64,000 nucleotides of DNA, from positions 2,157-66,156 of the forward strand of contig JBAZRE010000003.1 of NCBI GenBank assembly GCA_041663025.1. Reading direction: 5' to 3'. The notes under the pieces were generated by a model that saw only the letters and a list, made by a program, of their open reading frames with translations, searched no databases and was not told the origin of the DNA. The DNA comes from Minisyncoccota bacterium. Lineage in GTDB: Bacteria; Patescibacteriota; Minisyncoccia; Phycocordibacterales; Phycocordibacteraceae. How positions within the stretch are numbered: position 1 is the first letter of the stretch; the number at the start of each line of letters is the position of its first letter. Position numbers and translations under genes: made by a program. Positions 1 to 64,000 of this stretch are shown here, piece by piece.

Positions 1-366
1 GAGCTCAATATCTTGTAACACCAAGAGATGTTTCACTTCTTGTGTGGTGCGATTCTTGCTGTCGGTCAACGCATCAACAAGGATCGCAACACCACCCGGA
101 CCATACGCTTCATACACCACGCGCTCGAGATTCCCCGAGTCTTTTGACATACCCTTCGCGATCGCTCTCTCAATATTATCCTTCGGCATGTTCGCGGCTT
201 TTGCTCGCGCAATAACGACTGAGAGTCCTGGAGCAGAGAGAACACCATTCGCCTTCTTAGATTCAAGGGCGATAAGGCGCGCGTAGCGCGAGAAGACACG
301 ACTCTTGGCGGCATCAGTCGTCGCCTTCTGCCGTTTAATCTGAGACCACTTACTGTGTCCGGACAT
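1..366 (-). CDS. yebC: YebC/PmpR family DNA-binding protein, N-terminal 122 codons; the gene runs off the window start
   Basis: Minus-strand frame absent from the ORF track. Reverse complement from the ATG at 364-366 reads MSGHSKWSQIKRQKATTDAAKSRVFSRYARLIA...NIERAIAKGMSK, the YebC N-terminal signature, and is open to position 1. The track ORF 66..398(-) is a different frame. Confidence 0.75.
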   Translation of the reverse strand, partial: MSGHSKWSQIKRQKATTDAAKSRVFSRYARLIALESKKANGVLSAPGLSVVIARAKAANMPKDNIERAIAKGMSKDSGNLERVVYEAYGPGGVAILVDALTDSKNRTTQEVKHLLVLQDIEL

Positions 367-444
367 AGTTTAATTAAATGATACTGCTCGCGAAGCAAAG
401 GAGCAAAACAGCGGTCGCGCTCCGGGCCGCTAAGCCAAGTCTTA

Positions 445-1446
445 CTACCGCTTTTTTTGCTCCTCTGCTTCGCTTAAATATGCACGACCTTTGGGTGTGA
501 GAAGGCGACCGCGCGAAGAGCGCTCGATGAAGCCGAGGCGCAGGAGGTAGGGCTCATACACATTTTCAATAGTGTCAGGTTCTTCGTGAATGGCTGCGGC
601 GAGCGCGCGAACGCCGGCGGGGCCGCCTCTGAAGCTTTGGAGAAGGGTTTCAAGATACCGACGATCATCTTTGGTGAGGCCGAATGCGTCAATGCCAAAA
701 AGCTCACAAGCCTCATCACAGAGCTTTGCAGAGAGTTTGCGCTCGTGTACCTCAGAGAAGTCGCGAACGCGCTTCAGAAGCGCGTTCGCGACGCGCGGAG
801 TCGCACGGCTTCTTGCCGCAACACGCTCTATAACTTCTTCGGGAGCAGAGAGCTCCAGGAGTTTGGCCGAACGACGAATGATATCGCGCAAATCAGCGTC
901 TTCATAAAAGTCGAGTTGATACACACCACCACCAAAGCGCGAGCGCAGCGGCCCTGAGAGCTCCGCGACACGCGTCGTTGCGCCGACGAGTGTGAAGGGA
1001 GGGAGGGCGAGCTCCACTGTGCGTGCCGAAGGGCCTTTCCCCAACACAATGTCCAGATGCCCTGATTCAAGAGCGGGGTAGAGGAGCTCTTCTATCTTTC
1101 TCGAGAGACGGTGAATTTCATCTATAAATAAAACAGTATTTGGTTCAAGATTAGTGAGTATTGCCGCGAGATCGCCTGCGCGCTCGATAGCGACGCCAGA
1201 GGTACTCTTCAGTGGCGATTCAAGCGTTATGGCGACGAGGTGTGCGAGAGTCGTTTTGCCCACCCCTGGTGGGCCGTAGAAGAGGAAGTGTTCGGGCATG
1301 CCGCCGCGCTTCTTTGCAGCATCGATCGAGATTCGCACATTCGCTTTTACTTGTTTTTGACCCACATATTCATCCCAGTGGCTCGGGCGTAAGACTGCAT
1401 CGAGTGATGCTGAAAGTGGGGCAGAGGCTTTGGGGGGGGTTGACAT
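445..1446 (-). CDS. ruvB: Holliday junction ATP-dependent DNA helicase RuvB
   Basis: 333 aa with Walker A GPPGVGKTTLA and the RuvB-specific C-terminal winged-helix region. Full-length similarity pattern to RuvB. Confidence 0.9.
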   Translation of the reverse strand: MSTPPKASAPLSASLDAVLRPSHWDEYVGQKQVKANVRISIDAAKKRGGMPEHFLFYGPPGVGKTTLAHLVAITLESPLKSTSGVAIERAGDLAAILTNLEPNTVLFIDEIHRLSRKIEELLYPALESGHLDIVLGKGPSARTVELALPPFTLVGATTRVAELSGPLRSRFGGGVYQLDFYEDADLRDIIRRSAKLLELSAPEEVIERVAARSRATPRVANALLKRVRDFSEVHERKLSAKLCDEACELFGIDAFGLTKDDRRYLETLLQSFRGGPAGVRALAAAIHEEPDTIENVYEPYLLRLGFIERSSRGRLLTPKGRAYLSEAEEQKKR

Positions 1447-1780
1447 AAAAATGCTGTGATGCTAGCATTCTATCACGGTTTGTTGCTCCTGTTCATACTC
1501 CTCTAGGCAAGGCTTGACGGCTTTGGGCGTTTCCCCAAGGATTTTCTGGTTCAGAGCTTCGGCTGTGACGCTGGGAATCTCCTCAGGTGTTACGTCTTCC
1601 CCGCTTTACAGCGGGTTTTGCCTTGAGGATTATGGACGGGAAGAGAGGTCAGAACAATGTTGAGTAATCTCATATATTGTTCTGCGCCGAACGACCGTTC
1701 ATATGCTTACATATGGACGGGATTTTTGTTTATCCACACCCCACTTGCAGATGTATCCCAAATGGGATACACTCAGAGAT

Positions 1781-2053
1781 ATGAGTACAGCAACAGCGAA
1801 AACAACTTTTATACGGGCACGGGTTAATCCGCGTTTGAAGCGCGAGGCAGAGACGGTGTTTCGTGCTATTGGTGTAAATACTACCAGCGCGGTAACCATG
1901 TTTTTGAAACAAGTATCCATACGAAAAGGAATGCCGTTTGACGTGTGCGTACCAAACGAAGAAACCATACATGCGTTTAATGAAAAACTTAATCCCCGTT
2001 CAGCTTATATGGACGCGGATAAACTTATGGCTGATATTTTGACCGGCGCATAA
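1781..2053 (+). CDS. dinJ: RelB/DinJ family antitoxin
   Basis: Internal Met27 of track ORF 1703..2053. MSTATAKTTFIRARVNPRLKREAETVFRAIGVNTTSAVTMFLKQVSIRKGMPFDV matches the DinJ ribbon-helix-helix antitoxin pattern. It directly abuts the toxin ORF. Confidence 0.7.
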   Translation: MSTATAKTTFIRARVNPRLKREAETVFRAIGVNTTSAVTMFLKQVSIRKGMPFDVCVPNEETIHAFNEKLNPRSAYMDADKLMADILTGA

Positions 2054-2332
2054 TTGAATATCTCTATGCGCTCTGTACTCACAACTGAAAAGTACAAACG
2101 CGATGTGCGGCGATTATATAAGAAACATTACGAAGTCCGTTTTCTCTCAACAATCACAAAAATATTGCAAAGAGATGGTGTTGTTCCAATTCAATATGAA
2201 CCGCACAAACTACATGTCAAATGGTCTGGATATCTTGAGTGTCACTTAGCCAAAGATTGGTTGCTTATATATCGGACAGACGCAAGGTTTGTGTATCTCT
2301 ACAGAACCGGAAGTCACAATGATTTGTTTTGA
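2054..2332 (+). CDS. yafQ: YafQ/RelE family mRNA interferase toxin
   Basis: 92 aa. ...HKLHVKWSGYLECHLAKDWLLIYRTDARFVYLYRTGSHNDLF is the YafQ/RelE C-terminal signature. It starts immediately after the dinJ stop. Confidence 0.75.
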   Translation: MNISMRSVLTTEKYKRDVRRLYKKHYEVRFLSTITKILQRDGVVPIQYEPHKLHVKWSGYLECHLAKDWLLIYRTDARFVYLYRTGSHNDLF

Positions 2333-4018
2333 CTACCTCGGCAAATCAACCGTGTCGGCGACTTCGGAGAGGGAGGTGATGCCGGCGAGCGCCTTCAAGA
2401 TGCCATCTTGTGCCATGGTGAGGTAGCCCTGCTTCGCGGTGAGCTTCGCGATTTCATTTTCTGGAGGATTGTCGCGGAGGAAGGTTGCTAGCTCATCGTC
2501 CATAAAGATCGCTTCATAGAGGCCGACACGGCCGTGATAACCAGTCTCTTCATCACTCGCAGGAGCGGCATCCCAGATGGTCTCGATTTTTTCAGGAATG
2601 AGCGATTTGTCGGTGAGGGGCTCAAACACTTTTACAATCATCGCCTTCTCTTCATCGGTGAGAGGGCGTTCTTTTTTCTTATTCGGATCTAGCTTGCGCA
2701 AGAGGCGCTGCGCCATAGAGACGGTGACTGCCGAGCCAAACGATTTTGGATCTACACCAAGATCTGCAAGGCGTGGGAAGGTGCCTGCAGCGTTGTTGGT
2801 GTGAAGTGTCGAGAAGACGAAGTGGCCCGTGAGTGCCGCTTGGATGGCAATGTCTGCTGTCTCACCGTCGCGAATCTCGCCGACCATGATGATATCAGGG
2901 TCTTGGCGCACTATTGATTTTAGTCCTTCGGCAAATGTGTATTTCGTCCCCTCAACCTGCGTCTGTACAATACCGTCCAAGTGATATTCAACCGGATCTT
3001 CGATTGTAATTATTTTAATTTCAGGCGTGTGGATCTCGCGGAGGAATGAATAGAGCGTGGTTGTTTTACCACTGCCAGTGGGGCCGGTGGTGAGGAGCAT
3101 GCCGTTGGGGCGTCGAATCTCGGTCTCAAGTCGTGCCAAGAGTTTGGGCTGAATACCAAGCTCCTTATACGAAACCTTAGTCGCCTCTGGATTGAGCACG
3201 CGCATCACAATTGCCTCGCCATAGTTGCCGGGGATGAAGGAGACACGCATCTCGATGGCGTCACTTTCGCGCGAGACACTGAATCGACCATCTTGTGCGC
3301 GATTGGTGATATTGAGCTTGATGCCCGCGAGTAGTTTGATACGCGAGTTGAGCTGGTGATAGGTCGCTGGGTCAAAGAAATACGCATCAACCAGAACGCC
3401 GTCAATACGGAGACGCAGGCGTGTTCTCTCCTCTTCTGGCTCGAAGTGAATGTCAGAAGATCGGAGTGCGAATGCTCCAGCGAGAATGATCTCTATAATG
3501 CGCGAGACACGATCAAGCGACTTGAGCGTTGTGGCGTCGTCGATCTCTTGCTTCAATGCACCGCGTCCACCATTCTCCTTCGTGAGTTTTGCGAGCACTT
3601 CTTGACCAACCGCCACACCACCTGCCCTAGACTCAGTCGCGAATAAAAGATCAGCATACCGAACAAAGGCTTTCTCAAGACTTTTCTCTGAGACGAGAAA
3701 TTCTTGCAGCGTAAATTTGCGTTCTATAAGCTCTTTGCGAAGTTTTATGAACGCTGGATTGTTTGGATTGTGTATGGCGAGCGATAGAACCTCCGCAGCA
3801 CGCGCAAATGCCGCCACCTCCGCAGCACGCGCATCCGCTTCGGGTATGGTGCGGAGTGCGTCGCTGTCAATCTCCTTCAGTGAGAGGTCAACATAGGTCA
3901 TGCCGTATTTCTCAGATAGGATACGTGCCACATCCTCCTCTTCTCTCTCGTACACCTCGGCAAGCTTGCGTGTTTCTTGGTCAGTATCAAATGGTAGGTC
4001 CATAAGCGTATAATACAC
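2333..4018 (-). CDS. pilB: Type IV pilus assembly / type II secretion ATPase (PilB/GspE family)
   Basis: 561 aa with N-terminal GspII_E domain, Walker A GPTGSGKTTTLYS, Asp box, His box and Walker B of secretion ATPases. Confidence 0.85.
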   Translation of the reverse strand: MYYTLMDLPFDTDQETRKLAEVYEREEEDVARILSEKYGMTYVDLSLKEIDSDALRTIPEADARAAEVAAFARAAEVLSLAIHNPNNPAFIKLRKELIERKFTLQEFLVSEKSLEKAFVRYADLLFATESRAGGVAVGQEVLAKLTKENGGRGALKQEIDDATTLKSLDRVSRIIEIILAGAFALRSSDIHFEPEEERTRLRLRIDGVLVDAYFFDPATYHQLNSRIKLLAGIKLNITNRAQDGRFSVSRESDAIEMRVSFIPGNYGEAIVMRVLNPEATKVSYKELGIQPKLLARLETEIRRPNGMLLTTGPTGSGKTTTLYSFLREIHTPEIKIITIEDPVEYHLDGIVQTQVEGTKYTFAEGLKSIVRQDPDIIMVGEIRDGETADIAIQAALTGHFVFSTLHTNNAAGTFPRLADLGVDPKSFGSAVTVSMAQRLLRKLDPNKKKERPLTDEEKAMIVKVFEPLTDKSLIPEKIETIWDAAPASDEETGYHGRVGLYEAIFMDDELATFLRDNPPENEIAKLTAKQGYLTMAQDGILKALAGITSLSEVADTVDLPR

Positions 4019-4021
4019 TGA

Positions 4022-4462
4022 ATGGAGGCATTGGTTAAAACACTTGTAGAACTAGAGGCAGAAGCTGCGCGGTTTGTGGGTGTGCTCGCGCCGAGTCCGC
4101 GAGGCGCGACGCTCGTCACTCTCTCGGGCGACCTGGGGGCAGGGAAGACGGCTTTTACCAAGGCGGTCGCACGCACTCTTGGTGTTGACGAGATGGTTAC
4201 GAGCCCCACGTTCGTCCTCGAAAAGATTTATAAACTTGGACATCCGATGTCCAAGTTCAAACGGCTGGTTCATATTGATGCCTATCGGCTTGAGGCAGGA
4301 AATGATCTTGCGCCGCTTGGTTTTGACGAGCTGATGCAAGATGCTGGCAATCTGATTCTGCTTGAGTGGCCAGAAAAAGTTGCTGATGCTCTCCCTACTC
4401 CTGCCGTGCGAATATCTCTAGCGGTGCTTCCAAATGATTCACGCATGATTACCTATGGCTAA
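4022..4462 (+). CDS. tsaE: tRNA threonylcarbamoyladenosine biosynthesis ATPase TsaE
   Basis: 146 aa. LSGDLGAGKTAFTKAVARTLGV...TSPTF matches the TsaE/YjeE P-loop family. Confidence 0.8.
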   Translation: MEALVKTLVELEAEAARFVGVLAPSPRGATLVTLSGDLGAGKTAFTKAVARTLGVDEMVTSPTFVLEKIYKLGHPMSKFKRLVHIDAYRLEAGNDLAPLGFDELMQDAGNLILLEWPEKVADALPTPAVRISLAVLPNDSRMITYG

Positions 4463-6854
4463 GAAAACACCAGCGAAGAAAAGAATAGTGCTTCTTGATA
4501 CACACGCGATTATTCATCGCGCGTATCACGCCTTGCCAGAGTTTACTGGTCCCACCGGTGCGCCGACAGGCGCTCTCTACGGACTTGTCTCAATGTTGCT
4601 TAAGATTATTACCGATCTCAAGCCCGATTATATTGCTGCATGCTACGACTTGCCCAAGCCGACGATTCGTCATGAGGCATATGAGGGATATAAGGGCACG
4701 CGAGGCCCAACTGATGACGCGCTTGTTGAACAGCTCAAAGAATCGCGAAAGGTGTTTGAGGCGTTCTCTATCCCGACGTATGAAAAAGAAGGATTCGAAG
4801 CCGACGATATTCTCGGCACGATTGCCGAAAAGATAAAAAATACTGCAGATGTCATAATTGCGTCGGGTGACATGGACACGCTCCAGCTTGTCGACGATGA
4901 GCGGGTTCGAGTCTATACCTTAAAAAAGGGCATCAATGACACAATTCTCTACGACGAGAAGGAAGTCATAGCGCGATTTGGTTTCTTACCCTCTTTGATT
5001 CCCGATTGGAAGGGTCTTCGTGGCGACCCCTCTGACAACATTAAGGGCGTGAAGGGTATCGGCGAGAAGACCGCGACCGAACTTGTTACCACATTTGGCA
5101 CAATTGAAAAAATATATGTAGCATTAAAAAAGAGCGACGCGGCATTTACAAAAAAAGGTATCAAACCTCGTGTTCTTGCGCTTCTGAAAGAAGGTGAAGA
5201 AGACGCGCGCTTTTCAAAATCACTAGCCACAATACGATGCGACGCACCCGTCGCTTTTGTTTTGCCAGAAAATGACTGGAGAGAAAACGTCGAGATACAA
5301 AAAGTGCTCGCGATGTTTGATGATTTTGGTTTCAGGTCGCTGAAAGCGCGGATGAGGACCGTTCTCGGCGCACAAACGCAATTTGATGAACCTTTGGGTC
5401 CGCACACGACGGATAACGACAGATCAGACGCCACGCCAAAGCCTTCACAAATTGCGCCGGAGCGTCTTGCGGAAGCCGGCGTTATGCTCTGGCTCATTTC
5501 GTCAGACTTCACGAACCCATCGCTTGATGACATTCTCGCATTTACCAAAGAGCGAACTTTTGACGCGGCATATGCGGTGCTCGAGAAGCAGCTTGCAGAG
5601 CTCGGCAGAGTGCGTGATGTGTATGAAAAAATTGAGAAACCACTCATTCCTGTTGTTGATCAGATGGAGATACGAGGCATTCTTGTTGATCCCAAGGTAC
5701 TAAGTGACCTCGACAAGAAGTACAGCGCTGAGCTCTCAGAAATAGAAAAACGCATTTATAAAGACGCCGGACGCGAATTTAATATCAACTCGCCGAAACA
5801 ACTCGGAGAAGTGCTGTTTGACGAGTTGAAAATTATTCCAGAGAGACAAAAGAAAACAGCCGGCGGTCAGCGTTCAACACGCGAAAGCGAGCTTGAGAAA
5901 ATGCGCGAGATGCACCCGATTATCAGCGACATTCTTGAATACCGCGAGTTGAAAAAATTGCTTTCAACCTATATTAAGAATCTGCCGCCGATGCTCGACG
6001 CGGAGAATCGCCTCCACGCGGAGTTTATTCAGACCGGCGCGGTTACCGGACGCATGGCAAGTCAGAATCCGAACCTTCAGAATATCCCTCTGCGTTCAGA
6101 GCGCGGGCAGGCGATACGCCACGCATTTGTTGCGACGAATGGATTCACGCTTGTCTCAATTGATTATTCGCAAATAGAATTGCGGCTCGCCGCAATTCTC
6201 TCGGGGGATGAAAAGCTTTGCGAGATATTCCGCACCGGCAGGGATGTACACACTGAGGTTGCGGCGCGCGTCTTCCGTGTTGCGCCAGAAAAAGTTTATG
6301 CAGAGATGCGTCGCCGCGCCAAGGTGATCAACTTCGGCATTCTCTACGGCATGGGAGTAAATGCACTTCGCGCACAGCTCGGTTCGACTACTGCCGAAGC
6401 TCACCAGTATCTTGAAGATTATTTCACCACCTTCAAAACACTTGCAGAATATCTTGAAAGCACGAAAGGATTTGCGCGTAAGCATGGTTATACTGAGACC
6501 CTATTTGGCCGTCGTAGGCAGTTCCAAGAGATGAAGTCATCTCTGCCGTATGTGCGCGCGCAGGCCGAGCGCATGGCGATTAACGCGCCAATACAAGGGA
6601 CGTCGGCAGATATGATTAAGCTCGCGATGGTAGAAGTACACAAGATGCTTGAAAAGAATAGTTGGACTGAAGATGCGCACCTCCTCCTTTCTGTGCACGA
6701 TGAATTAGTGTACGAGATTCACGATAGTCAAAAAGATGAGATTGGCGCGCAGATTAAAAAAATAATGGAGTCTATGCTTTCAATCAAAGAAACAAACGGT
6801 GTGCCGATTGTTGCAACGATGAAATCAGGCCCAAACTGGGGTTCATTAACATGA
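4455..6854 (+). CDS. polA: DNA polymerase I (5'-3' exonuclease plus polymerase domains; no obvious intact 3'-5' exonuclease motifs)
   Basis: 799 aa. N-terminal FEN/5'-3' exo domain (LLDTHAIIHRAYHA), polymerase motif A (DYSQIELR) and motif C (VHDELV). It overlaps tsaE by 8 nt. Confidence 0.9.
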   Translation: MAKKTPAKKRIVLLDTHAIIHRAYHALPEFTGPTGAPTGALYGLVSMLLKIITDLKPDYIAACYDLPKPTIRHEAYEGYKGTRGPTDDALVEQLKESRKVFEAFSIPTYEKEGFEADDILGTIAEKIKNTADVIIASGDMDTLQLVDDERVRVYTLKKGINDTILYDEKEVIARFGFLPSLIPDWKGLRGDPSDNIKGVKGIGEKTATELVTTFGTIEKIYVALKKSDAAFTKKGIKPRVLALLKEGEEDARFSKSLATIRCDAPVAFVLPENDWRENVEIQKVLAMFDDFGFRSLKARMRTVLGAQTQFDEPLGPHTTDNDRSDATPKPSQIAPERLAEAGVMLWLISSDFTNPSLDDILAFTKERTFDAAYAVLEKQLAELGRVRDVYEKIEKPLIPVVDQMEIRGILVDPKVLSDLDKKYSAELSEIEKRIYKDAGREFNINSPKQLGEVLFDELKIIPERQKKTAGGQRSTRESELEKMREMHPIISDILEYRELKKLLSTYIKNLPPMLDAENRLHAEFIQTGAVTGRMASQNPNLQNIPLRSERGQAIRHAFVATNGFTLVSIDYSQIELRLAAILSGDEKLCEIFRTGRDVHTEVAARVFRVAPEKVYAEMRRRAKVINFGILYGMGVNALRAQLGSTTAEAHQYLEDYFTTFKTLAEYLESTKGFARKHGYTETLFGRRRQFQEMKSSLPYVRAQAERMAINAPIQGTSADMIKLAMVEVHKMLEKNSWTEDAHLLLSVHDELVYEIHDSQKDEIGAQIKKIMESMLSIKETNGVPIVATMKSGPNWGSLT

Positions 6855-7552
6855 TTTATCTTTTTTACGGCAGTGATAGTGAGAAGGTGCGCACAAAAGC
6901 GTTTGATTGGGTTGCGGCTGCAAGAAAGAAAGAACCGAACCTCGCATATGTACGCCTTGCGCGCGAAGAGCTCACTGACGCAGCACTTGAAGATGCTGCT
7001 CTCTCTGGAGGACTCTTTGTAAAGCGACTTTTAATATTGATTGACGATCCTTTCCATAATGTGAAGGACATCGTAAGTCCCTCATCAGATGAGGGACTTA
7101 CGATGTCCCAAAATTCAGAAGACATTATTGAAGAGCATCTTGATGCACTTTCCGCCTCTGATAATGCAATTATCATCCTCGCGCCAAAGCTCGCGGCAGC
7201 AAAAGCAAAAAAGATGCTTGCAAAAGCAAAACTTTCTTACGAATTCAATAAGGCTCCCGCGCGAGAAGAGGCGAGAGGTTTTAACGGAAATCTTGTCAAC
7301 GCGCTCGCTGCGCGCTCGCACGAAAAACTCTGGCTTGAAATTAACAGAGCATTACGAGCTGGTGATGCGCCCGAGATGTTGCATGGCCTCTTGCATTGGA
7401 AAGCGCGCGACTTAATGGAGAAGGGTAGTCGCGCATGGACTCCACAAGAATCTCGCGCTCTCTCGCTTTCTCTCATCTCTCTCCTCCAAACCTCCCGCCG
7501 CGGTGGTTTGGATTTACCTCTCTCCCTCGAGAGATTTGCTCTCGCAATTTAA
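6851..7552 (+). CDS. holA: DNA polymerase III delta subunit-like protein
   Basis: 233 aa. Starts on the ATGA overlap with the polA stop. N-terminal IYLFYGSD...KV fits the HolA N-domain. It carries an internal 43 bp palindrome; see findings. Confidence 0.5.
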   Translation: MIYLFYGSDSEKVRTKAFDWVAAARKKEPNLAYVRLAREELTDAALEDAALSGGLFVKRLLILIDDPFHNVKDIVSPSSDEGLTMSQNSEDIIEEHLDALSASDNAIIILAPKLAAAKAKKMLAKAKLSYEFNKAPAREEARGFNGNLVNALAARSHEKLWLEINRALRAGDAPEMLHGLLHWKARDLMEKGSRAWTPQESRALSLSLISLLQTSRRGGLDLPLSLERFALAI

Positions 7553-7559
7553 TTTTCTG

Positions 7560-7632
7560 TGCGCCCGCCGCGGCTCGAACGCGGGACCTTATCCTTAAAA
7601 GGGATCTGCTCTACCAACTGAGCTACGGGCGC
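7560..7632 (-). tRNA. tRNA-Lys (anticodon TTT)
   Basis: Reverse complement GCGCCCGTAGCTCAGTTGGTAGAGCAGATCCCTTTTAAGGATAAGGTCCCGCGTTCGAGCCGCGGCGGGCGCA folds as a cloverleaf. It has a 7 bp acceptor, a GTTCGAG T-loop, and anticodon loop CTTTTAA. Confidence 0.8.
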
Positions 7633-7745
7633 GAGTGAGGCAGAAAGAAACGAGCTTGCTCAATTTCTTTCTCGCCGAACGAGCGCACAGTATGGTAATC
7701 CATATGGGCGCGTAGGTACAACTTACCCTTTTTACGTTCTTTTTT

Positions 7746-8765
7746 CTAGTACCCAAACGCATCCACCGTATTGCCGCCAGTGTCGAGAAGTTTCACCAAT
7801 TCATTTTTTGTACGCCACATCGAGTTTGATCTACCGAGATAGATACGCCACGTGTTGCCGAGGAAGTCAGAATCTTTCTTATGAGCCTCAACACACCCAT
7901 TGTAGTTCATATAGTTCACCAAGAAGTTCTGGCACACACCTGAAGCTCCAATCGGCGGTGTGATGGCAATCTGGCAGCGCGGAAGTGTCTTCACATATTC
8001 AATACACGCTGAATCGCGTATGTAACCGGTACCATAGAAAGAAGCGAGTTCGTCAGATGGCATGGGGCAGTTCTGTGGCAATGACGGAGAGAATGTTTGA
8101 AAGGTGCTGAAATAGCCGATACATTTATTCTCACGGAAAGAAGCGCCGATAGGAGATCTCCCAGAGATGATGATCGCGCGGGTGCCTGGGGTGAGCACGA
8201 TGTGTTGGGACTCGTTTATTGTGCCAGATCTCGGAACCTCAGTGCCCTCAGGGATCACCGAAGTATTCCCGGACGCGTCACTCATAAGTTTCCATCCAGA
8301 GAGGTCGACCGGCATGCTGGCATTCTGAGCAACGGTTATTTCAATGTATTCATTCCCTGCACTTGCTGATGCCGCACCAGAAACAAAGTGATTCATGCTA
8401 ATGAGATTGCGATATATCGACGGGCTGCCAAATGTGCTACCTCCAACAAAAGAAGGGAGTGGTTCTGAATTCCCAGAATAGCCAGTAGTATTCGCGCCAT
8501 CAGATGATCCTGGGAGAGAAACGTTTTGACTGCCAACGCGAAACGGTGCTCGCGGCAATTGTAGGTAAGTGCCACCGCCTAACTCTTGTGGCTCAGCAAG
8601 TGTAGGGCCGGTAAAAGCTATCGGGTGCATCGGACCACCGACTGCAATCCAGATGAGGAAAATGAAAACGAAGATCCCTATGAAGAACCACGCATCGTGC
8701 ATATCACCCATAAATAAATAGTAGCAGAAAGCAGGGGCAGGCGGCAGGGGTAACTTCCAGCTCAC
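7746..8765 (-). CDS. Membrane-anchored lamin-tail-domain (LTD) protein
   Basis: 339 aa with N-terminal TM helix (FFIGIFVFIFLIWIAVGG) and C-terminal LTD-like segment (EYIEITVAQNASMPVDLSGWKLMSDASGNT...LLDTGGNTVDAF). Start codon uncertain. Confidence 0.55.
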   Translation of the reverse strand: MSWKLPLPPAPAFCYYLFMGDMHDAWFFIGIFVFIFLIWIAVGGPMHPIAFTGPTLAEPQELGGGTYLQLPRAPFRVGSQNVSLPGSSDGANTTGYSGNSEPLPSFVGGSTFGSPSIYRNLISMNHFVSGAASASAGNEYIEITVAQNASMPVDLSGWKLMSDASGNTSVIPEGTEVPRSGTINESQHIVLTPGTRAIIISGRSPIGASFRENKCIGYFSTFQTFSPSLPQNCPMPSDELASFYGTGYIRDSACIEYVKTLPRCQIAITPPIGASGVCQNFLVNYMNYNGCVEAHKKDSDFLGNTWRIYLGRSNSMWRTKNELVKLLDTGGNTVDAFGY

Positions 8766-10000
8766 TGCTCCTGCCTGCTGCCAACTAGCTTTTCAAGTTC
8801 CTCGCGGACAACATCGGCATCGCTCCAAGGTATTCTCGTGCCGCGCGCACTCATGATGAACGGGTCTGTGCCCTTGCCTGTGATGAGGACAGCATCGCCA
8901 GGGAGCGCGGCGCGGAGCGCCGCACGTATCGCTTCGCGGCGATCCATGATGATCTCAGGCGGGCGTGTCATACCGCCAGCCATTTCATCAACAATCTTTT
9001 TAGGATCTTCGTCATACGGGTCTTCGTTGGTGAGAATAACTTTTCCGCATGATTCATCGGCAATGCGACCCATCTCCGGTCGCTTCCAGGTGTCACGTCC
9101 GCCGCCGGTGTTGCCCAGCACACAGATTTTTCTATGTTTTTGAAATGCATCATATAGTGCGCGAAGCGAATCTGGTGTGTGCGCATAATCAACAATAGCG
9201 ATGAAATTTTGCCCTGCCTCAATGCGTTCGGCGCGACCACCGATGCGCAAGAGCCCAGCCAGTGCCTCTGCACAGGTCTCAAGCGGCACACCGAGCGCCT
9301 CGGCAGTCTTTAATGCTGCAAGTGCATTCATAAGGCTGAAATTTCCCGGTTGCTTGATCGAAAAATGGACGCCTTTATATGAGAAAGAGACACCATCTTC
9401 ACTTACCCGAGCATCTCCTGCATCGGCAAAAGAAAATGGGATTCTTTTTTCTACATCGAGTGCGAGAAATGCCGCACCATACGCATCATCTGCATTTGCA
9501 ACAATAGTGCGCGGACGCTTTGACGAGTGCACGAGTGCTTGGCCAATTCTAAATTTCGCATTGAAATATTTCTCCATAGAACCATGTGATTCTAAATGTT
9601 CTTTTTGGAGATTTGTGAAAATAAGCGCATCAAGCTCAAGACCGAGGTGTCGATATTGCAGGGCGGCTTCACTTGTAATCTCAATAATGGCATGGGTGCA
9701 TCCTTTACCTCTCGCCTCGGCAAGAAACTTCTGAATGAAGCCGCGTCCTGGCAGCGTCATCTTGAAGAGGTTTGGTCGAGAATCTTTTCCTGTTGCGAAA
9801 CGAATGGTGCTGGCAAGAGCTGTCTCATGGCCCGCCGCCGTGAGGATGGTGTGGAGCATCTCTGCAACTGAAGATTTGCCCTTCGTCCCTGTCACGCCGA
9901 TGACGGTGAATTTTTTTGCAGGGAAACCATGTCTGAGTGCGGCCGATGCCGCAAAAGCGTAGTGATAGGGCGTGAGAAGTGTTCGCCGCAGATGCATCAT
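8762..10000 (-). CDS. murE: Mur ligase family protein (MurE-like UDP-MurNAc-tripeptide synthetase, short N-terminus)
   Basis: 412 aa. P-loop VIGVTGTKGKSS, DYAHTPDSL (MurE signature DYAHxPD), and a C-terminal Mur ligase domain. Confidence 0.75.
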   Translation of the reverse strand: MMHLRRTLLTPYHYAFAASAALRHGFPAKKFTVIGVTGTKGKSSVAEMLHTILTAAGHETALASTIRFATGKDSRPNLFKMTLPGRGFIQKFLAEARGKGCTHAIIEITSEAALQYRHLGLELDALIFTNLQKEHLESHGSMEKYFNAKFRIGQALVHSSKRPRTIVANADDAYGAAFLALDVEKRIPFSFADAGDARVSEDGVSFSYKGVHFSIKQPGNFSLMNALAALKTAEALGVPLETCAEALAGLLRIGGRAERIEAGQNFIAIVDYAHTPDSLRALYDAFQKHRKICVLGNTGGGRDTWKRPEMGRIADESCGKVILTNEDPYDEDPKKIVDEMAGGMTRPPEIIMDRREAIRAALRAALPGDAVLITGKGTDPFIMSARGTRIPWSDADVVREELEKLVGSRQEQ

Positions 10001-10542
10001 GAGTGAGAAGAGAGCGCTGCCTTTAATCGCACGTCTTTGCCGACAGCATCATCGGGGATTGCCTGGAGTGCTTTGCGCGCCTCGCGTTCGGTGTAGCCGA
10101 GCGCGACGAGGGTATCAAAGACTTCATTGTCGGCATTGTCATGCGAGCGTGGGCCAACTTTTTCAGCGAGCTCCACCAACATTTTCTCTGCGCTTTTCTT
10201 GCCGAGCCCGACAATCTTAGTGAGATAATTAAGGTCGCGCTTGCTAATAGCACCCTCAAGCGCCTCGCGCGGCGCTCGGCGCAACACCGAGAGTGCCGTT
10301 TTGGGGCCCACACCAGAAACCGAAAGTATGAGTTCAAAAAAGTCTCTATCAGCTGCGTCTATGAACCCATAGAGATCCACACCGTCTTGTTTGATGGTGA
10401 GGTGGGTCGCGAGAGTCGCTTCACTCCCCACCAAGAGCGCCTCGGGAGCATTCATGCGCACCTCAACCCCCAGCCCCGCGACCTCAACAATCGCGCTGGC
10501 CGGACTTATAGAGAGCACCTTCCCGCGTATCTGCCGAATCAT
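9997..10542 (-). CDS. ruvA: Holliday junction DNA helicase subunit RuvA
   Basis: 181 aa. N-terminal OB domain (MIRQIRGKVLSISPASAIVEVAGLGVEV), helix-hairpin-helix pairs, and a C-terminal RuvB-interaction domain. Confidence 0.85.
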   Translation of the reverse strand: MIRQIRGKVLSISPASAIVEVAGLGVEVRMNAPEALLVGSEATLATHLTIKQDGVDLYGFIDAADRDFFELILSVSGVGPKTALSVLRRAPREALEGAISKRDLNYLTKIVGLGKKSAEKMLVELAEKVGPRSHDNADNEVFDTLVALGYTEREARKALQAIPDDAVGKDVRLKAALSSHS

Positions 10543-10591
10543 GTGTTCATCTTATCACCCACGTTGACTTTCTGGAGAATTACTGGGCTAC

Positions 10592-10619
10592 TTGACAAAA
10601 TAGCCGAGTCGTGTATACT
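10592..10619 (+). promoter_or_regulatory. Sigma70-like promoter (TTGACA-N16-TATACT) reading toward DGR-1 target gene
   Basis: TTGACA at 10592-10597 and TATACT at 10614-10619 in the ruvA/target divergent intergenic region, about 160 nt upstream of the 10779 start. Confidence 0.5.
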
Positions 10620-10778
10620 AGTAGATAGTAAGTTCTTTGACACTAATTTGCGAGTGGTCATAGCCAAAAGACGCTGTAAATACGGCCTTTTCTGGCTATG
10701 ACCACAGACGGCCATAGTTCCACCTCGGAGGAGAGGACAATTCTAATGGGCGAATAAGCCCAACGAAAGGAGAACAAA

Positions 10779-11375
10779 ATGGACTTTGCATCGAAAAACC
10801 TTACGGCTGGTCAGTTAAACGCAATCGTGAAAAAACTCGGCGGTGAAGAAATGGCTTTACGATTTCTTCGTGATGAGCTTACGGTTTCTGAACCGATTGC
10901 GAAAAAACTTCTCAACTTTGTCACCACGACCAACGTTTCCGAAGTCACCTCGTTCATCGTCAAGGACAAATTCCGCGAAGGTAAGACGACCGACGGCGTG
11001 AAAATCGCATGGCTTGGTTCCAACTTCAAAGAAAACTTCCTTGGCAAAACGGAACGGGGTATCGCTTCGGCGACACTTCGTATCCAGAAGCTAACGAAAG
11101 ACTCTTTGGACGCCCCGATTCTGACAGAACTTGGCGATACGGCGGAAACGACACTTGCACAACTCTGGGAACTGATGAAGCTGCAGGGCTCCGGCCAAGA
11201 AGGAAAACTCCTCGTTAACGGTTGGGCGAATATCGTCTATATCCGCGACAAGAACGAAAACCTCTGGGCCGTGTACGCGCGCTGGAGCTCCGGCAGCGAC
11301 GGGTGGGTCGTTGGAGCCTATTCGGTCGAGAGCCCGGGTAGGTGGGGTGCCGACTTTCAGGTCGTCTCCCGCTGA
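10779..11375 (+). CDS. DGR-1 target (variable) protein; C-terminal 37 aa encoded by the variable repeat
   Basis: 198 aa with no signal peptide. The C-terminus ...LWAVYARWSSGSDGWVVGAYSVESPGRWGADFQVVSR is encoded by VR1, which matches TR1 except at TR adenines. Confidence 0.8.
   Translation: MDFASKNLTAGQLNAIVKKLGGEEMALRFLRDELTVSEPIAKKLLNFVTTTNVSEVTSFIVKDKFREGKTTDGVKIAWLGSNFKENFLGKTERGIASATLRIQKLTKDSLDAPILTELGDTAETTLAQLWELMKLQGSGQEGKLLVNGWANIVYIRDKNENLWAVYARWSSGSDGWVVGAYSVESPGRWGADFQVVSR
11262..11374 (+). repeat. DGR-1 variable repeat (VR1), 113 bp
   Basis: Aligns base-for-base with TR1 (11688-11800). I count 17 mismatches, and every one is A in TR1 versus T, G or C in VR1. Confidence 0.9.
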
Positions 11376-11405
11376 TTCTTTTCAACTCTGATCTTTTTGA
11401 ACCTT

Positions 11406-11456
11406 AGACCCTTTGAATCTTTGCCATTTTGGCATTGAAACGAAGGGTCTTTTGTT
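11406..11456 (+). terminator. Intrinsic terminator after DGR-1 target gene
   Basis: agaccctt...gccattttggc...aagggtct nested hairpin followed by TTTTGTT. Confidence 0.55.
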
Positions 11457-11687
11457 ATAATAAAAACAAGGATGTCTTGGGTGCGGCGAGCATGCTCTTC
11501 GCACAGCGCCTTGGGAAATCAGTACTCCAGAATTGTGTCGAGCATGCTCGCCATGAGCGCGGGTACGATTGTCCAAAAAAAGATTAGAATCGGTGTGCGA
11601 TGTTGGTGGACTTTGATGTCCCGAATCAGGTACAACCTTGAGAGTATTCAAGAGGTGGTGGTATGGATGGCATCACACACAAACGTG

Positions 11688-11800
11688 CTCTGGGCCGTGA
11701 ACGCGAACTGGAACTCCGGCAACGACGGGTGGAACGTTGAAGCCAATTCGGTCGAGAACCCGAATAGGTGGAGTGCCGACAATCAGGTCGTCTCCCGCAA
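11688..11800 (+). repeat. DGR-1 template repeat (TR1), 113 bp
   Basis: Asn-codon (AAC) rich copy of VR1. Reading frame LWAVNANWNSGNDGWNVEANSVENPNRWSADNQVVSR. Followed by a hairpin plus T-run at 11812-11840. Confidence 0.9.
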
Positions 11801-12208
11801 CTCTCGTCTTTTCCCGTCTCCACTTGGAGGCGGGTTTTTCGCTATAATACCTCTCTTCCATCCACCGACCATGCGTCCTATTTCTTCAACATCTTTCCCG
11901 AGTGATATAAAATGGCTCTGCGCCATGAGTCCTGATTCCCACGCGATTTGGATAAAGAAGCGAACAGCATCAACAGCACGAATTGCTTCTTCAAGTGGGG
12001 GCAATTTTTGGTCGATCGATGCGTATGCGGTTTTACGTAGTGCGTCTAATAAGTTAAGCCAGAGCTTGTCGATCCGGTCACCAATACCGAAGCGCTCTGA
12101 ACGCGCCATTTTCCGATGAGCGACGAGCCAAATTTTGTAAGCGACTTTAGCTCGCTCAATCACCGGCAAAAGCTTCTGGGGGGGGGTTACTTCTAGGAAG
12201 AAATTCAC
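11783..12208 (-). CDS. avd: Avd-like accessory variability determinant (four-helix-bundle protein, 23S rRNA IVS protein family)
   Basis: 141 aa with heptad-rich helical pattern FGIGDRIDKLWLNLLDALRK...EEIGRMVGGWKRG resembling phage BPP-1 Avd and PF05635 proteins. It lies between TR1 and the RT but on the opposite strand. Its N-terminus overlaps the poly-G tract as poly-Pro. Confidence 0.7.
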   Translation of the reverse strand: MNFFLEVTPPQKLLPVIERAKVAYKIWLVAHRKMARSERFGIGDRIDKLWLNLLDALRKTAYASIDQKLPPLEEAIRAVDAVRFFIQIAWESGLMAQSHFISLGKDVEEIGRMVGGWKRGIIAKNPPPSGDGKRRELRETT

Positions 12209-13187
12209 TCATACGTATGAGAGTATCATTTCGGTTGAAAATATTCTCGGCGCGTGGCGAGAATTTATAAAAGGGAAGAGGAAACGTACTGACGTACAAG
12301 AATTTGAAAGATATTTGATGCATAACGTTTTAGAACTGCACCAAGAACTCGTGGCAGGCACCTATCAACATGGCGGCTATCACCATTTCAAGATCAGCGA
12401 CCCCAAGCCGCGCGACATTCATAAAGCGAGTGTGCGTGACCGACTGGTACACCACGCTCTTTATCGTCAACTCTATCCATTTTTTGACAAAACGTTCATC
12501 AGCGATTCGTATTCATGCCGAAGAGAGAAGGGGACACATAAGGCGATGAACCGCTTCAGAGCCTTTGCGCGCAAGGTTTCTAAAAATAATACGCGCACCT
12601 GTTGGGTGTTGAAGTGCGATATCAGAAAATTCTTCGCATCTATCGATCAAGCCAAACTCATACAGATTCTTAAACAGCGAATATCAGACGAACGCATTGT
12701 CCAGCTTGTTGAGAAAGTCATCACGAGTTTCTCAAGTACTGAAAAAGGGAAGGGTCTACCACTCGGGAACCTCACCTCACAACTCCTCGTAAACATCTAT
12801 ATGAACAAGTTTGATCAGTTTGTTAAACATGAGCTAAAAGCAAAGCATTATATTCGCTACGCTGATGACTTTGTATTTTTATCATCCGACCGTTCATTTC
12901 TTACCTCACTTTTGCCCCTTATTCATAATTTTCTACATGACCATCTCGCTCTTGAGTTACATCCAGGTAAGGTCTCTATCAACACGCTTGCATCCGGCAT
13001 TGATTTCCTCGGCTGGGTGCATTTTCCAGACCATCGCGTTTTACGCACCTCTACCAAAAAGCGGATGTTCCGGCGTATTATAGAAACGAAAAGTAGGAAA
13101 GAAACAGTGCAGTCATATCTCGGCCTCTTGAGTCATGGCAACACACATAAACTGCAATCAGTTGCATTTTCTGACTACAACCTATAA
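12150..13187 (+). CDS. DGR reverse transcriptase (copy 1). Track ORF starts at TTG 12315, but the conserved RT N-terminus is in frame from 12150 with no ATG/GTG/TTG
   Basis: LPLGNLTSQLLVNIY is the DGR-specific [IVL]GxxxSQ motif (replacing QGxxxSP). RYADDFVF is the YxDD active site. Upstream in-frame codons encode ...KKFTHTYESIISVENILGAWREFIKGKRKRTDVQEFERYL, the conserved N-terminal extension of DGR RTs. Confidence 0.85.
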   Translation, partial: ARSITGKSFWGGVTSRKKFTHTYESIISVENILGAWREFIKGKRKRTDVQEFERYLMHNVLELHQELVAGTYQHGGYHHFKISDPKPRDIHKASVRDRLVHHALYRQLYPFFDKTFISDSYSCRREKGTHKAMNRFRAFARKVSKNNTRTCWVLKCDIRKFFASIDQAKLIQILKQRISDERIVQLVEKVITSFSSTEKGKGLPLGNLTSQLLVNIYMNKFDQFVKHELKAKHYIRYADDFVFLSSDRSFLTSLLPLIHNFLHDHLALELHPGKVSINTLASGIDFLGWVHFPDHRVLRTSTKKRMFRRIIETKSRKETVQSYLGLLSHGNTHKLQSVAFSDYNL

Positions 13188-13210
13188 GCTACAGCCTACA
13201 ACCTATTTAT

Positions 13211-13477
13211 ATGGCAATTACCAGTTCAGCAAAGAAGGCGATCCGCTCCTCGGGGCGGAAGCATGTCTTTAACCTGCGTCGCAAGGGGGCGCTTCATGAC
13301 ACGACTAAGTCGTTCACCAAAGCGCTTGCTGCCAAGGATGTGAAGGGTGCAGAAAAGCTCCTCCCCGCAGCCTATAAGGCAATCGACAAGGCCTGCAAGA
13401 GTGGGATCATCAAGAGCAACACCGCAGATCGCAAGAAGGCGCGTCTCGCCGCCTCAATCAAACGCGCACAAGCGTAA
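13211..13477 (+). CDS. rpsT: 30S ribosomal protein S20
   Basis: 88 aa. MAITSSAKKAIRSSGRKHVFNLRRK...KARLAASIKRAQA is the typical S20 basic helical protein. Confidence 0.85.
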   Translation: MAITSSAKKAIRSSGRKHVFNLRRKGALHDTTKSFTKALAAKDVKGAEKLLPAAYKAIDKACKSGIIKSNTADRKKARLAASIKRAQA

Positions 13478-13487
13478 ACTCAAAAAG

Positions 13488-13559
13488 TGCCCTCGACAGG
13501 AATCGAACCTGTACCACCTCCTTCGGAGGGAGATATTGTATCCATTCAACTACGAGGGC
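13488..13559 (-). tRNA. tRNA-Arg (anticodon CCG)
   Basis: Reverse complement GCCCTCGTAGTTGAATGGATACAATATCTCCCTCCGAAGGAGGTGGTACAGGTTCGATTCCTGTCGAGGGCA. Anticodon stem TCTCC/GGAGG with loop CTCCGAA. Confidence 0.8.
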
Positions 13560-13757
13560 GAAGCGAGGAAACAAGAATGCGTCCTCGGATTCTTGTTCTC
13601 CGAACGAGCCCTCGTATCGAATCCGAGAAGATACGAGGGCATTCCTCAACCGATACTACACCAGTTTGTGGTCACTGATAATTCAATCGCCGTCGCAATT
13701 GAATTTCCTCGACCCCGTCTCGCGGCTCAGCTTGCTAGCTGAACATCGCTCCGACCG

Positions 13758-13805
13758 GCACAGAAATAGAAAACACCGCGCAGGCGGTGTTTTCTATTTC
13801 TGTGC
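13758..13805. terminator. Perfect 22 bp-stem hairpin abutting the 3' end of tRNA-Arg(GCG); likely terminator or processing signal
   Basis: gcacagaaatagaaaacaccgc / gcag / gcggtgttttctatttctgtgc. The last 3 nt are the tRNA 3' end. Confidence 0.5.
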
Positions 13806-13875
13806 CCCCACGAGGAATCGAACCTCGATTACGACCTCCGCAAGGTCGCGTCCTGATCCGTTGAACGACAGGGGC
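13803..13875 (-). tRNA. tRNA-Arg with anticodon read as GCG (unusual isoacceptor, tentative)
   Basis: Reverse complement GCCCCTGTCGTTCAACGGATCAGGACGCGACCTTGCGGAGGTCGTAATCGAGGTTCGATTCCTCGTGGGGGCA. Anticodon stem CGACC/GGTCG with loop TTGCGGA. T-arm CGAGG/CCTCG. Acceptor has two G-U pairs. Confidence 0.6.
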
Positions 13876-13880
13876 GGTAT

Positions 13881-14288
13881 TTACTCTTCGTACTTCTGTG
13901 CAATCTGTTGTCCGAGTGAGAGAAGCTCTCTTAGTATCGAACTACCGGAATAGACGATAGAACAGATGCCTCGAAAGTTTTTCCGAAAACGCTTCAGCAC
14001 ACTTCGCTTTTTAACATAGATTTTACCAAATTGCGACTCTGGTACCCCGAGAAGCTTTGACCAGAAGGCAATTGATTCACGATGTTTATGATAATAATGG
14101 AGGTGTAAACGGACACGGATCTTACTTTCATCTAATGAATACGATGATCGTAGGAGTGTTAAATATAATTTTGCCAACGCAGGATCCGTATTTACGAACT
14201 TCATTTGAGCTTTTGCTCCCTCTGCCCAGTACAACATGGCAAGGAGCGATTTTTGGACGTTTTTATCCTTGATTGGTAACCGTATCAA
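13881..14288 (-). CDS. Putative single-motif LAGLIDADG-family homing endonuclease; ends 5 nt upstream of tRNA-Arg(GCG)
   Basis: 135 aa. SLLAMLYWAEGAK resembles the LAG(L/F)(I/V)DGEG motif. Basic C-terminal region KIYVKKRSVLKRFRKNFRG is typical of DNA-binding endonuclease tails. Assignment is weak. Confidence 0.4.
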   Translation of the reverse strand: MIRLPIKDKNVQKSLLAMLYWAEGAKAQMKFVNTDPALAKLYLTLLRSSYSLDESKIRVRLHLHYYHKHRESIAFWSKLLGVPESQFGKIYVKKRSVLKRFRKNFRGICSIVYSGSSILRELLSLGQQIAQKYEE

Positions 14289-14343
14289 TACCTTTTTGCT
14301 TTTTCAGAAGCTAGCATCAGGCGGTCCTCATGTTGTGGATAAG

Positions 14344-14817
14344 TTAGAATCCGAGCCAGGCCGCCACTAGATCGATGAAAGAGTGTGTGTGTTCGCTTTC
14401 CTCAACGTGTTGGATGAAGTGCAGATATACCGACTCAGCATCGACCCCTTCAAGTGGGATGACGAGATGCGGCGAAAACCACGTCTCATTCTTGATAGAG
14501 AGCAGGGGCGGCAATTCGCCCTCGATATCTTCAAGGATCGAAAAGGAGATCATATGGTCAAAGGAGTGGAGATCATCTCCAATAAACAATCCCTGCTCAA
14601 CGAGGCGAAAGCGGTGCAGGGGCGGCTGTTTAGCCGCATGGAGTGCGATGGTGGCAGCAGCAACGATGACCAAGAAGGCGAGCAGATAGTTGCCGAAGAG
14701 TATCGTCGCGATTGCTATCGCTGCAGCGATGATACCGAGTACCCAGTACCAATCAGCACTCTTCGGCACATGGTCGTATTCTCTCCCTTCCCATTCTACG
14801 AGTGCGGTGCGGGGCAT
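14344..14817 (-). CDS. Hypothetical membrane protein (2 predicted TM helices)
   Basis: 157 aa with hydrophobic segment WYWVLGIIAAAIAIATILFGNYLLAFLVIVAAATIAL. No recognisable motif. Confidence 0.4.
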   Translation of the reverse strand: MPRTALVEWEGREYDHVPKSADWYWVLGIIAAAIAIATILFGNYLLAFLVIVAAATIALHAAKQPPLHRFRLVEQGLFIGDDLHSFDHMISFSILEDIEGELPPLLSIKNETWFSPHLVIPLEGVDAESVYLHFIQHVEESEHTHSFIDLVAAWLGF

Positions 14818-14844
14818 GGGGAAAGTATATCACTGCACACACGG

Positions 14845-16041
14845 TTACTGTGTCGGTACCGGCTCTCTATTGATATGTACTATCTTGGCTGGTTTGAAAC
14901 CGTTAAAGGATGTCGCAGAGGCATTTGAATACGCCCCGATATTTTCAGCATAGAGCAAATCCTCAATCTGCAAATCCTCAGGCAACTCATCGGAGAGAGA
15001 AATGGTGTCGAGTGCATCGCAGGTTGGGCCGAAGGTGGCGCACATTTTTTCCTCACCCTCTTTAAAGGCGTGAAGCGGGTAGTGCTGATGATCAAAAATC
15101 TGCCCAGAAAAGGTGTGGTACACACCATCATCCAAGTAATAACACGTCTTCCCGTCACGGATGGCTTTACCGATGATTTTAGTCACGACGGTGCATGCGG
15201 TCGCCACCATAAAACGACCTGGCTCGGCGATAATTTGAATGTTGTCATTGGCGAACCGGCGCTTTATTTCAGAATTCAATTTTTTAGCCAAAACCGCAAA
15301 CGATTTTACATCCGGCGTATATTTAACAGGGAAGCCGCCGCCGATATCGAGGACTTTAATTTTCCGTCCCTCTTTGTCAGTAAATCCTATTGAGTAGTTT
15401 CTTAATCGTGCCTCTTCAAAAATAGAGAAGGCAAAGTTCAAGGCCTGTGAATAATTATCAAAATTGCAGCACTGGCTACCCACGTGGAAGCTTATCCCCT
15501 CAACCGTCAGCCCCCTCTCGACAGCCCCTGCCAGCAGATCAATTGCTTCTCCTGGGTGGACACCAAACTTTGAAGAAAGCTCTACCATAGAGCCTGTGTT
15601 GGGCACGCGAATACGCAAAATCAGGCCAGCATCGGGGGCATACTGCTTTATCTTTTTAAGTTCTTCAACATTGTCAAACGTAACGAGGATTTTATATGGG
15701 TTTAATTTTTTCAGGATTTTAGACGGCTTGATAGTATTGGCATAAATAATTTTATCCCAGATAAAGTCCTGCCGTTCTTTTTCAGAAAAATCTTTGATAT
15801 TTTCATAGACGAGTTTAAATTCTGCAAAAGAAGCCACGTCAAAACTGGAGCCCAGGTCATACAAGGTTTTGACGATCTCAGGAAGAGAATTAGCTTTGAC
15901 GGCAAAATATGCCTGAACATCCGGCAATTTTTCCTTGAATTCTCGGTAATTTTCTCTAATTTTTTCATGGTCAACGACAAGGACTGGCGTGCCATGTTCG
16001 GCAGCAATTTTCTGTAACAATTTTTTTCGTTGTTCAGTCAT
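14845..16041 (-). CDS. PLP-dependent ornithine/lysine decarboxylase (alanine-racemase-fold, ODC-like)
   Basis: 398 aa. YAVKAN PLP-lysine motif, GGGFPV, and active-site FGPTCDALD matching the eukaryotic-type ODC signature GPTCDGLD. Confidence 0.75.
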   Translation of the reverse strand: MTEQRKKLLQKIAAEHGTPVLVVDHEKIRENYREFKEKLPDVQAYFAVKANSLPEIVKTLYDLGSSFDVASFAEFKLVYENIKDFSEKERQDFIWDKIIYANTIKPSKILKKLNPYKILVTFDNVEELKKIKQYAPDAGLILRIRVPNTGSMVELSSKFGVHPGEAIDLLAGAVERGLTVEGISFHVGSQCCNFDNYSQALNFAFSIFEEARLRNYSIGFTDKEGRKIKVLDIGGGFPVKYTPDVKSFAVLAKKLNSEIKRRFANDNIQIIAEPGRFMVATACTVVTKIIGKAIRDGKTCYYLDDGVYHTFSGQIFDHQHYPLHAFKEGEEKMCATFGPTCDALDTISLSDELPEDLQIEDLLYAENIGAYSNASATSFNGFKPAKIVHINREPVPTQ

Positions 16042-16055
16042 GGTGATTGTTGCGT

Positions 16056-17504
16056 TTAGGGTAAGAGAAGGAAGTTTTCAAATTGCCACGGATCAGGATT
16101 CGCCTTGCTCGCTGGATTTTCTTTAAAGTAGACAGTGCGATTTTTTAGCGGTGTCCAATCAGATGCGGTAGAAATAAAGTCTCCAAGATAGGGTTTGGCA
16201 ATAGTCAATACAAAATCATGCGGTAAATCATCGGGGAGGTTCACGCCCGCTCGTGGGTTATCAATCATCCAGAGCGCCGCCGCCACAATACTAATCGCCA
16301 CTTGCAGGGTGGTGGCATTTTGGCCTGGCGCAAGCACTCGTGCTTGATCGATAGAGAGAGCGCTCCCGGTCCACCAAGAGCCATAGGGGTGACCCATAAT
16401 GAGCGCCCCAAGAGTATCGGCACCTGAAGTAATTTCATCTCCCATAATCCGCAGTTTTGGCGGGAGCTCATAATTGCGGGCGCGCAATTCATAGAGTGAA
16501 GAGATAGTCTCGTGGCAGGGCATATAGGCATAGTGCACCGTCGGTCGGTATATCGCCTCTTCATTTTCCCAAACAGTCAGGCGGTCAGAAATGCCGAACG
16601 CCTCACCGTGGCGGATCACCATACCGACAATCTCCTGATCGGGTATCCACGATCTCACCAAGGTATTTATGCCCATTTGAGCCAAAGCAATTTGATTTTT
16701 AGGTCCATACGGAGGAACGTGTGCCAGAGCGGGGAGTGTTTGCTCATGAGTACCCCAACCCATCTCCGCCGGGGCAGTTCCTTCTTCGCGGAGTCCTTCA
16801 ATGCTCCAGGTACCTACAAATTCATCCACCTCCTTTGGTCGATTGGTGATTTGCGTATCTCGTTCGCTGCAATGAATAACTTTGACCCCTAATTTTTTAC
16901 TGAGCTCAGCGAAGTTCTTGTTATTTGCAAGAGCACGCAACTCACCTGCATCTTCAGGAGAAACTTTTTTGTCAGCAATCATACGCGCCGTGATATCCAA
17001 GAGGCCCTGTTTTACAAAATGAGAAATAAGACCCGGATTAGCGCCATGATCAACCACTGCGGTTGGCGCATTCTTCCATTCGCGTGAGAGCTCTTGCAAC
17101 TGCATCTGTCGCCAATACAAGGACTTCTCGAATGGGCTTTTGGTAAAGACCTCCCCCTTCGAGTCCCACACCTCAACTGAGGTGTTCATGTAGAGCACGC
17201 CATGGTCGTGACACCACTGGATAATGTCGTTGCACCCAATATTCCATGCCAAATCAATAAGTAGGCCGCCCTCGTCTACGTGTGCGGATAAAACCTGACC
17301 CAAATTTTCTGGGGTAATTTTTTCATGCACAAAATGCAATCCCTGGTCAGTATATTTTTTAAGAGCTGCTGATTTATCTTCAAAATCAAGAATGGTTACC
17401 TGAGCGGGCGGCACGTCGATTTTTTCCAACAGAATTGGAAGAGTGCATTGAGAGACCGAGCCATAGCCGATCACCAGAATCTTGTGAGCAAATTGCTTTT
17501 TCAT
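16056..17504 (-). CDS. hss: Saccharopine-dehydrogenase-family enzyme, probable homospermidine synthase (or carboxynorspermidine dehydrogenase)
   Basis: 482 aa. N-terminal Rossmann KILVIGYGSVSQ. Length and architecture fit bacterial homospermidine synthase. It is adjacent to and co-oriented with the decarboxylase. Confidence 0.6.
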   Translation of the reverse strand: MKKQFAHKILVIGYGSVSQCTLPILLEKIDVPPAQVTILDFEDKSAALKKYTDQGLHFVHEKITPENLGQVLSAHVDEGGLLIDLAWNIGCNDIIQWCHDHGVLYMNTSVEVWDSKGEVFTKSPFEKSLYWRQMQLQELSREWKNAPTAVVDHGANPGLISHFVKQGLLDITARMIADKKVSPEDAGELRALANNKNFAELSKKLGVKVIHCSERDTQITNRPKEVDEFVGTWSIEGLREEGTAPAEMGWGTHEQTLPALAHVPPYGPKNQIALAQMGINTLVRSWIPDQEIVGMVIRHGEAFGISDRLTVWENEEAIYRPTVHYAYMPCHETISSLYELRARNYELPPKLRIMGDEITSGADTLGALIMGHPYGSWWTGSALSIDQARVLAPGQNATTLQVAISIVAAALWMIDNPRAGVNLPDDLPHDFVLTIAKPYLGDFISTASDWTPLKNRTVYFKENPASKANPDPWQFENFLLLP

Positions 17505-17626
17505 TATTCATTTTATGTAACGCATTTTAAACCTCAGCGCAAGCAATCTCTACTAATAACTAGGGTGGAAATGATACGATTGTGCCAAACCTCTGGAATA
17601 TCTTGCCGAAGAAATAAAAACAAAAG

Positions 17627-17711
17627 CGGAGGAGGTGGGATTCGAACCCACGATGCCTTTCGACATGGCGGTTTTCAAGACCGCTGCACTAGACCACTAT
17701 GCGACTCCTCC
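17627..17711 (-). tRNA. tRNA-Ser (anticodon TGA)
   Basis: Reverse complement GGAGGAGTCGCATAGTGGTCTAGTGCAGCGGTCTTGAAAACCGCCATGTCGAAAGGCATCGTGGGTTCGAATCCCACCTCCTCCG. Long variable arm. Anticodon stem GCGGT/ACCGC with loop CTTGAAA. Confidence 0.8.
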
Positions 17712-17721
17712 AGAAACCTGT

Positions 17722-18003
17722 TTACTGCACCGGTGATGACGTGTGCACCGGAGCAGCTTCGTTCGACGGAGATGTGGCAGAAGATTTTGGACGATACCAG
17801 AGGAGATAAATAATCTCAAGGATGCCGAGAGTGTTGATGACGAGGAGGGCAATGAACCACCACTTCTGGCCGGCGCGTGCAGCATTCCAGAGAGAATAAC
17901 CTTTCAAAACAACAGTCCAGAGTACAACAACAAGGATAACAGGAACGAGGATAAGTGCCATCTGCGGTGTGAATGGGGAATAAAACGGTGTGAATGGTTG
18001 CAT
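17722..18003 (-). CDS. Small hypothetical membrane protein (2 TM)
   Basis: 93 aa. MALILVPVILVVVLWTVVL and WWFIALLVINTLGILEIIYLLW hydrophobic helices. No homology assigned. Confidence 0.35.
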   Translation of the reverse strand: MQPFTPFYSPFTPQMALILVPVILVVVLWTVVLKGYSLWNAARAGQKWWFIALLVINTLGILEIIYLLWYRPKSSATSPSNEAAPVHTSSPVQ

Positions 18004-18033
18004 ATACGTCGATTATACCACACACTCTGTATC

Positions 18034-18483
18034 ATGCGATACCTTGGAGTGGATTACGGGAGCAAGAAGATCGGGCTCGCTCTCTCAGATGAATCTGGCG
18101 CGATGGGCTTCCCGTACTCTATTGTGCCGAATACACCACGTCTTGTTGATGAGGTGTGTACGCTTATCGCCAGAGAACATGTCGGCGCGGTGGTTGTTGG
18201 GGATTCGCGGAATCTTGACGGCAGTGAGAACGTGATTGCGGAAGATGCGCGCGTGTTTGGCGAGCAGATTACGGCGCGTGCCGATCTGCCAGTTTTCTTT
18301 GAATCAGAAGTGTTTACGAGTGCTGAGGCGCGGCGTGCCCCAGAACCAGCCGGAGGCTGGTCCGCCCTCGGCGGAAAAGATAGAAAGTCACGTTCACCCA
18401 AACAGCACAGAGACGTGGACGCCTCGGCCGCCGCACTCATTCTTACTAGTTATCTCACGAGAAGCGCAAGGAGACACGAATAA
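18034..18483 (+). CDS. ruvX: Holliday junction resolvase-like RNase RuvX/YqgF
   Basis: Internal ATG of track ORF 17743..18483. MRYLGVDYGSKKIGLALSD...GAVVVGDSRNLDGSEN is the YqgF/RuvC-fold signature. Confidence 0.8.
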   Translation: MRYLGVDYGSKKIGLALSDESGAMGFPYSIVPNTPRLVDEVCTLIAREHVGAVVVGDSRNLDGSENVIAEDARVFGEQITARADLPVFFESEVFTSAEARRAPEPAGGWSALGGKDRKSRSPKQHRDVDASAAALILTSYLTRSARRHE

Positions 18484-18576
18484 GGTGACTCCTCGCGGAG
18501 AGAGGTGTCTCCTTGTTCGTGCTTGCTTTTGCAGGCGTAAGGTGTCACCTTACTTCGTAAGGAAACACCTTACGCT
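18484..18576. promoter_or_regulatory. Repeat element A: GGTG(A/T)C(A/T)CC half-site cluster and tandem palindromes GTAAGGTGTCACCTTAC and GTAAGG-N5-CCTTAC, immediately upstream of csaA
   Basis: 18484-18515 is the reverse complement (30/32) of 27221-27252. The palindromes end at the csaA start codon. Confidence 0.4.
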
Positions 18577-18915
18577 ATGGATAAACCAAAGATTTCAATT
18601 GAGGAATTCGGTAAGATAGAAGTGAAGATTGGCACCGTGCGCTCTGCTGAGCGCGTGCCAGATACCGACAAACTGCTTCGGCTCATGGTTGATTTTGGTG
18701 AGGAGAGCCCACGCCAGATTATTTCTGGCATTGCTGCTTACGTGTCAGAGCCCGAATCACTGGTTGGACGGCAACTTTCTTTTGTCACGAATCTTGAACC
18801 GCGTACGATACGTGGATTTGAATCAAACGGAATGCTTTTTGCGGTTGGAGAAGGTGAGTCATTTGCATTCGTGACGCCTGACAGAGAAGTCCCTCCGGGC
18901 ACCAGTGCACACTGA
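18577..18915 (+). CDS. csaA: tRNA-binding protein (CsaA/Trbp111/MetRS C-terminal EMAP-like domain)
   Basis: 112 aa. FGKIEVKIGTVRSAERVPDTDKLLRLMVDFGEESPRQIISGIA... matches the OB-fold tRNA-binding domain family. Confidence 0.75.
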   Translation: MDKPKISIEEFGKIEVKIGTVRSAERVPDTDKLLRLMVDFGEESPRQIISGIAAYVSEPESLVGRQLSFVTNLEPRTIRGFESNGMLFAVGEGESFAFVTPDREVPPGTSAH

Positions 18916-18963
18916 TGAGGTGAAACAGGCGCGACCGCTCCGCGGTCGCGCTATACTCTAGTT

Positions 18964-20058
18964 ATGTCTTCTGTTTTTAAGGAACGTCTTCATGCTGCCT
19001 TCGCACCACCACGCTATCTTGCACCTCCGCTCTCTGGCATAGATCTTTCTACGAGCGGGGTGAAGGCAGTGCGTCTTGTTGAAGGGATGCACGGCCTCAC
19101 GCTCGCGAATTATTCTGAAGTAAAGTTACCTCCTGGTGCATTCGCCGATGGCGAAATCGTTGATCGTGCTGCTGTCTCTAGCGCACTTGCCACTGCTGCA
19201 AAAACCGCCGGTATATCTGATGCCAATGTAGCATTGTCAGAATCAAAATCGTTCCTCTTTGAGGCCACCGTCAATGGTGTTGATAAACACGAGTGGCGTA
19301 TTGCGATTGAACAGCAACTTGACGAGCTTATACCGTTACCACCGCAGGAGACAGAGTTCGACATTGTTGAAGTCGGGCGAGGAGATAACGGAGTGTTCGT
19401 CGCTGGTGTCGGCTTTGCTCGCCGTATTATCAACGACACTCTTTCGGTCTTCGATAGTGTACACATTCAGACACATGTTCTTGAGGGGGAGACGTTTGCT
19501 ATGGCACGCGCTCTCCTACCTCATGAAGACTCTTCTACTGTGCTCATTATTGATATCGGCAAGACGACGACGAAGTTAGCCGTTGTTGAAGCGCGTGTAC
19601 CGCGTTTTGCCACAACAATCGGCATCGGCGGTCACGCGCTAACACTCGCTGTGCAGAAACACTTCGGGGTAACCGAAGCTGAGGCACGTAAGGTAAAAGC
19701 TGATCGTGGCATTGTCCCCGTACAAGGAAATGAAGATTATCTCGCTACTATGCTTTCGACGGTTTCTGCGATTCGTGACGAGATCTCAAGCCGACTCGAC
19801 TATTGGCAGAAAAAAGCTGCATTACAGGGAGCTCATGAACCAGTGTCACGCGCGATTCTTGTCGGTGGCAATGCTTCGGTACGGGGGCTTCCTGAATATC
19901 TTGAGGGGGCACTGCAAATCCCTGTCGTTATCGGAGACGTGTTCACAAATTTGGCTTCACGCGATACATGGATTCCTTCACTCGACTTCACCGAGGCGCT
20001 CGCGTATGCAACGTCGATAGGTCTTGCACTCCACGATCACACCACACGCCATGCATAG
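18964..20058 (+). CDS. pilM: Type IV pilus assembly protein PilM (actin-like ATPase)
   Basis: 364 aa. Actin/HSP70 fold motifs (GIDLSTSGVKAV, LIIDIGKTTTKL, VGGNASVRGL) and synteny with pilN/pilO. Confidence 0.8.
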   Translation: MSSVFKERLHAAFAPPRYLAPPLSGIDLSTSGVKAVRLVEGMHGLTLANYSEVKLPPGAFADGEIVDRAAVSSALATAAKTAGISDANVALSESKSFLFEATVNGVDKHEWRIAIEQQLDELIPLPPQETEFDIVEVGRGDNGVFVAGVGFARRIINDTLSVFDSVHIQTHVLEGETFAMARALLPHEDSSTVLIIDIGKTTTKLAVVEARVPRFATTIGIGGHALTLAVQKHFGVTEAEARKVKADRGIVPVQGNEDYLATMLSTVSAIRDEISSRLDYWQKKAALQGAHEPVSRAILVGGNASVRGLPEYLEGALQIPVVIGDVFTNLASRDTWIPSLDFTEALAYATSIGLALHDHTTRHA

Positions 20059-20605
20059 CGAACTCACCAACCTACTTCCTCTTGAGCGGCAGCAGCTACT
20101 TCGCCGCGAGTACTTCATGCGTCTCAGCGTTGTTTCTCTTTCGCTCATCGTCCTACTTACTCTCTCAGCAGCGGTACTACTCGTGCCGACATACGTATTT
20201 CTCACTGAGAGTGCTCGCGCGAAAGAAGTTCGACTTGCAAATATTGGATCCACCATTTCTTCTTCTGATGACGCAACACTTTCTAATCAACTCTCTTTAC
20301 TATCAAAAAATGCTGCTACCCTGACAACTCTCGCCGAAACACAATCAATAAGCGAAATTGTTCGTGCGGTGCTCGCCATATCACGCCCCGGAATCACTCT
20401 TTCTAGTTTCGCGTATTCGTCTGCTGCAGGTAAAAATCTGGGCACCTTGAAGATTTCTGGCAATGCCATGACGCGTGATGCATTGCGCAACTACCAACTT
20501 GCGCTCTCTGGGGCATCTTTTGCTCGTTCAGCTGATCTACCAGTTTCTGCATACGCCAAGGACAGTAATATTGCGTTTACTATCGCCATGACTCTCGCGC
20601 CATGA
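20024..20605 (+). CDS. pilN: Type IV pilus assembly protein PilN
   Basis: 193 aa. Short cytoplasmic N-terminus (LLPLERQQLLRREY), one TM helix, and a periplasmic domain. Start may be the downstream ATG at 20045. Confidence 0.65.
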   Translation: MHSTITPHAMHSELTNLLPLERQQLLRREYFMRLSVVSLSLIVLLTLSAAVLLVPTYVFLTESARAKEVRLANIGSTISSSDDATLSNQLSLLSKNAATLTTLAETQSISEIVRAVLAISRPGITLSSFAYSSAAGKNLGTLKISGNAMTRDALRNYQLALSGASFARSADLPVSAYAKDSNIAFTIAMTLAP

Positions 20606-21123
20606 AATCGCACGTTCTCAATCTCGTCATTGCACTTGCAGTAACCACTGCCGCTTTTGCATGTTATGGATTCTGGTATGCAGCCATTGTTGCCAAGAGC
20701 ACTGCAGTTGCGGACATACAAAATCAAATCGTTGCGAAGACCGCGACCGCGGATCGTGTTGCTTCTACACGAGCGACACTTTCTGAAATTGCCGGGGATG
20801 AGGCTATGATTCAAAGCCACTTTATTCCCGATACTGAAGTAGTCGCCTTCATTGACGGGCTTGAGACACAAGGGGAGAAACAAGGGACTACGGTAAGTGT
20901 TCGTTCTGTCTCCACAGGCACTGGGGCACAGCCAACCTTTCTACTCTCTCTTACTATCAACGGATCATTTGGTGCAGTGATGCGTACGATTGGTATCATT
21001 GAGTACGCTCCATACTATATTTCGATATCAGAACTTTCACTCTCGCAAGGTGATAAGAGCATATGGCAGGCCGATCTCAAACTTTTGGTCGGTTCGATAC
21101 ATGCCGCCACAAGTACCCCATGA
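20602..21123 (+). CDS. pilO: Type IV pilus assembly protein PilO
   Basis: 173 aa. N-terminal TM helix, coiled-coil and C-terminal ferredoxin-like region. ATGA overlap with pilN. Confidence 0.6.
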   Translation: MKSHVLNLVIALAVTTAAFACYGFWYAAIVAKSTAVADIQNQIVAKTATADRVASTRATLSEIAGDEAMIQSHFIPDTEVVAFIDGLETQGEKQGTTVSVRSVSTGTGAQPTFLLSLTINGSFGAVMRTIGIIEYAPYYISISELSLSQGDKSIWQADLKLLVGSIHAATSTP

Positions 21124-21425
21124 CTATTCTTGCAACCATCAATTCTTTTTTGAAGCATCTGCATCATCGACCGCTCGATCCGATACGCGATTGGATGGTC
21201 ATGCTCACACTGTCTGCAATAGCTCTTGTGAGCATCATTGTTTGGAACATATGGGCCTTCAACACCGTTGCGACAGGCGGTGTTATAGGCGTTACCGCAA
21301 CCAGTACATCACCTGTTTTCAACCAAACTGCGCTTGATACCATTCACACCATTTTTGATGAGCGTGCTAATGAGGAGATGAAATACGAAACAGGCACGTA
21401 TCGTTTCGTCGACCCTTCGCAATAA
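21120..21425 (+). CDS. Hypothetical membrane protein downstream of pilO (possible PilP-like component)
   Basis: Internal ATG overlapping the pilO stop (ATGA). MTILATINSFLKHL... with one TM helix (MVMLTLSAIALVSIIVWNIWAF). Confidence 0.4.
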   Translation: MTILATINSFLKHLHHRPLDPIRDWMVMLTLSAIALVSIIVWNIWAFNTVATGGVIGVTATSTSPVFNQTALDTIHTIFDERANEEMKYETGTYRFVDPSQ

Positions 21426-21536
21426 GCGTTGCTTGCACGCTTTCTCCCTGCGCTTGCCTCGGACGAATCAAATAAGAATTTGTTCGTCACTCGGCTCGCT
21501 TGGTAGTAACCCTAATATACGATAGTGTTAAGTTAC

Positions 21537-21608
21537 GCCCTGATAGTTCAATGGATAGAACACCGGACTTCTAAGCCGGTTATGTAGGTCCGATTCCTAC
21601 TCGGGGCA
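21537..21608 (+). tRNA. tRNA-Arg (anticodon TCT)
   Basis: GCCCTGATAGTTCAATGGATAGAACACCGGACTTCTAAGCCGGTTATGTAGGTCCGATTCCTACTCGGGGCA. D-stem GTTC/GAAC. Anticodon loop CTTCTAA. T-arm GTAGG/CCTAC. Confidence 0.8.
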
Positions 21609-21609
21609 C

Positions 21610-21691
21610 GGGCACGTGGCGGAACTGGTATACGCGTACGTCTCAGAAGCGTATGGGGCAACCCTTGAGAGTTCAAATCTCTCCGCGCCCA
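21610..21691 (+). tRNA. tRNA-Leu (anticodon CAG), class II with long variable arm
   Basis: GGGCACGTGGCGGAACTGGTATACGCGTACGTCTCAGAAGCGTATGGGGCAACCCTTGAGAGTTCAAATCTCTCCGCGCCCA. Anticodon stem TACGT/GCGTA with loop CTCAGAA. Variable arm GGG/CCC. One A-C mismatch in the acceptor. Confidence 0.7.
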
Positions 21692-21692
21692 C

Positions 21693-21765
21693 GGGCGATT
21701 AGCTCAGCTGGTAGAGCAACGAGTTTACACCTCGAAGGTCACAGGTTCGAGTCCTGTATCGCCCA
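21693..21765 (+). tRNA. tRNA-Val (anticodon TAC)
   Basis: GGGCGATTAGCTCAGCTGGTAGAGCAACGAGTTTACACCTCGAAGGTCACAGGTTCGAGTCCTGTATCGCCCA. Anticodon loop TTTACAC. Confidence 0.8.
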
Positions 21766-21771
21766 CAAAAT

Positions 21772-22452
21772 ATGAATCTCCCCATTCTCTATGAAGATAA
21801 TGATGTTGTTGCGGTCAACAAGCCCGCAGGACTGGTCACGCACTCTGATGGGAGGACAAAAGAAGAAACAGCAGAGGATTGGTTTAAAGAAAAATATATA
21901 GAAGTAAAATTAGAAAAGCCATACGTGCATCGACTGGATAGAGATACGTCGGGTGTCTTGGTGTTTGCAAAAAATGAAAAGGCGTACGACTTCTTGCGCA
22001 AAGCATTTCACGATAGGGAAGTGAAGAAGACGTATCTCGCGTTCGTGTATGGCGTGCCAAAAGAAAAGAAAGGAATAATAGATTTTGACATTGGTCGCTC
22101 ACGCAAAGACTTTCGTCTTCGAAGTGCACAGCCAAAAGCGAAAGGGCACCTGCGCGAGTCACTTACTCGCTATGAAGTGATTGGCGAAGCAGGTGAGTAT
22201 TCACTACTGAAAGTACAACCAGAAACAGGCAGGACGCATCAGATCCGTGTCCACCTGAAAGCGATTAATCATCCAATCATCGGCGACCGGCTCTACTCAC
22301 CAAAGCGAGAGCTGGCGCTAGGAATTACCAGATTAGGTCTCCATGCGCACATGATTGATTTGCCGCTGCCCTCGGGCGATCGTGTGCAAATAGAAGCTCC
22401 CATTCCACCAGATCTAGCACCAGCTTTTGCTCAATTTAAGAGGACGTGGTAG
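21772..22452 (+). CDS. RluA-family pseudouridine synthase
   Basis: 226 aa. VAVNKPAGLVTH and HRLDRDTSGVLVFAKN (catalytic Asp motif) are typical of RluA/RluD. Confidence 0.8.
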   Translation: MNLPILYEDNDVVAVNKPAGLVTHSDGRTKEETAEDWFKEKYIEVKLEKPYVHRLDRDTSGVLVFAKNEKAYDFLRKAFHDREVKKTYLAFVYGVPKEKKGIIDFDIGRSRKDFRLRSAQPKAKGHLRESLTRYEVIGEAGEYSLLKVQPETGRTHQIRVHLKAINHPIIGDRLYSPKRELALGITRLGLHAHMIDLPLPSGDRVQIEAPIPPDLAPAFAQFKRTW

Positions 22453-22464
22453 TGTGCGCAGCAC

Positions 22465-22980
22465 ATGGAGAAGGTTATAACGACAGTCAATGTAGAGGGA
22501 CGCGCGAAGCTCGGGCTTCGCGCGGGTGATACGGTACGTGTCACTCAGAACATCATTGAGCTCAAGAAGGGTCGCGGCACCGACAAGAAGGAGAAGACCA
22601 TCAAGAATGCTCGCAAGCAGGATTATGTTGGACTCGTTATGGCAGTGAAGCACGGCACAGAAGCGGGAGCATCATTCACCGTTCGTGCAGTTCTTTCGGG
22701 TGTTGGAGTTGAGAAGACCTTCCCACTTTACTCCCCGATGATCGACTCGATCGAGATCGTGAAGCGCTCGAAGGTGCGCCGCGCCAAGCTCTACTTCATC
22801 CGCGAGAAGGCAGCCAAGGCGGTGCGTCGCCAGCTCCGCAACGCGCGCATGCTCAACATGAAGAGTGATGAGGCAATGCCTTCTGTTGCAGAAGAGGTAG
22901 TTCCAGAAGCCGTTGAAGATGTTGCAGTAGCAGAAGCTGAAGTTCCGGTCGCTGAACAAACAGAAGAAGTCGCGGCATAA
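22465..22980 (+). CDS. rplS: 50S ribosomal protein L19 with acidic C-terminal extension
   Basis: 171 aa. ...TFPLYSPMIDSIEIVKRSKVRRAKLYFIR is the L19 signature. The C-terminus is an Ala/Glu/Val-rich tail. Confidence 0.85.
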   Translation: MEKVITTVNVEGRAKLGLRAGDTVRVTQNIIELKKGRGTDKKEKTIKNARKQDYVGLVMAVKHGTEAGASFTVRAVLSGVGVEKTFPLYSPMIDSIEIVKRSKVRRAKLYFIREKAAKAVRRQLRNARMLNMKSDEAMPSVAEEVVPEAVEDVAVAEAEVPVAEQTEEVAA

Positions 22981-22991
22981 ATTTACAGACA

Positions 22992-23025
22992 AAAAAATCG
23001 AGTTATCCACTCGATTTTTCTTTAT
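22992..23025 (+). terminator. Intrinsic terminator after rplS
   Basis: aaaaaaatcgagt tatcc actcgatttttc: 7 bp stem followed by T-run. Confidence 0.6.
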
Positions 23026-23055
23026 ATATTATTGGTATACGCTTATACTTGAGGT

Positions 23056-23766
23056 ATGGGGTTGCGTGGACCAAAGCCTAGGAGAAGGGAAGTAATCTGG
23101 TCGCCAGAATTGGCGTACGCGATCGGGCTTATTGCGACTGACGGTTGTCTCTCAAATGATGGTAGACATTTATTATTCGTTTCTAAAGATCTTGAGCAGA
23201 TTAAAAATCTTAAGAAAGCGCTCGGACTTAAAGTAAAAATTGGTATCCATCGAGCAGGTGCTAGAATGAAAAACCGGCTTTATCACAGAGTGCAGTGGGG
23301 CGATGTCGTTTTCTATAACTTTTTACTTGAAATAGGACTTACACAGAACAAGTCTAAAACAATTGGAGTACTCGCTATACCAGACAAATACTTTTTCGAC
23401 TTCTTGCGTGGCAGCTTCGATGGCGATGGCTCCTTTTACAGTTATTTTGACCCACGTTGGAAATCGAGCTTTATGTATTACGTCAGTATAACTTCTGCAA
23501 GTTCATTGCACATCGATTGGTTGAGAGAAACACTTCATCGTCTACTTAGTGTAGACGGGCACATATCAAAAATGGGAGAAAATAGAGAAGATCGGAATCC
23601 AATATTTAATCTAAGGTTTGCAAAAAGAGAATCACTGCTAGTTATGAACGCCATGTACTCCACTTCTTGCTTGATACACCTATCTCGCAAAAGATTGAAA
23701 ATAGCGCGCGCTTTGCGTATAGTAGGGGAGTCATTGCTTTCGCGTAGAAAGAAATTGACGAAGTAA
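23056..23766 (+). CDS. Double-motif LAGLIDADG homing endonuclease; stop codon 1 nt before tRNA-Leu
   Basis: 236 aa with two canonical motifs LAYAIGLIATDGCLS and FLRGSFDGDGSF separated by about 95 aa. Confidence 0.8.
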   Translation: MGLRGPKPRRREVIWSPELAYAIGLIATDGCLSNDGRHLLFVSKDLEQIKNLKKALGLKVKIGIHRAGARMKNRLYHRVQWGDVVFYNFLLEIGLTQNKSKTIGVLAIPDKYFFDFLRGSFDGDGSFYSYFDPRWKSSFMYYVSITSASSLHIDWLRETLHRLLSVDGHISKMGENREDRNPIFNLRFAKRESLLVMNAMYSTSCLIHLSRKRLKIARALRIVGESLLSRRKKLTK

Positions 23767-23767
23767 T

Positions 23768-23851
23768 GCCCAGGTGGCGCAATTGGTACCCGCGCAGCCT
23801 TGAGGTGGCTGTGGTCGCAAGACCGTGGAGGTTCAAGTCCTCTCCTGGGCA
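23768..23851 (+). tRNA. tRNA-Leu (anticodon GAG), class II
   Basis: GCCCAGGTGGCGCAATTGGTACCCGCGCAGCCTTGAGGTGGCTGTGGTCGCAAGACCGTGGAGGTTCAAGTCCTCTCCTGGGCA. Anticodon stem CAGCC/GGCTG with loop TTGAGGT. Variable arm GGTC/GACC. Confidence 0.8.
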
Positions 23852-23962
23852 CTAAAACTAAATCGTGTTGCAGAACTTGTGTTCCTGCGGCTGGTCTGGT
23901 ATGACAGACAAAAGAAAAGAAAGATGGAAAAGGTCTTTGTACTTCAACAAAGGAGGTGACGA

Positions 23963-24472
23963 ATGAGAGATTTTCAGGGTAGTGTAGATGAATCAGCAAT
24001 TGTTTTAGAGGGAGTCTTCCCAGAAAGTGATTTAATTGTTTCTTCACCGCTTGAATTTTCCAGTCCACGTTCCGGGGTTTATGTTGAAGGTAGCCTCGAG
24101 CATGTGGAAATTATTTTCAAGCAACTTTTCGGTCTTTTGAATGTGTACATTGACGAAAAGCTTTTTGGCCGCTGGATTGGAGTAACTCCGCCTGCGGAAG
24201 ATTCGGCTCGCACAATCCTGCACTATGAAGCTGTGGCCGACTTTGAAAAAGTGAGACTGTTAAATTTCGTTTTTCGGGAACAGTTGGCAAAGATCTGTAA
24301 CATGCACCTATCTACTATCGCAGTTCTTTTCATCAAATTTGAGGGTAAGGAACTTGATCGGCGATGGGTCGCTTTGCCGGAGGGATTCGTGAACGGCAGC
24401 ATTCGTTTGCCGAAGTTAAAAACGAAAAAACCAGAAACCAGTTCTTGTCCCGCAGGAGAAAGCCTGCAGTAA
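23963..24472 (+). CDS. Hypothetical protein
   Basis: 169 aa ORF with no recognisable motifs. Followed by a strong terminator. Confidence 0.35.
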   Translation: MRDFQGSVDESAIVLEGVFPESDLIVSSPLEFSSPRSGVYVEGSLEHVEIIFKQLFGLLNVYIDEKLFGRWIGVTPPAEDSARTILHYEAVADFEKVRLLNFVFREQLAKICNMHLSTIAVLFIKFEGKELDRRWVALPEGFVNGSIRLPKLKTKKPETSSCPAGESLQ

Positions 24473-24475
24473 AAA

Positions 24476-24510
24476 AGCCCCGGTTCTGCATAATGCAGAA
24501 TCGGGGCTCC
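24476..24510. terminator. Near-perfect 33 bp palindrome, probable bidirectional terminator
   Basis: agccccggttctgcat a atgcagaatcggggct (1 mismatch), flanked by A-run and T-containing sequence. Confidence 0.55.
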
Positions 24511-24542
24511 GTTGTTTCTTGAACAACTGATAGTATTGTCTC

Positions 24543-25076
24543 ATGCTCTACACCGGCACCGGCGATGATGGGAAGACGAAATTATTTAACTGCGATCAGC
24601 AGCGGGTATCAAAGTCATCTGAAGTGCCAGAGGCGCTGGGCGCGCTTGATGAATTAAATGCGTTTTTGGGATTGGTGAAAATAAAAGCGGCAGGAGAACC
24701 GCGAATCGCTTTAGCGATTCGCGAAATACAAGAAAATCTTTTTATCATTCAGGCAGAAGTTGCAGGAGCCGGTAAGAAAATAGGGGAGGACGCGATAATC
24801 GGTGTTGAAAAACTAATAGGCGAAATAGAAAAAGAAATTCCGCCAATCACTGGCTTCTCTATTGCCGGTGGGACTGAACTCTCTGCTCTTCTTGATGTCG
24901 CGCGCACGCTCGCACGCCGTGCTGAACGCGCGTTAATTGCCGCCAAAGACGCAAAAGCAGTCACTCTATCGAGCGGCACTTTGGCATATATGAACCGCCT
25001 CTCGTCGCTCCTCTTCGCTCTCGCTCGCATCGCGAATCATCTCGCGGGCGTGCCAGAAGAAAACCCGCGCTACTAA
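24543..25076 (+). CDS. PduO-type ATP:cob(I)alamin adenosyltransferase
   Basis: 177 aa. MLYTGTGDDGKTKLF N-terminus and helical bundle match PduO/MMAB-type corrinoid adenosyltransferases. Confidence 0.7.
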   Translation: MLYTGTGDDGKTKLFNCDQQRVSKSSEVPEALGALDELNAFLGLVKIKAAGEPRIALAIREIQENLFIIQAEVAGAGKKIGEDAIIGVEKLIGEIEKEIPPITGFSIAGGTELSALLDVARTLARRAERALIAAKDAKAVTLSSGTLAYMNRLSSLLFALARIANHLAGVPEENPRY

Positions 25077-25120
25077 GGCATTCTTTCGATATTTGTGTTA
25101 TAAAAACTCTGTGCGCACAT

Positions 25121-25197
25121 GGTGGTCGTAGCTCAATTGGTAGAGCATCTGCTTGTGGAGCAGAAGGTTGTGGGATCGTGACCCATCGACCACCCCA
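25121..25197 (+). tRNA. tRNA-His (anticodon GTG) with genomically encoded G-1 and 3' CCA
   Basis: G-GTGGTCGTAGCTCAATTGGTAGAGCATCTGCTTGTGGAGCAGAAGGTTGTGGGATCGTGACCCATCGACCAC-C-CCA. Anticodon loop TTGTGGA. Discriminator C73. Atypical T-loop ATCGTGA (A54). Confidence 0.7.
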
Positions 25198-25722
25198 ATG
25201 ATGACAATCCAAAAAGCCGTTCCAGAAGACGCTCTTGGAGTAGGGGAGGTATTTTACAAAACATGGCTCGCGACATATCCCAATGAAGAGTTCGGCATAA
25301 CCGTTGATGACATTGAAGACCGATGGAAAGACAGAAATAAAGCAGATGGCAGCAGAATCAGAAACGCTCCAGATAACGAATTACTTCTCACCGCGAAAGA
25401 TGGCGACAAAATTGTTGGAGTGTGTCGTGCAGTCAAACATACAGATAAAAATAATCTGCAGGCAATTTACATTCTTCCTGAATATCAAGGGCAAGGACTT
25501 GGTAATAGTTTTTGGAAAGAAGCTCTAAAGTTTTTTGATCCAAAAAAAGATATTACCGTCGAAGTCGCGATCTATAACGCCAATGCAATAGAGTTTTATG
25601 AAAAGCTTGGTTTTAAAGACTCTGGCAAAAGATTTTCAAATGAAAGACTGAAAATGAAAAGCGGTGCCATACTTCCCGAAATGGAGATGGTTATAAAAGC
25701 GAGTGAGCGTGATACTATTTGA
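25198..25722 (+). CDS. GNAT family N-acetyltransferase
   Basis: Internal ATG of track ORF 25153..25722, which overlaps tRNA-His. Acetyl-CoA binding motif QGQGLGNSFW and the GNAT beta-bulge region. Confidence 0.7.
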   Translation: MMTIQKAVPEDALGVGEVFYKTWLATYPNEEFGITVDDIEDRWKDRNKADGSRIRNAPDNELLLTAKDGDKIVGVCRAVKHTDKNNLQAIYILPEYQGQGLGNSFWKEALKFFDPKKDITVEVAIYNANAIEFYEKLGFKDSGKRFSNERLKMKSGAILPEMEMVIKASERDTI

Positions 25723-26369
25723 AGATGAAAAACTTCTTTTTCGGTGTTTTTCTCACAGCTGTTGTGGTGGCTGGCGGGCTCATATACCGCAATGTGCTTG
25801 AGCACCCTTCGCAGCCGATAGTGTGCCCGATGGACGCGCTTGTGTGTCCTGACGGCACTTCGGTATCGCGTGTTGGCTCATCCTGCACATTTCCAGTATG
25901 CCCGCCGCCAAATGTTTCATTTTCTAATATCGGCATTTCGTTTGCAGTTCCAGCAGGCTTTGTGATTGCGTCATTGCCAGATTCTGCAAGCGTCGCCGCG
26001 TATCAGATGCCAATACCGACAGCTTCTTCAACTGCTGATATCACAATACGTCGCTTTGCGATTCAAGCATCTTCAACCGCGCTTGCGACCATCAAACAGA
26101 CAGCTATTGGTGGCGCCTCTGGAGCGCCAGTCGGTGCGACTTCATTTTCTTCCAAAACTCTCGGATCGTATCGCTTCACGGTCGTCGCGATAGAACGCTT
26201 CGAGGGAGTTATTGATACGGCGTATTATCTCGCTCGCAGCACTGACGTACTCCGCTTTGACGCGATTGACCGAGGAGCTGATTGGACCAATCCGAACCTT
26301 AACGTTTCAACTCTTCCTGCAGCTGCGGCACTCGAGAAGCTCCTCGCGACCCTGCAAGGGCAGGGGTAA
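25719..26369 (+). CDS. Hypothetical membrane-anchored/secreted Cys-rich protein
   Basis: 216 aa. N-terminal TM/signal FFFGVFLTAVVVAGG, then 6 Cys in 40 aa (CPMDALVCPDGTSVSRVGSSCTFPVCPPP). Confidence 0.4.
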   Translation: MKMKNFFFGVFLTAVVVAGGLIYRNVLEHPSQPIVCPMDALVCPDGTSVSRVGSSCTFPVCPPPNVSFSNIGISFAVPAGFVIASLPDSASVAAYQMPIPTASSTADITIRRFAIQASSTALATIKQTAIGGASGAPVGATSFSSKTLGSYRFTVVAIERFEGVIDTAYYLARSTDVLRFDAIDRGADWTNPNLNVSTLPAAAALEKLLATLQGQG

Positions 26370-26409
26370 AGTGCTATAGTTTTGGCAGTTACTCAATAAC
26401 CATTTTGCC

Positions 26410-27213
26410 ATGAATGACAACCCTTTTTGTAAGATCTGTGATAATGGTGTTGCACGTGTCGCATTTATAAGCACGATCGTGATACTTGCACTCTTCTTGC
26501 TCGCACAGACGATGAATACTTTGGGGAACATTGGTCGCTCGGGTGTACCGGCGACCGACACCATTACGGTACAGGGCGATGGCCAGGCGACACTCCCGCC
26601 GGATGTCGCGCGTATTTCTTTCACCGTTGATAATACGAAGGTCACTGTTGCAGATGCGCAAGACGCCACCACCAAACAAGCAAATGCCGCAATCGCGTTT
26701 GTAAAAGAGCAGGGTGTTGCAGACAAAGATGTAAAAACACTCTCGTACAACATCAGTCCACAGTATTCGTATCCAAATCCGTGCCAGCCTGGAATGCTTT
26801 GTCCGACATATACCGGTACACCGAAGATAACGGGCTATCAAGTCTCTGAAACAATTCAAGTGACCATGCGTGACCTCACGAAGGTTGGCGAAATGTTGGG
26901 CGGACTCGGGAAACTTGAAGTACAGAATGTAAATGGCCCTGCTTTTGCGCTCGATGACTCAACTGCCGGCTACGATGCCGCGCGCGCCGATGCGATTACC
27001 AAAGCAAAGACGCAGGCGAAACTTCTCTCAAAGCAGCTCGGTGTTTCTCTCGGCAAAATAGTGAACTTCAGCGAGTCATCGGGCGGCTACGCTTATCCGA
27101 TGTACGGTCTTGGCATGGGCGTGTCGAGTACGAAAGCAGAATCTGCACCAAATGTTCCGGTAGGTGAGAACACCTACAACGCATCAGTCTCTATCACCTA
27201 CGAGATTCGCTAG
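26410..27213 (+). CDS. SIMPL-domain (DUF541) periplasmic protein
   Basis: 267 aa. TM anchor then ITVQGDGQATLPPDVARISFTV... and C-terminal VSITYEI match the SIMPL/BP26 family pattern. Confidence 0.65.
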   Translation: MNDNPFCKICDNGVARVAFISTIVILALFLLAQTMNTLGNIGRSGVPATDTITVQGDGQATLPPDVARISFTVDNTKVTVADAQDATTKQANAAIAFVKEQGVADKDVKTLSYNISPQYSYPNPCQPGMLCPTYTGTPKITGYQVSETIQVTMRDLTKVGEMLGGLGKLEVQNVNGPAFALDDSTAGYDAARADAITKAKTQAKLLSKQLGVSLGKIVNFSESSGGYAYPMYGLGMGVSSTKAESAPNVPVGENTYNASVSITYEIR

Positions 27214-27220
27214 CAGCAAG

Positions 27221-27290
27221 CAAGGAGACACCTCCCTCCGTGAGGAGTCACCTTGATTGCTGGGGGTGTCACCTTGTGGACGACCGTTGA
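27221..27290. promoter_or_regulatory. Repeat element B (inverted copy of element A) plus GGTGTCACCTT half-palindrome, upstream of a promoter-like TTGACG-N17-TATGCT and a hairpin plus T-run before secE
   Basis: 27221-27252 caaggagacacctccctccgtgaggagtcacc equals the reverse complement of 18484-18515 with 2 mismatches. Both variants keep a CUCC-GNRA-GGAG hairpin (GUGA versus GCGA loop). Confidence 0.4.
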
Positions 27291-27363
27291 CGTACACTTT
27301 GTGCTGTAGTATGCTCTTGAAATACAGAGCCCGCAGGGCTTTTTTATTTACCAAACACTTGCT

Positions 27364-27549
27364 ATGACATCACTCTTCACCTATCTGAAGCATGTTCGCG
27401 AAGAATTCACGCATATCGTCTGGCCGACACGGCACACAGCGATCGCGCATACACTCGTGGTCATTTTTATCGCGGCGGTCATCGCTCTTCTTGTGGGGTT
27501 GCTCGACTACATCTTCGGTTTGGGAGTGAGTCGCGCCATTATCGGCTAA
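27364..27549 (+). CDS. secE: Preprotein translocase subunit SecE
   Basis: 61 aa with single TM helix. Conserved position directly upstream of nusG. Confidence 0.75.
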   Translation: MTSLFTYLKHVREEFTHIVWPTRHTAIAHTLVVIFIAAVIALLVGLLDYIFGLGVSRAIIG

Positions 27550-27559
27550 CTTTTCTTAT

Positions 27560-28198
27560 ATGGATGAACAATACTCACCGCGAGAAGAGATGGAGATGCC
27601 TGATGAAGTTGGCATGGCAGATATTGCGCCCTCAGTGAAAAAGGAGGTTCGTGATGAAGTTGTACAAAACGAATCAGATGCGCGCTGGTACACCATTCAT
27701 ACGTATGCCGGTTATGAGAACGCCGTTGAACGCAACTTGAAGCAGCGCATTGAGTCTCTCGGTATGGAGGAGAAGATTTTTGATGTCATTGTCCCAACCG
27801 AAAAGAAGATTCGCGTGAAGGGAGGCAAGCGCATTGTTGAAGAAGAGAAAATATACCCAGGATATATTCTCGTGCGGATGATTGTTGATGATGATTCGTG
27901 GTTCGTGGTGCGCAATACTCCGCGCGTGACAGGCTTTGTCGGCGCGGGCAACACACCCGTCCCTATGGAGGAGTCTGAAGTGACATCCCTGATGAAGCGT
28001 ATGACAGCCGAGGCGCCCAAGCATCGTATTGACCTCGTCAAAGAGGATCCGGTCGTTATCGCCGATGGTCCCTTCAAGGATCTTGAGGGCAAGGTGAGCG
28101 AAATTGATGAAGATCGAGGGAAGGTGAAGGTGATGGTCTCGATGTTCGGGCGCGAGACGCCAGTAGAATTAGATTTCCTTCAGATAAGGAAACTCTAA
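27560..28198 (+). CDS. nusG: Transcription termination/antitermination factor NusG (with N-terminal acidic extension)
   Basis: 212 aa. NGN domain (WYTIHTYAGYENAV), KOW motif (VRVKGGKRIVEEEKIYPGYILVRM...VSEIDEDRGKVKVMVSMFGRETPVEL). Confidence 0.85.
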   Translation: MDEQYSPREEMEMPDEVGMADIAPSVKKEVRDEVVQNESDARWYTIHTYAGYENAVERNLKQRIESLGMEEKIFDVIVPTEKKIRVKGGKRIVEEEKIYPGYILVRMIVDDDSWFVVRNTPRVTGFVGAGNTPVPMEESEVTSLMKRMTAEAPKHRIDLVKEDPVVIADGPFKDLEGKVSEIDEDRGKVKVMVSMFGRETPVELDFLQIRKL

Positions 28199-28217
28199 TT
28201 CTAAGCACCAAGCACCA

Positions 28218-28690
28218 AATTCGAAATCCCAAATAAGCACCAAGCACGAAATCATAAATGATGCCAAAGCTCAAAAAATGAAATCTGAAAAGAAATTTGA
28301 CTTAGAGGAGCGAACACTTGATTTTGCGAAAGATGTTCGCAAGCTTGTTAAAGCACTCCCGAAATCAGTTGCACTTATTGAAGACGGGAAACAATTAGTA
28401 CGTTCGTCAGGATCAGTAGGAGCGAATTATATCGAAGCGAATGAGGCGTTGAGCAAAAAGGATTTTATGATGCGAGTCAAAATCGCACGCAAAGAAGCAA
28501 AGGAGAGCCGCTACTGGCTGAAACTAATCGAGGTCTCGGAACAGTTTGAAAAAGATCGTGCTAATTTGGAACAAGAAGCAGTCGAACTCACGAAGATCTT
28601 GAGCACAATTTTGCAAAAAGCTACAGTTTAATCCTGTGTTTATTATTTTGAACTTGTTTCGTGCTTGGTGCTTGAGATTTGGAATTTTTT
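28218..28690. mobile_element. IR-flanked insertion between nusG and rplK carrying a four-helix-bundle (PF05635-like) gene
   Basis: Left arm aaattcgaaatcccaaataagcaccaagcacgaaa (28218-28252) and right arm (reverse complement) aaattccaaatctcaagcaccaagcacgaaa (28657-28690). The core 17 bp aagcaccaagcacgaaa is a perfect inverted repeat. A partial direct copy aagcaccaagcac lies at 28203-28215. Confidence 0.5.
28278..28631 (+). CDS. Four-helix-bundle protein (23S rRNA intervening-sequence protein / Avd-like family), stand-alone
   Basis: 117 aa. ...SVGANYIEANEALSKKDFMMRVKIARKEAKESRYWLKLI... is the family pattern shared with avd1 and avd2 in this window. Confidence 0.65.
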   Translation: MKSEKKFDLEERTLDFAKDVRKLVKALPKSVALIEDGKQLVRSSGSVGANYIEANEALSKKDFMMRVKIARKEAKESRYWLKLIEVSEQFEKDRANLEQEAVELTKILSTILQKATV

Positions 28691-28716
28691 CCACGCCGTG
28701 GTAGCGTGGGGACACT

Positions 28717-29136
28717 ATGGCTAAAGTAGTAAAAAAGATAAAACTTCAGATCCCGGGCGGCAAGGCTACGCCTGCGCCTCCTGTCGGCACTGCGCTTGGG
28801 CCAGCCGGCGTGAACATTGGTCAATTTGTGACCCAGTTTAACGACGCGACCAAGGACAAGATGGGCATCATCATCCCGGTTGAGCTCTCGGTCTTTGATG
28901 ATCGTACCTTCACCTTCATCATGAAGAATCCGCCGGCCTCGCGCCTTATCCTCAAGGCGCTCGGTATCGAGAAGGGCTCGATGAAACCAAAAGAAACTAA
29001 AGTGGGCACACTGACGAAGGCGCAGGTCGCCGAGATTGTCGCGGAGAAGATCCCAGACATGAACGCAAGCTCGCCCGAGGCAGCAGCCCGCACGATCGAG
29101 GGCACAGCACGAAGCATGGGCATTTCAGTAAAATAA
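28717..29136 (+). CDS. rplK: 50S ribosomal protein L11
   Basis: 139 aa. [43 protein letters not shown] is the L11 N-terminal signature. Confidence 0.9.
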
Positions 29137-29172
29137 GGCTAACTTTGTGGAAGTCCGACTTCCACAGAAACA

Positions 29173-29203
29173 GAAAAGGCGCTTTTGAGGCGCCTTTTTG
29201 TTT
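29173..29203. terminator. Bidirectional intrinsic terminator between rplK (+) and folA (-)
   Basis: aaaaggcgc ttttgag gcgcc tttttgttt: GC stem flanked by A-run upstream and T-run downstream. Confidence 0.6.
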
Positions 29204-29209
29204 GATCAA

Positions 29210-29734
29210 CTAACGCGAATAGGTTTCAAATAACGTTTCATATTCATCATTTGGATTCCACTTGCGCCGGCCAGAGCTTCTTATACTTTTCCATTCCATG
29301 CTCGTTATCGCTGGGAAGTACACGTCGCCACACAGCTCTGGTGCGTAAACGGTGGTGAGGCACAACCTCTTTACGTGTTGCATCGGTAGAAAAAGATTAA
29401 AGATTTCTCCTCCGCCGATTACACAAGCACGTCCCCCATGTTCGGCAACTTTCTCAAGTGCTTTTTGAATCGAGTCAACAAACTGCACTAAGTCGTGATT
29501 GGAACGAACATATCTTCTCGTAAGCACAATATGCTTCCGATCAGGAAGCGGTCTTGCATTACGACGGAGAATTGACTCATACGTCTTACGTCCCATCACC
29601 ACAACTCCCGCTTCTGTGGTGATTTGTTTGAATCGAGCCAAATCGCTTGGCAGCTTCTGCCACGGCAGTTTGCCGTTGTTCCCGATAACCCGCTCTTGTG
29701 TCATCGCTACGATGATAGAAAGATCAATATCCAT
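29210..29734 (-). CDS. folA: Dihydrofolate reductase
   Basis: Internal Met20 of track ORF. MDIDLSIIVAMTQERVIGNNGKLPWQKLPSDLARFKQITTEAGVVVMGRKTYESI is the DHFR signature. Confidence 0.85.
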   Translation of the reverse strand: MDIDLSIIVAMTQERVIGNNGKLPWQKLPSDLARFKQITTEAGVVVMGRKTYESILRRNARPLPDRKHIVLTRRYVRSNHDLVQFVDSIQKALEKVAEHGGRACVIGGGEIFNLFLPMQHVKRLCLTTVYAPELCGDVYFPAITSMEWKSIRSSGRRKWNPNDEYETLFETYSR

Positions 29735-29896
29735 ACAAACCTCCTCTTGTGAATTTATTTTCCTTCTGCACCTTCTCGCACATGCCGCCAAATGTCAAAT
29801 TGGCACCATTTGTTATTTGGCTCGCTTGGTAGTAGAGTCTGCGCCAGACAGTCTGTACAAATAAACCACATAAAACATAGAAAGGGAGGGTGAGAA

Positions 29897-30571
29897 ATGA
29901 CAAAAAAGGTAAAGGAGACACATTCTCTTATGTATCAAGCGGTTGAACCTGATAAGGTTCTGCGGAGAGCGTCGCGGATTATTAAAGGCACGGCTACATT
30001 TGAGGACCGGTTCGTGCCAGAGCACGGGATACTCTTACAACTCATTCAGTCATTACGTTCGATGGGATGTACGATTTGTTTCGTAACTGGGGTGTGGGAC
30101 TTAATTCACATTGGTCACGCCGAGTACATCGCACGTGGGAAAAAAGAGGCCATCAAACTCTATCCAGAGACCGATCATATGATTATGGTCGTCGGGGTAG
30201 ACACTGATGAGTTTACCAAGCTGCGAAAGGGTCCGGATCGGCCAGTTGTCCCACAAGACGAACGTCTGAGGATGCTCGGACACCTACGGGCGGTTGATAT
30301 TCTCACGTTGCAATACGAAGAAGATCAACTCTTCCAGATTGTCGCTCATGACGTACGAATCATCTCAGAATCCACCAAAGATCTCCCGGCACTCGAGAAG
30401 ATACAAAAACAATGCGCACACATTGTGAATCTTCCGCCACAGGCGGAGACGAGCACAACGGCGCGTATCCGGCGACTTTCTTTTGATGGCGCCGCAAACG
30501 TTCTCTTGAAGGCCGAGAAGGCACTCTTAACTGCTCTGAAGGAGGTGCGAGATGAAATCGAGAAACAGTGA
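29897..30571 (+). CDS. Cytidylyltransferase-like (HxGH) nucleotidyltransferase
   Basis: 224 aa. FVTGVWDLIHIGHAEYI matches the (T/H)xGH motif of the CTP/ATP nucleotidyltransferase superfamily (TagD/RfaE/NMNAT-like). Confidence 0.55.
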   Translation: MTKKVKETHSLMYQAVEPDKVLRRASRIIKGTATFEDRFVPEHGILLQLIQSLRSMGCTICFVTGVWDLIHIGHAEYIARGKKEAIKLYPETDHMIMVVGVDTDEFTKLRKGPDRPVVPQDERLRMLGHLRAVDILTLQYEEDQLFQIVAHDVRIISESTKDLPALEKIQKQCAHIVNLPPQAETSTTARIRRLSFDGAANVLLKAEKALLTALKEVRDEIEKQ

Positions 30572-31400
30572 TGTTGTATTAGTCGCGTATGTACCGGTGC
30601 CGCACGCGGGGTATCTGAAGTTCTTCAGAGCATACAAGGGAAGTACGTTGTATGTTCTTGGAGACGAGTTCATTCAGCAGTTTCAACCTCTCGTTCGGAA
30701 CTTGCCGGCCGTAACGCCAGAAGAAGTGCGGAAGATGATTGTGCCACTCGATATCTTTGAGAGCATTCGCATTCTTACCCCAAGAAGCATCAGTGTCGTG
30801 CAGCAATCAAATGTTGTTGTTATGCCTGATGAAGATGTATCACATGCTATGGCAGAGAAATATCTCTCTGGCGTATCGGTCACCTTTGACGGTAGTTGGC
30901 GGCTTCGCTGGGACTGGGGCTCGACACAGGCGAAGCGGCGACCTGAAGGTGAACGTGTGGTTTCGAAAGAAATCATCGACCACTACTTCATGCGAACCTC
31001 TTTTGCTCTCGCAGAAAAAAGCCCTGACTGGTGGCGACAGATAGGTTCGCTGCTTGTACGAGATGGGAGAACCCTCCTTTCTGCCTTCAATCAACATGTG
31101 CCAAGCGAGCAGAGCTGTTACTGCTACGGTGATCCTCGCAGCAACTTCGAACCGGGACAATGCATAGATGCTTCGTGTGCATTACATGCTGAAACGGGAA
31201 TTATTGCCGAAGCGGCACGTCGTGGCGTCGCCATGGAGGGGTGCGACCTGTACGTCACTACTTTCCCTTGTCCGCCCTGCGCATATGCCTGTGCACGTAC
31301 CGGCATCAAGCGACTCTTCTATGCCGACGGATATGCATTAATCTCTGGAGCTGAAGAGCTTGAGGCGAGAGGTGTGAAGATTATTCGTGTGGAGATGTAG
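30552..31400 (+). CDS. dCMP/CMP deaminase-family protein with about 130 aa N-terminal extension of unknown function
   Basis: 282 aa. C-terminal zinc-binding motifs CALHAETGII...TTFPCPPCAYAC (HAE...PCxxC). No motif recognised in the N-terminal half. Confidence 0.6.
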   Translation: MKSRNSDVVLVAYVPVPHAGYLKFFRAYKGSTLYVLGDEFIQQFQPLVRNLPAVTPEEVRKMIVPLDIFESIRILTPRSISVVQQSNVVVMPDEDVSHAMAEKYLSGVSVTFDGSWRLRWDWGSTQAKRRPEGERVVSKEIIDHYFMRTSFALAEKSPDWWRQIGSLLVRDGRTLLSAFNQHVPSEQSCYCYGDPRSNFEPGQCIDASCALHAETGIIAEAARRGVAMEGCDLYVTTFPCPPCAYACARTGIKRLFYADGYALISGAEELEARGVKIIRVEM

Positions 31401-31416
31401 TTCTGTAAGTATAAGA

Positions 31417-31447
31417 AAACCCCCAGTCCTAGGACTGGGGGTTTTGT
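31417..31447. terminator. Bidirectional intrinsic terminator (deaminase + / HIT -)
   Basis: aaaaccccc agtcctaggact gggggttttg: palindromic stem with A-run/T-run flanks. Confidence 0.6.
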
Positions 31448-31448
31448 G

Positions 31449-31907
31449 TCACTTCTCAAATCCAACAAGTGCTTTGATCGGTTTTGAATGTGCTGTTCGC
31501 GGGCCGCCAACAACGAGATGTGCGTGCAGATGGATCACTGATGCTCCGGTTATACCCATAATGCCAGATCGAATAAAGAATGTTCCGCCTTGAATAACAT
31601 ATTCTTCCACAAATTTTCGATGAAGGTCCTTGAGATCAAGCCATTCTGTAGCAGACATTTCTTCTATTCTTTCAATATGTCGCCGTGCTATGAATAGAAT
31701 GTGAAATTCTGTTCCTTCGTATGGCCACGAATTTCTTGTGACGAGCCAGTGCTTGGATTTATACAACAATGGCCTGCGGTGATGATAATCAAGGTTTTCC
31801 TCGCAAAAAGGACAGAACCCTTTTGCGATAATCATCTCGAGAGTTTGAACATAATCATCGCGTGACACAACTTGTGCATTTCCTACATCAACTTGTTTTT
31901 TCTCCAC
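31449..31907 (-). CDS. HIT (histidine triad) family hydrolase
   Basis: 152 aa. HxHxHxx motif VIHLHAHLVVG near the C-terminus. Confidence 0.75.
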   Translation of the reverse strand: MEKKQVDVGNAQVVSRDDYVQTLEMIIAKGFCPFCEENLDYHHRRPLLYKSKHWLVTRNSWPYEGTEFHILFIARRHIERIEEMSATEWLDLKDLHRKFVEEYVIQGGTFFIRSGIMGITGASVIHLHAHLVVGGPRTAHSKPIKALVGFEK

Positions 31908-31921
31908 GTTCTCCTCCTTTC

Positions 31922-32827
31922 TTACGGGCTGTAGGGAATCTTCATTGCCGGATGCGGATGATACTCTTCGAGCTCAAAGTGTTCGACTCTGAAGTCAAAG
32001 AGATTGTGCACCATAGGGTCGAGTCTCAAGATGGGGAAGGCGTGAGCCTTCCGTTCGATGAGTCTGTGTACACTCTCAATCTGGTTTTCGTAGATGTGTG
32101 CATTGCCGATGAATCCATGCACATAGTTCCCTGGAGGGAAACCGGTTACCTGACTCATCATTAGTAACAATGCTGCATACTGAATCATATTTGAAGGTAC
32201 TCCGACGGGAAAGTCTGCCGAACGCTGATTCATGAGCATATCCAACCTTCCGTTCATGACACCGAAATGTAGCCATCCGTGACAAGGCGCTACTATAACC
32301 TTCCGATTCGGACCACGTGCCGTGTAGTAGGGCTTCCATGGTGTTACGAGATGTGTGCGCATTGTCGGATAAAGCCGGATTTGTTCGAGCACCTGCTTAA
32401 ACTGGTCCAGTGTCTGACGGCTATTCAGGGTTTTGTAGAACGGCGTCTCGAAGTCGTGGAATGCCGGACCATACGAACCCGGACCCATATCATCAGGATC
32501 GAGACCAAGCGTTGCTCCTTTACCACGGTAATCTTCCCAGAAATCGCACCCATAGGCTGCAATTTCATCGAGAGTTCTTGCCCCATTGATGAAAGCGATA
32601 ATCTCTCCAACAGCTTTCCTCCAGAAGCCGTTTGCACTGCGCTCAGTGATGAGCGGCACGCCGTTTGTTAGGTCAAAGACCATTTGCGGCAGGGTGCCGA
32701 AGCAGGTAAGAGCCCCGACTCCTTGTGGCGTTTCCTTCACCATCTCTCCGTGTTCGAGAATGTGCCGAAGCCTATCTCGATATTGTGTGTCCGGTGTCCG
32801 TCTTTCGAGCGGTTTATACGTTTCCAT
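31922..32827 (-). CDS. thyA: Thymidylate synthase ThyA
   Basis: C-terminal 301 codons of track ORF 31922..33439 starting METYKPLERR. RBS-like gaggaggc upstream. Catalytic Cys region PCHGWLHFGV and ...GNAHIYENQ. Confidence 0.85.
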   Translation of the reverse strand: METYKPLERRTPDTQYRDRLRHILEHGEMVKETPQGVGALTCFGTLPQMVFDLTNGVPLITERSANGFWRKAVGEIIAFINGARTLDEIAAYGCDFWEDYRGKGATLGLDPDDMGPGSYGPAFHDFETPFYKTLNSRQTLDQFKQVLEQIRLYPTMRTHLVTPWKPYYTARGPNRKVIVAPCHGWLHFGVMNGRLDMLMNQRSADFPVGVPSNMIQYAALLLMMSQVTGFPPGNYVHGFIGNAHIYENQIESVHRLIERKAHAFPILRLDPMVHNLFDFRVEHFELEEYHPHPAMKIPYSP

Positions 32828-32938
32828 ATAATGCCTCCTCTCTATCGTTGTGTGTTTGTTAAGAACAGTATTGTCCTGCCGCATCCTACCGAACGTACGC
32901 AAATAGTCAAACGCGCCAGATATCGCTATACTCACTCT

Positions 32939-34597
32939 ATGGAAGAGCGAATCAAAAAAGCAGTTGGCGAGGCACTCATGAAGATGGGTGCTGGCGAGGT
33001 CGCGTTTGTGGTCGAACGGCCTGCAGACATGCGGCACGGCGACTACACGACCAATGCCGCGATGGCGGCAGCAAAGAAGCTGGGGAAGAACTCGCGCGAG
33101 CTTGCTGATGAGCTTGCGCGAGTATTGATCGATGAACTGGACAAAGACACCGCGAGCTATGTTGCCGTTGCGGGGCCAGGATTTGTGAACATCACTCTCG
33201 CACCAGAAGCGATTGCACTTGCTGTTGCCGAGGCGGATGCAAAAAAAGAAGAGTGGGGTATGGGTAGCGTGAATAGTGAGCAAAGAGTGCTGATTGAATA
33301 CACTGACCCGAATCCGTTTAAAGAGATGCACATCGGGCACTTGATGAGCAATGTAATTGGCGAGTCGCTCGCGCGACTTATCGAGAATGAGAATGCAACA
33401 GTCATTCGTGCCAATTATCAAGGCGACGTCGGGCCGCACGTCGCTAAGGCGCTTTGGGGCTTGCAGAGGGCGGGCACGAGCGAGCCGGTAACCGCAAAAG
33501 AAATCGGCACCGCCTATGCCGCAGGATCGCTCGCATATGAAGACTCGCCTGAAGCAAAAGCAGAAGTTGATGCATTAAATCAAGAAATCTATGCAGGTAA
33601 GAATCATGAGCTGATGGAGCTCTGGCGCAAGGGTCGTGACGTGTCGCTCGAGGCGTTTGAACAACTCTACAAAATATTAGGGACGCATTTTGATTACTAT
33701 TTCTACGAGAGTGAAACAGCGGATCCAGGATTGCGTATCGTGCATGATGGTATCAAACAGGGAGTTTTTGAAGAAAGCGAGGGCGCGATTATTTATCGCG
33801 GCGAAAAGAAAGGATTGCACACGCTTGTTTTCATCACAAGCAAAGGCACACCAACGTATGAGGCAAAGGATATTGGTCTCGCTTTTTTGAAAGAGGAACG
33901 GGTGCAGAGCGACCGTTCGATTATCGTGACCGCATCAGAACAGATTGGGCATTTTAAGGTATTTCTTGCGGCGCTTAATGAAATCGCGCATCTCATTGCA
34001 AAGAAAACAGTGCATGTGCCGCATGGATTCTTGCGGCTCACAACAGGGAAGATGTCTTCGCGCGAAGGTAATGTCATCACGGCGGAATCGCTCATAAAAG
34101 ACATTATCAAGAAGGCAAGCGAGAAGAATGCGGATCCGCTTATCGCCGAGCAGGTCGCGCTCGGCGCGATTAAATACATGATTCTGCGACAAGCGCCGGG
34201 CTCGGACATCATTTTTGATCCGGAGAAGTCACTCTCGCTTGAGGGTGACTCTGGGCCGTATCTGCAGTATGCACTAGTCCGAGCACGTTCCGTGCTCGAG
34301 AAAGCACGAAGCACGAAGCACGAAGCACGAAACGAAAAACCAGAAATGCCGTACCGATTAGAGCGCCTGGTCGTGCATTTCCCTGAAGTTACTGCGCGTG
34401 CAGCGAGCGAGCTCGCGCCAAACTTGCTGGTGAACTATCTCACCGAGCTCGCGGGAGAGTGGAACTCATTTTATGCACAAGAAAAAATCATTGGCGGCGA
34501 GAATGAAGCACATAAACTTATGATTGCGCGTGCATTCATCAACACAATGACCAGAGGTCTAGCTCTCCTGGGTATCCCCACACCAGAGAGGATGTAA
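32939..34597 (+). CDS. argS: Arginyl-tRNA synthetase
   Basis: Internal ATG (MEERIKKAVGEAL) of track ORF 32684..34597. HIGH-region variant PNPFKEMHIGHLMS, a KMSSRE-like degenerate KMSKS, and a DALR anticodon-binding domain. Confidence 0.85.
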   Translation: MEERIKKAVGEALMKMGAGEVAFVVERPADMRHGDYTTNAAMAAAKKLGKNSRELADELARVLIDELDKDTASYVAVAGPGFVNITLAPEAIALAVAEADAKKEEWGMGSVNSEQRVLIEYTDPNPFKEMHIGHLMSNVIGESLARLIENENATVIRANYQGDVGPHVAKALWGLQRAGTSEPVTAKEIGTAYAAGSLAYEDSPEAKAEVDALNQEIYAGKNHELMELWRKGRDVSLEAFEQLYKILGTHFDYYFYESETADPGLRIVHDGIKQGVFEESEGAIIYRGEKKGLHTLVFITSKGTPTYEAKDIGLAFLKEERVQSDRSIIVTASEQIGHFKVFLAALNEIAHLIAKKTVHVPHGFLRLTTGKMSSREGNVITAESLIKDIIKKASEKNADPLIAEQVALGAIKYMILRQAPGSDIIFDPEKSLSLEGDSGPYLQYALVRARSVLEKARSTKHEARNEKPEMPYRLERLVVHFPEVTARAASELAPNLLVNYLTELAGEWNSFYAQEKIIGGENEAHKLMIARAFINTMTRGLALLGIPTPERM

Positions 34598-34697
34598 GTT
34601 TGGTAGTGAACATTGCGTGAAGTTTTTTGCGTGCTATATTCTCAATCGGACTGCACAGTTCCATAAACCCTTAAATCCAGACAAGGAGGAGGAAGGT

Positions 34698-35024
34698 ATG
34701 ACAAAAAGAGAAAAGAATTCCCTTCACACGGTTAAACAAGCGATAAAGAAAATCGGTTGTACCCCACAGGAATTTTTTGAGCGTGCGGTGGCTGAAAAGA
34801 CCACTCCGCGCAACTTCAGTCTCAGTACCGAGGTGGAGAACTTTTTTCGTTTGGAAAGGGGAAAGGGAATAAAAATTCCGCACGAAATCCCGAGAGTTAT
34901 CGTCGCCCATGCTGAGGAGATAAATCTACAAAAGGACTACAGTGCAAGATTTAGTCACCTTCATCCGAGCATAATAATGGCTCGAGTTTCGTCAGGCAGA
35001 GTAACGTCTGGTATTTCGGCATAA
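34698..35024 (+). CDS. Hypothetical small protein
   Basis: Internal ATG preceded by strong RBS caaggaggaggaagg. 108 aa with no motif. Confidence 0.4.
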   Translation: MTKREKNSLHTVKQAIKKIGCTPQEFFERAVAEKTTPRNFSLSTEVENFFRLERGKGIKIPHEIPRVIVAHAEEINLQKDYSARFSHLHPSIIMARVSSGRVTSGISA

Positions 35025-35113
35025 TTCCGAAAACAAAAAGATTCGATTTAGTGGCCGCAAAAGTAATTGCGGCCATTTTCATTTTTGCCCAATCAACGCT
35101 AGGATAAACGATT

Positions 35114-38100
35114 ATGGCTGACACCACCTTGAAGTCAGAGGTCGCGAAGCGCGAAGAGGCGATTCTCGCCTTTTGGGAGCGCGAGCACATCTTCGAGAAG
35201 TCACTCGCCAAGGACGCCCCCAAAGGCGATTTCATATTTTATGAAGGGCCACCGACTGCCAATGGCAAACCAGGCATTCACCACCTCGAGGCGCGCGCTT
35301 TCAAAGACGCGATTCCGCGCTACAAGACAATGCGTGGGTATCGTGTAAATCGCCGTGCTGGTTGGGACACGCACGGTCTCCCTGTTGAGTTGCAAGTCGA
35401 AAAAGAGCTTGGCTTCTCGGGGAAGCCGGACATAGAGAAATACGGCATCGCCGCATTCAACAAAAAATGTCGAGAGAGTGTTTTCACATATATCGATCTT
35501 TGGGCAAAATTTACCAAACGTATTGGCTATTGGGTCGATGAGACAAAAGCATATTTCACCTTCGATAGCGCGTATATGGAGGTGCTCTGGTACCTCTTCG
35601 CGCAGACGGCGAAGGACGGCCGGCTCTATAAAGACTACAAGGTGGTGCCTTGGTGTCCGCGCTGCGGCACAGCACTCTCTTCGCACGAGCTCGCGCAGGG
35701 CTATGAAGATGTAAAAGATCTCACCATCACGGCGAAGTTTGAATTAGTTAATGAACCGGGGACTTTTCTTCTTGCATGGACGACAACACCATGGACACTT
35801 CCTGGTAACGTTGCTCTCGCGATCGGTGGAAATATTGCATATGGTAAGTACGAGAGAGACGGAGTACTCGTTATTCTTGCAGACACACGGGCAGCAGAGG
35901 TGCTTGGGGAAGAATGGAGACGTGTCGAAGGAGTTTCGGCATCGTTACTGGTCGGCAAAACATATAAGCCGCTTTACGATTTTGCAAAAAATCTTGCAGC
36001 AGAAAGTGAAAAGCCAAAATTTCAAAAGGCATTTCAAGTATATGCGGCAGACTTCGTCACCACTGAAGAGGGTACAGGCATCGTGCATACCGCGGTGATG
36101 TATGGACAAGAAGATTTTGAATTAGGAAATAAAATTGGTTTGCCGAAGGTTCACCTCGTGAATCCAGAAGGAAAGTTTATTGAAGGGACAGAGCTTCTCT
36201 CTGGGGTGTCGGTTGTGGAAGAAGAAACATCAGTTGAGATACTCAAAGACCTACAGGCACGCGGTCTTCTTTTCAAAAAAGAGCCATACACGCACTCATA
36301 TCCATTTTGTTGGCGCTGCAAGACGCGACTCATCTATTATGCGCGCGATTCGTGGTATATCCGTATGGATGATTTACGCGAGAAGCTTGTTGCGGAGAAT
36401 AAGAAAATTAATTGGGAACCAAAATATATCCGCGATGGGCGCATGGGTGAGTGGCTTGCGAATGCTAAAGATTGGGCGATAAGCCGTGAGCGCTATTGGG
36501 GTACACCGCTCCCGATCTGGCGCAGCGCTGACGGGAGTGAACAGGTAGTCGTTGATTCGATTGACATGCTGAAGAAGCACATCAAAAAATCTGGTAACAC
36601 CTATTTCGTCATGCGTCATGGCGAATGCGAAAGTAATGTTCAGAAGATTTTTGATGTGAATAGCCGGACAACTAATGGTCTGACTGAAAAAGGGAAGAGT
36701 GAGGCGGAAGCGAGCGGAAAAGATATTGTGGCGAAGGGTATCACCAAGATATATGCGTCACCACTCTTGCGAACGCGCGAAACGGCAGAGATCGTTGCTG
36801 AAAAAGTCGGTATCTCGAAAGACGACATTGTGTACGACGAGCGACTGCACGAGCTTAACGTTGGAGCGTTTGACGGCACGGCTGCGATAGAAGATTTCTG
36901 CGAATTTAGACGCGTGCACGGCATCACAGAACCAATCGAAGGAGGGGAGAGTTATCTTGATGCCATACGGCGTTTCGGCTCATTCCTATATGAAATTGAA
37001 GAGACCCTTCATGATGAACGAGTGCTGATTGTTTCGCATGGCGTCTCGTGGAAAGCATTCATTGCGATCGTCGAGGGTCTCGGACAAAAGGAGGCATGGG
37101 AGGGTGTCCTCTCGAAAGAAACCAAACTGAAAAAAGCAGAATTTCGCGAAATACCTTTCATCTCGTTACCCCATAATGAGAACTATGAACTCGATCTCCA
37201 TCGACCATACATTGACGATGTCGTACTTGTTTCTGAGAATGGCACGGAATTACGGAGAACGTCTGAAGTGATGGACGTGTGGTTTGACTCGGGTGCGATG
37301 CCATTTGCGCAGGCGGCCAAAGAGTGTGAGTGTGAATCAGTTGAAGCTTTCCTAAAGAAGATAGAATATCCAGCAGACTTTATTTGTGAAGCGATCGATC
37401 AAACGCGCGGTTGGTTTTATACGCTTCTTGCGGTCGGAACACTTGCAGGGCGTGGTGCTGCTTTTAAGAACGTCATCTCACTCGGACACCTACTTGATGC
37501 TGAAGGTCAGAAGATGAGTAAGTCAAAAGGGAACGTGGTTGATCCGTGGGTTGAAATTGATAGATGGGGTGTCGATGCAGTGCGCTTCTGGATGTACAGC
37601 GTGACACAGGCGGGCGACACAAAAAATTATGATGAGAAGACAATGCGCGAAGCCGCGAGAGTTCTTTCTTGGATAGAGAACAGCGCAAAGTTTTATGAAT
37701 TATTTAAAGATACTCCTAAGAACAAAACTGAATCGACCGTGATTGATCGTTGGATGCAAGCACGAGTAGATCAGGCGGTCTCAATTGTCACGAACTCTAT
37801 GGATGTCTACCGACCATACGACGCAACACGCGCAATTGCTAATCTCGCTGAGGATCTTTCACAGTGGTATGTGCGCCGCATTCGCGATCGTGTGCGCGAG
37901 GGTGATAGTGCCGCGCTCGCAACACTACGCGACACGCTTCAAGTTTCAGTACTACTTCTCGCACCATTCGCACCATTTATTGCCGAGGATATATATAAGA
38001 AAATGAAGAGCGATAGTGACCCAGAGAGCGTGCATCTCGCTGATTGGCCAAAGATAAAAAAACACTGGAATCTTTTCAGCAGTCCAGAAAAGCTCATTTC

Positions 38101-38479
38101 AGACATGCAAAAAGTACGTGCACTCGCCTCAGAGGCACTCATGCTACGACAAAAAGCTGGGATTAAAGTGCGCCAGCCGCTTGCGAGCCTGACTATCCCA
38201 GACACTCTGACAGATGAACTTTCCGCGATTCTAGCAGAAGAAGTAAATGTGAAAAAAATAATTGTCGGCAAAGAGCTCGCGCTCGACACAAACCTCACAC
38301 CAGAACTTATCAAAGAGGGCGATGAACGCGAGATGGCTCGCGCAGTCGCTGAAGCGCGTAAGACAGAAGGGTTTTCTCAAAAAGATAATGTGCACGAAGA
38401 AGCCAATGCAGAAGGGAAATACACCGTTCTCTTATCAACTGGCGAAGTGCGATTCAACCTGATTCGCAATGCATCATAA
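35114..38479 (+). CDS. ileS: Isoleucyl-tRNA synthetase carrying an in-frame ~190 aa histidine-phosphatase (PGAM-like) domain insertion
   Basis: 1121 aa. HIGH ([14 protein letters not shown]), editing CP1 (TTPWTLPGN), [20 protein letters not shown] (QKMSKSKGN) and the anticodon-binding domain are all present. An extra domain lies between ...PIW and DLHRPYIDD. Confidence 0.9.
36611..37192 (+). other. Embedded histidine phosphatase superfamily domain within ileS
   Basis: [11 protein letters not shown] (RHG catalytic His motif), [12 protein letters not shown] (phosphate-binding Arg), IVSHGVSW (second catalytic His): the three hallmark motifs in the correct order and spacing. Confidence 0.75.
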
Positions 38480-39038
38480 ATACGAAACACGCGGTATTGT
38501 GCTCTCACGCACACCTATGGGAGAAGCGAATGCGCTGGTCACCGTGCTCACGCCAGAAGTAGGGCTTGTGCGGGCTCGTGCACAAGGGGTGCGTCGGATG
38601 GGTGCCAAGCTTGCGGCTGCTCTCGCAACGTTTGCTGAGAGCGAATTGGTGCTGGTGCGCGGGAAGGAGAGCTGGCGTATCGCAGGTGCGGTGCTTTATG
38701 AAAATTGGTTTTCGCGAATGAACTGCACTTCAGCACGATTGAGGGCAGCACGTGTTTCTGGTCTCCTCTTGCGACTCGTAGCTGGCGAATCAAATGATGA
38801 AAAACTTTTTTCTATTCTTACTGGATTTTTTGCCGCTCTCGCGACTTTTCCTGAAGAGCTTCATGAGGCTGCCGAAACGCTCGCAGTGCTCCGCATTCTC
38901 TCTATACTCGGGCTCGACACCGGAAGTATTCCCGGAGACGAGATCCTCTTTGCACAATCAACACTTGCTGCCGTTAAGAACGATCGTGTGAAGTACCTGA
39001 CGCGCATTAATCACGGTATTGAAGCCTCAGGTCTTTGA
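38469..39038 (+). CDS. recO: DNA repair protein RecO (short form)
   Basis: 189 aa. N-terminal OB fold [39 protein letters not shown] typical of RecO. Confidence 0.7.
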
Positions 39039-40929
39039 TATACTACATTCCATGCCAACGTTCCCCGAAGATGATACCGGTTCGCTTGAGAAGGCACGAG
39101 CGCGTTTGTATACACCTGGCACACAACAACAAAGTTCGCGCATGCCGCTTTCTGTATCTAAGGAGCGCACACTCCAGCACATGTGGAAAGGAACGTCAGG
39201 AAACACGCCATATTTTGGCAAGCGACATATGCGGCTCGCAAGTGTCTTCTTCACCGCCGCATTTCTTTTCTTCATCGTATCGCTTGGTGTCGCAGGGTAC
39301 CTTCTCTATTACGGCGGTAATGCGGTATCGATCGACAAAGTATCAGTTGATATCCAGGGCCCAACCACGATTGCTGGAGGCGATACAGTTCCACTCTCCC
39401 TTATCATCACAAATAAGAATGCCGTTGCAGTCGAAAACGCTACTATTGAAATTGATTTTCCTGATGGGACACGGAGCGCAGCTGACGTGCAGAACACCTA
39501 TCCTCGCTACATAGAGAATCTTGGAACACTCGCGAGTGGGGCAACGGTGACTCGTTCGGTGAAAGTCATCTTATTCGGTGGCGCTGGAGAGGCATTGACA
39601 CTGCCGGTCTCTCTATCTTATGGAACGGCCGCTTCAAATGCGGTGTTTGTGAAAAAGACCTCGTATGCACTCGCAGTTTCCTCGACACCACTCTCGGTCT
39701 CCGTTGATGCGCCGACCGAGATTGTCGCTGGCAAACCATTCACGCTCACGCTCACTGCTCGCAGCAACGCGACCGTACCGTTGAATAATGTAGTACTCGC
39801 TGGAGCGTTCCCATTCGGTTTTTCAGTTACTTCATCTTCAGTTCCTCTCACTGACTCGAGCTTTTTGCTCGGAACACTTTCACCAAACACCAGCAAGATC
39901 GTTACATTGACGGGAGTGCTTATCGGTCAAGACAATGAGCAGCGAGTCTTTCATTTCACCATTGGAACAGCGAAGACCGCGGATGATTCTGAACTTGCCG
40001 TGACCTATCTGACTCAGGATGCGACAGTGACAGTTGCTTCTCCATTCATCAACACGACATTAGCGGTCAATGGTGACACCTCAGATACTGTTGTTGTAGG
40101 TCCCGGGAGTCGTCAGAGTGTGTCGGTCTCTTATACAAACACGCTTCCAATAAGCGTTATGAATGCAACAGTAGCTATCGCCATCTCCGGATCAGCGATT
40201 GACTACAGCAGTATTCAGACATCACGCGGTTTTTACCGTTCGAGTGACCACACGATTGTTTTCAGTCGGGATACCGACCCATCTCTCGCTACTCTCGCGC
40301 CAGGTGCTTCAGGTATCGGCGTGTTCACATTCTCGACACTCGCGTCTAGCATGCTCTCTGCATCACCGATGATAACGTTCACTGTTTCAGCATCTGGCAC
40401 ACAATCGGGGCAAACGAGTGCCACCGAGGACATGAGTGCCTCGACGATTAAAACGGTGAAAGTTGCGACATCTGTAGCTCTCACATCCTCATCTCTCCAT
40501 AACACGGGGTCTTTGAACAACATCGGTCCCATCCCACCGCGTGCTGATCAGGCGACGACCTACACTATCGTTTGGAATGTAAAGAATTCGGGGAGCTCTG
40601 TTGCAGGCGGCACAGTTTCAGCCACCCTTCCTAGCTATGTCTCCTATACCGGCGTGGCAACTGGAGGATTTTCTTATAACGAGAGCTCCCATTCTATGAC
40701 GTGGAGCACAGGCGATCTAGCACAGGGCACAACTGCGCAAGGGGCATTCCAAGTCTCTCTCACCCCATCTACTTCACAGAAGGGGATGGCGCCTATGATT
40801 GCAAGCGCAGCATCATTCTCGGGGTATGATCGTTTTGCTGGCGTGAAAGTCTCTGCGAGAGCGGATGCGGTGACGACAGAAACGAAGGAAGATCTTGGGT
40901 ATACCGGTGCGAACGCAATTGTGCAGTGA
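39019..40929 (+). CDS. Membrane-anchored surface protein with repeated beta-rich domains (DUF11/CARDB-like)
   Basis: 636 aa. One TM helix (LASVFFTAAFLFFIVSLGVAGYLLYY) then Ser/Thr/Val-rich repeated about 100 aa modules. Start codon uncertain. Confidence 0.5.
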   Translation: MKPQVFDILHSMPTFPEDDTGSLEKARARLYTPGTQQQSSRMPLSVSKERTLQHMWKGTSGNTPYFGKRHMRLASVFFTAAFLFFIVSLGVAGYLLYYGGNAVSIDKVSVDIQGPTTIAGGDTVPLSLIITNKNAVAVENATIEIDFPDGTRSAADVQNTYPRYIENLGTLASGATVTRSVKVILFGGAGEALTLPVSLSYGTAASNAVFVKKTSYALAVSSTPLSVSVDAPTEIVAGKPFTLTLTARSNATVPLNNVVLAGAFPFGFSVTSSSVPLTDSSFLLGTLSPNTSKIVTLTGVLIGQDNEQRVFHFTIGTAKTADDSELAVTYLTQDATVTVASPFINTTLAVNGDTSDTVVVGPGSRQSVSVSYTNTLPISVMNATVAIAISGSAIDYSSIQTSRGFYRSSDHTIVFSRDTDPSLATLAPGASGIGVFTFSTLASSMLSASPMITFTVSASGTQSGQTSATEDMSASTIKTVKVATSVALTSSSLHNTGSLNNIGPIPPRADQATTYTIVWNVKNSGSSVAGGTVSATLPSYVSYTGVATGGFSYNESSHSMTWSTGDLAQGTTAQGAFQVSLTPSTSQKGMAPMIASAASFSGYDRFAGVKVSARADAVTTETKEDLGYTGANAIVQ

Positions 40930-41069
40930 GCACGATAAAAAATCCTCATCTGCTGCGTTATGGGTCCCAATGATTTTTTCCGTCGTACCTCTGGTACGCC
41001 TCCAAAAATCATTTGCCCATGCCTTGCATCTAAGGGCTTTTTACCGCACTCTATAGTATATAACTCTAT

Positions 41070-42470
41070 ATGACTGACTCAAACTTGATGGAAAAAATAG
41101 TCTCGCTCTGCAAGCGTCGCGGATTCGTGTTTCCCTCATCTGACATATATGGAGGATTCGCTGGTGTGTATGACTTCGGTCCACTTGGCGTCGAACTCGA
41201 GAATAATCTCAAGGCACAGTGGTGGCGCAAGATGGTATATGAGCGAGACGATATTGTCGGGCTCGATTCGAGTATCTTCATGCATCCAAAGATTTGGGAG
41301 GCAAGTGGGCATACGAATGGATTTTCTGATCCTATGGCGGAGTGCAAAGATTGCAATACTCGCATCCGTGTCGATAAGGCGCTTGAATCCATCGGCATTA
41401 CTGCTGACGAGAAGATGAGCGAGAACGAGATAAACGATCTCTTTGATGCACATCGAAAAGAAATTGCTTGTGAGAAATGTGGAAATCACAATTTCTCGAA
41501 TGCGCGGAAATTTAATTTGCTCGTGCAATCAAATCTCGGTGACTTCACTGAGCAGGGTACCAATCCTTCGTATCTGCGCGGAGAAACATGCCAGGGTATT
41601 TATGTAAATTATAAAAACGTGCTTGATTCAAATCCGATGAAATTGCCGTTTGGCATCGCACAGATCGGGAAAGCATTTCGAAATGAGATATCACCGCGGC
41701 AATTCCTCTTCCGCACACGTGAGTTTGAGCAGATGGAAATGCAGTATTTCACGCGACCAGAACAGGAAATGGAGGAATATAAAAAACTAAAAGAATATCG
41801 TTGGAATGCAGTTCTAGATCTTGGTCTGCAAGAAAAGAATCTTCGCTGGAAACAGCATGAAAATCTCGTGTTTTATGCGAAGGACGCGTGGGACATCGAA
41901 TACGCATTCCCTTGGGGCTTTGATGAACTTGAGGGTGTTCATGCGCGTGGCGACTATGATCTCACACAGCATTCAAAAGGGAGTGGAAAGACACTTGATT
42001 ATTTTGACCAAGATACCAATGAGCGTTTCATCCCGCACATCATAGAATCTTCTGGAGGTGTTGGGCGCTTATTCCTCGCAGTGCTCACTGATGCATATCG
42101 CGAAGATGAGTTGGGTGGAGAGGTGCGCACCTATCTCGCGCTCGCGCCGAAGATCGCGCCGGTGAAGGCGATGGTCTCGCCGCTTTTGAAAAATAAACCA
42201 GAGCTCGTCGAGAAGGCGCGCGAGGTGCGCACGGAACTACAGAAAATTCATCCAGCCATCGCGTGGGACGACAACGGCAATATCGGCAAGCGTTATCGCC
42301 GTCAAGATGAGATCGGTACACCATTCTGCATCACAATCGACTTCGACACTTTGGGAGAAAACCCAGAATTAACAGACACTGTCACTCTGCGTCATCGCGA
42401 CACCGGCGAACAAGAACGTCTTACCATTTCTCAAATACTTGACAAGATAAAAGAAGCGTGTATACTTTAA
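41070..42470 (+). CDS. glyQS: Glycyl-tRNA synthetase (alpha2 dimeric type)
   Basis: 466 aa. Class II motifs, GlyRS-specific N-terminus (KRRGFVFPSSDIYGGFAGVYDFGPLG) and a C-terminal anticodon-binding domain. Confidence 0.9.
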   Translation: MTDSNLMEKIVSLCKRRGFVFPSSDIYGGFAGVYDFGPLGVELENNLKAQWWRKMVYERDDIVGLDSSIFMHPKIWEASGHTNGFSDPMAECKDCNTRIRVDKALESIGITADEKMSENEINDLFDAHRKEIACEKCGNHNFSNARKFNLLVQSNLGDFTEQGTNPSYLRGETCQGIYVNYKNVLDSNPMKLPFGIAQIGKAFRNEISPRQFLFRTREFEQMEMQYFTRPEQEMEEYKKLKEYRWNAVLDLGLQEKNLRWKQHENLVFYAKDAWDIEYAFPWGFDELEGVHARGDYDLTQHSKGSGKTLDYFDQDTNERFIPHIIESSGGVGRLFLAVLTDAYREDELGGEVRTYLALAPKIAPVKAMVSPLLKNKPELVEKAREVRTELQKIHPAIAWDDNGNIGKRYRRQDEIGTPFCITIDFDTLGENPELTDTVTLRHRDTGEQERLTISQILDKIKEACIL

Positions 42471-42553
42471 TATAGACAGTACGTTGAAAGGTGCAAGAGG
42501 AATAATCCGCTTGCAAGACATGCATGCCCTGAGAAAGGGAAAGGAGAGCGGAA

Positions 42554-43252
42554 ATGAAGAAAGACATGTTAGGTTCGATAGTACGCGCGGCAGTGGGTGT
42601 CCCTCAAAATCGGCTTGAAGTGCTCGCCAAAATCGCGAGTGCGATCGCAGAGGACAACCCGAATGGCAACGAGTGGTTCTCTCGTTTCGAGAATCTACTC
42701 AAAGAAGAGTTGTCTTCTAAAACGGCAGTCGTATTCGAGCGCAATGAATATGGCCACATCGTGTTCACGATCACAGGTCTCGATCTCACTGGCGCACAAG
42801 AGATTACACGGCTCACGGATGCAAAGTATCGCATCGGCGACTACGCTAAGCAGATGCTCACGAGCACGAAGCCCGATGGGTATGATGCGAAGCATAGACT
42901 CGTCGCGGGGCAGTCGTACATGATCGTTCTCATTCCTGGTAAGGAGATTGAGAACGACTCCGGCCGCACGACTGCAAATCTGCAGAAGCTCGGTGAAAAG
43001 CTCGGCTACGACAAACCGCTTGCCGGAATCGTCCAGCGCATTCGCGAGGCGGTCTCTGACAAACAGATGGAAGAAATGGGGTTCTGGTATATCGCCGGGC
43101 TTCATAATCCCATCACGGGTGCCGATGGCCGCCCGGGCGTGCTGGGTGCGGGTCGCGACGATGATGGTCGTTGGCTCTTCGGCTATTGGGGCATTCCCGA
43201 TGGTCATTGGGACGGCGATGGCGCGTTCGCCTTCGTCCTCCCTGCAAGTTAG
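42554..43252 (+). CDS. DGR-2 target (variable) protein; C-terminal ~45 aa encoded by VR2
   Basis: 232 aa with no signal peptide. C-terminus ...ADGRPGVLGAGRDDDGRWLFGYWGIPDGHWDGDGAFAFVLPAS is encoded by VR2. Confidence 0.8.
   Translation: MKKDMLGSIVRAAVGVPQNRLEVLAKIASAIAEDNPNGNEWFSRFENLLKEELSSKTAVVFERNEYGHIVFTITGLDLTGAQEITRLTDAKYRIGDYAKQMLTSTKPDGYDAKHRLVAGQSYMIVLIPGKEIENDSGRTTANLQKLGEKLGYDKPLAGIVQRIREAVSDKQMEEMGFWYIAGLHNPITGADGRPGVLGAGRDDDGRWLFGYWGIPDGHWDGDGAFAFVLPAS
43112..43247 (+). repeat. DGR-2 variable repeat (VR2), 136 bp
   Basis: Aligns with TR2 (43579-43714). I count 22 mismatches, and all are TR adenine to G/T/C in VR. Confidence 0.9.
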
Positions 43253-43302
43253 AACTTGTACCTTCGAATCTTAGGGCTTGCCCTTGGATTCTTAACTCTT
43301 AA

Positions 43303-43328
43303 TCCCGCACTTTAGTGCGGGATTTTGT
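43303..43328 (+). terminator. Intrinsic terminator after DGR-2 target gene
   Basis: cccgcac ttta gtgcggg followed by ATTTTGTT. Confidence 0.6.
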
Positions 43329-43578
43329 TATATTGAAAGAGGTAGTAGGTGAATACGCGGGCGATCACTAGAGCACTAGAGCAATCTTAGGTTTCTCGCT
43401 ACCGAGGCCAGTATCCGTACATTGAGAGCCTGTTAGATTACGGTTTAATAGGGGGGATGTATGCAGACACTTCAAAAATGAAGATACTTGGTGCGCTCGC
43501 TTGGTCCATTTCGATGGCAGATACGATTCAACTCGGAGAGTATTCTATGGGTGGTGGCATTGATGAGCGAGCGTACAA

Positions 43579-43714
43579 ATCACGGATGCCGATGGCAACC
43601 CGAACGTGCTGAATGCGAATCGCAACGATGATGGTCAATGGCTCAACAGCTATTGGGACAATCCCGATAATCATTGGAACGACAATGGCGCGTTCGCCTT
43701 CGTCCTCCCTGCAA
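43579..43714 (+). repeat. DGR-2 template repeat (TR2), 136 bp
   Basis: AAC-rich (ADGNPNVLNANRNDDGQWLNSYWDNPDNHWNDNGAFAFVLPA). Followed by hairpin ctcgctcgt...acgagcgag plus TTTTGTTTTG at 43726-43760. Confidence 0.9.
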
Positions 43715-43738
43715 CTCTCTTCATTTCTCGCTCGTACC

Positions 43739-44089
43739 TCACGGCACGAGCGAGTTTTGTTTTGTGAGCTGACCATTCCAACCGCCAAGCATCTTGCCGA
43801 TTTCTTCGAGCGGAATGGAGAGTGCAACATATTCTTTCGTCTCAAGCGATTTGGTCTCCCAGAGAATCAACAGAAATATTTTCAACGTTTCAAGCTTGCG
43901 TATGGCGAGCCGCACCCATGGTTGCTTCTCGGTTTTTGAGAGGAATGTTGCGCTCGCGACTGCCTCAATCAGTGTGACAAATTCTGCATCTATCTTGCCA
44001 CCGAGCGTATAGCGATGAGTCTTAGGGATTGTCTGATAAAATGTATACCATAGGATATACGCATGCTTAATTCTCTCCAAAACAGGCAA
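43739..44089 (-). CDS. avd: Avd-like accessory variability determinant (copy 2)
   Basis: 116 aa starting at TTG. IPKTHRYTLGGKIDAEFVTLIEA...EEIGKMLGGWNGQL matches avd1 and the BPP-1 Avd pattern. Antisense to TR2 and RT2. Confidence 0.7.
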   Translation of the reverse strand: MPVLERIKHAYILWYTFYQTIPKTHRYTLGGKIDAEFVTLIEAVASATFLSKTEKQPWVRLAIRKLETLKIFLLILWETKSLETKEYVALSIPLEEIGKMLGGWNGQLTKQNSLVP

Positions 44090-45126
44090 GAGCTTCTGGG
44101 GGGGGGGTTACTTCTAGGAAGAAATTCACTCATTCATCCGAGCATATCATTTCAGTTGAAAATTTACTCGGAGCGTGGCAAGAATTTATAAGGGGCAAAC
44201 GCAAACGTGATGACGTACAAGAATTCGAACGGTATTTGATGCACAATGTTTTAGAATTGCATCGCGAGCTTGCTGCTGGCACCTATAAACACGGCGGCTA
44301 CCATCACTTTAAGATCAGCGACCCGAAACCACGCGATATTCATAAAGCGAGCGTGCGAGATCGGCTCATTCATCACGCTCTCTATCGCCAACTTTATCCA
44401 TTCTTTGACCGTACATTCATACTAGACTCGTATTCGTGCCGCCTCAACAGAGGCACTCATCGGGCGATGAACCGCTTTCGAGCTTTCGCATATCAAGTAT
44501 CTAAAAACGACACGTGCACTTGCTGGGTTCTCAAATGCGATATACGAAAGTTCTTCGCTTCCATCGATCAAGAAATATTGATGGAGATTATTAGTACCTA
44601 TATATCAGATAAACGCATCTGTGTACTTATCCAAAATATCATCACCAGCTTCAACTCTTGTGCAACAAGGAAGGGTTTGCCACTCGGGAACCTTACCTCG
44701 CAACTGCTTGTGAATATCTATATGGGTGAATTTGACCAGTTTGTTAAACATAAACTAAAAGTGAAGTATTATATCCGCTACGCAGACGACTTTGTGATTC
44801 TTTCTGCTAACAAAAATTATTTGTTGCGAGTACTACCATATATGGAAGCATTTTTGCATGACCAACTAAAGCTCAGTCTGCATCCAGACAAAGTATTCAT
44901 AAGAACCCTTGCCTCAGGGATTGATTTTCTTGGTTGGATGCATCGCCCCAATTATCGCGTATTACGGACGGCAACCAAAAATAGGATGTTCCGCACGATC
45001 AAAAAGAGCGAAGGGAAGCCTGAAGTGCTGCACTCTTATCTTGGCATGTTGAGTCATGGAAACACACAGAGACTTCAAGAGAAAGCAATTTCTTTCGCAA
45101 ATATGCTAGGATGCCCGTATGGATAA
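44071..45126 (+). CDS. DGR reverse transcriptase (copy 2). Track ORF starts at TTG 44236; conserved N-terminal coding is in frame from 44071 without a canonical start
   Basis: LPLGNLTSQLLVNIY ([IVL]GxxxSQ) and RYADDFVIL. About 75% aa identity to RT1. Upstream in-frame ...KKFTHSSEHIISVENLLGAWQEFIRGKRKRDDVQEFERYL. Confidence 0.85.
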   Translation, partial: FSPKQARASGGGVTSRKKFTHSSEHIISVENLLGAWQEFIRGKRKRDDVQEFERYLMHNVLELHRELAAGTYKHGGYHHFKISDPKPRDIHKASVRDRLIHHALYRQLYPFFDRTFILDSYSCRLNRGTHRAMNRFRAFAYQVSKNDTCTCWVLKCDIRKFFASIDQEILMEIISTYISDKRICVLIQNIITSFNSCATRKGLPLGNLTSQLLVNIYMGEFDQFVKHKLKVKYYIRYADDFVILSANKNYLLRVLPYMEAFLHDQLKLSLHPDKVFIRTLASGIDFLGWMHRPNYRVLRTATKNRMFRTIKKSEGKPEVLHSYLGMLSHGNTQRLQEKAISFANMLGCPYG

Positions 45127-46132
45127 GGAAATGCGGATATCTATCACCGCGAATACCATTACCACCGCGCTGTTTATCGTCGTTGGGGCATACGTGCTCT
45201 GGCTCTTGCGCGACCTCGTGCTCCTAGTGCTCACTGCCATTGTTATAGCCTCAGCCATTGAGCCATGGATCGCCTTCTTGATTCGGAGACACATCCCACG
45301 TTTCTTTTCGGCAATCTTGGTGTATGTGCTCCTCTTAGGTTCGATTTTTTCGCTACTCTATTTCTTCTTCCCGCCGATTATCGCGGATGCGGCAAACATG
45401 TTCTCAGCAATGCCGCAGTATCTCGATACGCTCAATGTCCCCAGTTCTCTATCTGGGATTACCAATACACTGCTCTCATTCCAAGCCATCTTTTCTGCGG
45501 ATTCGATGGGTGTGTTGCAGCTCCTCATTACATTCTTTGGTAGCATCTCAGCGTTGATGCTAATCGTCGTGCTCTCATTCTATTTTGCACTGCAGGATAC
45601 CGGAGTTGATGATTTTCTTCGTTTCGTGATGCCTGTCGCCTATGAGGACTACTCTGTTGACCTCTGGAGAAGGTCGCAAAAGAAAATAGGGCTATGGATG
45701 CAAGGGCAAATCCTTCTCTCGGTTCTTGTCGGCATACTCGTCTACCTCGGCCTTCTTATTATCGGCATTCCGTACGCGTTGCTGCTCTCTGTCTTCACCG
45801 CGCTGGCAGAAATCATCCCCATCTTCGGCGCTTTGATTGCCGGCGTGGTGGCGGTCGCTGTCGGATATTCTGACGGTGGTGTTGCACTCGGCGCGATTGT
45901 CGCCGGCCTTTTCATCGTGGTCAACCAATTTGAGGCCAATCTTATCTACCCGCTTATTGTGAAGAAAGTCGTCGGCGTCCCACCGCTCTTGGTCATCATT
46001 GCGCTCATCGCAGGTTACACGCTTGCCGGATTCTTGGGGGCCCTTCTCTCGGTGCCGGTCGCGGCGGTTATGCTTGAGTTCATCTCGGACTTCGATAAAC
46101 GCAAGCGCCGCATTCATCACGCGCAGACTTAA
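45119..46132 (+). CDS. AI-2E family (PerM/YhhT, UPF0118) transporter
   Basis: 337 aa with about 8 TM helices and the conserved C-terminal glycine-rich segments typical of AI-2E. Confidence 0.65.
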   Translation: MDKEMRISITANTITTALFIVVGAYVLWLLRDLVLLVLTAIVIASAIEPWIAFLIRRHIPRFFSAILVYVLLLGSIFSLLYFFFPPIIADAANMFSAMPQYLDTLNVPSSLSGITNTLLSFQAIFSADSMGVLQLLITFFGSISALMLIVVLSFYFALQDTGVDDFLRFVMPVAYEDYSVDLWRRSQKKIGLWMQGQILLSVLVGILVYLGLLIIGIPYALLLSVFTALAEIIPIFGALIAGVVAVAVGYSDGGVALGAIVAGLFIVVNQFEANLIYPLIVKKVVGVPPLLVIIALIAGYTLAGFLGALLSVPVAAVMLEFISDFDKRKRRIHHAQT

Positions 46133-46137
46133 TAACC

Positions 46138-47550
46138 ATGAGTGCGCGCTACATCACCACCACGCTGCCATATGTGAACGCGAGCCCGCATATCGGCTTC
46201 GCGCTCGAGCTTGTACAGGCAGACGCGCTCGCACGCACGTGGCGCAATGATGGAGAGGAAGTATTTTTTTCGACTGGCACTGATGAACATGGACAGAAGA
46301 TATTTGAAGCTGCAGAGAAGTCAGGGCAAGATCCACAAGCATACGTGGATCAGTATGCCGCTGAGTTTGAGAAGTTAAAGAGCGCGCTCGATATCAGTTA
46401 TGATTCGTTCATTCGGACGACGAGCCCAATGCACAGCAAAGCAGTACAAGAAATGTGGCGCCGCTGTGCAGAAAGGGGTGATATTTATAAAAAAGAATAT
46501 GAGGGGTTGTATTGTGTTGGACACGAAGCTTTTGTGACCGAGAAGGATCTCGTTGGCGGGATGTGTGTCGATCATGGTACAAAACCAGAGCTCTTGAAAG
46601 AGACGAATTACTTTTTCAAATTTTCAAATTACCAAGATCGCCTTATCCAATATTTGGAACAGCCGGGAGTTATTGTGCCAGAATGGCGACGATCCGAGGC
46701 GATTAATTTTGTAAAAAGTGGCCTTGAAGATTTCAGTATTTCTCGTGAGAAGGCACGCCTCACATGGGGGATCCCTGTGCCGGGAGATGATTCGCAAGTG
46801 ATGTATGTGTGGTTTGACGCACTCACGAACTACATCTCTACTCTCGGCTGGCCATCTGACGCGGAGGGGAATTTTAAGAAGTTTTGGGTTGAAGGTAACA
46901 CACTACAAATAGCAGGGAAGGACCAAGTGCGCTTCCAGTCACTCATGTGGCAGGCGATGCTCATGTCTGCCGAGATAAGAAATACCGACACGATCTTTTA
47001 TCACGGATTTATCAACTCGTCGGGTGGACAGAAGATGAGCAAATCGCTCGGGAACGTCATTAGTCCCTATGACTTGGTGAAGAAATATGGCACCGATGCC
47101 ACACGCTACATACTCTTGCGGCACATCCATCCAACAGAAGATTCTGATGTAACTTGGGAACGCCTTGATGAATGGTATACGGCGAATCTCACCAATGGCC
47201 TTGGTAATCTTGTCGCGCGCGTGATGAAACTTTCAGAAAGTCATCTAGACTCATATTCTGTAATTAATCCACGAGAGGACTTAGTAGCACTTGAGCAGTT
47301 TAACTTCCAGGGCGCGATGGACAGTATTTGGGCTCGCATACAGAAACTTGATCAAGAAATTACAGAAAAAGAACCGTTCAAAATAATTAAATCAGACCCA
47401 GAAAAGGGAAAGCAGATCATTGATAATTTAAGAACAGAATTGTTTTTTATCGCGCATACGCTCAAAGCATATATGCCAAAGACTAGCGAAACGATAGAAA
47501 TGGCTGTGCTTGAAAATAAAAAACCCGAGAATCTTTTCCCGAGGTTATGA
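46138..47550 (+). CDS. metG: Methionyl-tRNA synthetase (short form, no C-terminal tRNA-binding domain)
   Basis: 470 aa. Degenerate HIGH (PYVNASPHIGFA), KMSKS (QKMSKSLGN), connective-peptide Cys region (CVGHEAFVTEKD...CVDHG). Confidence 0.85.
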   Translation: MSARYITTTLPYVNASPHIGFALELVQADALARTWRNDGEEVFFSTGTDEHGQKIFEAAEKSGQDPQAYVDQYAAEFEKLKSALDISYDSFIRTTSPMHSKAVQEMWRRCAERGDIYKKEYEGLYCVGHEAFVTEKDLVGGMCVDHGTKPELLKETNYFFKFSNYQDRLIQYLEQPGVIVPEWRRSEAINFVKSGLEDFSISREKARLTWGIPVPGDDSQVMYVWFDALTNYISTLGWPSDAEGNFKKFWVEGNTLQIAGKDQVRFQSLMWQAMLMSAEIRNTDTIFYHGFINSSGGQKMSKSLGNVISPYDLVKKYGTDATRYILLRHIHPTEDSDVTWERLDEWYTANLTNGLGNLVARVMKLSESHLDSYSVINPREDLVALEQFNFQGAMDSIWARIQKLDQEITEKEPFKIIKSDPEKGKQIIDNLRTELFFIAHTLKAYMPKTSETIEMAVLENKKPENLFPRL

Positions 47551-48329
47551 TTCCAAAATATATTGATGCACACTGCCACTTACAATTTGAGCAGTATGCG
47601 CAGGACAGGGATGAAATAATAGAGAAAATGCGCAAAGAGGGGATTGGAGCCATTGTCGTCGGCACTGACCTTGCGTCATCACAAGAGGCGATCGCGCTCG
47701 CGGAGAAATATGAGCATTTGTATGCTTCTGTTGGTTTGCATCCGAGCCACGCCACACAAAAAGATTTCAATATAGAAAAATTTAAAAAACTTGCACAGCA
47801 TTCTAAAGTGGTTGCGGTCGGGGAATGCGGCCTAGATTATTTCCACACAGAGAAAAACGATCAGCAGGAAGAGATTTTAAAAAAACATATTACCCTTGCT
47901 GCAGAGCTGGAGAAACCGCTCATTATTCATGCGCGTTCAAGTACAACAGAGAACGCCTATCAAGACTTAATTCAAATTCTTAAAAAAGTAAAAATAGAAT
48001 ATCCAAACCTGCGCGGAGACATCCACTTCTTCTCTGGCAGTCTCGCCGAAGCTCAAACGCTCATTGCACTTGATTTCACCATTTCATTTACCGCCGTTAT
48101 CACCTTTGCACGCACATATGATGAAATTATAAAAGCGGTTCCGATCGCGAGTATTCTCTCAGAGACTGACGCTCCGTATGTGGCGCCCGCTTCTCGTCGC
48201 GGGCAGCGCAACGACCCTCTCGCGATTGTTGAGGTTGTCGCGATGATTGCGAGCATTAGGGGTGAGGATCTCGAGGGTGTCCGGGCGGCACTTTTGGCCA
48301 GCGCCCAGCGCCTGTTGCGGTGGTCGTAA
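47547..48329 (+). CDS. tatD: TatD-family metal-dependent hydrolase
   Basis: 260 aa. YIDAHCHL N-terminal metal-binding motif and TIM-barrel His/Glu/Asp pattern. Confidence 0.8.
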   Translation: MIPKYIDAHCHLQFEQYAQDRDEIIEKMRKEGIGAIVVGTDLASSQEAIALAEKYEHLYASVGLHPSHATQKDFNIEKFKKLAQHSKVVAVGECGLDYFHTEKNDQQEEILKKHITLAAELEKPLIIHARSSTTENAYQDLIQILKKVKIEYPNLRGDIHFFSGSLAEAQTLIALDFTISFTAVITFARTYDEIIKAVPIASILSETDAPYVAPASRRGQRNDPLAIVEVVAMIASIRGEDLEGVRAALLASAQRLLRWS

Positions 48330-48352
48330 TCTCGTGCTAAGGTGCCATTATT

Positions 48353-48838
48353 ATGGCGAAAAAGGAAATGGAAATAGACGAGCAAGAAATCCTCGAAGAT
48401 AGCGCAGAGCCGCGCGTCTACGAGCTCGGTTTTCACCTCGACCCGGAACTCCCTTCTGAAGAGGTGAAGAAGGCGTATCAGGCAATAAAGGGGCTTATCG
48501 CGAGCAAGGGAACGCTCATTGCAGAGGGTGAGCCGCAGTCAATACCGCTTGCGTACACAATCTCTCTTCAAGAGACATCTGGTCGTCGCGACTTTGACTC
48601 CGCTCACTTCTGCTGGATTGTCTACGAGACATCAGCGCTTTCTCATGCAGAGCTACTGGGTGCAGCAGGTGCCGACAAACACATCATCCGCTTTATTGAT
48701 CTATTGACGACGAAGGACGCAGCTCGTCATGCGGTTGAGATCCGCGAGTTTTCACTCAAGGCGCCAGAGAGAACAAAAGATCCAGAGGCGACTATTGGTG
48801 TCGAGCTTGATGCTGCACTTGAGCACGCTGCGGTATAA
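48353..48838 (+). CDS. rpsF: 30S ribosomal protein S6 (with N- and C-terminal extensions)
   Basis: 161 aa. Core RVYELGFHLDPELPSEE...PLAYTI resembles S6. Conserved rpsF-ssb-rpsR order. Confidence 0.6.
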   Translation: MAKKEMEIDEQEILEDSAEPRVYELGFHLDPELPSEEVKKAYQAIKGLIASKGTLIAEGEPQSIPLAYTISLQETSGRRDFDSAHFCWIVYETSALSHAELLGAAGADKHIIRFIDLLTTKDAARHAVEIREFSLKAPERTKDPEATIGVELDAALEHAAV

Positions 48839-48846
48839 TCACTATC

Positions 48847-49296
48847 ATGTACCTCAACAAAGTATTTCTCTACGGCAATCTTACCCGCGACCCAGAGCTC
48901 AAGGCGCTTCCTTCTGGTGGGCAGGTGGTGAATTTCGGTCTCGCGACGAATCGCACCTACAAAGACAAGAGTGGAGCAAAACAAGAATCAACAGAGTTTC
49001 ATAATGTTGTTGCATTCGGTCGCACCGCAGAAGTCATCGCACAGTATGTAAAGAAAGGCCGCCCCATTTTCATTGAGGGGCGCATTCAGACACGATCATG
49101 GGATGGTAAAGAAGATGGGAAGAAGCAATACCGCACCGAGATTATCGCTGAGACCTTCCAGTTTGGCGCTGACGCGAAGGGTGGTGGTGATTCTACTAGC
49201 CACCGATCTTCGTCTGGAGAACAGACAGCACCTAAAGATGCGAATGAAATTCAGTATCCCGACGAAGAGATAAATCCGGAAGACATTCCGTTTTAG
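48847..49296 (+). CDS. ssb: Single-stranded DNA-binding protein
   Basis: 149 aa. OB fold (NKVFLYGNLTRDPELK...FGLATNRTYKD...FHNVVAFGRTAE) and acidic C-terminal tail ending DIPF. Confidence 0.9.
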   Translation: MYLNKVFLYGNLTRDPELKALPSGGQVVNFGLATNRTYKDKSGAKQESTEFHNVVAFGRTAEVIAQYVKKGRPIFIEGRIQTRSWDGKEDGKKQYRTEIIAETFQFGADAKGGGDSTSHRSSSGEQTAPKDANEIQYPDEEINPEDIPF

Positions 49297-49336
49297 TATC
49301 CCTTTATACCTTATACTTACCCCTTAATACTTTTGT

Positions 49337-49543
49337 ATGGCATATCAAGCAGAACGTGAAGAAATAGAGCTCAAGAAGTTTACCGACTATAAAGATGTCG
49401 CGTATTTGAAGCAGTTCACCAACCCGCATGCCAAGATGCTCTCAAAGAAGCGCACCGGCATCCCAGCAGGGAAACAGCGCGACATCTCTCAAGCGATCAA
49501 GCGTGCCCGCTTCATGGCACTCATGCCGTACGTTTCTGCATAA
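49337..49543 (+). CDS. rpsR: 30S ribosomal protein S18
   Basis: 68 aa. KDVAYLKQFTNPHAKMLSKKRTGIPAGKQRDISQAIKRARFMALMPY is the S18 signature. Confidence 0.9.
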   Translation: MAYQAEREEIELKKFTDYKDVAYLKQFTNPHAKMLSKKRTGIPAGKQRDISQAIKRARFMALMPYVSA

Positions 49544-49554
49544 CGTATAAAATA

Positions 49555-49586
49555 CAAAAAAGCCCCGCTTGAGCGGGGCTTTTTTG
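49555..49586. terminator. Bidirectional intrinsic terminator (rpsR + / efp -)
   Basis: aaaaaagccccgc ttga gcggggcttttttg. Confidence 0.65.
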
Positions 49587-49588
49587 TA

Positions 49589-50164
49589 TTACGCCTTCTC
49601 GACGCGTTCGGTATATTCTCCAGAGTCAGTGTTGATGCGGACGATGTCGCCCGCATTGATAAAGAGTGGGACATCTACCTTTGCACCAGTGACGAGGGTG
49701 ACGAGCTTGTTGCCACCGGTTGCGGTGTTACCTTTGGTGCTCGGCGGGGCCTCTTTAACTTCGAGCTCAACCTTCACCGGTATTTTTATCGTCGTCGGCT
49801 TTTCTTCATAGGTCATTACTTCAACAACACTGTTCGGTGCGAGCCACTGTATTTTGTCATGTACCGAGTCCTCGGGAAATGAAAAACGATTCTTCGCATT
49901 CTTCTCTTCAGCGAACCAGCTCTCACCACGATTGGTGTACAAGTATTGGGCATACATTCTGCCGATATCCGCTTCGGTTACCGACTCATTTTGGTGAAAA
50001 GAAATTTCAGTCACTTTGCCAGAAATAAGGTGGCGCAGCTTCGTCTGATTTACCGGTTTGCGCTGTTGCATACGAAAAATATGCGAGGAGAGTACCTCAT
50101 ATGGCTCGTTGTTGTAGTTGATAATGCACTTGGGGAGGATTTCGTTGTAGCTGAGTACTGCCAT
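49589..50164 (-). CDS. efp: Elongation factor P
   Basis: 191 aa with three OB/KOW-like domains. KPGKG loop region appears as RKPVNQTKLRHL. Confidence 0.8.
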   Translation of the reverse strand: MAVLSYNEILPKCIINYNNEPYEVLSSHIFRMQQRKPVNQTKLRHLISGKVTEISFHQNESVTEADIGRMYAQYLYTNRGESWFAEEKNAKNRFSFPEDSVHDKIQWLAPNSVVEVMTYEEKPTTIKIPVKVELEVKEAPPSTKGNTATGGNKLVTLVTGAKVDVPLFINAGDIVRINTDSGEYTERVEKA

Positions 50165-50299
50165 AGATCTGAAACTAATGTCGAATAATGATTGTTATAA
50201 AAAGTGCCCAAAAAGGGCGATTCATGTATGCCCCGTAGCACAATCCTCTAACAGTGCCACGGAGGCGACAAGTGCGATTATAAGTCATTTCCTTAAATT

Positions 50300-50908
50300 G
50301 TGCTACGGGGTATGCTAGCAGATACCATGAGTTTTTCAACTGCTGAGGACCTCGGTGCTCTCTCGGACGCTGAAGTGCTTGCGCGTTCAAGGTGTGAGCC
50401 AGAGCTGTTTGCGGTGCTCGTTCGCCGCTACGAAGCAGCTCTACTGCGTCGTGCGCGCAAAATCTTATTTTCTCCAGAGGACGCCGAGGAAGCAGTGCAG
50501 GATGCATTTACAAAGATGTATCTCTATGCGGATAAGTATCAAGAGCAATCAGGCGCATCATTTTCTTCATGGGCATACACGATTCTCAATCGTGTTGCCT
50601 ACACCAAATACACAGCACGACGGAAAGAGAGTGGGCAAGTGGCGGAGCTAGAACCAGAGCACTACGAATCACTCCCAGATGCGCGGGCAGAATTTCTTGA
50701 AGATCTATCGATACGAGATGAAGTCATTGCGGCGCTCTCAAAATTGCCTGAAACTGCGGCTAGGATATTGCGGTTGCAGTTTATTGAAGGCAAGAGTCAA
50801 GAAGAGATTGCCGAATCAGAGAATCTCTCAATTCCCGCAGTGAAAACGCGCGTGCATCGCGCCAAAAAACTTTTCAAACAGACCTATGACGAACAACGCT
50901 ATGAATGA
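50300..50908 (+). CDS. Sigma-70 family (ECF-type) RNA polymerase sigma factor
   Basis: Region 2 (AVQDAFTKMYLYADKY...FSSWAYTILNRV) and region 4 HTH (QEEIAESENLSIPAVKTRVHRAKKLF). True start is probably the downstream ATG near 50324. Confidence 0.75.
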   Translation: MLRGMLADTMSFSTAEDLGALSDAEVLARSRCEPELFAVLVRRYEAALLRRARKILFSPEDAEEAVQDAFTKMYLYADKYQEQSGASFSSWAYTILNRVAYTKYTARRKESGQVAELEPEHYESLPDARAEFLEDLSIRDEVIAALSKLPETAARILRLQFIEGKSQEEIAESENLSIPAVKTRVHRAKKLFKQTYDEQRYE

Positions 50909-51233
50909 CCAATCAAACATCGAGCGCATTGTAATGCGCCGCGTGCATTTAATGCGCATATTGGGGCTCATTATTTCAACAGCAGTCCTCGCTCTTCTGA
51001 CGCTCATTCTTGCGCTCTGGGGAATCGGCAGGGAAGTGTGGGTCGCGCGCATCTTCGAGAATATGCCCCATTCGGGCGACTTTGCTGCAGTTGGTCGTTT
51101 CTATCTTGATGCATTTGGTCATACACGGCTCGTTGTTCAGGTGCTTACCCTCCTCTCTCTTGCTGCATGCATCTACCTCGCTCGCAAGACCGCTCGCGCA
51201 CTCATCTCTTTCTTCACTCCACCGCATGTCTAG
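50886..51233 (+). CDS. Putative membrane anti-sigma factor
   Basis: 115 aa overlapping the sigma factor gene end, with two TM helices. Position and topology are typical of ECF anti-sigma partners. Confidence 0.4.
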   Translation: MTNNAMNDQSNIERIVMRRVHLMRILGLIISTAVLALLTLILALWGIGREVWVARIFENMPHSGDFAAVGRFYLDAFGHTRLVVQVLTLLSLAACIYLARKTARALISFFTPPHV

Positions 51234-51276
51234 TTTTTAACTAAGATTTTTCACGATTATCCACAAACCAAATGCA

Positions 51277-51297
51277 CCTTAATTTACGCTATAGCGT
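51277..51297. promoter_or_regulatory. Operator-like repeat ccttaatttacgctatagcgt containing 14 bp palindrome TACGCTATAGCGTA; an identical second copy lies at 51974-51994
   Basis: Two identical 21-mers flank the PaaX-like regulator gene, each followed by ggtacatgg. The first lies upstream of the regulator and the second upstream of ORF 52085. Confidence 0.6.
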
Positions 51298-51309
51298 AGA
51301 ATATGGTAC

Positions 51310-51954
51310 ATGGAAATGAAAGGTAAAAAGAAGGAGGGGAATCTAGATCGTAAGGCGGTCGGAAAGATTGTTGCGCGAACACGGGGGAATAAGCGCATCC
51401 CGCTTCAGACGATTATTCTCGGGACACTTTCGGTGACCGGCGTTCTCGCTGTAGCACTTGTGGCGCCAAATGCGTTGCGCCTTTTTGATTACCTCAATCC
51501 GATCTCTCGCTCAAACACCATCCGGTTCAATCAGCGTATTGCACAAGCACTTTTGCGACTTGAAAGACGTGGACTTATTCACATAACGGGCGAGGGAAGG
51601 AAACGTGAAATACACCTGACGACTCAAGGAGAAGAACTTATTAATGATTTGTATACGGGCGCATATGTTATTCCTCTGCCGGTTCGTTGGGATGGGAAGT
51701 GGCGACTCGTTATGTTTGATGTACCGGAGAAACGCAAGAAAGTTCGTGATACATTGCGCATGCTCTTACGAAGTGCAGGTTTTATTCATTTCCAAGATAG
51801 CGCGTGGATACAACCATATCCCTGCAATGAGCTCGTCACTCTGCTCCGTTCGCATCTCGGAAGCGGTAAGGGCGAAATACGCTACCTCACGGCCTCATTT
51901 GCAGACGAAAGCGACTACTTCTTCCGTAAACACTTCGATCTTATTACCATTTAA
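51310..51954 (+). CDS. PaaX-like transcriptional regulator (winged HTH plus Cas2-like C-terminal domain)
   Basis: 214 aa. wHTH RFNQRIAQALLRLERRGLIHITGEGRKREIHLTTQGEELIN. C-terminal WDGKWRLVMFDVPEKRKKVRDTLRMLLRSAGFIHFQDSAWI matches the PaaX C-domain / Cas2 fold. Confidence 0.55.
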   Translation: MEMKGKKKEGNLDRKAVGKIVARTRGNKRIPLQTIILGTLSVTGVLAVALVAPNALRLFDYLNPISRSNTIRFNQRIAQALLRLERRGLIHITGEGRKREIHLTTQGEELINDLYTGAYVIPLPVRWDGKWRLVMFDVPEKRKKVRDTLRMLLRSAGFIHFQDSAWIQPYPCNELVTLLRSHLGSGKGEIRYLTASFADESDYFFRKHFDLITI

Positions 51955-52084
51955 GCTCGATTTCTTCGTGTACCTTAATTTACGCTATAGCGTGGTACAT
52001 GGTACATTTCCATTTGTATTTTTTAGAGTTGTCCTGTAGAGTCAGTTTGGATTAGCTGTTCTAAATCATAATGAAAAGGAGGAA

Positions 52085-52570
52085 GTGAAGATGAATCTGA
52101 CAAAGAATTTCGTCAAGGTGTCAGGAGATGCACTTAGAAATCCAGCATTTCATGACTGGATTGCGGATGTTTACAAGAGGCCCTGTATCATTACTTGTTG
52201 TGTTGGTGGAGGAACTGATATTAACAGGGAGTTTCTACGTATGGAATTTCCCGTTAAGAAAAAAGGACCGCTCGGGCGCGAACCAAAAACACATCTACAA
52301 CTTCAAATTGCGAGAAATGTTCTGGAGAAAAATGCAATGGAATTGAAGGATACCCTCACCAGTAAGGGCGTCCATCATATCCGTATAATCACTCCGTTCC
52401 TTTATATCGGAGAAGAACTTTGTCCGCTTGATGGAGATGAAATGGTTCGTGCCGCCTATCTTGGGTATGACAAACTCTTCGTTATCACAACTCCGGAACG
52501 CAAGGCGGAGAAAGAGCGAAAGTTTAAACCCTTAAAGAAAAAGGTACAAATTCTTGCTTTTGACGAGTAA
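52085..52570 (+). CDS. Hypothetical protein (amino-acid-kinase-like N-terminus, truncated length)
   Basis: 161 aa. FVKVSGDAL...CCVGGGTD resembles the start of carbamate/amino-acid kinase folds, but the protein is too short. Assignment is weak. Confidence 0.35.
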   Translation: MKMNLTKNFVKVSGDALRNPAFHDWIADVYKRPCIITCCVGGGTDINREFLRMEFPVKKKGPLGREPKTHLQLQIARNVLEKNAMELKDTLTSKGVHHIRIITPFLYIGEELCPLDGDEMVRAAYLGYDKLFVITTPERKAEKERKFKPLKKKVQILAFDE

Positions 52571-52633
52571 ACACTCACCAAACCGTTCGCCTCAGAAGTC
52601 ACTCGGCTTCTTGAGTCGGGCGGTTTCTGTTTT

Positions 52634-53707
52634 TTACGCTTCGGCGAGTTTCGCTTTGATTTGTTTGAGGAGATCGTTAGCGATTGGTTTGTTGGTGGCG
52701 AGGAAGGTGCGAGAGGCGTCATAGCCGACGCCGAGCTTCGTTTCTGTCGCCCCCTGCCTGCCGGCAGGCAGGATCTTGTAGGTGGCACCAGATTTCGCTA
52801 CGAGGCCGTACTTCTCACCCAGCGCGAGAAGCTCGCCCTCGCGGCTGATTCCCTCGTTATAGAGAAGATCAAACTCAGTAGTTCTGAAGGGTGCAGCAAC
52901 TTTATTCTTCACTACTTTTACGCGCACTCTGCCGCCAACAACTTCTTCACCCTTCTTGATGCTCGCGATGCGGCGGATGTCCAAACGCACTGAGGTGTAG
53001 AACTTGAGTGCCTTTCCGCCCGGTGTTGTCTCCGGATTACCGAACATCACGCCGATTTGCATTCTAATTTGATTAATAAAAATAACGATGGTTTTGGAGC
53101 GTGAGACAATGGCAGTCAATTTGCGCAAAGCCTGACTCATGAGTCGCGCTTGTTTGCCAACGTGTTGCTGGCCCATCTCCCCCTCAATCTCATCTTTCGG
53201 TGTGAGTGCAGCGACCGAATCGATGACAATAATATCAACATTGCCACTGCGTACGAGCGATTCAACTATATCAAGCGCCTGTTCGCCAGTGTCCGGCTGC
53301 GATATTAGAAGTTCAGCGAGCTTCACTCCAATACGGCGTGCATATTCAGGATCGAGCGCATGTTCTGCATCAACAAATGCGGCGATGCCACCAGCCTTCT
53401 GTGCCTCGGCGATGACATGGAGCGCAAGCGTCGTTTTACCCGAAGATTCTGGCCCAAAGATTTCAATGATGCGTCCGCATGGGAGACCTCCAACGCCAAG
53501 TGCGGCGTCCAGGCCAATGGATCCTGTTGATATAGATGGGATCTTCTTTGGAGTTCCTGCTCCGAAGACCGTGATTGCTTCATCACCGAATTTGGTGCGA
53601 ATCTCTTTGAGTGCGTGTTCGATCGATTTCTGACGTTCATCTTTATCCGTACTCGTTGCCGTGACGGTCTTTAAAACTTTTTCTTTTTTTGGTTTTCCGA
53701 AGGCCAT
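52634..53707 (-). CDS. recA: Recombinase RecA
   Basis: 357 aa. [13 protein letters not shown] (Walker A), [10 protein letters not shown]2 loop region, C-terminal domain. Confidence 0.95.
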
Positions 53708-53734
53708 AATGTCAATAATTTTAATTTACAATTT

Positions 53735-54067
53735 TCAATTTTCAAACGGCACAAAAACGTCTCTCGTAGCGGTCACCCGTTTTCCGAATCGGTCGGTTGC
53801 CACAAAGGTAAGTATAGACCCTCCACGCGGTAGCGTAAGAACGGATGAAAAGCTCCCATCCTCTTGATGCAGAATAGCAGCACCGTTCAGTGTGAGCACA
53901 GCGGCTCGTGCAGCTTTTCCAGAGACAGTAACAATACCATTCGGGAATGCCCCATCGTTTGAAGGGGAGGCGATGGAGAGATTGGGGCCGACTATGACCG
54001 GCAGAGCTTCAACAAGACCGTATACAACTAGGATGACCAGAACGACGAGGATGAGATACCGAGTCAT
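53735..54067 (-). CDS. Hypothetical membrane-anchored protein
   Basis: 110 aa with N-terminal TM (YLILVVLVILVVYGLVEALPVIV). Confidence 0.35.
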   Translation of the reverse strand: MTRYLILVVLVILVVYGLVEALPVIVGPNLSIASPSNDGAFPNGIVTVSGKAARAAVLTLNGAAILHQEDGSFSSVLTLPRGGSILTFVATDRFGKRVTATRDVFVPFEN

Positions 54068-54075
54068 GGGTTATA

Positions 54076-56361
54076 TCAGAAGTGTTCTACGTCATCATTA
54101 TTCTGGGTTTTGGAAACAGAAGTTAGGATCTCACGAGGTTTCGATCCATCAGCAGCACCGATAACGCCCTTCGCTTCGAGTACGTCCATAAGTCGTGCCG
54201 CTCTTGAGTATCCAATCTTCAATTTGCGCTGCAGATACGAGGTTGAAGCACGCCCGACTTCTTCGACAGCGACTCTAGCATCCTCATAGAGATCATCATC
54301 AATGTCATCATCATCGAAACTACCATTCATAAGTCCAATAACATCGCTCGGTTCTGATACAGAAGTTCCGTTCCCGCCGAAATCTATGCTCGAGAGATCA
54401 CCCGCATTGTGACTCTTTATGTAGCTCACTACTCTCTTCACCTCATTCTCACTAATGAAAGCAGTCTGAATGCGCACCGGCTTCTGCATGTCACTCGAGA
54501 GATAGAGCATGTCTCCAGCTCCGAGCAAGGTCTCCGCGCCTGCGCCATCAAGGATGGTGCGCGAATCTATTTGAGAAGCGACTTGAAGAGCCATGCGTGT
54601 CGGCACGTTTGCCTTAATAAGACCTGTAATAACATTCACTGAAGGACGTTGGGTGGATAGAACGAGGTGAATACCGACCGCGCGAGACATCTGCGCGAGG
54701 CGGACAATAGAAGCTTCAAGCTCTCGCGGGAAGCTATGCATAATATCGGCGAGCTCATCGATGACTATGACGATGTAGGGAAGCGCCTCTGGCATTTCTA
54801 CAGCTCCTTTCTTCTTTGCAGGTTCATAAATAGTTGAGTGATAAGAATTGATATCACGTACATGTTCTGCTTCCAGGATGTTATATCGGCGCTCCATTTC
54901 TTTTGCCGCCCACTTGAGAGAGAATATTGTCTTCTTCGGGTCGGTGATGACTGGAGTGAGCAGATGCGGAATACCATTGTATGCGGTGAGCTCGACACGC
55001 TTCGGGTCTATCATAATGAAGCGCAGCTGATTAGGGCTATTGCGATAGAGCAGAGAAGTGATGATTGCATGGATAGCAACTGATTTTCCTGACCCTGTTG
55101 CACCAGCAACGAGGGCATGCGGCATCTTAGCGATGTTGACGTAATGCGGTGTGCCGGTGATATCGCGACCAAGAGCGGCGAGCAAGGGCTTCGTACTCTC
55201 ATTCCATTCGGGCGACGAGAGTAGGCCTCCGAGCCCTACCATTGCCTTGACGGTATTTGGGACTTCGATACCAACGAGGGACTTCCCAGGAATTGGTGCC
55301 TCGATGCGTACTGGGTGTGCGGCAAGCGCGAGTTCAAGGTTATTCGCGAGAGAGACTATCTTTGAGAGTCGCACACCTTCAGCGGGCTTGACCGCATAGC
55401 GCGTGACGGTCGGACCGACTGATACCTCATCCATCTCAAGATTGATGCCGAAGTTCTGGAATGTGCGCTTGATGATGTTCGCATTCGCTTTTATATCTCC
55501 AACACCAGGTTTCCCTTTGTCTGCACCAAGTATCGAGAGTGGGGGAGGATCATATTCGGCATCAAAGTTCGCGATACCAGTGCCATGCACACTAACTACT
55601 GGATCATCGGAGGCACGATTAAAAATAGTTACCACTGGTGAGTGTTCTGACGCAGACACACCCTTGAAGCCATCATCCGTATCTTCTTGAGGAACACCGA
55701 CAACGCTACCATCGTCTTCATCAAAAAATTCTTCCTCTTCATTTTTTCGTGAACGCAGGCGTTCCCAGAGCGATAGTACATTTTCACCGAGAAATACCCC
55801 GATTGCTTCAAGGTCAATCACGATCGCGACACCGATGGCGATGGTTGCGAGGAGCAACACTAGTGCACCCCAAAAACCAAAGAAGCTGGAGAGTACCCCG
55901 CCAAGCCATGTGCCAGTCTTGCCACCAAATTGTGTTCCAGGGAAAAGTCCAGCGAAAGAAAGAAATGATGCAAGCATGAGTATGAGGCCAGAAGCAGTGA
56001 GTGGCGCAAGGAGTGAACAACGGAACCCAGCATAGACACCAATTGCGATTAGGGCGAGTGGTAAGAAGAATGATCCAATGCCGACTATCGTATAACTCGT
56101 GGTAAAGATCGTGTCACCAACAGGACCGGCTTTACCGAAAATGGCGAGGATAAGGAGAACTCCTGCAGCTAAGAGAACGACCGCAGAAGCGTAGCGGACA
56201 AGTGTGTCATATTCTCGTACTTCTTTCTCACGAACACGTCCTTGTTTAGTGCTCGTATCATTTTTGCGGCTCATAATATGTATAGTGTACCACCGCAATG
56301 TGCACCAAGAGAAGTTTTGCAGCTTGCCCCGTATCAAATGCATTTGATACGGGGCTTGCAC
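54076..56361 (-). CDS. ftsK: DNA translocase FtsK/SpoIIIE
   Basis: N-terminal TM segments, motor domain Walker A GATGSGKSVAIHAII, C-terminal gamma wHTH (TSYLQRKLKIGYSRAARLMDVLEAKGVIG). True start is probably the internal MSRKNDTS. Confidence 0.9.
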   Translation of the reverse strand: MQAPYQMHLIRGKLQNFSWCTLRWYTIHIMSRKNDTSTKQGRVREKEVREYDTLVRYASAVVLLAAGVLLILAIFGKAGPVGDTIFTTSYTIVGIGSFFLPLALIAIGVYAGFRCSLLAPLTASGLILMLASFLSFAGLFPGTQFGGKTGTWLGGVLSSFFGFWGALVLLLATIAIGVAIVIDLEAIGVFLGENVLSLWERLRSRKNEEEEFFDEDDGSVVGVPQEDTDDGFKGVSASEHSPVVTIFNRASDDPVVSVHGTGIANFDAEYDPPPLSILGADKGKPGVGDIKANANIIKRTFQNFGINLEMDEVSVGPTVTRYAVKPAEGVRLSKIVSLANNLELALAAHPVRIEAPIPGKSLVGIEVPNTVKAMVGLGGLLSSPEWNESTKPLLAALGRDITGTPHYVNIAKMPHALVAGATGSGKSVAIHAIITSLLYRNSPNQLRFIMIDPKRVELTAYNGIPHLLTPVITDPKKTIFSLKWAAKEMERRYNILEAEHVRDINSYHSTIYEPAKKKGAVEMPEALPYIVIVIDELADIMHSFPRELEASIVRLAQMSRAVGIHLVLSTQRPSVNVITGLIKANVPTRMALQVASQIDSRTILDGAGAETLLGAGDMLYLSSDMQKPVRIQTAFISENEVKRVVSYIKSHNAGDLSSIDFGGNGTSVSEPSDVIGLMNGSFDDDDIDDDLYEDARVAVEEVGRASTSYLQRKLKIGYSRAARLMDVLEAKGVIGAADGSKPREILTSVSKTQNNDDVEHF

Positions 56362-56396
56362 ACTATCTAATAGGACATATACTGCTCATATAACCT

Positions 56397-57176
56397 ATGC
56401 AAAAAGGACAAAATATAGGACAGAGCATGGAACTCAAGCAAATCCAGACGAGGACAAAAGACACGCATCTAGAAGATTTTGTCCTAGAAAAAAGCATATT
56501 TAATAACGTATTTGAAAAAGACATACGCCGTGTATTTATCTATAAGAAAGCCGAGAGACTCGCAAAAGCAATCCATCTCATCTCACCAGCTTTCTCAGAG
56601 TCAGCGTCCTTGAGGAATCGTGTTGATGCGATTGCAATCGGTCTTGTTGATGCAGCGATTCTTCCTCTCAACTCTACACTCCCTCGTGAACTTCTAGCAC
56701 TCTCAAGCATACTCTCTATCGCGCGATCGGGGGGTCTTCTTTCAACAATGAACACCGAGCTCATAACTCGCGAAGCACACACACTACTTCAGGAGGTTGC
56801 TAGTTATGAAGAGCCTCGACTCTTCCTCGACGATGCACCAACGCTCTCCAGCATAGCGAAGAGTGCTCTATCGCAAGATTCTCGCCAAAGTTTAGATGCC
56901 CGAACGCTGAAACACATAGTGCCAAATATTTCGGCGAAGGCTAAGCACACTCCAAGCAATAAAGGACATATAAAGGACACGGAACAAGTAAAGGACAGAC
57001 GCGAGACGATATTGTCCGTTATAAAAAACAAACATAAAGCTAGTATAAAGGACATTTCTACCCATATTCGTGGTGTCTCCGAGAAGACAATTCAACGTGA
57101 GCTCGCCTCTCTTATTGAGATCGGTATGGTGTTAAAAGATGGGGAACGGCGTTGGAGCACATATTCTCTCGCCTAA
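56397..57176 (+). CDS. Hypothetical protein with C-terminal winged-helix DNA-binding domain (putative regulator)
   Basis: 259 aa. C-terminus RRETILSVIKNKHKASIKDISTHIRGVSEKTIQRELASLIEIGMVLKDGERRWSTYSL resembles DeoR/HTH_DeoR N-domains. Confidence 0.45.
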   Translation: MQKGQNIGQSMELKQIQTRTKDTHLEDFVLEKSIFNNVFEKDIRRVFIYKKAERLAKAIHLISPAFSESASLRNRVDAIAIGLVDAAILPLNSTLPRELLALSSILSIARSGGLLSTMNTELITREAHTLLQEVASYEEPRLFLDDAPTLSSIAKSALSQDSRQSLDARTLKHIVPNISAKAKHTPSNKGHIKDTEQVKDRRETILSVIKNKHKASIKDISTHIRGVSEKTIQRELASLIEIGMVLKDGERRWSTYSLA

Positions 57177-57191
57177 CTTGGCTTGTAAGCT

Positions 57192-57220
57192 TTGACTTAG
57201 TAGGACGTATTTGATAGTAT
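57192..57220 (+). promoter_or_regulatory. Sigma70-like promoter TTGACT-N17-TAGTAT in long leader of surface-protein gene
   Basis: Exact -35 and near-consensus -10 spacing, 320 nt upstream of the 57544 start. Confidence 0.5.
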
Positions 57221-57543
57221 GCAGTTTGTGGTAGCGACTCAAGAATAAGTGCGAAATAGGCCGGAAACGGTCTCTTTCGCTTTGCATTTCTTCGTCGTTA
57301 TCCACAAGCAGCATTCATAACATGCTTGCCTCCGCTATATACTAGGAGGCAGTCCTTACGAGGACATTTTGTTCTCGAGAGGGCGTACTTTGATAACTAA
57401 ATAGTCCCGCTACAGCGGGACATCAACTCTTGCCAACTAACCCATGGCGCACTGGTCGATACCGTTCGCTGTGGGGTAGTGTAAAAGTGCTTTGTGCGAA
57501 AAACTTGATTACTCATGTGCTCTTAAAATAATTAATAATTGTT

Positions 57544-60500
57544 ATGCAAACAGTAACTATGAAAGCGACCGCGAAGATTGCAGCAGTAGCGACTGGACTC
57601 GCGATGGCGACGTCAATGCTCTCACTTGCGCCTATAGCGCACGCGGCAGCTCTGACAAGCTCGCAAATCTCGTCGATTCTCTCGTTGCTCTCTTCATTCG
57701 GTGCAGGTGCTGACACGATCGCAAATGTCAATGCGGCCCTCAACGGCCAGGCGACGAGCGGTACGACCACCACCACGACAGGAACTTCAGCTTGCTCGTT
57801 CTCGCGCGATCTCACGATTGGCGCGACAGGTGCTGACGTAAAGTGCCTCCAACAGGCACTTATCGCAGGAGGCTTCTCGATCCCTGCTGGCGCAACGAGC
57901 TACTTCGGTACTCAGACGCGCGCAGCTGTTGCTTCTTGGCAGTCGTCTAAGAATGTTGCTCCCGCAGTTGGATACTTCGGTCCCATCTCGCGCGCAGCGT
58001 TCAATCTCGGCGGCGGCGGTTCAACAACCACGACAACCACGACAACCACGACACAGACAGCAGGTACGGGCAATGGCCTGAAGGTCACGCTCGCATCTGA
58101 CTCACCGAACGGCATCGCACTTGTTCAGACACAAGCGATTGGCGAACTCGCAAAGTTCACCTTCGCGAATCCAACCAGTGCTGATGTAAAGGTGACGAAT
58201 GTTGCCTTCAAGCGTATTGGTGTGTCATCTGACTCAACACTGTCAGCGGTATACCTCTACAACGGTGCAAGTCGTCTCACTGACGCTGCGAGCATCACTT
58301 CTGGTGCTTTCAACTTCAACGATTCAGCTGGTCTCTTCACGGTGCCGGCAGGCCAGACTTATACAGTCTCGGTCCGCTCCAACATCTTGACAGGCACAAA
58401 CGGTCAACAGATCGGCGTCCAGCTTGTATCGGTCACTTCGTCCGGTACGCTTGACTCTTCTGTAGTCTTCCCAATTACGGGCGGCATCCAGACCATCTCG
58501 TCCGCATCCATGGGTACGGTAGTAGTCACCTACACTGGCCCTACGAGTGCAACGGAGGATCCTGGCAATGATGTCCGCGTCTTTGAAGGTTCAACAGTAG
58601 TCTCAACTCATGCCGCTGACCTTAGTTCAATCACCTTTGAAAATCGCGGCACTTCTAGTGATGGCGACCTCAAGAACTTCCGTCTCTATGTAGACGGTGT
58701 TGTTGTTGGCTCAACGGTAAGCCAGTCAGTCAATGATAAGGTAACCTTCGATCTTACTGCTAGCCCTGTTCGCCTAGCGACGGGTACGCGTATCATCAAG
58801 GTGCTTGCTGATATCGTCGGCGGTTCAAGCTATACCTATGACATCCAGATTCGCCGTGCAGTAGATGCGCGCTTTGTGGATGCTGAACTAGGTCAGCCGA
58901 TTCTTGCCACTGGTACTATGGCAGCTGCAGCCGCGAATACTATCGCTGGAGGCACGCTCTCTATCACTAAGGCAACGAATTCTCCGAGCGATAACGTCGG
59001 ACTCTCTTCTACCAACGTCAAGTGGGCGACCTATGAGGTTCGTGCCGCTGGCGAGGATGTGAAGGTTGAGGCGGCTACTATTGCGGCATATTATGCTGCT
59101 GGGGTTACAGCTACAACGACGGATAACGCGAAAGTATTCTTGAATGGTGTGCAGATCGGTTCAACTGCCGACATTGCTGCCGCAGGAACTGAATTCACAT
59201 TCGGTTCATCATTCATCGCTCGCCACGGTGTGGTTGAGATCTTGGATATCTACGGTGATGCAAAGACATCTGGAGCAGTAGATTATCCTGCAGCATCTGA
59301 CATTACCGTTGGTATCGCGGTTGCTTCTGCAGACACTGAAGGTATGAGCTCTGGTGACGCAGTAACTGCCATCACAGAAAAGGATGGCAATGCTCGCACA
59401 ATCTCGGCTTCTACCCTAACGGCGTCTAAGTACTCCGGCTACGGTGATCAAACAATGATTGCAGGCACGAATAATGCCAAGCTCGGTTCGTTCACTCTCT
59501 CTGCGGGTTCAACCGAGGGTGTGAATGTCAACACCATCGCTATCAACCTTTCTGCTGTAGAAGCGGCTAGCGTCACGGACCTTCGGCTCGTAGACTCGGT
59601 CACTGGTGCACAGATTGGTTCAACGAAGGTTACTCCATCAGGTAGTGCTACTGGAGCAGGAGACAACTCCTACTCGGTCAACGTCGCAATACCGGCAAAC
59701 GGCACTAAGACGATTGACCTTGTTGGTAACATCAAATCTGCCGCGGAACTTGGTCCGTGGACAGCTCAACTTGATGACACGACAGGTGGCACAGGCGCGG
59801 TAACTGCACAGTCAGTTACAGTCTCTGCTACCACTCTTCAGACGATTACTCTTTCTACAGCTGTTCTCACGGCTGCAGTAGGTGTATCGCCTGATAACGC
59901 AAACGTGATTGCAGGTTCTGTCATGGTGAAAGTCGGCTCGTTCGACTTCACTTCGCAGTACTCTGCGTTCACAGTAGACAAGATTGCAGTGAAGATTCCG
60001 AATAACTCAGCAACATCTGTTGCTTCGGTTACCTTGAGGTATCCGAATGCAAGCGGTGTCTCTACGGACACGAGTGCGACTCTCGCATCTCCTCTGTCTA
60101 CAGAGGCATACGCGACAGCTTCCTTCACTGGTCTCACGTTCTACATTCCGCAGAACACGACCAAGAAAGTTGATGTCTATGTCAACTTGGCTTCTATCCA
60201 AGCTGACGGTGATTCAGGTAAGTCGGTTACTGTCCTTCTCAGTGACTTTGGAGGCTTCCGCAAGACGGACTCCGCAGGCACGGCCAACACAACCCTTACA
60301 GGTTCTGGAGACCTTGCCTCGGCTTCAACTGGCAAGGGCACGATGTATGTGAGGAAGTCAATTCCGACCCTCTCTGCAGTCGCTCTTGATAGCTCAACTC
60401 TCACTGCTGGCACGAACAAGGCATTTGCCCGTGTGAAGGTCACAGCAGATGCGGCTGGAGATATTAGTTGGGATAAGATTGCTTTCGTGGTCAACAAGAC

Positions 60501-61014
60501 CTACGGAATAACGATCGGTGCTACAACAACTCTTAAGTTGTGGCAGGGTTCCAACTCTATCGCTGGCTTCTTCGCAACGACAACTGCTGGAGGTACAATT
60601 ACTGCTGCTGCAGCTATTGAGGCCTTCCCGGCTGTTGACACAGCAGTTGCTAAGACCGACTTGAATCTCGTCTTCCTCCCAGATGCGGAGCAGACGGTTT
60701 CGGCTGGCACAAGCGTTACCTACGAGCTCCGTGGTACCATTGGTGGTATAGCGGCGAACTCGAACGTTCTCGATGTTTCGATTGCGAATAAGCAGACGAC
60801 AGCTAGCACAACTGCTTCGGCCTTGGCGGTCGGTGGTGGTGGTACTGCAGGTCATGAAAACACCGGCGGTACAAGTGCAACTCCGTCCTTCACTTGGTCT
60901 GACAGGTCTATTGTTAGCGCGCCTCACACAACGAGCACCGCTGACTGGACAGATGATTACCTCGTGAAGGCTCTGCCGCTCACAATCGGCAACCTATCGG
61001 TGATAGGTAGCTAA
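57544..61014 (+). CDS. Large secreted cell-surface protein with N-proximal peptidoglycan-binding domain flanked by poly-Thr linkers
   Basis: 1156 aa. Signal peptide (MKATAKIAAVATGLAMATSMLSLAPIAHA). PG_binding_1-like CSFSRDLTIGATGADVKCLQQALIAGGF...FGTQTRAAVASWQ. TTTTTTTTTTQ linkers. About 900 aa of Thr/Ser/Ala/Val-rich beta-repeat region. Confidence 0.65.
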   Translation: MQTVTMKATAKIAAVATGLAMATSMLSLAPIAHAAALTSSQISSILSLLSSFGAGADTIANVNAALNGQATSGTTTTTTGTSACSFSRDLTIGATGADVKCLQQALIAGGFSIPAGATSYFGTQTRAAVASWQSSKNVAPAVGYFGPISRAAFNLGGGGSTTTTTTTTTTQTAGTGNGLKVTLASDSPNGIALVQTQAIGELAKFTFANPTSADVKVTNVAFKRIGVSSDSTLSAVYLYNGASRLTDAASITSGAFNFNDSAGLFTVPAGQTYTVSVRSNILTGTNGQQIGVQLVSVTSSGTLDSSVVFPITGGIQTISSASMGTVVVTYTGPTSATEDPGNDVRVFEGSTVVSTHAADLSSITFENRGTSSDGDLKNFRLYVDGVVVGSTVSQSVNDKVTFDLTASPVRLATGTRIIKVLADIVGGSSYTYDIQIRRAVDARFVDAELGQPILATGTMAAAAANTIAGGTLSITKATNSPSDNVGLSSTNVKWATYEVRAAGEDVKVEAATIAAYYAAGVTATTTDNAKVFLNGVQIGSTADIAAAGTEFTFGSSFIARHGVVEILDIYGDAKTSGAVDYPAASDITVGIAVASADTEGMSSGDAVTAITEKDGNARTISASTLTASKYSGYGDQTMIAGTNNAKLGSFTLSAGSTEGVNVNTIAINLSAVEAASVTDLRLVDSVTGAQIGSTKVTPSGSATGAGDNSYSVNVAIPANGTKTIDLVGNIKSAAELGPWTAQLDDTTGGTGAVTAQSVTVSATTLQTITLSTAVLTAAVGVSPDNANVIAGSVMVKVGSFDFTSQYSAFTVDKIAVKIPNNSATSVASVTLRYPNASGVSTDTSATLASPLSTEAYATASFTGLTFYIPQNTTKKVDVYVNLASIQADGDSGKSVTVLLSDFGGFRKTDSAGTANTTLTGSGDLASASTGKGTMYVRKSIPTLSAVALDSSTLTAGTNKAFARVKVTADAAGDISWDKIAFVVNKTYGITIGATTTLKLWQGSNSIAGFFATTTAGGTITAAAAIEAFPAVDTAVAKTDLNLVFLPDAEQTVSAGTSVTYELRGTIGGIAANSNVLDVSIANKQTTASTTASALAVGGGGTAGHENTGGTSATPSFTWSDRSIVSAPHTTSTADWTDDYLVKALPLTIGNLSVIGS

Positions 61015-61072
61015 CCTAGTCACTCGTGTATAAAAAGTGCTTATCCAGCTAGGACATTGGCCTAGCAAACGA

Positions 61073-61109
61073 AAAACCATCCCGCCATCGGCGCGGATGG
61101 TTTTTTCGT
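61073..61109 (+). terminator. Intrinsic terminator after surface-protein gene
   Basis: aaaaaccatcccgcc atcg gcgcggatgg ttttttcg. Confidence 0.55.
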
Positions 61110-61256
61110 TTGCCAAGAATGAAACTATTCAGCATCAGGCGTGGTTATCCACAGTTCCTTCAAAAAACCCTATCTCTATAAGTAGGTAGGAGTACAATTG
61201 GTATTAAAGGCACTCGCGCCTTTATTATTCGTCTGTAATAAAGCCATTATAAATTT

Positions 61257-61886
61257 ATGAATCGCATCAAAAGTTTTCTCGTAGGTCTCGGGAGGAGTAC
61301 TCGTGTCCTTATCCTTGCGCTCGCAGTTATGGTTGTCGGCTCTGGTATCGTCCAGGCCGCGACGACCATCAGCACGAACATAACTACGGCTGGTAATATA
61401 AGCACGACAGGCACTGGTACGCTTACTGCAGCAGGCCTGTCTACGCTGACAGGAGGTTTTATATCTATAGCTTCTTCAACTGCTGTCGCGGCTTTCAACG
61501 TTACTGGTAGTTCAACGCTTGCCTCAACAACAGTAACTTCATTAAAGATGGGACAGGTTGGGACAAAAGTATCGCAAGTGGTATCCGGATATTGTGTTGC
61601 GACAACACTAACTGATCTCGTTGCTACCACAACTGGGGTGTATGCGGACTGTGTACCTTACACTTCTGGTGGTGTAGCCATAACTACCCTTACTTCTGGG
61701 ACCGATAAAGTGCTCGTCCAAGCAACCAGCTCTCTTCCCGGTTATGTTGTCCTACAAGCCGCCTCCACGACAGGAACCGCCAAGATAAATGTACGGTTAA
61801 CCAATGTCAGCACCACAACCACAGGTGCGGCCGCTGGTGCCATCTACACGTTCAACTTCTGGGCGTTCCAGTCCTCCACTCTATAG
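61257..61886 (+). CDS. Secreted Thr/Ser/Gly-rich protein
   Basis: 209 aa. Signal peptide (LVGLGRSTRVLILALAVMVVGSGIVQA) then low-complexity T/S/A/G-rich sequence. Confidence 0.5.
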   Translation: MNRIKSFLVGLGRSTRVLILALAVMVVGSGIVQAATTISTNITTAGNISTTGTGTLTAAGLSTLTGGFISIASSTAVAAFNVTGSSTLASTTVTSLKMGQVGTKVSQVVSGYCVATTLTDLVATTTGVYADCVPYTSGGVAITTLTSGTDKVLVQATSSLPGYVVLQAASTTGTAKINVRLTNVSTTTTGAAAGAIYTFNFWAFQSSTL

Positions 61887-61924
61887 TCGCATAGCGAGTT
61901 ACTTACTAATTAAATAAACTCACT

Positions 61925-62842
61925 ATGCCACGAATGCTCAAAGGCGCAGGAATTCTAGTGGCGCTACTCGCACCCGCATTGGCGTTCGCCGCATATAACG
62001 ATGTATCGTTGGTGGCAGACACGATCTTGAGTGTGAACGGCATTACGCTCACTGTGTCTGGTTCAAATGCCTCAATTGCGTCAATTACCGTAAATGCTAC
62101 GGACTTCAGTGTAACTCTAGCGTCAGGCTCGTCAATTCAAGTGACCGCTGCAGGTCTAGAAAAAGTGACAACGGACACATCAACTGGTAGAACGAGCTAT
62201 GTCTGCGATGCCAACCAGTCACTGGTCAAATATGAGGCAGCTACGGATGTAACTGTTACTTTTTCACCATCAGCGACTCTCTGTTCTTCAACCTCTGATG
62301 CTGGTGGCGGTAATTCAACAACTGTCTCAAGTGGTCCAAGTAGCGGTAGTTCAGGAACAACTCCTGCGACACCTGCTACTCCGGCAACGCCTGCAACTGC
62401 AACGACACCTGCAGTGCCTGCCACTCCGGCGACACCTGCAGTCACTACCACCACCACATCATCATCAGGACTGTCTGCATCTCAAATCCAGTCCATTCTT
62501 GACGTGCTCACGTCATTTGACGTTGACGCGGCAACTATGGCGAGTGTGAGAGCGGCGCTTGAAGGTACTACTACCGGCTCGGTAACGAGCGCGGCTGTAC
62601 ATGCATTCAAGTCTAATCTCGAGCTCGGCTCTCTCGGTAGTGAAGTAAAGGCTTTGCAAGAGTTCCTAAACTCTCATGGCTACACCATCGCGACGAGTGG
62701 TGCAGGATCCTCAGGAAATGAAACAACCAAATTCGGCGGCCTGACAAAGGCAGCACTCATTAAGTATCAGAAAGCTAAGGGCATCACCCCTGCTGTCGGA
62801 TACTTCGGTCCTAAGACGCGAGCAGCTGTTGAAGCTGACTAA
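61925..62842 (+). CDS. Secreted protein with TPA-repeat linker and C-terminal peptidoglycan-binding domain
   Basis: 305 aa. Signal peptide. (TPA)n linker encoded by tandem 9 nt repeats at about 62355-62450. C-terminal GSLGSEVKALQEFLNSHGY...FGGLTKAALIKYQKAKGITPAVGYFGPKTRAAV matches PG_binding_1. Confidence 0.65.
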   Translation: MPRMLKGAGILVALLAPALAFAAYNDVSLVADTILSVNGITLTVSGSNASIASITVNATDFSVTLASGSSIQVTAAGLEKVTTDTSTGRTSYVCDANQSLVKYEAATDVTVTFSPSATLCSSTSDAGGGNSTTVSSGPSSGSSGTTPATPATPATPATATTPAVPATPATPAVTTTTTSSSGLSASQIQSILDVLTSFDVDAATMASVRAALEGTTTGSVTSAAVHAFKSNLELGSLGSEVKALQEFLNSHGYTIATSGAGSSGNETTKFGGLTKAALIKYQKAKGITPAVGYFGPKTRAAVEAD

Positions 62843-62963
62843 CTCCTAATATTTTTAACACCACCCCGCCTTTGGCGGGGTGGTGTTCGTTATGATATGC
62901 TCTCGTTATATGAGCCCCGTTAGAGACTTTATGTAATAGACATATTATGCAATCGAAACTACT

Positions 62964-63692
62964 ATGAACTTTATGAACGGAGTCTCTAACGGGGTGAGCA
63001 AAACATGGATTATTATCATAGGAGTCGCCATTATTTTATTAGCTACTGGTGTTGTACAGTTCTTATTCCCACGATCCGCTGTATCACCAACCTTACCAGT
63101 TGCTTCATCTCCTAGTGTAGAAAATAACAGTGCTACCTCTTCAGATTCTATACAGGTAACAGCGAGTGTTTCAACTAATAAAAAAACTCTGGATCTGCCA
63201 TCAATTGCAAAAGGCGACACTATTGCTTCGTGGAATTTCAAGGGAGTGTATTCTGATAATCCAGAACTAATGACAAAGGCGGCTGTAGAAATCAAACGTC
63301 TGTTGAATCTAATCGGTAAAGGCACATATCCCGATATGAGTCTCTATGTTGGCATAGCGAATCAATATGAACTTCTTGGCGATGGGAAGCAGCAATACGA
63401 TTACTTAGGTCGTGCTATCGGAGTGTCTGGCGGAGGATCAGGTCTGCCTTGGCACAATCTTGGGGTGCTTATGGAGCGATTGGGTGCTCTTGAAACTGCG
63501 CGTGTCGCGTATGAAAAATCAACATTTATTCAGCCAGAATTTAAGTTTTATCACTATGCGTATCTTGAGTTCCTAGTGGCGCGTATGAAAGATAATACAA
63601 TTGCTATTGAAAAAGAATATGCGTCAGCTATAGAGAATCTCGGTCAGGATGCGGACATACTCCAGCTCTACTCAGAGTGGAAAAAATCATGA
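62964..63692 (+). CDS. Hypothetical membrane-anchored protein
   Basis: 242 aa. N-terminal TM (WIIIIGVAIILLATGVVQFLF) then helical repeat-like C-terminal half. Confidence 0.4.
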   Translation: MNFMNGVSNGVSKTWIIIIGVAIILLATGVVQFLFPRSAVSPTLPVASSPSVENNSATSSDSIQVTASVSTNKKTLDLPSIAKGDTIASWNFKGVYSDNPELMTKAAVEIKRLLNLIGKGTYPDMSLYVGIANQYELLGDGKQQYDYLGRAIGVSGGGSGLPWHNLGVLMERLGALETARVAYEKSTFIQPEFKFYHYAYLEFLVARMKDNTIAIEKEYASAIENLGQDADILQLYSEWKKS

Positions 63693-64000
63693 CGCGTTTG
63701 AAACAGGCATTTAATTATATTCTCCTCGCCCCAGTAGTTCTGCCGCTAATCTACATAAGTGGGGTCGTTTATCCATACATCACGCCAAAAACATTTCTGC
63801 TACAAGGGTTAGGTATTGTGACGCTCGCTGTTTTCTCGTATTTATCACTCAAGGGGCATCCATTCTTTTATGGACGCCTTCGCGCCAAAGTCACATGGAT
63901 TCCTGCTTTACTGCTCATCGTAGCTTATATCACTTCATTTTTTGGCATCGATTTTTATCATAGTTTCTGGGGGCTCTTTGGGCGCGGTGATGGACTCTTA
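63689..64000 (+). CDS. Integral membrane protein, N-terminal fragment (gene continues past window end)
   Basis: ATG at 63689 overlapping the previous stop (ATGA). Frame is open to the window end and encodes consecutive hydrophobic helices (LLAPVVLPLIYISGVVYPYI..., LGIVTLAVFSYLSL..., IPALLLIVAYITSFF). Not in the ORF track because it has no stop in the window. Confidence 0.5.
   Translation, partial: MTRLKQAFNYILLAPVVLPLIYISGVVYPYITPKTFLLQGLGIVTLAVFSYLSLKGHPFFYGRLRAKVTWIPALLLIVAYITSFFGIDFYHSFWGLFGRGDGLL

Follow-up and report, generated by a model that had tools for sequence, protein, structure and literature searches.

The window, by which we mean the whole 64,000-nucleotide stretch analysed here, carries on its minus strand a 135-aa ORF that stops just before an intact tRNA-Arg(GCG) gene, and we read this locus, with a probability of roughly 0.6, as a selfish homing-type cassette, now decaying, that resides in the 5′ leader of a tRNA gene. 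Comparison with related loci suggests that the gene family to which the ORF belongs is a selfish, homing-type element for which tRNA leaders provide a safe place to insert. The family, which comprises 3065 clusters at 50% identity, is one of ultra-small bacteria (CPR/Patescibacteria), and its members combine an N-terminal transposase-like HTH, a long helix and a C-domain of ~130 aa. Our literature search found no description of this HTH plus LYWAEGxK family or of the ORF-tRNA arrangement, the nearest case being SegB of phage T4.

The tRNA-Arg(GCG) locus and its truncated ORF

The preliminary description of this DNA had placed an ORF at 13881-14288 (minus strand), stopping 5 nt before a tRNA-Arg(GCG) gene on the same strand, and ARAGORN, Rfam and the ORF list confirm this arrangement. 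The ORF ends with a stop codon at 13881-13883, and the tRNA is called at 13802-13875 (minus strand) by ARAGORN and at 13803-13875, with 51.3 bits, by the Rfam tRNA model. The features of this locus and of a second unit are as follows.

13759-13804, minus strand: perfect 23-bp hairpin directly 3′ of tRNA-Arg(GCG) (folding, -41.7 kcal/mol, z = -9.1)
13802-13875, minus strand: tRNA-Arg(GCG), intact, with D-loop variant GGATCAGG (ARAGORN and Rfam)
13876-13880, minus strand: ATACC, the 5-nt spacer from the ORF stop codon to the tRNA 5′ end (sequence)
13881-14288, minus strand: 135-aa ORF, apparently a remnant, with a TTG start and containing LAMLYWAEG (ORF list with translations)
14289-14329, minus strand: out-of-frame remnant of codons ~74-86, reading EDRLMLASEKAK in another frame (alignment to L093/L106 and P0001/P0002)
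14330-14343, minus strand: cassette left end cTTATCCACAacat and deletion junction (alignment to intact alleles)
14344-14817, minus strand: conserved upstream gene of 157 aa with no Pfam match (synteny anchor for the presence/absence test)
23056-23766, plus strand: double-motif LAGLIDADG_3 gene, 236 aa, between rplS (L19) and tRNA-Leu(GAG) (Pfam, PHROG)
23768-23852, plus strand: tRNA-Leu(GAG), beginning 1 nt past the LAGLIDADG stop codon (ARAGORN)

The position and motif of the 135-aa ORF stand as first described, but as an intact gene it does not hold up: alignment to its homologues indicates a 5′-truncated, frameshifted remnant of a gene of ~225 aa, beheaded so that only the C-domain is left. 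These homologues are 209-236 aa long with an N-terminal HTH, and the intact cassette of ~740 bp consists of its own promoter and one gene of about 225 aa. The ORF is 90% identical to residues 84-222 of P0001 (222 aa), and tblastn similarity to homologues spans 14300 to 13884 in the window, beginning at residue 84. Compared with intact alleles the window copy lacks ~265 bp, a stretch that in those holds the TATAAT-like box, the ATG start and codons 1-73 with the HTH; there is an ACAT microhomology at the deletion junction. Compared with L093 and L106, the loss of 1 nt in an A-run shifts its frame, with a TGA in frame at 14304-14306. Between 13400 and 15000 no sigma-70-like promoter remains. The ~265-bp deletion would have taken the promoter, the start codon and the HTH, and the 1-nt frameshift would have come afterwards; following the deletion, transcription of the tRNA-Arg(GCG) in the window would have to come from the upstream gene.

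Every family-invariant residue is retained in the remnant. Its dN/dS against L093 is 0.083, with 5 window-specific and 4 L093-specific amino-acid changes and no relaxed selection found on the truncated copy, while dN/dS across the family is 0.05-0.12, which indicates strong purifying selection. Since dN/dS on the window branch is low, the remnant may still be functional, and the remaining 135 codons represent either a very recent pseudogene or a residual protein that lacks the HTH. Other degenerate copies, with shortened reading frames, are found in L019, L029 and L034, and together with the window copy they fit the cycle of invasion, decay and loss of free-standing homing endonuclease genes.

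The cassette fills the space that separates the upstream gene from tRNA-Arg(GCG) and stops 5 nt short of the tRNA; other lineages end inside the tRNA. The same 5-nt spacing is found in L001/L101, L004/L111, L093 and L106, and the pentamers that precede the tRNA at empty sites are similar, ACACT for example being present both in the empty L099 and in the occupied L106. The spacer at 13876-13880 thus appears to be the retained end of the original tRNA leader. From the spacing we infer that the 135-aa ORF and tRNA-Arg(GCG) are co-transcribed, and the 23-bp hairpin at 13759-13804 is likely to mark the end of the transcription unit.

Linkage to tRNA genes and the distribution of occupied sites

Juxtaposition of ORF and tRNA is systematic across the family. 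Scoring a tRNA on the same strand whose start lies within -90 to +60 nt of the first in-frame stop, we found that one adjoins or overlaps the family ORF in 69 of 74 genome loci, as against 17 of 426 ORFs in a background set, which comprised the remaining ORFs of 150 aa or more in those loci. The first in-frame stop codon lies inside the tRNA in 33 of the 69 linked loci. Clades in NJ trees, which are built from short proteins and carry no support values, match tRNA types, namely Arg-GCG, Arg-TCT, Lys-CTT, Gln-TTG and smaller groups. The ORF lies between two tRNAs in L048, L064, L076, L081 and L082, and in L053 a single tRNA is preceded by a tandem pair of family ORFs. The window has short intergenic distances all along, a DUF5652 gene for instance ending 10 nt before tRNA-Ser, as would suit an adjacency that is an accident of a compact genome; the excess over background and the specific pairing of protein clades with tRNA types make such an accident exceedingly improbable.

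The preliminary description had proposed that polymorphic presence of the ORF in relatives would indicate homing, and this test was positive at both the tRNA-Arg(GCG) and the tRNA-Leu(GAG) sites. For the former, 80 metagenome loci were anchored on the 157-aa gene (62-81% identity), 72 of which were long enough to score. The site is empty in 66, where tRNA-Arg(GCG) follows the 157-aa gene after 15-100 nt (182 nt in one) with no ORF before the tRNA, and occupied by an ORF in 6; L122 breaks off inside the ORF. Three of the 66 empty loci (L116, L126 and L127) carry an ORF before tRNA-Arg(CCG) instead, such that a sister cassette lineage precedes this neighbouring tRNA. On the flank-gene tree occupied and empty loci intermingle, and L116 and L141, which are 91.5% identical upstream, differ in that the ORF is present in L116 and absent from L141.

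An empty site reads TGA, then TATACAT..., then the tRNA; an occupied site reads stop codon, then TTATCCACA... with the ORF and 5 nt, then the tRNA. Occupied alleles all begin with (A/T)TATCCACA, 1-3 nt from the stop codon of the upstream gene. The left junction of L153 differs from the others, and identity is only 61-66% in its ORF against 70-75% in its flank; the tRNA-Arg(GCG) site is used by two or more cassette lineages. Divergences of ORF and flank are broadly similar in most pairs, implying that much of the inheritance is vertical. Given the positive presence/absence result, the best reading is a mobile family of endonucleases that home beside tRNA genes.

The second endonuclease-tRNA unit reported at 23056-23851 is real, a LAGLIDADG_3 ORF being followed by tRNA-Leu(GAG). 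The ORF at 23056-23766 matches PF14528 over two stretches with 31.1 bits (cut-off 22.5; E = 2.8e-7) and a PHROG endonuclease family with E = 3.8e-25. Its motifs, GLIATDGCL and FLRGSFDGDG, are conserved in 52 homologues, with an invariant D-G in the first and D-G-D-G in the second. The site between rplS and tRNA-Leu(GAG) is occupied in the window, L008, L009 and L170 and empty in L171, L172 and L173, where the tRNA lies 10-36 nt after L19. In L001 an HNH gene separates the DUF5652 gene from tRNA-Ser(UGA), and the window has none there; the LAGLIDADG gene before tRNA-Leu(GAG) and the HNH gene before tRNA-Ser share the pattern of gain and loss. The arrangement recurs as first noted, but it does not reflect one shared protein family, as the proteins of the two units have no detectable relationship. 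Kinship of the window's two ORFs was rejected (BLASTP E = 5.3), hhalign of the family against the window's own LAGLIDADG_3 family gives a probability of 0.3-1%, and the superfamily HMM finds only one member in the window.

The tRNA alleles downstream of the ORF are also distinctive. Of 9 ORF-occupied loci, 5 have the D-loop GGATCAGG, as against 0 of the 66 others; these counts, which co-conversion of flanking target sequence might produce, are not phylogenetically independent, and the tRNA-Arg(GCG) allele of the window is identical to that of the occupied L093. ORF-linked alleles are common to occupied loci with different flank genes and absent from empty sites, and the same is true of the CCG alleles. 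A systematic search for tRNA 5′ fragments upstream of the ORF, as had been suggested, was positive in only ~4 of 76 loci and in none of the window's clade. Such fragments lie directly upstream in L061 (28 nt), L016 (~40 nt), L042 and L050, all of which keep an intact downstream tRNA of a different allele.

Leftover fragments of this kind would not be expected from clean double-strand-break homing. They would suit a cassette that moves by site-specific recombination or transposition, in which the HTH and C-domain form a minimal integrase or transposase, the 5′ part of the tRNA gene serves as attachment site and a carried tRNA segment rebuilds an intact tRNA on the right; the tandem family ORFs in L053 and the ORF-linked tRNA alleles that travel with the ORF point the same way. 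We regard this as unlikely, since in most loci, every close relative of the window among them, the left junction has neither a tRNA fragment nor a repeat, terminal repeats were not seen, and the unrelated LAGLIDADG_3 and HNH genes of the same niche belong to families of homing endonucleases and not of recombinases.

The possible intron at 13881-14288 can be ruled out. Bacterial tRNA genes do host group I introns (PMC3984707), and the LAGLIDADG-like motif and the upstream tRNA 5′ fragments of a few relatives would agree with an ORF that encodes a LAGLIDADG endonuclease or maturase within a tRNA intron. The downstream tRNA-Arg(GCG) is nevertheless complete with a normal score, no Rfam intron family matches in the window, and the ORF is preceded by the end of a protein gene instead of a tRNA 5′ exon, leaving this explanation a negligible probability.

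A host gene of an anciently acquired, often lost paralogous family, whose product, either a dedicated HTH regulator or a factor binding the tRNA or its precursor, would govern or aid expression of the co-transcribed tRNA, would account for the HTH domain, the strong purifying selection, the stable fidelity of clades to tRNAs and weak structural matches that include RNA-binding L7Ae-like proteins. Operator-like repeats also flank the promoter, with the inverted repeat ATCGAACTA...TAGTTCGAT in L076 and TTGAACCTATGA...TCATAGGTTCAA in L068. Against this, most close relatives lack the ORF at the same tRNA, and the window organism lacks the HTH; occupied sites are scattered on the flank-gene tree and two ORF lineages share one site. 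Moreover, unrelated nuclease families adopt the same arrangement, and a stop codon inside the tRNA in about half of the loci would be odd for a co-evolved operon. We therefore consider a host function improbable.

Protein architecture and putative LAGLIDADG ancestry

Among 116 diverse members the HTH matches HTH_23 in 99, HTH_7 in 54 and HTH_Tnp_1 in 27, and in the PDB it matches the PAI domain of Sleeping Beauty (E = 2e-4). This resemblance to transposase and resolvase HTH families would again favour a recombinase, but no DDE, serine-recombinase, tyrosine-recombinase or HUH signature is present and the His residues of the "HLH" are not invariant. A HUH (His-hydrophobic-His) nuclease, prompted by RVRLHLHYYH, was considered and rejected, the histidines being only 54-76% conserved across the superfamily. 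An IS607-type serine recombinase, in which the HTH comes first and the catalytic domain second, was likewise discarded; the C-domain has no resolvase profile match, YxRVS or DRLxR.

The C-domain has the invariant signature LYWAEGxK...N(S/T)DP...WS...P...F...K...G, and across 76 diverse members its L, Y, W, A, E, G and the K after them reach 95-100% conservation; the domain finds no match in Pfam, NCBIfam, PHROG or PDB families. LAMLYWAEG agrees with the pattern of the LAGLIDADG motif helix, in which positions 2 and 7 are small, position 8 is acidic and position 9 is Gly, and the family motif fits xAxLxxAEG+K, the I-DmoI counterpart being GLYVAEGDK. Using hhalign, a profile of 76 family sequences gives a weak match to I-DmoI domain 2 (P = 2.2e-4, probability 45%), with a score of 30.6 against 11.8 +/- 2.1 for shuffles, 0 of 200 of which reach it; with a second alignment the match is weaker (P = 0.013, 3 of 300 shuffles). 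In I-DmoI domain 2 (PDB 1b24), as in the family, a strand with N as its last residue and then a helix come after the motif, where RIWNKNKALLEIVSRWL can be compared with vxFtNSDPxmIklfxxWL, and hhalign aligns the two in the correct register.

A LAGLIDADG fold was not detected for 13881-14288, whose LAGLIDADG-like assignment the first description had itself called weak. The ORF itself obtains no assignment from Pfam (0 families at E up to 10), NCBIfam, PHROGs or PDB sequences. LAGLIDADG_3 is reached by just 3 of 61 close homologues (best E = 0.017), LAGLIDADG Pfam families are not among the 25 most-matched families of the 116 diverse members, a set of 10 diverse members gives no match, and HMMER profile searches of the PDB with the family return HTH matches only. 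The AlphaFold model of the 135-aa ORF (m431e80c7b950) has a pLDDT of 89.3, and two confident AlphaFold models predict a topology of a-b-a-b-a-b-b-a, unlike the alpha-beta-beta-alpha-beta-beta-alpha LAGLIDADG core. The 50 best matches that Foldseek listed against the PDB include no LAGLIDADG enzyme; the matches are weak, to OmpA-like, IspF and L7Ae-like proteins, with TM at most 0.38. The motif and the I-DmoI profile match weakly favour LAGLIDADG ancestry. The family further differs from I-DmoI in having no Pfam LAGLIDADG match and a single domain behind an N-terminal HTH.

A proposed homing cycle and its relation to known systems

In the homing-type cycle that we propose, the protein would recognise the 5′ part of "its" tRNA gene together with the leader in an empty allele and then cut, probably as a dimer, through a candidate active site made up of E and K from the LAGLIDADG-like motif. 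Repair from the occupied allele would copy the cassette in, often with the adjacent tRNA allele. The insertion would be nearly harmless because RNase P removes any tRNA 5′ leader, and RNase P processing would take the role that splicing has for intron-borne homing genes. Expression of the tRNA would be kept up by the cassette promoter or by read-through from upstream.

In bacteria, the cyanobacterial tRNA-fMet group I intron with I-Ssp6803I provides an intron-encoded homing endonuclease in a tRNA gene. The cassettes resemble such endonucleases in that a highly conserved tRNA gene would be the target and an RNA-processing step would render the insertion harmless; they differ in having no intron or ribozyme, the ORF lying in the 5′ leader, from which RNase P would presumably remove it. 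WhiA is a bacterial regulator with two degenerate LAGLIDADG domains, devoid of catalytic residues, and a C-terminal HTH, encoded by a conserved single-copy host gene that is not linked to tRNAs. The family may share with WhiA a LAGLIDADG-derived scaffold joined to an HTH in a bacterial protein; unlike WhiA, its acidic residue and Lys are invariant, its HTH is N-terminal and its gene is polymorphic.

Phage T4 SegB is a free-standing homing endonuclease encoded in the T4 tRNA gene cluster, and its inheritance is reported to be favoured along with that of flanking tRNA sequences (PMC2330249). Like SegB, the family has an intron-less ORF among tRNA genes, sometimes between two, and ORF-linked tRNA alleles that differ from those of empty sites. 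SegB is a phage enzyme of the GIY-YIG type, whereas the family, a putative nuclease with an HTH and an unclassified C-domain, is cellular (CPR); it is also set apart by its many clades, each tied to one tRNA species and ending at or inside the tRNA 5′ end. More broadly, tRNA genes act as safe havens for integrases, at their 3′ ends, and for the Ty3 and TRE5-A retrotransposons upstream of eukaryotic tRNA genes (PMC6101501, PMC5006619). The family likewise uses tRNA genes as conserved, harmless insertion sites in gene-dense genomes, but those elements rely on integrase or reverse transcriptase with the Pol III machinery or the tRNA 3′ end, and here a small single ORF lies at the 5′ end of a bacterial tRNA.

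Tentatively, and at somewhat less than even odds, we suggest that CPR/Patescibacteria harbour unrecognised "tRNA-leader homing elements", single-ORF cassettes of at least three nuclease lineages (HTH plus LYWAEGxK, LAGLIDADG_3 and HNH) that insert exactly at specific tRNA 5′ ends, with RNase P replacing splicing. If so, the tRNA 5′ leader would be a third hiding place for homing-type genes in essential genes, besides introns and inteins, and the frequent nuclease-like ORFs that abut tRNA genes in CPR genomes would be explained; ORFs that run into tRNA genes would then be flagged in annotation as real and not as gene-calling artefacts. A large unannotated protein family with no Pfam model would gain a function, as a new, programmable-looking type of tRNA-gene-specific DNA endonuclease whose natural members would each recognise another tRNA gene by its sequence. 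In organisms with minimal genomes, tRNA alleles would be predicted to move horizontally, and those dragged along by the elements would shape how tRNA genes are exchanged and evolve in such reduced genomes.

The promoter of the intact cassette has a TTATCCACA box upstream and a TATAAT-like box whose distance to the start codon, 5-12 nt, implies a leaderless or nearly leaderless mRNA. We had considered TTATCCACA as an element-specific end and rejected this, as it has 6 copies in the window, always intergenic and upstream of TATAAT-like boxes; this recurrence marks it as a general promoter-associated box and not an element terminus. One of these copies precedes the second unit, the LAGLIDADG gene at 23056-23766.

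Anatomy and decay of the tRNA-Arg(GCG) unit

The preliminary description of this stretch placed a LAGLIDADG-like ORF directly before tRNA-Arg(GCG) and a second LAGLIDADG gene before tRNA-Leu. ARAGORN, Rfam and the ORF coordinates confirm that the first ORF and its tRNA lie on the same strand, with the 5-nt spacer ATACC between the TAA stop codon and the tRNA 5′ end, and the second unit is equally real.

13802-13875, minus strand: tRNA-Arg(GCG) (ARAGORN; Rfam tRNA)
13881-14288, minus strand: 135-aa ORF, TTG start, TAA stop (ORF listing)
Ending at 14344, minus strand: conserved 157-aa gene upstream of the 135-aa ORF
23056-23766: 236-aa LAGLIDADG_3 ORF (Pfam E=2.8e-7; PHROG endonuclease E=3.8e-25)
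23768-23852: tRNA-Leu(GAG), 1 nt after the end of the 236-aa ORF

A perfect 23-bp hairpin (13759-13804; -41.7 kcal/mol, z=-9.1) follows tRNA-Arg(GCG) and overlaps its last bases; no U-tract was found downstream on the minus strand, and the hairpin could serve as a terminator or mark a processing site.

The 135-aa ORF gave no matches in Pfam, NCBIfam or the PDB sequences, so that the LAGLIDADG identity proposed for it was not borne out by Pfam. Its 296 homologues in a large protein collection are nearly all 209-236 aa long; they begin with an HTH of transposase/resolvase type, followed by a long helix and a domain of ~130 aa, the last being the part encoded by the window ORF. HTH_SB or HTH_23 matches 50-53 of 61 members, and a diverse family profile finds the Sleeping Beauty PAI domain in the PDB at E=2e-4. 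With P0001, which at 90% identity is the closest homologue, tblastn similarity to the window starts only at residue 84. Alignment with intact alleles reveals that ~265 bp comprising the TATAAT-like box, the ATG and codons 1-73 are absent from the window copy, with the deletion junction at ~14329-14333 showing ACAT microhomology, and that codons ~74-86 persist in another reading frame as EDRLMLASEKAK, which implies that a further 1 nt was lost in an A-run. No sigma-70-like promoter is left in 13400-15000. The 135-aa ORF is a beheaded gene, and the window contributes a degenerate copy of the family. Since the remaining 135 codons retain all family-invariant residues and there is no sign of relaxed selection on the window copy (dN/dS of 0.083 against the occupied locus L093, with 5 window-specific and 4 L093-specific amino-acid changes), either the lesion is recent or an HTH-less protein is still produced from read-through transcripts. 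Purifying selection is strong (dN/dS 0.05-0.12).

Linkage of the family to tRNA genes

The C-terminal domain, used as the query of an exhaustive HMMER search, retrieved 3065 clusters (50% identity) at E<=1e-3 and 1154 at E<=1e-10; a common architecture of ~220 aa is shared by nearly all of them. Scanning one genome per species gave at least 568 loci, mostly from Patescibacteria, of which the best 80 (L010-L089) were analysed. A tRNA starts on the same strand within -90 to +60 nt of the first in-frame stop in 69 of the 74 loci with sufficient downstream sequence, compared with 17 of 426 other ORFs (>=150 aa) from the same loci. The stop codon itself falls within the tRNA in 33 of these 69, usually at tRNA positions 8-10, 13-15 or 19-22, or else in the anticodon loop. 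The neighbour-joining tree pairs each clade with one tRNA: Arg(GCG), which holds the window, Arg(TCT), Lys(CTT) and Gln(TTG), and smaller groups with Gly(GCC), Phe(GAA), Glu(CTC), Ile(TAT), Tyr, Trp and Arg(CCT). The ORF lies between two tRNAs in some loci (L048, L064, L076, L081 and L082), and L053 (2980-4380) contains two HTH + LYWAEGxK ORFs in tandem before tRNA-Lys(CUU), which could reflect serial invasion of one site.

Some family-bearing contigs carry non-CPR labels (Omnitrophota for L046, L056, L061 and L064, Anaerolineales for L060 and Margulisiibacteriota for L037), and their members nest among Patescibacteria sequences in the tree. This points to inter-phylum transfer if the bin labels are right, many assembly labels looking unreliable. 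In L046 and L060, the tRNA is upstream of the family ORF rather than downstream.

Occupied and empty sites

In the first loci fetched, the order of 157-aa gene, ORF and tRNA-Arg(GCG) is conserved, which suggested a fixed host gene, but those loci had been chosen for carrying the ORF. Using the 157-aa gene as an anchor, we obtained 80 metagenome loci (62-81% identity), 72 of which reach far enough downstream to be scored. The comparison of related genomes proposed at the outset revealed a polymorphism: 66 of the 72 are empty, with tRNA-Arg(GCG) 15-100 nt past the 157-aa gene (182 nt in one locus), and six carry the ORF between the two, while in the tree of the 157-aa protein occupied loci are interspersed with empty ones, the window clustering with the empty L105 and the occupied L093. 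The contig end of L122 falls inside the ORF. Three of the 66 (L116, L126 and L127) have a family ORF before the next tRNA, Arg(CCG), instead, and L116 is 91.5% identical to the ORF-free L141 across 3.1 kb upstream. tRNA-Arg(GCG), usually followed by tRNA-Arg(CCG), is present at 13802-13875 in the window and in loci L090-L169; its usual bacterial counterpart is a tRNA-Arg with an ACG (inosine) anticodon.

Empty sites have a common junction in which TGA is followed by TATACATTC and then the tRNA, whereas at occupied sites the stop codon is followed by (A/T)TATCCACA, ~55 nt with a TATAAT-like box, the ORF from ATG to stop, and 5 nt before the tRNA. L153 retains the old leader TATATACGTCTC before TTATCCACA, and its ORF DNA is less similar to other ORFs (61-66% identical) than its flank is (70-75%); therefore, at least two cassette lineages, each a promoter with its ORF, use the tRNA-Arg(GCG) site. 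Identity between the CCG-linked and the GCG-linked ORFs is 47-51%, and that between the CCG-linked ORFs and the TCT clade is ~30%; the two tRNA-Arg genes of L141 are nearly identical in their 5′ halves, which fits a past switch between similar tRNA targets. The tRNA alleles beside the ORF are unlike those of empty sites: L116 and L126 have a tRNA-CCG allele in common, unlike the alleles of the ORF-free L141 and L137, and 5 of 9 occupied loci have the D-loop GGATCAGG against 0 of 66 others, counts that are not independent events. Co-conversion, co-transfer or target immunity would give such a pattern of ORF-linked tRNA alleles.

The second unit, compared by anchoring on L19 (83-88% identical), is also polymorphic: the LAGLIDADG_3 gene lies between rplS and tRNA-Leu(GAG) in L170, and the more distant L008 and L009 are likewise occupied, whereas in L171, L172 and L173 the tRNA follows rplS after 10-36 nt without it. 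The gene listing of a fifth L19-anchored contig is also without a LAGLIDADG_3 gene. In L001 and L002, a 159-aa HNH gene, placed after a DUF5652 gene in L001, ends 4 nt before tRNA-Ser(UGA) (L001 4261-4829); in the window (17626-18003), the DUF5652 orthologue (63% identical) is followed directly, 10 nt later, by tRNA-Ser(UGA). A 277-aa LAGLIDADG_3 gene (weak Pfam hit) in L004 (9486-10394) abuts tRNA-Lys(UUU) at 0 nt, downstream of it on the same strand, and the window tRNA-Lys(UUU) (7559-7632) has no such neighbour. The tRNA leaders of these genomes thus host proteins of at least three lineages that are unrelated to one another, and two of these lineages are classic homing-endonuclease families. 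Each of the three arrangements tested, the L004 gene excluded, is present in some relatives and missing from others.

Candidate nuclease domain, proposed mechanism and possible regulation

The C-terminal motif fits xAxLxxAEG followed by K, with L, Y, W, A, E, G and K 95-100% conserved, and is very similar to the second I-DmoI motif, GLYVAEGDK...RIWNKNKALLEIVSRWL (sequence confirmed, PDB 1b24). A 76-sequence family profile aligned with I-DmoI domain 2 in the right register (P=2.2e-4), scoring 30.6 against 11.8 +/- 2.1 for shuffles, with 0 of 200 reaching it, although a second family profile gave only P=0.013. In contrast, Pfam and PDB profile searches matched the HTH and nothing for the C-terminal domain, which is also not similar to the window's own LAGLIDADG_3 family. 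Two confident AlphaFold models (pLDDT 89.7 and 89.3) predict an α-β-α-β-α-β-β-α topology. Foldseek gave them weak top matches, to OmpA-like, IspF and L7Ae-like β-α-β-α-β-β folds (TM no higher than 0.38), and the 50 best matches listed include no LAGLIDADG enzyme. The motif and the models would be reconciled by a LAGLIDADG core whose first hairpin is shortened and into which a helix plus a strand are inserted. Since these lines of evidence conflict, we do not class the family as LAGLIDADG; the E and K of the motif are the best lead to a candidate active site.

Alongside the established features (cassette anatomy, placement at tRNA 5′ ends, clade-tRNA pairing, polymorphism, multiple lineages at one site and decay in the window), we propose a homing cycle in which the protein would recognise the leader and 5′ tRNA sequence and cut empty alleles, with repair copying the cassette in. 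RNase P would render the insertion harmless, and the tRNA would be driven by the cassette promoter or by upstream read-through. A recombinase or transposase acting instead of homing is kept alive by the transposase-like HTH and by remnants of a tRNA 5′ end ahead of the ORF; the search for such fragments, suggested in the preliminary description, found them in a few loci only (L061, L016, L042 and L050). Our literature search found neither the HTH + LYWAEGxK family nor homing-type genes in the leaders of bacterial tRNAs described; the nearest precedent is T4 SegB in the phage tRNA cluster (PMC2330249). For free-standing homing-type genes, both the niche and the protein family would be new.

Inverted repeats of 8-12 bp (CGAAC...GTTCG, for example ATCGAACTA...TAGTTCGAT before the ORF start) bracket the TATAAT-like box before the start codon in L076, L068, L058, L040 and L079, and the same pentamer forms direct repeats (TGAAC...TGAAC) in the Arg(GCG) clade. 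They are a candidate operator for the HTH domain, suggesting that it also autoregulates, which is compatible with homing and recombinase mechanisms alike. The sequence TTATCCAC(A), identical to the classical DnaA-box consensus, occurs at window positions 1730, 14335, 23003, 51257, 57298 and 61145 (6 occurrences where 1.5 are expected, a number that 0 of 100 shuffles reached). It is always intergenic and oriented like the downstream gene, and a TATAAT-like box follows some 25-45 nt later; at 23003, TTATCCAC forms the loop of a hairpin 3′ of rplS. The sequence appears to be a promoter-associated box of general use in this organism.

Near the tRNA-Arg(GCG) unit, what looks like the core of a diversity-generating retroelement (11783-13187) adjoins rpsT (13211-13477). 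It pairs a bAvd-like gene on the minus strand (11783-12208), whose Pfam bAvd match (E=1e-8) falls below the gathering score, with a plus-strand reverse transcriptase gene (12315-13187; RVT_1 E=4e-24). The pair is found beside rpsT in L001 and L003 and is absent in L004 and L007.

Follow-up and report, generated by a model that had tools for sequence, protein, structure and literature searches.

What is a LAGLIDADG homing endonuclease gene doing one nucleotide ahead of an intact tRNA gene in a bacterial chromosome? The locus lies between rplS and tRNA-Leu(GAG) in a 64,000-nucleotide stretch of Patescibacteria DNA, called the window here. Its features, together with those of a second tRNA-linked open reading frame (ORF), are collected in Table 1.

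Table 1 Features of the two tRNA-linked loci in the window.
Feature	Coordinates	Strand	Description
tRNA-Arg(GCG)	13802..13875		Adjoins the end of ORF 13881..14288, at 5 nt
Second tRNA-linked ORF	13881..14288	-	5'-truncated, 135 of ~225 codons; ends 5 nt before tRNA-Arg(GCG)
rplS (ribosomal protein L19), left flank	22465..22980	+	Pfam Ribosomal_L19, E 4e-26
Intrinsic-terminator-like hairpin and T run	22993..23019	+	Terminator scan; RNA fold z = -3.6
Candidate endonuclease promoter, TTTATA-N17-TATACT	23021..23049	+	Consensus scan 9/12
Pseudo-tRNA-Leu fragment, TTGGTATACGCTTATACTTGAGGT	23032..23055	+	24 nt, ends at the ATG; local alignment to the cognate tRNA
LAGLIDADG homing endonuclease gene	23056..23766	+	236 aa, monomeric two-domain, intact, catalytic D29 and D124
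Candidate tRNA-Leu(GAG) promoter, TTGAAA-N17-TATAGT	23695..23723	+	ORF codons 214-223; consensus scan 10/12
Single T, -1 base of the tRNA precursor	23767..23767	+	Between TAA and the tRNA
tRNA-Leu(GAG)	23768..23852	+	Complete type II, without encoded CCA; ARAGORN; Rfam 47.8 bits

The original prediction of a canonical double-motif LAGLIDADG gene was borne out. The ORF, which runs from an ATG to a TAA at 23764-23766, contains both motifs, LAYAIGLIATDGCLS and FLRGSFDGDGSF, and its Pfam LAGLIDADG_3 match reaches 31.1 bits, above the cut-off of 22.5. The endonuclease motifs GLIATDG (D29) and RGSFDGDG (D124) align to those of I-Tsp061I, and both aspartates are among 40 columns that are invariant in an alignment of 36 sequences. 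An AlphaFold model (pLDDT 88.8, pTM 0.87) and Foldseek comparison show two alpha-beta-beta-alpha-beta-beta-alpha domains with packed motif helices. At E <= 1e-3 the model had 113 Foldseek matches in the PDB; those listed, 50 in number, are LAGLIDADG endonucleases, maturases, intein endonuclease domains or WhiA. I-Tsp061I is the solved protein that matches best (2DCH; Foldseek E 9e-11, profile E 2.4e-7). Enzymes of this class make site-specific double-strand cuts in targets of ~20 bp and leave 4-nt 3' overhangs. The protein also has a conserved basic arm at its N terminus, MGxRGPKPRR, and a helix at its C terminus, RKRLKIxRALRIVG, encoded by the same bases as the candidate tRNA promoter discussed below. 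Judged by its sequence, the protein is a two-motif monomeric LAGLIDADG homing endonuclease of predicted activity, intact, with a two-domain fold and both catalytic aspartates, and its gene is under strong purifying selection (dN/dS 0.05-0.12; 0.06 between the window and locus L138). Values as low as 0.05 would also suit a gene of use to its host.

At the 3' end of the gene, the predicted spacing of one nucleotide between stop codon and tRNA-Leu(GAG) was found exactly. The Rfam tRNA match spans 23768..23851, one base less than the ARAGORN call, and this tRNA is absent from the output of the whole-window Rfam gathering scan. The tight ORF-tRNA junction is far beyond chance; across 87 related filled loci the stop codon lies between -36 and +46 nt from the tRNA, with a mode of 1 nt (24 loci). 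T occupies position -1 of the tRNA in 40/44 empty and 69/87 filled loci; bacterial RNase P prefers U at this position. The arrangement had been thought unusual, but it is no peculiarity of the window: relatives turn up in 590 or more species genomes, the architecture of the family being conserved at this site, and the order rluA-rplS-ORF-tRNA-Leu(GAG) is nearly universal in the 80 best species loci among them.

Mobility had been suspected because T4-like phages have free-standing endonucleases among their tRNA clusters, and comparison across relatives supports it. A pattern scan of viral contigs for tRNA-Leu(GAG) yielded 57 loci, none with the endonuclease or rplS; a phage origin was rejected on this ground, and metagenomes were therefore surveyed by RplS and not by tRNA pattern. 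The gene is nonetheless dispensable: loci chosen by RplS similarity alone (70-93% identical to window RplS) gave 69 scorable cases: 44 were empty, 17 filled, with endonucleases 49-94% identical to that of the window, and eight were deletion remnants, the three states being intermixed on the rplS tree. Empty junctions are compact and uniform, consisting in loci L190 and L194 of the rplS tail GAAGTTGTAGTATAG, the spacer TACTTTCACCT and then the tRNA. Decay is visible as premature stops in three endonuclease ORFs (L003, L019 and L034) and as remnants, one of which (L161) is the last 79 nt alone and others (L155, L156 and L184) shorter pieces. Presence and absence at a fixed site with decayed copies accompany a host-discordant phylogeny, as in homing genes. 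Pairwise identities of the host markers RplS and RluA correlate at r = 0.76, whereas the endonuclease correlates with RplS at r = 0.13 and with RluA at r = 0.20, in the 80 species loci picked by similarity to the window endonuclease, a choice that could flatten the correlation with host markers. Nearest neighbours of endonuclease and host markers agree in 10-13 of 56 cases, and endonuclease lineages only ~50% identical occupy the one site in hosts with RplS identity above 80%. The endonuclease has diverged largely independently of its hosts. The GC3 of the gene tracks that of the host (r = 0.77) and dS to the closest relative is 0.7, so transfers were either not recent or between similar hosts. 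Patchy presence, remnants and discordance, together with low dN/dS, fit a cycle of invasion, decay and loss. The search for strain-level pairs of empty and filled alleles found none, the closest pair sharing 90% rplS DNA identity, which is why we infer the exact insert boundaries.

Upstream, the original prediction had seen only the terminator of rplS and a 25-nt gap. The hairpin and T run after the rplS stop stand, but they belong to the cassette: empty alleles, in which the tRNA begins ~11 nt past the rplS stop, do not have them, and the terminator is therefore part of the insert. Window rplS ends in gaagtcgcggcataa (its last ~15 nt), the type that accompanies filled alleles, compared with GAAGTTGTAGTATAG in empty ones. 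The terminator loop contains TTATCCAC (23003-23010), which is found upstream in 22/87 filled loci and 0/44 empties; we rejected it as a private operator of the cassette, as it recurs upstream of other window genes, which makes a promoter-proximal motif of the host more likely.

Nor is the gap featureless, since the ~30 nt between terminator and ATG carry both a site resembling a promoter and 24 nt that copy part of tRNA-Leu. The ATG lies 7 nt past the -10 box of the candidate endonuclease promoter, so the mRNA may be leaderless; the same region reads TTTACA-N17-TATACT or TTGGTA/TAGACG-N17-19-TATAAT in relatives. The tRNA-like fragment copies the D loop, the 3' strand of the D stem, the 5' strand of the anticodon stem and the anticodon loop, and its local alignment to the cognate tRNA reaches z = 6.4 against shuffles. 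Scores above 3 occur in 36/78 filled loci and 0/44 empties, and the motif as such is present in at least 61/87 filled loci. A role of the pseudo-anticodon hairpin in sequestering the start codon as RNA was dropped, since transcripts from the endonuclease promoter would miss the hairpin in most relatives, where it precedes the -10 box.

The claim that the endonuclease and tRNA form a transcriptional fusion survives in part. No terminator separates them, so read-through from the ORF into the tRNA is possible. The 3' end of the ORF, however, contains a candidate promoter of the tRNA's own, whose -10 box ends 44 nt ahead of tRNA position 1, and the tRNA is probably not simply fused to the ORF. In 50/87 filled loci this promoter reaches a score of 10/12 or better, and it is conserved at synonymous sites (TTG in 47/51, AAA in 48/51, ATA in 48/51 sequences), its third-position T being retained even where the amino acid differs. 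It is still present in three remnants (L161, L184 and L155). A paralog with no tRNA downstream (L154) provides a natural control, as it lacks the promoter codons. Both cassette promoters are consensus matches backed by conservation and are treated as candidates; the function of the upstream one, in particular, is deduced from its sequence. The embedded promoter would be a clear case of protein and promoter constraint acting on the same bases.

We consider it likely that these parts form a mobile, self-neutralising cassette built around a free-standing, site-specific homing endonuclease gene in the rplS/tRNA-Leu(GAG) junction. Such a cassette, of ~790 bp, would sit between the two genes in Paceibacteria/Kaiserbacteria-like Patescibacteria. 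The endonuclease would cut the empty junction somewhere along a predicted target region comprising the conserved GAAGTTGTAGTATAG / TATTTCCACCT / GCCCRGGTGG; repair by recombination with a filled allele, probably preceded by DNA uptake, would then copy the cassette along with the last rplS codons. In empty alleles the tRNA -10 box appears to overlap the stop codon of rplS, so anything inserted at that point would separate the tRNA from its promoter. The cassette would neutralise itself with three elements: a terminator for rplS; its own promoter, laid over a relic copy of the D and anticodon arms of tRNA-Leu; and, within the last 25 codons of the ORF, TTGAAA-N17-TATAGT as a new promoter for the tRNA. 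It would end exactly at the tRNA's -1 U, so an RNase P cut would release the tRNA and at the same time give any read-through mRNA its 3' end. Once the cassette is resident, losing the ORF 3' end would silence the tRNA, which would explain why remnants keep this piece.

Among other explanations, a gene-restoring insertion fares best, though we regard it as unlikely. Here the cut would fall in the D/anticodon arms of tRNA-Leu(GAG) itself, the cassette would bring a new 5' part, and the old half would persist as the pseudo-fragment. The conserved 24-nt block has the size of a LAGLIDADG target and is conserved beyond what a promoter spacer needs, and one locus (L066) retains the whole pseudo 5' half of the tRNA (positions 1-36). 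Arm-wise Mantel tests show that similarity of the acceptor-5' and D arms tracks the endonuclease weakly (r = 0.13 and 0.07, p = 0.01 and 0.03), with no correlation for the variable and T arms; these correlations are confounded by host relatedness, and their weakness led us to reject tRNA arms moving with the endonuclease. An intact tRNA in filled alleles would, moreover, still contain the target, and no clear immunising substitution sets it apart from the tRNA of empty alleles: the differences are modest, the best reaching p ~1e-3, uncorrected and not phylogenetically independent, so immunising substitutions were rejected too. Two endonuclease lineages also have the same tRNA type beside them, as do empty alleles.

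Less probable still is a domesticated LAGLIDADG protein, a vertically inherited and repeatedly lost host gene acting, for example, as a regulator of rplS/tRNA-Leu or a tRNA-related factor. Synteny kept across a class-level clade, the low dN/dS, the GC3 correlation with the host and the partial nearest-neighbour agreement, which implies some vertical descent, would all suit such a gene, as would the RKRLKI C-terminal motif, which persists even in the L154 paralog, and the presence of WhiA, of the LAGLIDADG-derived regulators, and maturases among solved fold matches. Yet 44 of the 69 close relatives lack the gene and have a compact, uniform junction, remnants and premature stops exist, ~50% identical lineages share the site in closely related hosts, and a paralog sits at a second tRNA junction, which is empty in the window. 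Domesticated members would have lost catalytic residues and be universal in the clade; here both catalytic aspartates are invariant and presence is patchy.

That the ORF lies in, or derives from, an anticodon-loop intron of tRNA-Leu(GAG), with the upstream fragment as 5' exon, is very improbable. In its favour, the fragment covers the tRNA from D loop to anticodon loop and stops where the ORF starts, L066 retains tRNA positions 1-36 and bacterial tRNA group I introns are located in the anticodon loop. Against it, Rfam models scanned over 22900-24000 with a limit of E <= 10 returned the tRNA and two chance matches, and only the tRNA scored better than E = 1; the ORF takes up the interval and leaves no room for a ribozyme core; and the fragment is closer to the family consensus than to the cognate tRNA and accompanies an endonuclease paralog to another locus. 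The downstream tRNA is complete, canonical and of the same type as in empty alleles (L190, L194 and L199), which excludes a present-day intron, and we found neither a flanking ribozyme core nor a host gene split into exons, supporting a free-standing rather than intron-encoded endonuclease; an intron is possible as the ancestral origin of the pseudo-tRNA fragment.

The free-standing cassette differs from the systems it most resembles. I-Tsp061I and I-DmoI, likewise monomeric, share the fold, the length (~200-235 aa) and two LAGLIDADG motifs per chain with acidic catalytic residues, but they are encoded in archaeal rRNA introns, whereas the window endonuclease stands free in an intergenic tRNA flank, is ~18% identical to them and has the additional MGxRGPKPRR arm and RKRLKIxRALRIVG helix. 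The Seg/Mob endonucleases of T4-like phages, such as SegB in a tRNA cluster, are likewise free-standing between conserved genes, near tRNAs and patchy, and in both cases flanking markers appear to be co-converted, the rplS tail type here going with occupancy. They are GIY-YIG or HNH enzymes of phage genomes, spread by mixed infection; the window family has neither domain, is LAGLIDADG and occupies one fixed junction in the cellular chromosomes of hundreds of species of ultrasmall bacteria, so the likeness is one of life style alone. In I-TevI, a GIY-YIG enzyme of a phage intron, autorepression works through binding of the endonuclease to a homing-site-like operator over its own promoter; by analogy, the target-like tRNA block overlapping the candidate endonuclease promoter may act similarly. 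Integrative elements of tRNA genes also use the tRNA as a landing pad, keep it functional and leave a partial copy at the other end, but the cassette lacks an integrase and att-type repeats, duplicates the 5' half and not the 3' end, and would replace the promoter where they restore the tRNA end. Insertion sequences in rRNA genes of CPR bacteria carry LAGLIDADG endonucleases (J Bacteriol 2024, PMC11270868); both they and our element belong to the same phylum and superfamily and target highly conserved RNA genes, but those elements sit within 16S/23S rRNA genes, whose transcripts are freed of them, whereas the window element lies outside the RNA gene. The text of that paper nowhere mentions tRNA, free-standing or intergenic elements.

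To our knowledge, there is little documentation of free-standing LAGLIDADG homing endonucleases in bacterial chromosomes, and the literature searched, whose coverage was incomplete, contains no description of the endonuclease/tRNA-Leu arrangement. Here the whole cycle, from invasion and fixation to decay and loss, is seen in one family at one junction in hundreds of uncultured species. It would be a selfish insert made harmless and then hard to remove, as it would end the upstream transcript and carry the promoter of an essential tRNA. The family is also a rich store of natural variants of a compact monomeric meganuclease, and the empty alleles could reveal their targets. A warning follows for rplS, a common phylogenetic marker: it adjoins a recombination hot spot, and its tail type goes with occupancy.

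The window had been credited with a second such fusion at ORF 13881..14288. This ORF is indeed tRNA-linked, but it is a truncated copy from a different family (homologs 209-236 aa) with an N-terminal helix-turn-helix (HTH) and a weakly LAGLIDADG-like C-terminal domain. It has no Pfam match, a profile search found no solved relative for the C-terminal domain, and Foldseek matched I-DmoI no better than E 0.08 (probability 0.98). We looked for an embedded promoter in this ORF and found none. We tentatively raise the possibility that the outer ends of tRNA genes in Patescibacteria are general landing pads for several unrelated families of free-standing homing endonuclease genes, of which the Leu family would have written a replacement promoter into its own coding sequence and would keep the relic 5' half as promoter/operator. 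The LAGLIDADG family may use tRNA-Leu(GAG) and a Leu(CAG)/Val(TAC) junction; the HTH-plus-LAGLIDADG-like family may use tRNA-Arg(GCG), Val(GAC) and Gly(GCC); and Zn-ribbon/HNH-like ORFs may use tRNA-His and tRNA-Arg(TCT). If the relic half does serve as promoter/operator, the original insertion would have been inside the tRNA gene, mended by a self-carried tRNA part. A full-length homolog of the second ORF, P0128, follows the same 157-aa gene and likewise leaves 5 nt to tRNA-Arg(GCG).

The LAGLIDADG endonuclease locus between rplS and tRNA-Leu(GAG) is a real, well-supported feature, and its cassette is unusually well adapted. We observe an intact enzyme gene at one fixed site, presence, absence and decay among close relatives, a phylogeny discordant with that of the host, and purifying selection. 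The original prediction, of a free-standing ORF preceded by rplS and a terminator and ending 1 nt before an intact tRNA-Leu, proved accurate, since the coordinates of ORF, tRNA and upstream hairpin fit and since an Rfam scan of 22900-24000 (E ≤ 10) found no group I intron, its matches being the tRNA and two chance ones. Scanning all 64 kb of the window with Rfam at gathering cut-offs missed the tRNA because of the scan's filters; with the region scanned alone, it reached 47.8 bits.

Features of the window at and around the endonuclease locus, with the reverse transcriptase ORF
Feature	Position	Strand	Details
rplS	22465..22980	+	gene upstream of ORF
Hairpin and T run (terminator)	22993..23019	+	downstream of rplS
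tRNA-like block	23032-23055		directly before ORF; consensus TTGGTAGACGCTAyTACCTTGAGG; tRNA-Leu copy, D loop to anticodon loop
Candidate endonuclease promoter			TTTATA-N17-TATACT; ATG 7 nt past -10 box
Endonuclease ORF	23056..23766	+	236 aa; ATG start; TAA stop at 23764-23766
Candidate tRNA promoter	23695-23723	+	TTGAAA-N17-TATAGT; ORF codons 214-223; consensus match 10/12
Single T between stop and tRNA	23767	+	window sequence
tRNA-Leu(GAG)	23768..23852	+	complete type II tRNA; Rfam 47.8 bits
Reverse transcriptase ORF	12315..13187		RVT_1; LGNLTSQ motif

The predicted two-motif LAGLIDADG identity is borne out by a Pfam LAGLIDADG_3 match above the cut-off and by an alignment of 36 family members with 40 invariant columns, in which the acidic residue closing each motif (D29 in GLIATDG, D124 in FDGDG) is invariant. 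A confident AlphaFold model (pLDDT 88.8, pTM 0.87) shows two alpha/beta domains. Among solved structures, I-Tsp061I, an endonuclease of an archaeal intron, comes closest (profile E 2.4e-7; Foldseek E 9e-11), followed by E-DreI, a chimera with an I-DmoI domain, an intein endonuclease, I-AniI and I-SceI, with I-DmoI itself lower. A basic N-terminal arm (MGxRGPKPRR) and a C-terminal helix (RKRLKIxRALRIVG) are conserved across the family. The dN/dS ratio is 0.05-0.12 in 15 of the 16 closest endonuclease pairs, dS being saturated in the remaining pair, and the protein is under strong purifying selection.

A protein search with the endonuclease returned 3303 relatives; nearly all of the best 120 are 215-270 aa long, the few shorter ones being partial entries, and the source names, given for few of these 120, are Patescibacteria, Kaiserbacteria or Minisyncoccia. 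Scanning one genome per species revealed at least 590 loci with a relative. In the best 80 of these, where the endonuclease is 50-80% identical to that of the window, a same-strand tRNA-Leu(GAG) follows the ORF wherever the contig extends far enough, and rplS, usually also rluA, lies upstream. Across 87 filled loci, that is, junctions carrying the cassette, the stop-to-tRNA distance lies between -36 and +46 nt and is most often 1 nt, and the stop codon lies inside the tRNA in 12. The ORF-tRNA junction is the rule for this endonuclease family. Four of the tRNAs following the ORF (related loci L004, L007, L068 and L143) were labelled 'tRNA-???' by ARAGORN, with a two-base anticodon 'tg' and a length of 88-89 nt; they have an extra D-loop base (TGGCTAGAC or TTAGCAGAC) and long variable arms.

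We picked 80 metagenome loci with the window's RplS as sole query (RplS 70-93% identical to the window's), so that the choice was blind to the endonuclease. Presence and absence among relatives, a comparison that the original prediction had proposed, was evident: 44 of 69 scorable loci are empty, 17 filled and 8 intermediate, and three further loci, outside the 69, are filled but cut by the contig end. After deduplication and addition of the window, the counts of empty, filled and intermediate loci become 38, 18 and 7. A neighbour-joining tree built from the rplS core does not separate the three states but intermixes them. In empty loci, the tRNA begins 9-23 nt (mostly 10-12) past the rplS stop. 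Endonucleases of the filled metagenome loci are 49-94% identical to the window's, and lineages of ~50% and ~80% identity occur in sister hosts (e.g. L053, L206). Decay is seen as premature stops in the ORF (L003, L019, L034), as a clean internal deletion after which the rplS stop adjoins the cassette's last 79 nt (L161), as shorter 3' pieces (L155, L184), and as a 44-nt 3' remnant combined with an rplS tail of the empty type (L156). The endonuclease gene is dispensable despite its conserved junction.

The endonuclease phylogeny is discordant with that of the host. For 56 species loci, selected by endonuclease similarity, pairwise identities of RplS and RluA correlate with r = 0.76 (Mantel p = 0.001), whereas those of the endonuclease correlate with RplS and RluA at r = 0.13 and 0.20 (Spearman -0.03 and 0.06). 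Loci L006 and L049, for example, share 87% identity in RplS and 51% in the endonuclease. The window's endonuclease has a dS of 0.7 to its nearest relative, and transfers are therefore not recent. Its gene has a lower GC3 than rplS in the window (0.40 versus 0.55), and endonuclease-gene GC3 tracks rplS GC3 across loci (r = 0.77).

Set against empty alleles, filled ones prove to consist of insert all the way from the rplS stop to the tRNA, including the terminator hairpin, for which empty alleles leave no room. At least 61 of the 87 filled loci have the tRNA-like block, which matches its cognate tRNA better than shuffles do (z = 6.4 in the window; z > 3 in 36/78 filled and 0/44 empty alleles). 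By eye, it is nearer the family consensus than the local tRNA; L066 keeps the whole 5' half of tRNA-Leu upstream of the ORF, and a shortened block, GGTATACGCTAT, accompanies an endonuclease paralog at another locus. The block overlaps promoter-like sites: 35 of 66 relatives have a TATAAT-like box (5 or 6 of 6 positions matching) at a distance of 16-19 nt from the pseudo D arm's TTGGTA or TAGACG. The final rplS codons differ systematically, reading GTTGTAGTATAG in empty and GTCGCnGCATAA in filled alleles, which suggests co-conversion of the rplS flank with the cassette.

The RplS C-terminal tail (22860-22980 and related loci) is an acidic, Glu/Ala/Val-rich extension, highly variable in length and sequence, in which only the last five codons are conserved, in two forms matching the empty or filled state. 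A motif identical to the DnaA-box core, TTATCCAC(A), occurs in the window at 1730, 23003, 51257, 57298 and 61145 (+) and at 14335 (-), in non-coding-looking regions; a TATA-like box follows after ~25-35 nt and an ATG after roughly 50-70 nt, and a T run precedes three of the six copies. The motif lies upstream of both tRNA-linked ORFs; 22/87 filled cassettes contain it, as against 0/87 ORF bodies and 0/44 empty alleles, and these bacteria may use it as a promoter-proximal motif.

Empty alleles carry a -10-like box (TATAGT or TATAAT) that shares bases with the rplS stop and lies 9-15 nt ahead of the tRNA; insertion there would part the tRNA from its native promoter. The candidate promoter embedded in the ORF matches consensus at 10 or more of 12 positions in 50 of 87 filled loci. 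That it is a real promoter is supported by this match, by fixed synonymous sites (Leu TTG 47/51, Lys AAA 48/51, Ile ATA 48/51), by the first T of the -10 box, which is retained though the codon varies between Arg, Gly, Ala and Val, by the remnants L161, L184 and L155, in which precisely this piece survives, and by a paralog in L154, which has no tRNA downstream and shares the protein motif while spelling these codons TTA AAG and ATC ATC. Val-to-Ile changes convert the embedded TATAGT to TATAAT. The -1 base of the tRNA is T in most alleles, empty and filled. In the empty alleles L149-L216, the tRNA is preceded by a 5-nt leader, CACCT (or CACCC), that shows complementarity to its positions 5-9 (AGGTG or GGGTG); in L199 and L211 the two have changed together. 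Leader and tRNA start make up a palindrome, CACCTGCCCAGGTG, with the tRNA 5' end at its centre.

In the mechanism we propose, the enzyme would cut empty alleles near the rplS-tRNA junction, and repair from a filled allele would copy in the cassette with the adjoining rplS tail, requiring DNA exchange between cells. The cassette would terminate rplS transcription, drive its own low-level expression and restore that of the tRNA through the embedded promoter, and RNase P would cut read-through transcripts at 23767/23768. Where the stop lies inside the tRNA, this processing would leave an mRNA without a stop codon, which, speculatively, may limit endonuclease expression. One candidate cleavage site is the conserved empty junction (GAAGTTGTAGTATAG, TATTTCCACCT, GCCCRGGTGG). 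Another candidate, to which the 24-nt relic points, is the D/anticodon-arm segment within the tRNA gene; here immunity is a problem, since the tRNA of filled alleles is still intact and showed no clear protective substitution. In L154, the paralog's end is 8 nt away from TGCCGCGGGGG, which is the tRNA-Leu(CAG) 3' end in reverse complement and resembles the T+GCCCAGGTGG that follows the window's ORF, a single case hinting that the enzyme recognises the acceptor-stem end.

This LAGLIDADG family member shares a free-standing life style with the Seg/Mob endonucleases of T4-like phages but differs in catalytic fold and in residing on a cellular chromosome. LAGLIDADG enzymes of CPR bacteria are known inside rRNA genes (PMC11270868), a source with no mention of tRNA-linked or free-standing ones, and we found no description of the ORF-tRNA arrangement in the literature searched.

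The second ORF, 13881..14288 (-), is likewise tRNA-linked, as predicted, ending 5 nt before tRNA-Arg(GCG). It has 296 relatives, most of them 209-236 aa long, with an N-terminal helix-turn-helix domain; one full-length relative, P0128, lies 5 nt before tRNA-Arg(GCG) after the same 157-aa gene, so the window's copy has lost ~90 N-terminal codons. Its C-terminal domain is a putative LAGLIDADG candidate. Other relatives adjoin tRNA-Val(GAC) in L073 and tRNA-Gly(GCC) in L078.

Some loci, but not the window, carry Cys-rich, HNH-like ORFs at tRNA-His(GTG) and tRNA-Arg(TCT). The former (L001 ~6270-6769, L003, L006, L021, L035, L057, L063) are ~164 aa long, end -15 to +26 nt from the tRNA and match HNH_3 weakly (E 0.005, below cut-off); the latter (L001 ~1750-2060, L071) are ~103 aa long with the pattern CxxC...DH...CxxCH and end at the tRNA. 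The window's tRNA-His directly follows an adenosyltransferase gene, so these elements are also patchy. At 21537-21766, tRNA-Arg(TCT), tRNA-Leu(CAG) and tRNA-Val(TAC) abut, with a 0-nt spacer between the last two; in L154 (671-1342), and likewise L171, the 223-aa, 49% identical endonuclease paralog lies antisense between them. This junction is a second homing site, empty in the window.

The window also holds a diversity-generating retroelement (10779-13187). ORF 10779..11375 carries at its 3' end a 111-nt repeat (11262-11372) that is 86% identical to 11688-11798; the second copy has A at every mismatch within the repeat, as a pair of template and variable repeats should.

Follow-up and report, generated by a model that had tools for sequence, protein, structure and literature searches.

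The window analysed here is a 64-kb stretch of DNA in which secE (27364-27549) and nusG (27560-28198) are followed by an open reading frame (ORF) of 117 codons (28278-28631) and then by rplK (28717-29136), the identity of all four genes being verified by Pfam. The initial annotation had reported a 117-aa PF05635-like gene between nusG and rplK, and the product of the ORF indeed passes the Pfam check, with 62.5 bits against a cut-off of 33.8 (E 4.9e-17); it also matches TIGR02436 with 81.8 bits (cut-off 24, E 3.7e-23) and is 100% identical to an NCBI protein of a Candidatus Paceibacterota (CPR) bacterium, the group to which the window belongs, named 'four helix bundle protein'. Members of the family have been annotated under this name or as 'S23 ribosomal protein' since the discovery, in the 1990s, of ORFs in the intervening sequences (IVSs) of 23S rRNA, and we know of no function for PF05635. 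In the AlphaFold model of the 117-aa protein (pLDDT 93.3), helices span residues 10-26, 31-55, 60-83 and 88-116, and the solved structures closest to the model in Foldseek are 2RLD (TM 0.75-0.81) and 2GSC, both of them 'S23 family' proteins, followed by the Avd structures 4DWL and 8UB7. Membership in PF05635 is indicated by the HMM thresholds and by the predicted up-down four-helix-bundle fold, which is like that of 2RLD and 2GSC. Pairs of homologues give dN/dS values of 0.04-0.3, which places the ORF under purifying selection. No catalytic domain was recognisable in the protein by HMM searches and a defence-system search, and PADLOC returned no defence-system match for the cassette; HMMs and Foldseek detected neither a nuclease domain (GIY-YIG, HNH, LAGLIDADG or PD-(D/E)XK) nor similarity to HUH/Y1 transposases. 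An Rfam scan of the window revealed only tRNAs, with no rRNA and nothing in the nusG-rplK spacer.

The gene had been taken for the third member of its family in the window, a view that holds at the level of the fold or superfamily only. The remaining two lie beside reverse transcriptases and are Avd genes (PF22296/NF033474-like) of diversity-generating retroelements (DGRs) that show no BLASTP similarity to the ORF; the protein of the ORF, in turn, matches neither of the Avd models PF22296 and NF033474, and phmmer found no further PF05635 gene within the 64 kb. Furthermore, the window's Avd genes lack flanking inverted repeats and heptamer arms, contrary to the suggestion that such helical proteins move as units bounded by inverted repeats. 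That the protein is an orphan third Avd, acting in trans with the window's DGR reverse transcriptases, is scarcely credible. The Avd fold and the presence of two loci combining a reverse transcriptase and an Avd gene, at ~12 kb and ~44 kb, speak in its favour, but each of these reverse transcriptases already adjoins its own Avd, the protein shares no sequence similarity with these Avds, and homologous cassettes occupy operon spacers that have no reverse transcriptase nearby.

The ORF is bracketed by repeats, and every element of the initial description, namely ~30-bp imperfect inverted repeats with a perfect 17-bp core and, to the left, an incomplete copy in direct orientation, was found. The perfect pair joins 28235-28251 with 28657-28673 (17 nt, 100%), the imperfect pair of 30 nt joins 28197-28226 with 28657-28686 (73% complementary), and the left partial direct copy relates 28202-28227 to 28234-28259 (85%). 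With up to three mismatches allowed, the 17-mer has seven occurrences in the window, compared to 0.19 expected. Local alignment of one flank to the other (L081) scores 36, compared with a mean of 14.7 and a maximum of 21 for shuffled sequences. In the minimum free-energy (MFE) fold of the RNA, a stem formed by both arms closes the ORF (z = -3.2), and the 17-bp perfect core of the arms is contained within ~35 bp of imperfect pairing. Both arms are in-register arrays of 7-nt units. The features of the locus are as follows, L083 and L150 being two relatives with a cassette in the same spacer.

28199..28699, + strand: whole inserted cassette, 501 nt, from the nusG stop codon (28196-28198) to the ancestral 17-nt spacer, as delimited by empty-site comparison
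28203..28234, + strand: outer left heptamer array, AAGCACC AAGCACC AAATTCG AAATCCC AAAT, which includes the partial direct copy
28235..28262, + strand: inner left heptamer array, AAGCACC AAGCACG AAATCAT AAATGAT, whose first 17 nt are the perfect inverted-repeat core
28278..28631, + strand: four-helix-bundle gene (PF05635/TIGR02436), 117 aa, identified by HMM matches, AlphaFold, Foldseek and dN/dS
28653..28687, - strand: right heptamer array of five units, AAATTCC AAATCTC AAGCACC AAGCACG AAACAAG, homologous to the right arms of L083 and L150
28691..28709, + strand: hairpin CCACGC-cgtggta-GCGTGG, read from the sequence, at the right junction (half insert, half old spacer) upstream of rplK
28700..28716, + strand: ancestral nusG-rplK spacer, kept 3' of the insertion, which aligns with the 17-18 nt spacers of empty sites

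What had been described as inverted repeats bracketing the gene are not simple terminal repeats but tandem heptamer arrays, which in distant members of the family are sometimes direct. The 'partial direct copy' is explained by the left arm, which has slipped in phase by 4 nt and is partly duplicated on its outer side. With respect to the seventh base of the unit, which we refer to as its flavour, the copy in the window mixes C and G, and its paired core consists predominantly of AAGCAC units. The hairpin at the right junction has counterparts at the same place in L083 (CCATACG/CGTATGG) and L150 (CACTAtGC/GCgTAGTG), which represent compensatory changes. The 64-kb window contains no other copy of the cassette and no miniature of it. 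A run of (AAGCACG)x4, the unit of which is identical to an arm unit, is present in argS; it was considered as a solo-arm insertion and rejected, since it lies in a length-variable linker and the closest homologue has the same peptide.

The nusG-rplK spacer in relatives

A metagenome scan with NusG recovered 80 loci in which this protein is 83-92% identical, 73 of them also containing rplK. The nusG-rplK spacer measures 16-27 nt in 46 of these 73 relatives, with a mode of 18 nt, and 35-54 nt in another six, the remaining ones carrying inserts; in the window it is 518 nt long. An example of an empty site reads CTC TAA GGTAGAGTCACATCCACT ATG, and the old spacer is still recognisable in the window as GGTAGCGTGGGGACACT (28700-28716), right before the ATG of rplK. 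From the short spacers of the relatives together with the retained old spacer it follows that the inserted DNA is 28199-28699, starting right after the nusG stop codon. The element that had been placed at 28218-28690 is real, with bounds that have to be redrawn, and the relatives' spacers of 16-27 nt bear out its description as a discrete insertion that interrupts a conserved operon. The nearest relatives by NusG, L082 and L085, have empty sites. Target-site duplications, which the initial annotation had proposed to look for, are not visible when empty and filled nusG-rplK sites are compared, this being a comparison at one site only. The possibility raised there that the repeats form an rplK leader or attenuator, conserved independently of the ORF, was rejected: with empty sites in close relatives that are just 16-27 nt long, a leader of rplK is not what the repeats represent, and Rfam is blank at the spacer.

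Four of the relatives (L083, L084, L150 and L118) carry four-helix-bundle cassettes in the same spacer, with right arms homologous to those of the window and proteins that are 72-76% identical. A gene found at this place without repeats would have spoken against a single unit; L083, L084 and L150 have the gene together with arms. The same site in L090 is occupied by a 145-nt hairpin made of a left arm and a right arm, without the gene. Other inserts in this spacer are genes of the GxxExxY type (TIGR04256; PD-(D/E)XK-like) with inverted ends of their own (L116, L127, L131 and L147), 89-aa GIY-YIG genes (L124 and L136) and a promoter-like structured insert. In Paceibacteria, small selfish genes of no fewer than three unrelated kinds have settled between nusG and rplK, which makes this spacer a hotspot.

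The state of the site is patchy among near-identical NusG sequences, and the NusG tree is too shallow to separate a single gain from repeated gain. Between the window and the relatives with a cassette at the same site, synonymous positions have reached the same saturation in the flanking genes nusG and rplK as in the cassette, so that the window's copy may be a recent arrival or an ancient resident that was inherited vertically and repeatedly lost elsewhere.

Armed cassettes across phyla

The distribution of the cassette was explored by a homologue scan that used one genome per GTDB species and yielded 80 loci encoding proteins with 57-69% identity, in hosts that include Planctomycetota, Desulfobacterota, Bacteroidota, Chloroflexota, Acidobacteriota, Gammaproteobacteria and many CPR lineages. 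In 58 of these 80 loci the complementarity between upstream and downstream sequence exceeds that of all shuffles (median z 6.8), and the flanks of the set display a sharp periodicity of 7 nt. The canonical left arm consists of four units of the form AA[A/G/T]NNC plus the flavour base, followed by a fifth unit, AAACAAA, and then by ~5 nt and the ATG; the canonical right arm begins ~20-35 nt past the stop codon and is the reverse complement of an array of the same kind. Arms of five units are the most frequent on either side (45/80 left arms, 44/80 right arms), and in 29 loci 5 nt separate the last left unit from the ATG. The flavour can be G, T or C and is constant within an arm; left and right arms mostly agree (GG in 25 loci, TT in 17, CC in 11), with few discordant cases. 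Distant members of the family (36-52% identity) keep the 7-nt period with different unit sequences, among them AAAAGGC, GTAAAAA, AATTAGC, AAGATAC, AATTCAA, ATGAAGG, AATTAGG and CCGCTCT, and in some of them the arrays are direct rather than inverted; on Nostoc plasmids, four-helix-bundle genes sit in AATTCAA arrays. The occurrence of the armed cassette in many phyla, with an arm type that tracks the protein tree, upholds the original proposal that gene and inverted repeats move as a unit. In the full-text literature that was searched, a remark on the Coxiella IVS is the one description touching on heptamer-armed four-helix-bundle cassettes, a result that is not proof of novelty, and the element architecture and the apparent protein-repeat code seem to be undescribed so far.

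None of the 80 homologue loci has the nusG-rplK context. The upstream gene is co-oriented with the cassette in 72 of 80, and the gaps hardly exceed the length of the arms. Recurrent sites are leuC-leuD, in eight Planctomycetota of two classes, the junction between the genes for V-ATPase subunits B and D, and a position just upstream of recA in Balneolaceae. Plasmid-borne homologues (36-48% identity) lie between csx2 and cas1, cas2 and cas1, the adaptor and permease genes of an RND system, hsdS and hsdR, and helicase and methylase genes. The cassette is thus one that lodges inside operons, often between the genes for subunits of one machine. An rRNA location of the close homologues was considered and rejected (0/19 loci scanned with Rfam), and a scan of IMG/VR with 8-mer peptides revealed no close relative of the gene carried by phages.

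Full-length cassettes are accompanied by miniatures that lack the ORF. Arm-arm palindromes of 130-190 nt occur within 4 kb of full-length cassettes at L018, L026 (two), L032, L054 (two), L057, L069 and L077, and the extra arrays found within 4 kb have the flavour of the resident cassette in 20 of 26 cases, compared to 10.4 expected. In IMG/VR the arm motif is present in 19 viral contigs, several of which hold complete miniatures and none the gene. By analogy, this pairing of full-length and miniature forms looks like that of autonomous and non-autonomous mobile elements or of RAYTs and REPINs.

Two other explanations were weighed. The cassette might spread without transposition, only by homologous recombination via conserved flanks, in the manner of the free-standing homing-endonuclease genes of phages, with arms that make the insertion harmless at the RNA level. 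We consider this distinctly unlikely. The GIY-YIG and GxxExxY genes in the same spacer, the patchy state of the site and the filling of leuC-leuD across classes of Planctomycetota would all fit such a mode of spread, but a nuclease motif is missing from the four-helix-bundle protein, the sample of 80 cassettes is spread over many unrelated sites, and the scattered miniatures imply colonisation of new sites. Alternatively, the gene could have been domesticated by the host as a regulator of the ribosomal-protein operon or as an RNA chaperone, the repeats being an operator or leader. Most close relatives lack the gene, having a spacer of 17-18 nt, homologues reside in functionally unrelated operons, and copies without the ORF exist, which renders domestication very improbable in spite of the strong purifying selection, the co-orientation with host operons, the conserved hairpin before rplK in filled alleles and a residence at leuC-leuD that appears long-term.

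Putative recognition of the arms

Since the arms could act as an RNA stem or as protein-binding sites, their sequences were compared within and between loci. Across 38 in-register loci 81% of positions are pairable, and the two arms of a locus are ~71-76% identical in register. Within a flavour, an arm is no more complementary to its partner at the same locus (0.564) than to arms taken from elsewhere (0.573; permutation p 0.73), so there is no locus-specific match. Only the four flavour columns covary, and most loci leave the middle of units 2 and 3 without pairing. Given arms that are imperfect, that show no locus-specific complementarity and that leave these centres unpaired, it is not evident that a long perfect duplex for RNase III has been selected for. 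Locus-specific compensatory covariation, considered as proof of an RNA stem, was not found, and the covariation in the flavour columns could reflect lineage.

The flavour is closely associated with the protein. The nearest protein neighbour shares the flavour of the arms in 50 of 63 cases, compared to 24 expected (0/2000 permutations). Residue 113 of the window's protein, located in helix 4 within the motif IFGSIL-x-KS, has 1.21 bits of information with flavour, the 95th percentile of the null being 0.60. This residue is Arg, Lys or His in 30 of 32 G-type loci and in none of the 31 T- or C-type loci, Thr or Glu in the T-type, and Glu, Asn, Gln, Ala or others in the C-type. Phylogenetically independent contrasts between G and non-G were drawn on a crude tree built from the first 110 alignment columns only, with the tested region left out; 12-15 of the 14-17 contrasts are concordant, none is opposite and two are tied (sign test ~1e-4). 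Residues 105, 106 and 109, also in helix 4, likewise track the flavour, and since residues 105, 109 and 113 are spaced i, i+4, i+8, they lie on one face of the α-helix. Recombination events in which the C-terminal codons are transferred along with the right arm next to them could exaggerate the association between residue and flavour. Because the unit co-varies with the lineage of the protein as well as with a residue of helix 4, we argue that the protein recognises the arms. A constant period with drifting sequence, as many units as subunits and an Arg for a G appears, from these comparisons, to be the signature of direct recognition by an oligomer. As for the nucleic acid involved, inverted arrays would offer identical sites only on duplex DNA; the direct arrays and the precedent of Avd point to RNA.

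These data also bear on the version proposed in the initial annotation, in which the arms constitute a MITE moved by an unrelated transposase encoded elsewhere and the gene is cargo in its loop. The elements of 130-190 nt without an ORF that are common near cassettes and are found in 19 viral contigs without the gene, the miniature of L090 at nusG-rplK itself and the lack of a recognisable catalytic domain in the 117-aa protein are as this version would have it. Covariation of the unit sequence with protein lineage and helix-4 residue is unexpected for passive cargo, however, and so is the combination of different heptamers with the same 7-nt period in distant members; moreover, the cargo always belongs to one family, and neither a transposase nor a target-site duplication was found. 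On this evidence we regard the MITE as unlikely. Of the minimal non-autonomous mobile element with cargo, the discrete unit and its miniatures remain, and the protein does not look like passive cargo in view of the covariation of the repeat unit with protein lineage and residue 113.

The reading that we favour, and that is probably correct as far as comparative sequence data allow one to judge, is that the feature is a self-contained selfish cassette akin to the ORF-carrying IVSs of 23S rRNA, residing in the spacer of a protein-coding operon. By analogy with solved homologues, the protein would be a ring pentamer that binds its own heptamer array with one protomer per unit, five for five, much as an imperfect RNA stem is held by the pentamer of the homologous Avd in the ribonucleoprotein of DGRs. 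No sigma-70-like promoter is seen between nusG and the ORF, and terminator-like sites precede secE and follow rplK, from which we infer that the cassette lacks its own promoter at this site and is transcribed along with secE-nusG-rplK. Within such a transcript, the arms may pair to form an imperfect stem enclosing the ORF, and this stem may be cut by RNase III as in rRNA IVSs (PMC4990558), uncoupling the cassette from its neighbours. The stem and the protein, possibly together with RNase III, would limit the harm to the operon and control the expression of the cassette itself. New copies may arise by transposition, by recombination across conserved flanks or by way of RNA. Several observations weigh against the selfish cassette: binding, processing and movement are deduced throughout by comparison, the direct arrays of some distant members misfit a simple stem model, and the element shows no target-site duplication, no catalytic domain and no second copy or miniature in the window.

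A broader generalisation, which we put forward tentatively and consider more doubtful than the cassette itself, is that IVS proteins at large are sequence-specific readers of tandem heptamer arrays, a pentamer engaging five 7-nt units with the helix-4 residue setting the base (Arg, Lys or His for G), and that together with their arrays they constitute an unrecognised class of operon-dwelling elements that crosses phyla and exists in autonomous and miniature forms. If true, this would explain the ORFs in 23S rRNA IVSs, a 30-year-old puzzle, as well as some of the heptamer repeats that are still unexplained in cyanobacteria and Bacteroidota, and it would show how Avd, the DGR protein that grips RNA, evolved. 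If the pentamer does bind its own array, a new rule of protein-repeat recognition would be at hand, along with a widespread class of elements inside essential operons, even between the subunit genes of one enzyme, which would explain the spurious 'CRISPR association' of the family and the repeat-rich spacers that break assemblies.

Comparison with known systems

Among small mobile elements, the cassette shares inverted repeats with MITEs and IS elements, although these are subterminal tandem arrays here; no target-site duplication is seen at the nusG-rplK site, and the helical bundle is the only ORF, so that a transposase, if there is one, would act in trans. The Correia/NEMIS elements of Neisseria and the enterobacterial ERIC have simple terminal inverted repeats, target-site duplications and no version with a cognate protein; Correia elements are substrates of RNase III and, as transcribed intergenic MITEs, are co-transcribed with their neighbours. 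The miniatures described above resemble Correia/NEMIS and ERIC in being imperfect palindromes of ~130-190 nt in operon spacers. The free-standing homing-endonuclease genes seg and mob of T4 are small selfish ORFs wedged between conserved co-transcribed genes, a location that the cassette has in common with them, whereas its four-helix-bundle protein has no nuclease domain. The REPIN-RAYT system is similar in several respects, as it combines one gene with inverted flanks of short repeats, disperses the repeat as hairpin doublets without the ORF (in the case of the cassette, in genomes other than the window), has a repeat type that co-evolves with the protein and occupies intergenic positions. 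RAYTs, however, are homologues of HUH/Y1 transposases with catalytic residues, and the cassette protein is a helical bundle for which no catalytic site is known; REP palindromes take the place that tandem heptamer arrays have here.

The closest relatives in composition are the 23S rRNA IVSs of Leptospira and Coxiella burnetii that encode S23p, with which the cassette shares the PF05635 protein, complementary termini that enclose the ORF, heptamers by the start codon and a long-standing suspicion of being selfish or mobile. The Coxiella IVS has (GACAGAT)x3, variable among strains, before the start codon of S23p (PMC4990558). The cassette differs in its location, which is the spacer of an mRNA operon and not helix 45 or 25 of 23S rRNA, the place that defines IVSs, and in its arms, which comprise five-unit arrays left and right. 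In Coxiella the ORF is in decay, while cassette ORFs are under purifying selection. Excision by RNase III has been demonstrated for IVSs and is predicted for the cassette by analogy only. The STRR and other heptamer repeats of cyanobacteria (PMC4679880) may be comparable in that the 7-nt period is kept as the unit sequence drifts; the literature searched reports no link between STRR repeats and the four-helix-bundle family. Rings such as TRAP and Hfq, which read tandem short RNA repeats, offer a further analogy, as the number of units would equal the number of subunits, here five and five.

The best mechanistic precedent is the DGR Avd protein of Bordetella phage BPP-1 (4DWL, 8UB7), which has the same four-helix-bundle fold (TM ~0.7). 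Unlike a DGR, the cassette lacks a neighbouring reverse transcriptase as well as template and variable repeats, the nearest reverse transcriptases being ~15 kb away. Pentamers are stated for the family (PMC4990558; 10.1101/2023.10.23.563531), and 2RLD contains five chains. Avd itself is a pentameric, positively charged barrel, all five protomers of which grip an 11-bp RNA stem-loop, with flipped-out bases accommodated in the crevices between protomers by the same residues from different protomers (10.1101/2023.10.23.563531).

Occupants of the nusG-rplK spacer

The spacer between nusG and rplK, in which the four-helix-bundle cassette lies, holds other genes in related genomes. GxxExxY genes of 131-137 aa (TIGR04256, PD-(D/E)XK-like) are found there in four loci (L116, L127, L131, L147) and as a remnant in a fifth (L106), with inverted repeats of ATGCGAATGATACGAATG type bracketing the genes, while 89-aa GIY-YIG genes occupy the same spacer in L124 and L136. 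The spacer is a hotspot for small selfish genes of unrelated kinds. A distinct structured insert of 96-145 nt, containing a promoter-like TTGACC ... TATAGAT and GC-rich hairpins, is present in L086, L089, L092, L100, L102, L108, L126 and L140, and may represent an internal rplK promoter or leader gained in some lineages. Elsewhere in the window, a 236-aa ORF (23056-23766) directly follows rplS, and the precomputed annotation gives it a faint LAGLIDADG_3 match; possibly it is a further free-standing homing-endonuclease-like gene beside a ribosomal protein gene.

Structures around rplK

Features around rplK in the window
28691-28709: hairpin CCACGC/GCGTGG directly upstream of rplK, half insert DNA and half old (ancestral) spacer
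29174-29198: bidirectional terminator-like hairpin after rplK
within 29137-29791, minus strand: dihydrofolate reductase gene after rplK

Compensatory versions of the upstream hairpin occur in the same-site cassettes of L083 and L150, and at empty nusG-rplK sites a small stem taking in the nusG stop codon is often present. Together with the composite origin of the hairpin, these observations suggest that a structure needed for rplK expression was rebuilt after cassette insertion. Since rplA is not adjacent to rplK in the window, this genome lacks the rplKA pairing that is usual elsewhere.

The heptamer run in argS, and two DGR-like loci

The AAGCACG unit of the cassette arms (inverted heptamer arrays) recurs as a perfect run, (AAGCACG)x4, within the argS coding sequence (34302-34329). 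A recent insertion was considered and rejected, because the run falls in a linker of variable length and the closest homologue also encodes the peptide KARSTKHEA. Separately, for many of the CPR homologues of ArgRS (P0139-P0187), gene calling on long contigs gives a protein of only ~179-200 aa with DALR alone, which suggests that argS is split or interrupted in relatives.

The window also contains two DGR-like loci, whose reverse transcriptases have near-identical N-termini.

DGR-like loci in the window
11783-13187: locus 1, reverse transcriptase 12315-13187 (+) and divergent Avd-like gene 11783-12208 (-)
43739-45126: locus 2, reverse transcriptase 44236-45126 (+) and bAvd gene 43739-44089 (-)

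Heptamer arrays in viral contigs and beside CRISPR genes

Palindromes of G-flavour heptamer arms (seventh base G), ORF-less, occur in viral or proviral IMG/VR contigs (L162-L180; for example L163, L165, L170, L174, L178), and the four-helix-bundle gene is absent from these contigs. Four-helix-bundle genes with heptamer arrays lie between csx2 and cas1 on a Pseudanabaena plasmid (L181) and between cas2 and cas1 on an Anabaena plasmid (L182). A large clustering study lists '23S rRNA IVP' as a CRISPR-associated domain (PMC10910872); location beside cas1, combined with array-like flanks, may lie behind that association.
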